In this document: positions 1 through 16,122 of the stretch, one piece after another
Layout: each line of letters begins with the position of its first letter
Position numbering within the stretch: the stretch's first letter is position 1
Notes under the pieces: generated by a model
What the model was told of the DNA's origin: nothing
The model's input: the letters and a program-made list of their open reading frames with translations, nothing else
Databases searched by the model: none
Made by a program: the position numbers and the translations under genes
From: a virus
Reading direction: 5' to 3' (one strand)
Length of the DNA stretch: 16,122 nt
Virus record (IMG/VR): IMGVR_UViG_3300029237_000047

Positions 1-148
1 CCCACGTCGACATAAAATAAAACGATATTTAGAACATTTCCCCATTCAGTTTGCGGGGTGAACTAAAAATAGTGAACGCGAATAAAAATATTTCAGAAAT
101 ACGCTTGACATTTCTATAAGCGTGTGCTATTATATAATTACAGAAAGG
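1..148 (+). repeat. Left inverted terminal repeat (ITR-L)
   Basis: Positions 1-148 equal the reverse complement of 15975-16122. Positions 1-56 are identical. Mismatches lie at 57, 59, 60, 74, 78, 96, 118 and 121. Similarity ends after cagaaagg (141-148). Confidence 0.95.
105..133 (+). promoter_or_regulatory. Left-end early promoter inside ITR-L
   Basis: TTGACA (105-110), a 17-nt spacer ending in TGc (125-127), then TATTAT (128-133). This is an extended -10 sigma-A type promoter. The first gene starts at 183. Confidence 0.75.
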
Positions 149-182
149 GAAGAACCCTTAGATAAAAGGAGGAAAAGAAAAA

Positions 183-470
183 ATGATGGAAAGAAATTAT
201 AAATTGATGGTGTCTGTTTTGGATTGTTTTGGTACGAACTATAAAGATTTTGACAAAGTGGTTTTTAACGCTGCCGATGGATATACTATTCATAATGTAA
301 TTGAGGTTGGAAAGTTTTATTTGTCAGTTAATGATGTTGGGGATGTTATTATTTATTCATCCGGGTGCAAGAAGCCTATAATTGAATCGGTAATCTGGTT
401 GCATATTGAATCAGACCAAAAAAAGATAATGCAGATAACCAGAACTTTAGCAAAATTGAATATAATTTAA
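183..470 (+). CDS. Early protein of unknown function (95 aa)
   Basis: ATG is preceded by GGAGGA (168-173). It is the first gene downstream of the ITR-L promoter. I recognise no motif. Confidence 0.7.
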   Translation: MMERNYKLMVSVLDCFGTNYKDFDKVVFNAADGYTIHNVIEVGKFYLSVNDVGDVIIYSSGCKKPIIESVIWLHIESDQKKIMQITRTLAKLNII

Positions 471-483
471 GGAGGTCAAGAAA

Positions 484-684
484 ATGAAAAAGTACGAAAA
501 CCTAGTGAATGAGTTGGCAAACGTTAAAGCATCAATAGAGTATATTAAAGTGTTAAAATGGTTTGACGCAGAGGTATACAAAAACAACAAAGAGGAAATT
601 GAAAAGCAGCTTGAGAAATTAGAAGAGCGCATTGGAGTATTGTTAGGTCTATTAGATAATATAATCAATGAAGAGCCTACATAA
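484..684 (+). CDS. Small coiled-coil early protein (66 aa), paralog of 721-969
   Basis: SD and start read GGAGGTCAAGAAAATG (471-486). The sequence is heptad-like and charged. An ungapped alignment to the next ORF from KYE gives roughly 38 percent identity by eye. Confidence 0.75.
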   Translation: MKKYENLVNELANVKASIEYIKVLKWFDAEVYKNNKEEIEKQLEKLEERIGVLLGLLDNIINEEPT

Positions 685-720
685 AATAGGCTTTTCATTT
701 ATAAGGAGGGCAAGAAAAAA

Positions 721-969
721 ATGTCTGAAAGTCTAGCACAGCGTATTGAACAGGAACAGATCATTGACGCGAAATATGAACAACTGGCTGCTGAATATGC
801 CAGAATCAGCGGGGCAAGGAATTATATGTCAGTGATAAAACAGCGTGATATCGAGATGTATAAAAGCAATAAAGTTCATATTGATAATGAGCTTGAAAGA
901 TTAGATATAGAAAGTGAAAGAATATTAACTGAACTTGAAAACCTAGTAAATGAAAAAGAACCCGTTTAG
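721..969 (+). CDS. Small coiled-coil early protein (82 aa), paralog of 484-684
   Basis: SD is GGAGGGCAAGAAAAAAATG (705-723). It shares KYExL...Y..V.K..D.E.YK.NK..I...LE.L...L.N..NE.EP with the 66-aa ORF. The stop codon lies in the loop of the terminator hairpin. Confidence 0.75.
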   Translation: MSESLAQRIEQEQIIDAKYEQLAAEYARISGARNYMSVIKQRDIEMYKSNKVHIDNELERLDIESERILTELENLVNEKEPV

Positions 970-981
970 AACGGGTTCTTT
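955..981. terminator. Bidirectional intrinsic terminator between convergent left-early and late units
   Basis: An 11-bp stem, AAAGAACCCGT (955-965) with ACGGGTTCTTT (971-981), and a 5-nt loop. On the minus strand it is followed by TTTTCATTT. It sits between the stop at 969 (+) and the stop at 993 (-). Confidence 0.8.
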
Positions 982-992
982 AATTTTATACC

Positions 993-1763
993 TTACTCTT
1001 TTTTCAGCATCCCTTTCGCAAGCAGCACCACCAATTCCGTATTCTGCTCTGCCGTCCCGGTATACTCTGTAATCCCATTCGCCCCTGCAATTTCTTTCCG
1101 GTGCGCAAAACTGCTATCAATTCCGACCGTGTTTAACGCAGCTACCAGACCAATACCCGGATAGAATTTTTCCGATTTTATCTTTTTTGACATGTCAAAA
1201 TTTTTACCTCCGATCTTACCGCTGCTAGTATACTGCCATAACGCAGCACTTTTAGTATACTCGTCCTCTTTTGAGGTATATCTTGCATACCACAAAGGGA
1301 AATCTTTTAATTTACTATGCAACAAGTTGTTTAACAGATAATCCCGGTTAGCATAGTACCCGCACTTATACCCGTAAAAGTTCATCGTCTGGCAAAAGTT
1401 TGCAATCAGTGTACTTCTGGAAATGCGCGTCAATGTGTTCTTGTCATACCTAGACAGTTTTTCTTCTGTATCATATTCGAAGTCACACCATACACCCAGA
1501 TTGATTTTATCTTTGTACGGACGGATAGTTTGCTCAAACTTGATACAATTCGCGGCGATCGTCCTGCCGGAATGAATATACACAAACCAGTAAAACCCCA
1601 GATCAAGTCCACGCTTTACAACCTCAGATGCAAAGTATTTCATCCGTTCATCTTCTGTCACTCCGCTGCCCGCGCGAACAATTACACCTGTGACACCTGC
1701 TTTTATGACGGCATCCCAGTCAACCGGATAATTCCATTTTGAAACGTCGATGATCTTACACAT
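993..1763 (-). CDS. Endolysin, GH25 muramidase with a C-terminal putative wall-binding module
   Basis: The N-terminus IIDVSKWNYPVDWDAV...GVIVRAG...GFYWF is the GH25 (Lyz2-type) pattern. A module of about 55 aa at the C-terminus (GIDSSFAHRKEIAGANGITEYTGTAEQNTELVVLL) resembles binding modules appended to Firmicute phage lysins. It is the last gene of the lysis cassette. Confidence 0.85.
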   Translation of the reverse strand: MCKIIDVSKWNYPVDWDAVIKAGVTGVIVRAGSGVTEDERMKYFASEVVKRGLDLGFYWFVYIHSGRTIAANCIKFEQTIRPYKDKINLGVWCDFEYDTEEKLSRYDKNTLTRISRSTLIANFCQTMNFYGYKCGYYANRDYLLNNLLHSKLKDFPLWYARYTSKEDEYTKSAALWQYTSSGKIGGKNFDMSKKIKSEKFYPGIGLVAALNTVGIDSSFAHRKEIAGANGITEYTGTAEQNTELVVLLAKGMLKKE

Positions 1764-1971
1764 TGTCTGCTCTCCTTTCCAGATCTTTTACCCTGTTTGA
1801 CATATCGTTTACTTTTGTTTCAATTACGATCAGTCTGTCGTCCATACCCGAGTGCCTATCCATTCTCTTCTCTAAAGCGTCTAAACGGTATTTTATTAAC
1901 GAATTATTCATAATTGCCACAAGTAACGCAGATGCCAAACTACAACTAGCCGTTATAATAGATTCAACCAT
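1756..1971 (-). CDS. Membrane-anchored coiled-coil protein of the lysis cassette (71 aa), holin partner or regulator candidate
   Basis: An N-terminal hydrophobic span (IITASCSLASALLVAIM) is followed by a charged helix (LDALEKRMDRH...VKDLERRAD). SD is AAGAGGA. The stop overlaps the endolysin start by 8 nt. It lies between the holin and the endolysin. Confidence 0.6.
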   Translation of the reverse strand: MVESIITASCSLASALLVAIMNNSLIKYRLDALEKRMDRHSGMDDRLIVIETKVNDMSNRVKDLERRADNV

Positions 1972-1973
1972 GG

Positions 1974-2234
1974 CTAGTCCTCTTTTGTAAGCTGTTTTGG
2001 AATCTGATTGATACCAACCGCGGACAACCCACTGGCAATGGAAATTGCAACAGCATCCAGCACGTTAGTAGCTCCAATATCAATTCCGGTCACAATCGCT
2101 ACAACTCCACAAACGCAGCCAATTAAAACAGACAAAACAGGCAGCCAGTTGTCTTTTACAAGCTGTGTACGTTTGGCAACCTCTACCGAACCATAACAAA
2201 TAACTGTGATAGATAAATATGGAATAACTGTCAT
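1974..2234 (-). CDS. Holin (86 aa, 2-3 transmembrane segments)
   Basis: Hydrophobic segments are WLPVLSVLIGCVCGVVAIVTGI and VLDAVAISIASGLSAVGI, with a charged C-terminus KQLTKED. SD is AAGGAGG. There is an ATGA overlap with the upstream gene. It sits next to the endolysin. Confidence 0.8.
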   Translation of the reverse strand: MTVIPYLSITVICYGSVEVAKRTQLVKDNWLPVLSVLIGCVCGVVAIVTGIDIGATNVLDAVAISIASGLSAVGINQIPKQLTKED

Positions 2235-3013
2235 AATTTTGTACCTCCTTGTAGTAATTTATATACGTTTTCTGATAATTTTATATACGTGCTATCATTA
2301 ACACGTAAGAAAACCCCGTCAAGCTGCTTTGGTGTTTTGTTAAATAAAATAGGACTGATAAGCCTATCTCCGTTTGACGGTAAAAACATTTCCTGCACCT
2401 TGAATAAATATGGAGGTGCTTCCGGCACGATCGGCGGGCCAGGGTCGGGCGGTTCCGGCGGGTCAGGTGGAGGGTCAGGTTTCGGGTCTATGTCCTCCCC
2501 GTTATACAGCTTTTGCCAAAAATACCATCCCATTTCCCCTCTGTTTGGCTGGTTGAGATTTTTAGGGCGCTCATAGTTCCGCAAAAACATGTCGGCTAAC
2601 ATTTTTATCATTGCTTCCACGCTTTCGCCCGTCTGCCATTGCGTAAACTCGTAAAAGCTGTAAGGATATTTCGAAGTCGCAGCCCATTGTTTTTTGTTTG
2701 CAACCTCCCACTTTATACGCTCTAACTGTCCTGTCCCGCTGTCGTGTGGGTATCCGTTTGCATCCATCCAGCTAAAAAGCTTTGTTGCGGGTGTCCACTG
2801 CACAAGCCCAAAACCTAAGTCGGTATTCCCGGCATCCAGATTTTGCCATATTCCCGGGTTGACATGCGATTCCGTCCACATATTCCCCAGCATAGCACAA
2901 ACTGCGTATGATGTCCATCTGCCTGTTACGGTGCTGCCCGCAAGGTAGTCATAGACCTCGCGGGCATTCTCCAACGCTTCGGCAAGCGTTATCCACCTGT
3001 TGCCACTTATCAT
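2231..3013 (-). CDS. Tail-associated peptidoglycan hydrolase (phage tail lysozyme domain, Pro-rich linker, small C-terminal domain)
   Basis: The motif MLGNMWTESHVNPGIWQ...GFGLVQWT matches the phage tail lysozyme family pattern (GN..ES..NP ... G.GL.QWT). The linker is PKPDPPPDPPEPPDPGPPIVPEAPP. Its position corresponds to phi29 gp13. Confidence 0.75.
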   Translation of the reverse strand: MISGNRWITLAEALENAREVYDYLAGSTVTGRWTSYAVCAMLGNMWTESHVNPGIWQNLDAGNTDLGFGLVQWTPATKLFSWMDANGYPHDSGTGQLERIKWEVANKKQWAATSKYPYSFYEFTQWQTGESVEAMIKMLADMFLRNYERPKNLNQPNRGEMGWYFWQKLYNGEDIDPKPDPPPDPPEPPDPGPPIVPEAPPYLFKVQEMFLPSNGDRLISPILFNKTPKQLDGVFLRVNDSTYIKLSENVYKLLQGGTKL

Positions 3014-3765
3014 GCGTTTATACGATAAGTAAGAGCCACCTCAGCCGTACTCCATCCCTCAGCACTATTAGGACGGCCAATACCAATACGCTCATCTTTG
3101 AAGTCACTCTCCGTATAAGTTACTGACGCAGAACCCTGTTGAATTGTAGCGCTACGTGTTAAACCTTGCACATTGACAGTTCCAAAAACGTTTGACACAA
3201 CCATTTTTATCAAAGTCATGTTATCAAGATTTTTATAAAAAAATGTGGCTGTTCCGGTGTTTGGTCTAGATGCTCCGACCGCTATAACTTTAAACACAAC
3301 CTCAGTAGCTGGTTTCGGCGCGCTTTCCAGTGCCGTCACTCTTCGATCAAGCTCTGCGATCGTCGTTTTGTTCCCATCCGCCGTCTGCTTTGCTTTTGTC
3401 GCGTTCGCACTAGCCGCATTCGCAGCGTTTACAACATCGGTTGCCGCCGTCTGTGCGGCGGTTGCTTTCTGCTCTGCTCTGTTCGCAGCTTCCTGTGCTG
3501 CTGTCACGTCTCCGGTCATGCCGTCCGCAGTTTCTTTCAGCTGCGCCACCTGTTTTTTGACATCCTCGTGAACGGCTTTCAGATCTGCCTGAGCGCTCTT
3601 TACAGTTTCCACATCATTAACTGCTTCCTCAGCTGTCTGACTAGCAGTAAATAAAGCACCGTCAATGATCTTCATATCGTTATTATAGTCGCCCAGAAAA
3701 GTTGGCTTGTCTGTCCCGATAAACTCGGATAATTTAAAATTGGTTGTTTTGTTTGTGCTACTCAT
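3010..3765 (-). CDS. Tail fiber or receptor-binding protein (N-anchor, Ala-rich coiled coil, C-terminal beta knob), 251 aa
   Basis: The N-terminal motif is FLGDYNNDMKIIDGAL. A long A/Q/T-rich helical stretch ends at RRVTALESA, followed by about 100 aa of beta-type sequence. SD is AAAGGAGG. Confidence 0.6.
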   Translation of the reverse strand: MSSTNKTTNFKLSEFIGTDKPTFLGDYNNDMKIIDGALFTASQTAEEAVNDVETVKSAQADLKAVHEDVKKQVAQLKETADGMTGDVTAAQEAANRAEQKATAAQTAATDVVNAANAASANATKAKQTADGNKTTIAELDRRVTALESAPKPATEVVFKVIAVGASRPNTGTATFFYKNLDNMTLIKMVVSNVFGTVNVQGLTRSATIQQGSASVTYTESDFKDERIGIGRPNSAEGWSTAEVALTYRINA

Positions 3766-3778
3766 GGTTTACCTCCTT

Positions 3779-4225
3779 TTAAGCGTTTTCTAACGCAGAA
3801 ATTCTTTCCTGCAATGTTGTGATCTTTCCAGCGTTTTCACTGTTTGCATCGTTCGCAATTTTAACTGCTTCCTGTGCTGCGGTTACAAGGTCTTTAGAAT
3901 TGTCAATATCTGTGACCGCTTTTTCTGCTTTTGTTTCTGCACCGCTGGCAACCTGTGTTAAAACATTCAGTGCGGGCATTACAGCCAGTAATTTACCCTG
4001 CGATAACGTGATAGTATTTTTTAATGTTTCATTTTCTTCAGTCATTTTCGTGATCTCTGTCTGGACTGTTGTCATTTCATTTTTTACACCGGATGTTTTA
4101 CCTTTCAGCGATTGCAAGGCTGCATCAATCTTTTTGTTGTTTTCGTTCCAATCTCCCATGATGTCAACAGCATCTTTTTTCTGATACATTCCGAAATTGA
4201 AATACCTTGTGTGACGTGTAAACAT
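3779..4225 (-). CDS. Fiber-like coiled-coil protein lacking the distal knob (148 aa), paralog of 3010-3765
   Basis: It shares the N-anchor motif (IMGDWNENNKKIDAAL) and ends at ERISALENA. That is exactly where the paralog (RRVTALESA) continues into its knob. SD is AAGGAGG. Confidence 0.6.
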   Translation of the reverse strand: MFTRHTRYFNFGMYQKKDAVDIMGDWNENNKKIDAALQSLKGKTSGVKNEMTTVQTEITKMTEENETLKNTITLSQGKLLAVMPALNVLTQVASGAETKAEKAVTDIDNSKDLVTAAQEAVKIANDANSENAGKITTLQERISALENA

Positions 4226-5560
4226 TTATTGCACCTCCTTTTTAACTGGTAACTCCTTTAGTAAAGCGTTTTCGCAACATAAAACACCTCTAATTGATGC
4301 AAAAGCAAAATTATCAAAAGAAGATGTCTCTCCGGGTGCGGTTAAACCGTAAACATAAAAACGGAACTGAATAACTGTTGGCAATCCGTTTTTATATTTA
4401 TTTTCCGATTGATAATAATAAACACCGTTACTACTGTTTGTCTCTATGCACAGCCACGCGCGCCACACATTATCATTAGTGATTTCTACGTTGAATCCAA
4501 CTATTGCCGTCCACGTATATGGGTATGTTTCAGCTGTTGGCTTTTCTGGTGGTGTTATACTCGTTACGCATTTTTTAATAAACCCATGCGCACTTCTTCC
4601 AACCGTCCGTACACCTAAACCATTCCCCACATTATAGGTATCGTAGAAAGTCGCGTTTTCGGTATCCCACCACAACGCATCCTTATTTTTTGCTTTGATC
4701 GCCTGACAAGTTTCCGCCATAACCGTGTCAAATTCCTGCGCTGTTAGATGTAGTTCAGCGTCAACCTGCATTACCTCGTCCAATGCTCTGGCATGTGAAA
4801 TCAGATCGCCACTTTCGGGGCTGTTCACACTTGCATCAAAAGCCCCATACATTTTGCAATAGCTTTCAGCATCGAACGCACCAGCACGGATATATAATGC
4901 CTTGAAATCTTCGCAGTCCTTGTCAAAAGCTGAAAACCACGCGTCAAATTGCCCGCAAGTAATTGCCCGCACTCTTAAAACATCGTACACATTATTTACA
5001 GTGTTTCCAACCCTGTCTCTGTATCCGGTTGTCGGGTCGAATATCCGGAAACCATCTTCATTTACTTCATCAATTTCCAGCCGCAGCTTTTCCAGCTGTT
5101 CTTCTACCCACTCTTTCAGACGCTCAACTGCAAAGTCTGTGTACTGTTCCAGATAGGCTTTTGTCTCGTCAATTTTACCATTCAGCTGCGCAACATCTTT
5201 TTCATGTGTAAGCTTGACATCATCAATATATGCCCGCAAGTCTGCGATCAATGTTTCAAGCCGTTTCACGTCTTTTGTATGTTCTGTCCAGTAATAAACG
5301 TCTTGAGTGTCAATGTAGGCGCGTAATGTTTCCACAGTCTTATCGAGAGTTTTCAAAAGCTCCGCTTTTAACTCTGCCACTTTTGTGTCTGTATAGTTTT
5401 GATAATTCGTTTCTAAGTCCGTTAAAAACTGGATGATCTGATTGATGTTATAAGCAATCTTCTGCATCATTTCCAATTGGCTGATTGACGCATCCCATTC
5501 AGACGGCAAGGACAAATAAGCATTATTAAAGCATAGCTTTTCCGGCAACTTTTTATCCAT
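4226..5560 (-). CDS. Tail appendage or receptor-binding protein candidate (444 aa)
   Basis: It occupies the phi29 gp12 position after the collar genes. It has an N-terminal coiled coil, five A/x-F-D repeats (GQFDAW, SAFDKD, GAFDAE, GAFDAS, AQEFDT) and a beta-rich C-terminus. SD is AAAGGAGG. Confidence 0.5.
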   Translation of the reverse strand: MDKKLPEKLCFNNAYLSLPSEWDASISQLEMMQKIAYNINQIIQFLTDLETNYQNYTDTKVAELKAELLKTLDKTVETLRAYIDTQDVYYWTEHTKDVKRLETLIADLRAYIDDVKLTHEKDVAQLNGKIDETKAYLEQYTDFAVERLKEWVEEQLEKLRLEIDEVNEDGFRIFDPTTGYRDRVGNTVNNVYDVLRVRAITCGQFDAWFSAFDKDCEDFKALYIRAGAFDAESYCKMYGAFDASVNSPESGDLISHARALDEVMQVDAELHLTAQEFDTVMAETCQAIKAKNKDALWWDTENATFYDTYNVGNGLGVRTVGRSAHGFIKKCVTSITPPEKPTAETYPYTWTAIVGFNVEITNDNVWRAWLCIETNSSNGVYYYQSENKYKNGLPTVIQFRFYVYGLTAPGETSSFDNFAFASIRGVLCCENALLKELPVKKEVQ

Positions 5561-5572
5561 CTTTTACCTCCT

Positions 5573-6262
5573 TTAATAGATTTTTAAGAAAAGAGTGCGG
5601 GAAACTGTGTCCGAGAATTGCCCAACTACATCCATAAGCGTCTCCCGGTATTTTAAAATCAATTCCGCCTGCGGAACGTTGTATCCGCTTTCCTTATAAT
5701 TTTCTTCGTACACCTCTTTTCCGTTTGAAGATGTCGTTCCGTTCCCGCTCCCCTGATCTACTGTAATTGTAGTTGCATAATCCGCGTTTGTCAAGCTGTT
5801 TTCCGGTGTATCATCAAAAATATTTTTGTTGTTGCTTTCGCTTGTGCTTTTCCCACTTGCGGCTGTTTCTCTGTCGCCTGCGCGTGTGCTTTCCCGGCTG
5901 TAGCTCTTTAGTTTGTCCAGCTCCAATAAACTCGTTTCATAAAGTTTATTGTACACGGGCAGCCAGCGCGACACGTTCTGATTAAATTTCAGAATAAAAT
6001 ATTCCGTTGTTTCGTATTCAATTTCCCGCATCATATTGTCAACGCAAAACTGTTGGAAAAAAGCGTTTTTAAATTCTTCATTGAAAAAATTGTTTGTGTT
6101 ATACAGCATTTTAGACCGCGCTTTTTCGATTCTTTCCATAACGCTCATTTCATCTTCCAACCGGATAAACGCATATCGTTTTTCTTCCTCTGGATGCAGC
6201 GGGTTATTGTCCTGCGAATAATGATATATTATATTGCGTAGTGTTGTAGTGTGGTCACTCAT
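5573..6262 (-). CDS. Lower collar protein candidate (229 aa)
   Basis: It lies immediately downstream of the portal gene with an 8-nt overlap, the position of phi29 gp11. I recognise no sequence motif. Confidence 0.5.
   Translation of the reverse strand: MSDHTTTLRNIIYHYSQDNNPLHPEEEKRYAFIRLEDEMSVMERIEKARSKMLYNTNNFFNEEFKNAFFQQFCVDNMMREIEYETTEYFILKFNQNVSRWLPVYNKLYETSLLELDKLKSYSRESTRAGDRETAASGKSTSESNNKNIFDDTPENSLTNADYATTITVDQGSGNGTTSSNGKEVYEENYKESGYNVPQAELILKYRETLMDVVGQFSDTVSRTLFLKIY
5766..5794 (-). promoter_or_regulatory. Possible internal promoter within the lower-collar gene
   Basis: On the minus strand: TTGACA (5794-5789), 17 nt, then TACAAT (5771-5766). It lies about 200 nt upstream of the appendage gene start. 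It could be a chance match in AT-rich DNA. Confidence 0.25.
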
Positions 6263-7226
6263 TTTCGATAGTCACCTCCGGTTCATCCGTAATTTCGGCG
6301 CTGCCTTTTGAATCCGTGCTATCAATTCCTGCGATTTCCTGCGTACCCAGACTTAAACGGTTACAATTAGGATTAAAGTCTACACGGATTCCAGATAAAT
6401 CTGGGAATAGTCTTTTAATTTTCTTTATTGCTTCTCTACGCATAAACAACCCGCCGTCCCGCAGTGCAAGAATATGTTCTTCGTTGGCTTCCGCTTCGGA
6501 TTCCACCAGACGTTCCTTTTTGTAAATGTTAAGGTTGTTATAACCTAAACGCGTTAAAAACTCAGACCATATGCAGTTTTTTTCTTTTTCCAGCTGTTCA
6601 AGGATGCACGGAACGGAAAGGTCAAGAACCCCTTTTGTGTCCGTAGAAAAACCGTCTGTATCATCTACAAGAACAAACGGTTTCCCGTCCTCTGCTTCAT
6701 TGATTGCACGTTTCGCACTGTTTACGTTGTCCTTGTTTACAAATACTCCTTTCGGTTTCAGCTGCAATCGCGTGTTCACGTCTTTTGCCTTTTCAATCAT
6801 TGTAAACTTTTTAGCAAAGTAATAAATTTCCGGCATGAACGGTCGGAAAGTCTGATCGTTAAAAATAATAGCGCTGTCTTTTTCGGTCGCTTTGTGATGG
6901 TATCCGCTGGCTGTGTTGATATAGCGGGTTGTCGGTATGTTATAAATGTTAAAGCTGCCCGCTTTTGCACAAGGTAAACACAGATACCCCATAACATCAT
7001 CCTTAAAAAAGCAAACTGAGCCGTTAAAAATTAAAGCCTGTTCCAATGCGCGGGCGCTGACCGTATCTGGAAGTCCTGTCCATGTGTAACGATTGATTGC
7101 CAATAAATACAGCTGGCATACGAAATGATCGAACGTTATACCCTCATCGAATTTTCGAACGATCTTCCCATCATATCCGATTCCGCACAAGCCCAGCGGG
7201 TCGGATGAAAAACCTGTTCTTCCCAT
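6255..7226 (-). CDS. Portal / upper collar connector (phi29 gp10-like), 323 aa
   Basis: Patterns W.GLPDT....ALEQAL...GSV.FFKD and KKERLVESE..ANEE match my recollection of phi29 gp10 (WENLPPT...LEKSI..FGYVGFYKD; KKERMVTDEVSSNDE). Size and synteny agree. The C-terminus is acidic. Confidence 0.8.
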   Translation of the reverse strand: MGRTGFSSDPLGLCGIGYDGKIVRKFDEGITFDHFVCQLYLLAINRYTWTGLPDTVSARALEQALIFNGSVCFFKDDVMGYLCLPCAKAGSFNIYNIPTTRYINTASGYHHKATEKDSAIIFNDQTFRPFMPEIYYFAKKFTMIEKAKDVNTRLQLKPKGVFVNKDNVNSAKRAINEAEDGKPFVLVDDTDGFSTDTKGVLDLSVPCILEQLEKEKNCIWSEFLTRLGYNNLNIYKKERLVESEAEANEEHILALRDGGLFMRREAIKKIKRLFPDLSGIRVDFNPNCNRLSLGTQEIAGIDSTDSKGSAEITDEPEVTIENE

Positions 7227-7243
7227 TTTTTTCTTCCTCCTTT

Positions 7244-8914
7244 TTACTTTTGATTGTTTCCGTATGTTCCCACATTGTTTTTGTCATGCCACAACGTAAA
7301 GCCGTTTATAAACATATTTCGTAATGGCTGCAAAAATTCGTTCGGTATGCTTCCATAAACATTTACATTATTACATTTAATGTAATTATAACGCGGTCTA
7401 CTGTTTAAGTTCGGTACACCAAAACGACTGACCTTATACCCGTAAACATCAAAAAACTGTTCAATCTTTTCTGCAAACTCCGGTTTTACTGTCCACCACC
7501 TGTACAAAATTTCCAGTTTCTTTGAAGCAATAAACGTTGCAAGTCCTCCACCGCTTGCACCTGTAAGGCTAACGTTTGTTTGCATCTGTCCAATGCGTTG
7601 TCTGTCCCTTTCGGAACTTTGCAATTCAGACCTTACATTTTTGTAAGCATCTATTCCGGTGGAAAGCACATTCAACGGGTCTCCGGTAAATACAGCTTGC
7701 GCCACATTTCCAACCGTGTCCCAGAAAATATTCGATCGGTTTTGTGAATGCACGAGAGTGTTTGTAGCTTCTGCCTGTGCGGTCTGTAAAGGGTATGTGT
7801 TATTCTGTACCGGGAAGCACGGAAAACCGCTTATATTGTTTGCGTTTAAGAGGAAATCCGATTCCGCACCACAATAGTTTTCCGTGTATAGATATAAGTT
7901 TGGAGCTGGAATAAGCGTGCCAACTACTTTCACAGACGGTATGCCGTCTGGTAAAAATTCTGGCTTTAATACGGTTCTCGCTCCATTCGGTAGCACTACC
8001 TCAATAAAAGAAAATTGTGACGTGTACATTTTTTTATTTTTATATGCCGGGAATTTCGATAGCCAGGCTGCAAGCACACCACCCACGGGAATTACAGACG
8101 GCGCAGAACTATCTGCAATTACACCAACCGAAAATCCCATAGCTGACTGCTCCACGGTTACTGCTCCACCTATATTATAGGGTGTCACGGCGTAAATTGC
8201 CAATATGCTTTGTGATACCCATGGAAACGCGGAAAGTGAATCCATTACAGATACAATGGAACTAGTTCCACGCCTAGGACTTACTAAGTACGCTCTAGCA
8301 CCGGACGGCAAACCAGCATACATTCCGCCTTTCGCTCCTGTGACTTTTGGCTCTTCCAGTGTGCCGGGGTCGGCTAGAATGTCTATTGCGGAAATAATAA
8401 CGAATTGATAATCTGTATCCTCATCCAGTATGTCAAGATCAAAGGTTTCTTCATGTGCGATAACATAATCCCCAACATCAACAGGCTCTTGTACTGTGTT
8501 TGTTTTAAAATCATCATTCGCAACATGCTCCCGGCTGATGTCACAGTCTCTTATAACCATGTCAAACAAAAACGTCTGGTATACGTCTATTTCAAAATTC
8601 AATAACGACGTTTCCGGGTTGATATAAATAACCTGTGTTACAAAAGCATAATACCATTTCCCGCTTGCCTGATTTTTAAAACATAAGTAACACGCGTTAC
8701 CTATTTCCTCCGCGTTTACCGGGACTTTTACACCACGATGCTCCCGGATGTATTTAAAATCATTAAAAATTCGAATTGCTTTTGAACGAAAATAATTATA
8801 TTGTTCGTTCTTATCTGCAAAAGATAGCTGCCGAACCTGTGAAGCGTCAAGAGGAACGTCTGCGCATATCATCAATTCATTCGATTGCATTGCGTATACT
8901 GTTTCTAGTGCCAC
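7244..8914 (-). CDS. Tail knob / distal tube protein (phi29 gp9-like), 556 aa, GTG start
   Basis: KWYYAFVT, FEIDVYQTFLFD and REHV near the N-terminus, and FFDVYGYKVSRFGVPNLNSR...NGFTLWH near the C-terminus, parallel my recollection of phi29 gp9 (KWFYAFVT, FEIDVLQTWMFD, REHV, FFHKYGYKINRVKKPNLRTR, NGITLWH). The GTG start at 8914 is preceded by AAAGGAGG at 7-nt spacing. Confidence 0.85.
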   Translation of the reverse strand: MALETVYAMQSNELMICADVPLDASQVRQLSFADKNEQYNYFRSKAIRIFNDFKYIREHRGVKVPVNAEEIGNACYLCFKNQASGKWYYAFVTQVIYINPETSLLNFEIDVYQTFLFDMVIRDCDISREHVANDDFKTNTVQEPVDVGDYVIAHEETFDLDILDEDTDYQFVIISAIDILADPGTLEEPKVTGAKGGMYAGLPSGARAYLVSPRRGTSSIVSVMDSLSAFPWVSQSILAIYAVTPYNIGGAVTVEQSAMGFSVGVIADSSAPSVIPVGGVLAAWLSKFPAYKNKKMYTSQFSFIEVVLPNGARTVLKPEFLPDGIPSVKVVGTLIPAPNLYLYTENYCGAESDFLLNANNISGFPCFPVQNNTYPLQTAQAEATNTLVHSQNRSNIFWDTVGNVAQAVFTGDPLNVLSTGIDAYKNVRSELQSSERDRQRIGQMQTNVSLTGASGGGLATFIASKKLEILYRWWTVKPEFAEKIEQFFDVYGYKVSRFGVPNLNSRPRYNYIKCNNVNVYGSIPNEFLQPLRNMFINGFTLWHDKNNVGTYGNNQK

Positions 8915-8931
8915 TTTTAAACCTCCTTTTG

Positions 8932-8955
8932 AAAAAAGGGAACGTTTCCGTTCCC
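8932..8955 (-). terminator. Intrinsic terminator or attenuator just after the capsid gene
   Basis: The minus strand reads GGGAACG-GAAA-CGTTCCC followed by TTTTTTC, starting 14 nt after the capsid stop at 8969. The SD of the next gene follows directly. Confidence 0.8.
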
Positions 8956-8968
8956 TTTTATAAAATCT

Positions 8969-10255
8969 TTAGCCTGTGATTGTCACAGCTTTTGTTGCCT
9001 GCACGTTTGTCTGTCCTGCTACAACTGCTTTAAGCGTTAATGTTTTAGCCGTTTCGTTGGGGCTTACTTCAATTGTTGCACTCTTGCTATCGCTTGCAAC
9101 AATCCTTGTGCTGGTAGCATTCGCACCCTCTAAGGAAAAAATCACTCCGCCATTAACAGGGGTGGTAGCTGCTGTGTATTTACTCTGTGCGCCTTTTGCA
9201 ATTGACTCCGCGCCTGTGATCGTCACAGCTGTGTAGCTCTGAACCTGATCTGTGGTAAGTGCAACTGCATTGTGAAATGGGCTGGTAAAGTAGATCTGCC
9301 ATACGTGTAACCAGTAATTCCAGTACAGCTTTTCACCGTTAAAAAACTCTGATGTTTCAAATAGCTGATCGTAGATATTTAGCCACTCGTCATCCGCGAC
9401 AATTGCAACAATTTCCGGATGATTAGGAATTTCCGGGATGACTGTGATTCTTCCCAGAATCTGCGCTTCGTCCATATGGAACGCATAGGCTAGTGCCTGT
9501 ACCGAGGTTACGGCATCCGCTTTAGGTGTAATAAATACACGCTGGCTTTCTCTGGCTGTCGTATTTAAAACACCTGCTGCGTTGTAGTTTTCAGACGGGA
9601 ATAACAGGTTATTTGAAACTACACGCATTGTTGTAAGAAAATCTTTTGCGGTCTGCTCGTCAATCGGGTCTGTCACATGTACGAGCTTGACAAAACCGTT
9701 ATCAAGAGCGGACGCGATTGCACCCATCGCATACAGCATTTCGGAAACTTCGTTTCCGGTGTACATACTGTCAATCACGCGATCAACAAAGTTCCCCAGC
9801 CCCTGCTCACTGTAAAATGCACTCCGCAGCATTTCACGGTTCACGGTCTTTTTAAAAAACTCCTCACGGTTTCTGTTCATAAAAGCAACTGCAATATCAG
9901 GTTTTTCCTGCTTTAACATTGCCCACGGGTCAGTATCCGAGCAGAACGAGTGAGCAGCTGCGATCTTTACCCACACGCTTTCAATGGTTTCCCCGTACTC
10001 AAGCATGCCCCTTTTCGCGAACGCGAACGGAGAAGTAAAATACATTTTGTCGATCTTCTGTAACGCCCAGACATTTACAAGCTGGTTCATGAAACGGTTC
10101 ATGATCGGCTGGTATTGCATCATGACCGAACCGAATTCTTTGATGTTTGTATTTGTAACTTCGGGAAGTAAACCCTCCCATTCTGTACCTTTTAAGCTGT
10201 CTTTAAAGCTCTGTAATGCTAAAGGTACATTTTTTAAAACTCCTTTTACTGCCAT
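8969..10255 (-). CDS. Major capsid protein (phi29 gp8-like) with a C-terminal Ig-like (Big_2-type) domain, 428 aa
   Basis: LYWNYWLHVWQIYFTSPFHNAVAL parallels my recollection of phi29 gp8 ([24 protein letters not shown]). The C-terminal 85 aa (VTITGAESIAKGAQSKYTA...TLKAVVAGQ...ATKAVTITG) look like a bacterial Ig-like fold. SD is AAAGGAGG. Confidence 0.9.
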   Translation of the reverse strand: MAVKGVLKNVPLALQSFKDSLKGTEWEGLLPEVTNTNIKEFGSVMMQYQPIMNRFMNQLVNVWALQKIDKMYFTSPFAFAKRGMLEYGETIESVWVKIAAAHSFCSDTDPWAMLKQEKPDIAVAFMNRNREEFFKKTVNREMLRSAFYSEQGLGNFVDRVIDSMYTGNEVSEMLYAMGAIASALDNGFVKLVHVTDPIDEQTAKDFLTTMRVVSNNLLFPSENYNAAGVLNTTARESQRVFITPKADAVTSVQALAYAFHMDEAQILGRITVIPEIPNHPEIVAIVADDEWLNIYDQLFETSEFFNGEKLYWNYWLHVWQIYFTSPFHNAVALTTDQVQSYTAVTITGAESIAKGAQSKYTAATTPVNGGVIFSLEGANATSTRIVASDSKSATIEVSPNETAKTLTLKAVVAGQTNVQATKAVTITG

Positions 10256-10269
10256 TTTTTACCTCCTTT

Positions 10270-10527
10270 TTACAGATCAAGGAAATCTTCTGTTTTGATT
10301 TCCTCTTTTTCCTCCACTTCTTCTTTGCTCTTTTCTTTTTCCGAACCGGAAAGAAAAGCGTCTGCATACTGTTTTTTCACATCTGCCACCTCTGTTTCCA
10401 GACGGTCGTTCTCGTCTGCAATCTCCGCAATCAAATTTAAAATTGCGGATTCATCCAGCGCACCCTCTTCCGGTGCATCAATCCGCGCAATCATGCGCGC
10501 TTTAGAAATCAGATCTTCTCTTTTCAT
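10270..10527 (-). CDS. Scaffolding protein (phi29 gp7-like), 85 aa from the internal ATG
   Basis: It is a small acidic helical protein directly upstream of the capsid gene. The C-terminus EIKTEDFLDL resembles the gp7 end ITIEDLEAK. I place the start at ATG 10527 after GGGAGAAAGGA. The ORF-track start at 10602 is a TTG inside the structured leader. Confidence 0.75.
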   Translation of the reverse strand: MKREDLISKARMIARIDAPEEGALDESAILNLIAEIADENDRLETEVADVKKQYADAFLSGSEKEKSKEEVEEKEEIKTEDFLDL

Positions 10528-10562
10528 TTTTTCCTTTCTCCCGTGTGCGGTTTTTATAAGTA

Positions 10563-10652
10563 AGGGAAAACACGCGCATAATCCGATGCGCCACACAGAC
10601 AAGCCGAATTTACACGGGGATTTCCTGTCTATGCTGTAAGTTCTCCCTCTAT
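10563..10652 (-). ncRNA. Structured RNA at the 5' end of the late transcript: three-way junction with complementary bulge and loop (pRNA-like candidate or regulatory leader)
   Basis: Hand folding of the minus strand gives three helices. P1 is 10648-10640 with 10571-10563 (9 bp). P2 is 10633-10624 with 10603-10594 (10 bp), then a bulge AAAUCC and CCG/CGG. P3 is 10591-10586 with 10579-10574 (6 bp) and loop CGGAUU. Bulge AAUCC is complementary to loop GGAUU. The element begins about 4 nt after the predicted transcription start. Confidence 0.45.
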
Positions 10653-10658
10653 GGTTTT

Positions 10659-10687
10659 ATTATAGCTTCCTTTTGTACCGATGTCAA
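10659..10687 (-). promoter_or_regulatory. Late promoter, perfect sigma-A consensus
   Basis: On the minus strand: TTGACA (10687-10682), exactly 17 nt, then TATAAT (10664-10659). The ATPase TGA stop codon (10686-10684) lies inside the -35 hexamer. Confidence 0.85.
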
Positions 10688-11733
10688 CCCCTAATTCCTA
10701 AAAAATCCATACCTATATTCTTACATTCCTGCGATTCAAAACGAAAATTCCCGGCATTAAATTGCTTTCTGCACATCGACACTTGCGCAGATATCGCACC
10801 TGTCAAGCATGTGTTTTCGTCATGGTCTTTTGTGGATATTGCGAACAATCTGTGAAAATTTCTGTCCGCTTTTAACGATATATAATATCTTCCATTTTGT
10901 AGCATCCACAGCCCATAAAAAATACCGTTATGCTTTATTGTCATTAAATACCTTGCACCCGCAAGATTTTGTTTTGCAATAAATTGTACATTATCAAGCA
11001 AAAAGATATTGTCAATGCTATAATTAAAATAATCAGAATCGGAAAAAGCGCGATAAAATCCACTTTGTTGCTTTTCCTCTGCTACATATCTATTTCTGTA
11101 AACCTCCATCACCCAGCCATGCCCGCGCATAAAATGAATACCGGATTGCCAACGTTTATGAATCCCCAATGCGACAAAATACGGGTTCAAAAGGGATACC
11201 ATGTTACTAACTAAAAAATAAGTAAGTTTTCGCGTTAATTGTTCAAAACCTCTTCCAACTGCGTCATTGATTGCAAAAAACTTCGTGATCTCATCTGTGC
11301 AATAGTCGCCCGTTTCACTTTGGAACTCGTCTAGAAAAATATTGTCGGCATCGTTGAAAAACGTAGATATTCGCTTTACTTTATCGACCATACTTAGCGC
11401 AATCACATATCCGCAAGATATTTCAAAAGCTTCTGTTTTTATGAAAACTTCTGCAAACTTGCCAGAACCGCTTGACACAGAATATAAATCAGTGTTCGGA
11501 AATTTATTTTTTACATCCGCCCAAAATGCGGGAATGTAACTATTTAATTCATCTTTTTTTCGAACTAGACAGATAAATTTTTTACTTTTATGCAAAAATT
11601 CATTTATTAAATATTCTTTAACGGCAAAAGATTTTCCTCCACCCTTTGAACCTGTTATAATAAAAATATCAGGCGTGTTTCCGTCAAGGTCTTTTGTTTT
11701 TAATATATTGTCTAACCTGTAATGCTTCTCCAT
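10684..11733 (-). CDS. DNA encapsidation ATPase (phi29 gp16-like), 349 aa from ATG 11733
   Basis: Walker A is FIITGSKGGGKS and Walker B is IFLDEF. LVSNMVSLLNPYF and GNFRFESQECKNI parallel my recollection of gp16 (CLSNAVSVVNPYF; GYLRFDNQVIRNI). ATG 11733 follows GGAAAGGGG. The track start at 11748 is a TTG. Confidence 0.9.
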   Translation of the reverse strand: MEKHYRLDNILKTKDLDGNTPDIFIITGSKGGGKSFAVKEYLINEFLHKSKKFICLVRKKDELNSYIPAFWADVKNKFPNTDLYSVSSGSGKFAEVFIKTEAFEISCGYVIALSMVDKVKRISTFFNDADNIFLDEFQSETGDYCTDEITKFFAINDAVGRGFEQLTRKLTYFLVSNMVSLLNPYFVALGIHKRWQSGIHFMRGHGWVMEVYRNRYVAEEKQQSGFYRAFSDSDYFNYSIDNIFLLDNVQFIAKQNLAGARYLMTIKHNGIFYGLWMLQNGRYYISLKADRNFHRLFAISTKDHDENTCLTGAISAQVSMCRKQFNAGNFRFESQECKNIGMDFLGIRG

Positions 11734-11748
11734 GCTACCCCTTTCCAA

Positions 11749-11779
11749 TAAAAAAGAGGAACTGCTGTTCCTCTTTTTT
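11749..11779 (-). terminator. Intrinsic terminator ending the replication-gene unit
   Basis: The minus strand reads AGAGGAAC-AGCA-GTTCCTCT followed by TTTTTTATT (core stem 11774-11755). It starts 12-17 nt after the stop at 11791. A and T runs on both sides make it potentially bidirectional. Confidence 0.8.
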
Positions 11780-11790
11780 ATGCTGCCCTG

Positions 11791-12126
11791 TCAAACAAGA
11801 ACAAGCGTTAAAAATTCATTTTTATTATTCGACTTGCGATATTCCGCCCTCAATGTGAGCGGATTGTCTGCGGTCGGCGCTCCAACAAACTGTTCAAGCG
11901 TCTGGATGCAATCTGCGACTGTAGGAGAGAGGGTTGTAATGCAGCGCCCGTCCTCAAGTACAAACCCAGTGCATACACATGCGTCTCCGGTAGCTTTTCT
12001 AGTGGTTTCCCACTGCGCCACCCCTACAACTGTCATATCTTCCCCTACGTGATCTGTTAAACCCTCGCTGTTCTGGGAAAGGCTGTACAGCTGCTTTTTG
12101 TCGGTTACTGTGTTAATTAAACTCAT
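11791..12126 (-). CDS. Putative single-stranded DNA-binding protein (phi29 p5-like), 111 aa
   Basis: The start at ATG 12126 follows AAGGAG. VGVAQW...TGDA...EDGRCITTLSPTVADCIQTLEQFV and the C-terminal FLTLVLV parallel my recollection of phi29 p5 (AIAQY...YGDA...ADGSLYSAISKTVAEAASDLIDLV; FFSLQLSL). The similarity was judged by eye only. Confidence 0.5.
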   Translation of the reverse strand: MSLINTVTDKKQLYSLSQNSEGLTDHVGEDMTVVGVAQWETTRKATGDACVCTGFVLEDGRCITTLSPTVADCIQTLEQFVGAPTADNPLTLRAEYRKSNNKNEFLTLVLV

Positions 12127-12142
12127 GGTAAAATCTCCTTTT

Positions 12143-12442
12143 TTATTCTGCTTTTTCTGCTTCGTCAACTGTTACAACTTCGGAATACTTCAAAAAATCT
12201 TCGACGCTTAAACGTCTCAGCTCTTCTCTGTATTCAGTGTTCACACAAAACAACCCTTTTTCATCAGGGTATGCTTTTATGATCTCCCTTGTGATTGCCG
12301 TGTTAGAACTTACTCTAACTGGAACAATGATGTCAGGAAAGGCTGTTAACTGTCCATCTGCAAACTGTGCTACCTTAATAACGGTAGTAGTCACAGTACG
12401 TGTGAAAAAACGTGTTCTTGCGTCTCCGTCTCCTTTTCTCAT
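12143..12442 (-). CDS. Putative histone-like dsDNA-binding protein (phi29 p6-like), 99 aa
   Basis: TRTVTTTVIKVAQFADG, then LSVEDFLKYSEVVTV and an acidic tail DEAEKAE, parallel my recollection of phi29 p6 (EITKTTVNVAKMVMVDG; LPVEKFLEVATV followed by an acidic tail). SD is AAAGGAG. Judged by eye only. Confidence 0.45.
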   Translation of the reverse strand: MRKGDGDARTRFFTRTVTTTVIKVAQFADGQLTAFPDIIVPVRVSSNTAITREIIKAYPDEKGLFCVNTEYREELRRLSVEDFLKYSEVVTVDEAEKAE

Positions 12443-12487
12443 TTTACTGCTCCTTTCTTTTTTGTGTTTTATTTTTATTACATTATT

Positions 12488-12516
12488 ATAGTATCACAAA
12501 CTACGTAAAACGTCAA
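12488..12516 (-). promoter_or_regulatory. Internal promoter for the p6-like and p5-like genes
   Basis: On the minus strand: TTGACG (12516-12511), a 17-nt spacer ending in TGa, then TACTAT (12493-12488). An overlapping TATAAT (12490-12485) would need a 20-nt spacer. The polymerase TGA stop (12515-12513) lies inside the -35. Confidence 0.55.
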
Positions 12517-14363
12517 CACCTTTTTGCACGTAAAGTGTAAAAATCTTCAACCAACACCATCCCGCCGCTTATATATTTTGGTTTTAATTTACCTCCCACT
12601 TTTAAGCCGATCTTAAAATCCGTTATCGGGTGCGTTGCCAAAAACAGATTTTTTGATTTTTCCGGCATCCCCGCACACTTTATTTCCCAGTGTCCCGATA
12701 CCTTTTTGCCGTCCTCTTTTTGCACAAACTCAGCATAGGTCTTTTGTCTTATAAATATAGCGCTAGACCAATCACTTTCCCGCTTCCAGTGCAATAGCTC
12801 TGTAGCGTGTTCTTTTATCATTTTTACTGGCTTCCCATCGTCGAGCATATGAATAGAATCTGTGTCACTGTATACAAAGTTTTCATAATTCGCCTGCGCA
12901 TGCGTTATAGTAAAATATCGCGCGTATGCTGTCACTGCTGCCCCTGCTGCAATATATAGCGTGTCTTTTTCATGCTCCGGGTGCAATTCGAATCCTATGG
13001 AATCTGTTTCAGGGTCGATGAACGGCTCACGGTAAGAACTGTTATCATTTATAGCAAGCCGTCCGTATAGATTATTCAGAAACAATTTTGCTTCCGTGCG
13101 TTCTCCCTTGTCTTTTGTAGTCATTTTAATTTTCATGTAGTGGTTTATATAAGTGTCAAACAGACCGATTGCACCATGAAAATAACAACCATCTAAAATT
13201 TCTAAGTCATATACTTCATAGTGTTCCAATAAAAGGATATAGTCAGTCATAAAAAGGGTTAGTTCCGGTTTTGCTTCTTCTGTTTGTCCCTCTTTGTTTG
13301 TAAAATATCTATAATATTTCCCGCGGTAATAGATATCAGATGTTTCTAGCCATTGAGTAGAGTTATACCGATAATCTCCTTTAATTTGTACTGTGGGAAG
13401 AAACCCGTCTTTCAGCTTAAAACGGCAGCGCACCCGCACATAGAACGGATAAACGCTTGTCTCTAAGCATTTATAGGGTATTTCTTTTTCAAAAAATATT
13501 GGCTTGCCTGTTGGATAATAATTACCGCTTTTACTGTGCATAACACTAGGGTATAGAGAATTAACATCAAAAGTCATGCCATTCTGCGTGACGTGTTTTC
13601 TTTGTTTGTATTTGTAATAGCAATAACCGCCTTTATAAGCTTTACGGATATATTCATCAACATTATCGCTCCCACGCTCATATTTTATTAACGATATGTC
13701 TTTTAAGTTCGGAAAAGCTGCTTTAAAGTCCATAGCATCAAATTTGTTTTTGAACTCGTCCATGCAGCACGAACCTATAGTCAATTTGTCGTGTCCGTTT
13801 TTTATCATAACTTCCAGTGCTTCCTTTAGCACATAGATGTCATTGATAATATAAGCATATTCTTCCGGTGTTATTTCACAGTTTGCGTGTCGCAGTCCTA
13901 TATATTCCATTTCCAGTTTTCTATGCTGCGTATTAAATGCAGAGCCAATTTGAGCCAATGTCATCGGCATAAGTTTAACACTGTCCCTAAACTCAATCAC
14001 TGTATCAAATTTTGGTTTAACTGTTACGGTATACCATTTATTTGTATCGGATATCAGCGCCTTGAACTCTTTAGCGTTCATATCTTTATTTCGTGCATTG
14101 TTCCACGTATACCCGTTCTTCAATAACCAGTACACAATAAAAGCCCCGTCAAAACGCAGATTGTGAAAATAGCATAAAACATTTTTGTTCAAATTAAAAA
14201 TATCGTTCAAAAAATCTTCTATGTTGCCGCGCAAGTGTGGTTGCTCTGTAAATAATTCTATCCATGCAGCGCTCCAAACTTCGGTTGATGTCTGCCCGGC
14301 ATATACAGTTGTTTCAAAATCTGCCGCTATTATAACGGGTTTTTTCGTTGATTTTTTTGACAT
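12513..14363 (-). CDS. Protein-primed family-B DNA polymerase (phi29 gp2-like), 616 aa
   Basis: Exo I is AADFETT, Exo II is YFHNLRFDG and Exo III is YIINDIYVLKEA. Motif A is DVNSLYPSVM, motif B is KLFLNNLYGRLA and motif C is VYSDTDSIH. The KxY motif is IRQKTYAEF. Confidence 0.95.
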   Translation of the reverse strand: MSKKSTKKPVIIAADFETTVYAGQTSTEVWSAAWIELFTEQPHLRGNIEDFLNDIFNLNKNVLCYFHNLRFDGAFIVYWLLKNGYTWNNARNKDMNAKEFKALISDTNKWYTVTVKPKFDTVIEFRDSVKLMPMTLAQIGSAFNTQHRKLEMEYIGLRHANCEITPEEYAYIINDIYVLKEALEVMIKNGHDKLTIGSCCMDEFKNKFDAMDFKAAFPNLKDISLIKYERGSDNVDEYIRKAYKGGYCYYKYKQRKHVTQNGMTFDVNSLYPSVMHSKSGNYYPTGKPIFFEKEIPYKCLETSVYPFYVRVRCRFKLKDGFLPTVQIKGDYRYNSTQWLETSDIYYRGKYYRYFTNKEGQTEEAKPELTLFMTDYILLLEHYEVYDLEILDGCYFHGAIGLFDTYINHYMKIKMTTKDKGERTEAKLFLNNLYGRLAINDNSSYREPFIDPETDSIGFELHPEHEKDTLYIAAGAAVTAYARYFTITHAQANYENFVYSDTDSIHMLDDGKPVKMIKEHATELLHWKRESDWSSAIFIRQKTYAEFVQKEDGKKVSGHWEIKCAGMPEKSKNLFLATHPITDFKIGLKVGGKLKPKYISGGMVLVEDFYTLRAKRC

Positions 14364-14398
14364 TGTGAAACCTCTCAGAATGTTTCACGTGAAACATT
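14364..14398. promoter_or_regulatory. Perfect 20-bp palindrome plus a third half-site at the terminal-protein/polymerase junction
   Basis: AATGTTTCAC|GTGAAACATT spans 14379-14398, overlapping the terminal protein (TP) stop codon. An extra GTGAAAC sits at 14365-14371, next to the polymerase ATG. On the mRNA two mutually exclusive hairpins share GUGAAAC, and one of them encloses the polymerase SD GAGAGG. Confidence 0.6.
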
Positions 14399-14976
14399 TA
14401 ATATTCTCCCCAGCCGTTTTCATAGTCAAATGAATCTAAAAATTCTTTCTGCTGCGCGCGGGAAAGTCCTAGATTATCAGACAGTTCGGATAAAAACTCG
14501 GGTACGATTGCCTGACCTCCATTTTTTTCTGCGTCATAACTTTCGTGAATAGTCAGCCACGGAACAGACGCTAATGCTTCTGCTGTTGCTTCTTTTCCGT
14601 TTTTCTTTAGGCTATTGTCTAACCATTGTCTACACATGCGCTCAGCTACCGGAAAGTATGTGTAGGTTGTATTTATAAAATTCTCTATAATGATATCTGC
14701 ACTAGAGGGATAATCTGTTATGATTTTTCTTTTCTTTTTTGCTTTTCGCCTTTTTGACTTATAACCGCTATCTGTTATTAAAGATTCAGCTGTTTTTTGT
14801 ATGGCATCCGGTGTTATTTTTTTCAGCCGCTGAACATCTGCTTTTGTAGGCCGCTGTTTTGCTTTTGGAATGTCAATGGATATTGCATAGCCTTGTGCAA
14901 GCAATTTATTGACTTGCTTTTCGATTCTTTTTAATTCTTGTTCGTATACTTTTGCGTACCTGTTTTTTCTTGCCAT
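14398..14976 (-). CDS. Putative terminal protein (192 aa from ATG 14976)
   Basis: It lies immediately upstream of, and is co-transcribed with, the protein-primed polymerase, like phi29 gene 3. It has a basic N-half with KSKRRKAKKKRK and an acidic Ser/Tyr-containing C-terminus (LSELSDNLGLS...DSFDYENGWGEY). SD AAGGAGG precedes ATG 14976. The longer track ORF would run through the promoter. Confidence 0.6.
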   Translation of the reverse strand: MARKNRYAKVYEQELKRIEKQVNKLLAQGYAISIDIPKAKQRPTKADVQRLKKITPDAIQKTAESLITDSGYKSKRRKAKKKRKIITDYPSSADIIIENFINTTYTYFPVAERMCRQWLDNSLKKNGKEATAEALASVPWLTIHESYDAEKNGGQAIVPEFLSELSDNLGLSRAQQKEFLDSFDYENGWGEY

Positions 14977-15007
14977 ATAACAAAACCTCCTTTTATAATG
15001 TAGTTCT

Positions 15008-15036
15008 ATTATAACATATTTTTTATAAAAATACAA
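15008..15036 (-). promoter_or_regulatory. Promoter for the terminal protein and polymerase unit (extended -10)
   Basis: On the minus strand: TTGTAT (15036-15031), a 17-nt spacer ending in TGt, then TATAAT (15013-15008). It lies directly downstream of the terminator at 15041-15062. Confidence 0.6.
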
Positions 15037-15040
15037 TAAG

Positions 15041-15062
15041 AAAAGCCGTTTGCCCGGCTTTT
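15041..15062 (-). terminator. Intrinsic terminator after the right-end early genes
   Basis: The minus strand reads AAAAGCCG-GGCAAA-CGGCTTTT followed by CTTATTGTATTTTT. It starts 3 nt after the stop at 15066. Confidence 0.65.
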
Positions 15063-15065
15063 CAT

Positions 15066-15434
15066 TTAATTATAAATCATATAAAACGCATCCAACATAT
15101 TGTTTGCTTTCGCGTATTCATGTTGTGTTTGTTTTGCTTCCTCCGGTGTTTTTCCGGTTCGCAACTTTGTGTAAAACAATTCTACCAATATTGTTACCTT
15201 GTCATACAGCTTTCTTGACCGTTCCCACTCTTTAAAGTCCCATAAAGTAACTGTTCTTGCATAGCTGTCTATGTCAATCTTTACACCCCGTTTAAACAAT
15301 TCGGTTATGTTTGTAAGTTCATAACCAGTTCTGTAAGGGACGCGGACTGTATCGCAGCCCGCTTGCATCGGAATTATTTCATAATTTGTAATACCGTTTT
15401 TATGCAGTTTCTTTATTATGTTTTTTATTTCCAT
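15066..15434 (-). CDS. Early protein of unknown function (122 aa from ATG 15434)
   Basis: GGAGGA lies 6 nt before ATG 15434 (MEIKNIIKKL). The upstream ATG at 15449 lacks an SD. No motif recognised. Confidence 0.7.
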   Translation of the reverse strand: MEIKNIIKKLHKNGITNYEIIPMQAGCDTVRVPYRTGYELTNITELFKRGVKIDIDSYARTVTLWDFKEWERSRKLYDKVTILVELFYTKLRTGKTPEEAKQTQHEYAKANNMLDAFYMIYN

Positions 15435-15511
15435 CGTTTGTCCTCCCATGTTAAACCACCCGCTAAAAGACTGAGCGCTATTATGACTACTACCAATGTT
15501 TCTTCATTCAT
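15425..15511 (-). CDS. Unannotated micro-ORF encoding a 28-aa single-pass membrane peptide
   Basis: The sequence is MNEETLVVVIIALSLLAGGLTWEDKRWK, with AGGAGGAG 4-5 nt upstream of ATG 15511. The start overlaps the stop of the 84-aa gene and the stop overlaps the start of the 122-aa gene. It fills an otherwise unexplained 54-nt gap. Confidence 0.45.
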   Translation of the reverse strand: MNEETLVVVIIALSLLAGGLTWEDKRWK

Positions 15512-15758
15512 TTTTCTCCTCCTTTTTATAACCATAGTAAACATAATAGCAATATTGGTTTGACCTATAATACGGAAATTTTGCTACTGTGTAATAATCG
15601 CAGTCATTGTCAATAAACAATGACATTGCTTTTCTAAAGTTACCGCGCAAACCTTTTAACGAATCCGGTACTTTGATGAAATCACTTTCTACGCCGCACC
15701 CCTTTACAGAGCAATAACCTCTACTACTGCCTGTTTCAAATGAAACTATTTTCTTCAT
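15504..15758 (-). CDS. Early protein of unknown function, Tyr/Cys-rich (84 aa)
   Basis: SD and start read GGAGGACAAGAAAATG. There are 11 Tyr, 10 of them between residues 55 and 77, and 4 Cys. No motif recognised. Confidence 0.7.
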   Translation of the reverse strand: MKKIVSFETGSSRGYCSVKGCGVESDFIKVPDSLKGLRGNFRKAMSLFIDNDCDYYTVAKFPYYRSNQYCYYVYYGYKKEEKNE

Positions 15759-15771
15759 TTTCTTGTCCTCC

Positions 15772-15957
15772 TTATTTAAACTTTGCTATTTTCTGCGTGA
15801 CTATGTCTATCGCTGCATTGACTTTATCCAACTCACACTCATAACGATCGCGGTCAAACTGTGTTATAACTCCTCCCTTAAAATCAAGCGCTGCCATATA
15901 ATAACGCTGCATAGCTTTCAACCATTCCAATTCTAATACTAGCAGTTCTTCTAACAT
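15772..15957 (-). CDS. Early protein of unknown function (61 aa from ATG 15957)
   Basis: GGAGGACAAGAAAATG gives the start at 15957 (MLEELLVLELEW). The track start at 15999 would lie inside the promoter, upstream of the predicted transcription start. Confidence 0.7.
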   Translation of the reverse strand: MLEELLVLELEWLKAMQRYYMAALDFKGGVITQFDRDRYECELDKVNAAIDIVTQKIAKFK

Positions 15958-15974
15958 TTTCTTGTCCTCCTTTT

Positions 15975-16122
15975 CCTTTCTGTAATTATATAATAGCACA
16001 CACTAATAGAAATGTCAAGCGTATTTTTGAAATATTTTTATTCGTGTTTACTATTTTTAGTTTGCGCCGCAAACTGAATGGGGAAATGTTCTAAATATCG
16101 TTTTATTTTATGTCGACGTGGG
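15975..16122 (-). repeat. Right inverted terminal repeat (ITR-R)
   Basis: Reverse complement of 1-148 with 8 mismatches. The terminal sequence on this strand is 5'-CCCACGTCGACAT. Confidence 0.95.
15990..16018 (-). promoter_or_regulatory. Right-end early promoter inside ITR-R (mirror of 105-133)
   Basis: On the minus strand: TTGACA (16018-16013), a 17-nt spacer ending in TGc, then TATTAT (15995-15990). Both hexamers are identical to the left copy, while the spacer differs at 2 positions. Confidence 0.75.

Follow-up and report, generated by a model that had tools for sequence, protein, structure and literature searches.

The gap between the DNA-packaging ATPase gene and the next open reading frame (ORF) of a phi29-like phage genome from the human gut probably encodes a pRNA-like packaging RNA, the counterpart of phi29 pRNA in a phi29-like lineage of phages that infect gut Clostridia. 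A sequence-only reading of this DNA had proposed a divergent, relocated pRNA at this site, and the proposal is supported by the predicted fold, by covariation, by a family of RNAs linked to gp16 and by a topology like that of phi29 pRNA, with no match to the Rfam family RF00044.

Genome Setting and Promoter

The stretch of DNA that was analyzed (hereafter the window; 16,122 nucleotides, IMG/VR record IMGVR_UViG_3300029237_000047) is a complete linear phi29-like genome of 16 kb from a human-gut phage, its completeness being indicated by inverted terminal repeats of 151 nt, 94% complementary, at both ends (1-151 and 15972-16122). The minus strand carries nearly all genes, and Pfam profiles (PF05894, PF05352, PF25622, PF03175, and PF17427) describe a phi29-like gene set (Table 1). 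In a phage collection the nearest relatives of the ATPase belong to uncultured human-faecal phages and Clostridium symbiosum phages, at about 34-35% identity, and identity to the Bacillus phage proteins is about 26%. The contig of one relative of the window, L184, bears the label human gut metagenome. The 85-aa ORF that follows the gap had been read as a scaffold gene; its position before the capsid gene is that of phi29 gp7, but searches of Pfam and PHROG gave zero matches for it, and it is called scaffold-like here by position.

The genome ends have features of their own. Each terminal repeat contains a TTGACA-17-TATTAT promoter that has a TG extension and points inward (105-133, plus strand; 16018-15990, minus strand). 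An inverted repeat of 24 nt, 92% complementary, lies just inside the two ends, at 468-491 and 15751-15774, and spans a Shine-Dalgarno sequence and start codon, TAAGGAGGTCAAGAAAATGAAAAA, which suggests that small terminal ORFs have a duplicated start of translation.

A perfect consensus promoter, TTGACA-17-TATAAT at 10687-10659 on the minus strand, precedes the RNA. It agrees in every coordinate with the sequence-only reading, is the sole 12/12 promoter match within the window, and has the ATPase stop codon TGA (10686-10684) inside its -35 hexamer. Both hexamers are unchanged in 15 relatives while the spacer between them varies at many positions. From the promoter spacing, the RNA is predicted to start near 10652. 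The next ORF begins with an ATG at 10527, and the RNA core ends 28 nt before this start codon. A scan for terminators between the RNA and the next ORF found none, the one weak terminator-like call being P3 together with GUGUUUU, and the RNA is therefore expected to be read through into the next ORF, a discrete RNA not being predicted from the sequence. The terminator-like call consists of the P3 hairpin (10574-10591) followed by GUGUUUUCCC (10563-10573); as a stop after P3 would leave P1 without its 3' strand, the site is perhaps a weak pause or attenuation point. Two caveats attached to the original proposal, that P1 is short and that no terminator follows, thus both hold.

Table 1. Features of the predicted RNA gene and the main phi29-like genes of the window
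Feature	Position	Strand	Basis or remark
-35 hexamer TTGACA	10682-10687	minus	invariant in 15/15 relatives
-10 hexamer TATAAT	10659-10664	minus	17-nt spacer; invariant in 15/15 relatives
pRNA-like RNA core, about 97 nt	10556-10652	minus	predicted start to end of invariant CUUACUUAU tail
P1 / A-helix 5' strand GAGGGAGAAC	10640-10649	minus	pairs with 10571-10562; MFE
P1 / A-helix 3' strand GUUUUCCCUU	10562-10571	minus	MFE
P2 / C-helix 5' strand	10624-10634	minus	pairs with 10603-10593; covariation
P2 / C-helix 3' strand	10593-10603	minus	covariation
5' bulge AAAUCC	10618-10623	minus	equivalent of phi29 CE loop; AAUCC complements P3 loop
E hairpin: CCG, loop UGUAAAUU, CGG	10604-10617	minus	MFE; stem invariant in relatives
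P3 / D hairpin: GCGCAU, loop CGGAUU, AUGCGC	10574-10591	minus	loop GGAUU (10584-10580) complements bulge
Rest of invariant 3' tail	10556-10561	minus	CUUACUUAU is 10564-10556; invariant in 15/15 relatives
Shine-Dalgarno region GGGAGAAAGGA of next ORF	10532-10542	minus	unpaired in predicted structures
85-aa ORF, scaffold-like by position before capsid gene	10270-10527	minus	position as phi29 gp7
gp16-type DNA encapsidation ATPase	10684-11748	minus	PF05894, E 4.8e-33, residues 30-348; phrog_2150 terminase, E 2e-95
gp10-type connector	6255-7226	minus	PF05352, E 2e-39
gp9 tail knob	7244-8914		
phi29-type major capsid protein	8969-10255		
phi29-type SSB	11791-12168		
Protein-primed type-B DNA polymerase	12513-14363		

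Predicted Fold of the RNA

Folding with RNAfold gives the same three-way junction as the minimum free energy (MFE) structure and as the centroid, and reproduces helices P1, P2, and P3 at the coordinates first proposed for them. All of the pairs proposed earlier are present; the MFE structure extends P1 and P2 by one G.U pair each (10649/10562 and 10634/10593) and gives junction strands of 5, 1, and 2 nt in place of 6, 2, and 2 nt. The region 10528-10655 folds at -39.8 kcal/mol (z = -3.06 against shuffled sequence) and the 97-nt core (10556-10652) at -37.0 kcal/mol (z = -4.56); none of 200 shuffles equalled the core in stability, so that the comparison with shuffled controls suggested as a check comes out in favor of the fold. 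Pair probability inside the junction averages 0.97. The antisense strand reaches only -26.0 kcal/mol and loses the junction, in keeping with the several G.U pairs, which are present on the transcribed strand alone.

The proposed complementarity of bulge and loop is confirmed in the sequence: AAUCC of the 5' bulge (10622-10618) is perfectly complementary to GGAUU of the P3 loop (10584-10580), and the duplex has an energy of -3.7 kcal/mol, compared with -2.1 for that of phi29. Judging from its letters, the tail at 10556-10561 could lengthen P1, beyond a 3-nt bulge, by three A-U pairs; these pairs are absent from the MFE structure. Scans with Rfam and with the covariance models described below gave no second pRNA candidate elsewhere in the window.

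Covariation Among Close Relatives

Close relatives of the window are represented by 15 IMG/VR contigs in which the ATPase is 90-99% identical and the gap 84-100% identical. The ATPase cluster P0001 by itself contains 373 sequences. In their trimmed alignment (about 13-14 distinct sequences) 97.6% of cells are paired, compared with only 34-56% in slid controls in which partners were moved by 1-3 columns. Five pairs have changed on both sides, the covariation score is reached by 0 of 500 shuffles, and the covariation of the helices and of the AAUCC/GGAUU pair that had been put forward as a check is thereby found. Three of the double-sided changes fall in P2 (C-G to U-A, A-U to G-C, and C-G to A-U) and two in the bulge/loop helix, which is AAUCC/GGAUU in one group of relatives and AUCCC/GGGAU in the other; the D loop of this second clade is AGGGAU, and its 5 bp with AUCCC are preserved. 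The bulge/loop change may be a single evolutionary event, in which case it is modest evidence when taken alone. P1 is paired in 99% of cells and has one-sided changes, G.U to G-C and C-G to U.G in L013.

A covariance model of the 15 close relatives (R1) found nothing credible in distant loci, and its best hit (768-892 of L038, minus strand) was rejected as false, being antisense in the polymerase gene and having a positive folding z. Pattern scans of viral and metagenome contigs with the 16-nt motif GAGGGAGAAYTTACAG returned mostly chance matches, L199 being the only new variant among the matches listed.

A Family of RNAs Beside gp16

An alignment of ATPase homologs led to 80 loci, in 73 of which the ATPase is 34-38% identical to that of the window. 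The DNA 3' of the ATPase stop codon falls into 16 clusters, between which BLAST similarity is undetectable. Each cluster except the L042 group nevertheless has, adjoining the ATPase gene, an element of 100-120 nt with one shared design, consisting of a long A helix formed from both ends, a C helix, a 5' bulge, a short E hairpin, and a D hairpin; in the L042 group the MFE scan gave no such fold. Altogether, an RNA of this design lies beside gp16 in at least 16 clusters. The RNAs were delimited by hand, and for each the MFE structure was accepted, or else the best suboptimal one lying within 5 kcal/mol; extracting the three-way junctions automatically from local MFE structures gave too much noise and was dropped. 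Folding z is negative for 17 of 17 representatives, ranging from -0.6 to -7.9. The A helix has 13-23 pairs in the related clusters and is shortest, at 10 pairs, in the window clade. Phages with a counterpart RNA have ATPases 30-40% identical to that of the window and include two cultured ones, Clostridium phages CS229P1 (OP172772, RNA after position 10527) and HM2 (LT600745, RNA after the ATPase gene), in whose database records the RNA stretch is unannotated. The host of CS229P1 is Clostridium symbiosum DA229.

Complementarity of bulge and D arm recurs in most clusters, through sequences that vary from one cluster to the next: GUAGUC/GACUAC (bulge/D arm) in HM2, ACUCA/UGAGU in L073, UAGCA/UGCUA in L074, CUGUA/UACAG in L063, UGGGA/UCCCA in L054, and UUCC/GGAA in L084. 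Across 18 RNAs the longest Watson-Crick run averages 4.17 nt between a bulge and its own D arm and 3.01 nt between a bulge and non-cognate D arms, and when partners were permuted the observed total was reached in 0 of 100,000 permutations. The whole D arm was used so that the choice of D fold would not bias the test. In four of the 18 RNAs the bulge and D arm share a run of just 3 contiguous pairs.

Covariance models connect the clusters with one another. Model R2, built from the L040 cluster only (23 sequences) and run without filters, picks out, at E 0.001-0.016, the elements that follow the ATPase gene in seven other clusters. Within the window its top match is full length and syntenic, at 10552-10654 on the minus strand, with a weak score of 17.3 bits (E 0.19). 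In a model-guided alignment of 11 clusters 90% of cells are paired and 38 of 39 pairs have changed on both sides, compared with 29-50% of cells in slid controls, figures that are inflated because the alignment was fitted to the structure. Model R3, made from this alignment, scores the window element at 49.4 bits as a member of its training set and also finds clusters outside that set (L095, E 4e-9; L050, 0.025; L088, 0.1). At E <= 0.01 it matches 56 loci, with one match per locus that always adjoins the ATPase gene. The window clade and the relatives found with R3 have in common the architecture, the synteny with gp16, and the complementarity of bulge and D arm. In four more distant cultured phi29-like phages (Eggerthella LE1-1, Clostridium CI461P1, Enterococcus CUB-FM, and Bifidobacterium BadAztec1) the ATPase gene is followed by no gap and R3 finds nothing in the 1.2-kb flanks, and adjacency of the RNA to gp16 is thus a feature of one lineage.

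Two matches stand somewhat apart. In L049, of the L042 cluster, R3 matches 3678-3794 (minus strand; E 0.001) on the strand opposite the ATPase gene and converging on it. Upstream of the ATPase gene of L074, 2350-2471 gives a weak match to the Rfam RT-2 RNA (RF03077; 27.6 bits, compared with a gathering score of 40), probably by chance.

Three gene layouts occur in the family. In most clusters the RNA begins with GGUAUCU right after the ATPase stop codon, ends with AGAUAUA and is followed by a strong terminator; in CS229P1, which has this layout, the neighboring genes converge on the RNA. In the L095 group a TTGACA-17-TATACT promoter (11/12) lies right after the ATPase stop codon, and a hairpin with a T run, identified by eye in L104, follows the RNA; as judged from these signals, the arrangement is that of a stand-alone RNA gene. 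In the third layout (the window clade and the L038, L050, and L054 clusters) a consensus promoter lies across the ATPase stop codon and transcription is expected to continue into a small ORF and then the capsid gene. The A helix is followed by a U-rich tract in L038, L054, and L050, but not in the window clade.

The GGUAUCU and AGAUAUA termini at the base of the A helix are common to the RNAs of L039, L040, L062, L063, L072, L073, L074, L084, and L111, which come from clusters otherwise unrelated in sequence and have no visible promoter in front of them. These shared termini suggest that the RNA is co-transcribed with the ATPase gene and has a conserved site for processing or protein binding. 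A perfect palindrome, TTTCACGTGAAA, occurs at 14383-14394 of the window, between a terminal-protein-like ORF and the polymerase gene. Its longer form, TGTTTCACGTGAAACA, is found again in distant relatives, close to the pRNA-like element and the terminators there (immediately 3' of the ATPase stop codon in L063, about 150 nt past the RNA in loci of the L040 cluster, and at 5590-5706 in L084). The palindrome may serve these phages as a common operator or as a binding site for some other protein.

Comparison With phi29 pRNA

For comparison the pRNA of phi29 (NC_011048, 201-320, minus strand) was folded with the same tool, which gave a folding z of -2.2. It and the window element have the same order of elements, namely A helix, C helix, 5' bulge, E hairpin, and D hairpin. 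Both are encoded by phi29-like protein-primed podophages with a gp16 ATPase and a gp10 connector, and both have a strong sigma-A-type promoter, which in phi29 is A1. Several dimensions are close: the C helix has 11 pairs in the window and 9 in phi29, the D stem 6 in both, the bulge 6 nt compared with 9 nt, and the D loop 6 nt compared with 5 nt. The bulge/D-loop pair, AAUCC/GGAUU in the window and AACC/GGUU in phi29, has the same polarity and a similar sequence. Experiments have shown that in phi29 this pairing takes place between molecules.

The two RNAs differ in other respects. The A helix, which is needed in phi29 for docking of the ATPase, has 24 pairs there, whereas that of the window has 10, plus at most 3 weak A-U pairs, and is not a long helix. 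The junction strands in the MFE structures are 5, 1, and 2 nt in the window and 1, 3, and 0 nt in phi29. The gene lies mid-genome in the window, in the gap between the ATPase and scaffold-like genes, whereas that of phi29 lies near the left end. With no terminator between them, the window RNA is expected to be fused to the transcript of the structural genes. The hosts are gut Clostridia for the window family and Bacillus for phi29. The phi29 connector starts MARKRSN, and its basic cluster is used for pRNA binding; the connector of the window starts MGRTGF..., without a basic cluster of the RKR type.

RNAs of the RF00044 type are known from the Bacillus phages phi29, PZA, M2/Nf, B103, SF5, and GA-1. 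The Rfam pRNA model, whose use on this DNA had been suggested together with the original proposal, found no match in the window: RF00044 (Phage_pRNA) gave nothing at its gathering threshold (100 bits) or at E up to 10. Nor did it match any of 11 related loci at E up to 10, and the positive control, phi29, scored 145 bits. In the opposite direction, R3 did not find the pRNA region in the phi29 genome, and homology to pRNA is therefore argued from architecture and context only. By sequence and structure model, the window element belongs to an RNA family separate from, and outside, the curated pRNA family. A precedent may exist in Streptococcus phage Cp-1, for which a putative pRNA was derived from predicted secondary structure (Martin et al., 1996, as cited in PMC6266182) and is undetected by covariance models of Bacillus pRNA (PMC6266182). 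Like the window element, it is a pRNA proposed outside the Bacillus phages that Bacillus pRNA models miss. Its RefSeq record has no pRNA annotation, and R3 found nothing convincing in the Cp-1 genome.

What Is the Role of the RNA?

In the window the element forms the predicted start of a transcript that continues into structural genes, so could it simply act in cis, as a 5' leader that stabilizes the scaffold and capsid mRNA or tunes its translation, with no role as a free RNA? The lack of a terminator before the next ORF, the short distance from the end of the element to the start codon, and the recurrence of this layout in the L038, L050, and L054 clusters would all fit such a leader. The Shine-Dalgarno sequence, however, is unpaired in the MFE structure and in the centroid of the full leader. 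The sequence-only reading had itself offered a route to translational control, through an alternative helix of CCCGUGU with ACACGGG beside the Shine-Dalgarno sequence, but this idea does not survive: the helix carries an energy penalty of 13 kcal/mol, its Boltzmann probability is close to zero, and it is broken without compensating change in L014 and L011. In most clusters, moreover, the RNA follows the ATPase gene and precedes a terminator, the same strand carries no gene beyond it that could be led, and a leader leaves unexplained why bulge and D loop stay complementary with sequences specific to each cluster. A leader function of this kind is thus improbable.

Pairing within one molecule cannot be told from pairing between molecules by sequence, and the bulge and loop could instead form an intramolecular pseudoknot in a structured RNA with a role other than packaging, such as protection of the 3' end of the ATPase mRNA against exonucleases or a decoy for host defence. 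The many clusters in which the RNA has the position of a 3' UTR of the ATPase mRNA, just before a terminator, are compatible with this. Yet the arrangement and lengths match phi29 pRNA closely, above all in the C helix and D stem, the strict linkage to gp16 in phi29-like genomes points to packaging, and the promoter that the RNA has to itself in some clusters is a poor fit to 3' UTR protection; a non-packaging role appears rather unlikely. That the fold arose by chance in a spacer that happens to contain a promoter is scarcely credible: the fold of one sequence is weak evidence alone, with phi29 pRNA itself at only z = -2.2, but covariation, conservation across the family and the partner-permutation test all speak against chance.

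A packaging RNA, the reading preferred here, would act much as pRNA does in phi29. By analogy with that phage, the bulge of one RNA would pair with the D loop of the next, and several copies would form a ring at the prohead's connector vertex, for which the gp10-type connector is the expected docking site. The A helices would point outward and dock the gp16-type ATPase, the expected protein partner of the RNA, which would then pump the terminal-protein-linked genome into the head. In the window clade the RNA is expected at the 5' end of the mRNA for the scaffold-like and capsid genes, and a free RNA would therefore need 3' processing or partial termination near 10556. The short A helix and the fusion to the transcript of the structural genes are unexplained features of the window clade.

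Implications for Phage Packaging

According to reviews (PMC5066667; PMC11476376), pRNA is confined to phi29 and its relatives among the Bacillus phages, and the survey in PMC11476376 takes in CS229P1 and HM2. A search of the literature, incomplete in coverage so that an earlier description is possible, found no pRNA described in gut or Clostridium phi29-like phages. On balance, we favor the view that RNA-dependent packaging is general in the large and abundant lineage of phi29-like phages of human-gut Clostridia. The pRNA gene would travel in this lineage with the ATPase gene, as the 3' end of the ATPase mRNA, as a stand-alone gene or as the leader of the scaffold and capsid transcript, and the window clade would have a minimal pRNA with a 10-bp A helix, cut from the mRNA or acting while attached to it.

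Why a DNA-packaging motor needs an RNA is an open question in the field. A second family, unrelated in sequence and of the same architecture, provides many natural variants, two of them in cultured phages, and opens a comparative question of what is kept (the three-way junction, the bulge/loop pairing, and the linkage to gp16) and what is free to vary (the length of the A helix, the junction strands, and the position of the gene). It offers new test systems, and many modules that combine a three-way junction with kissing loops for RNA nanotechnology. The annotation of many gut phage genomes, now blank at the RNA stretch, would be corrected, and RNA-assisted packaging, if the reading is true, may reach well beyond the Bacillus phages.
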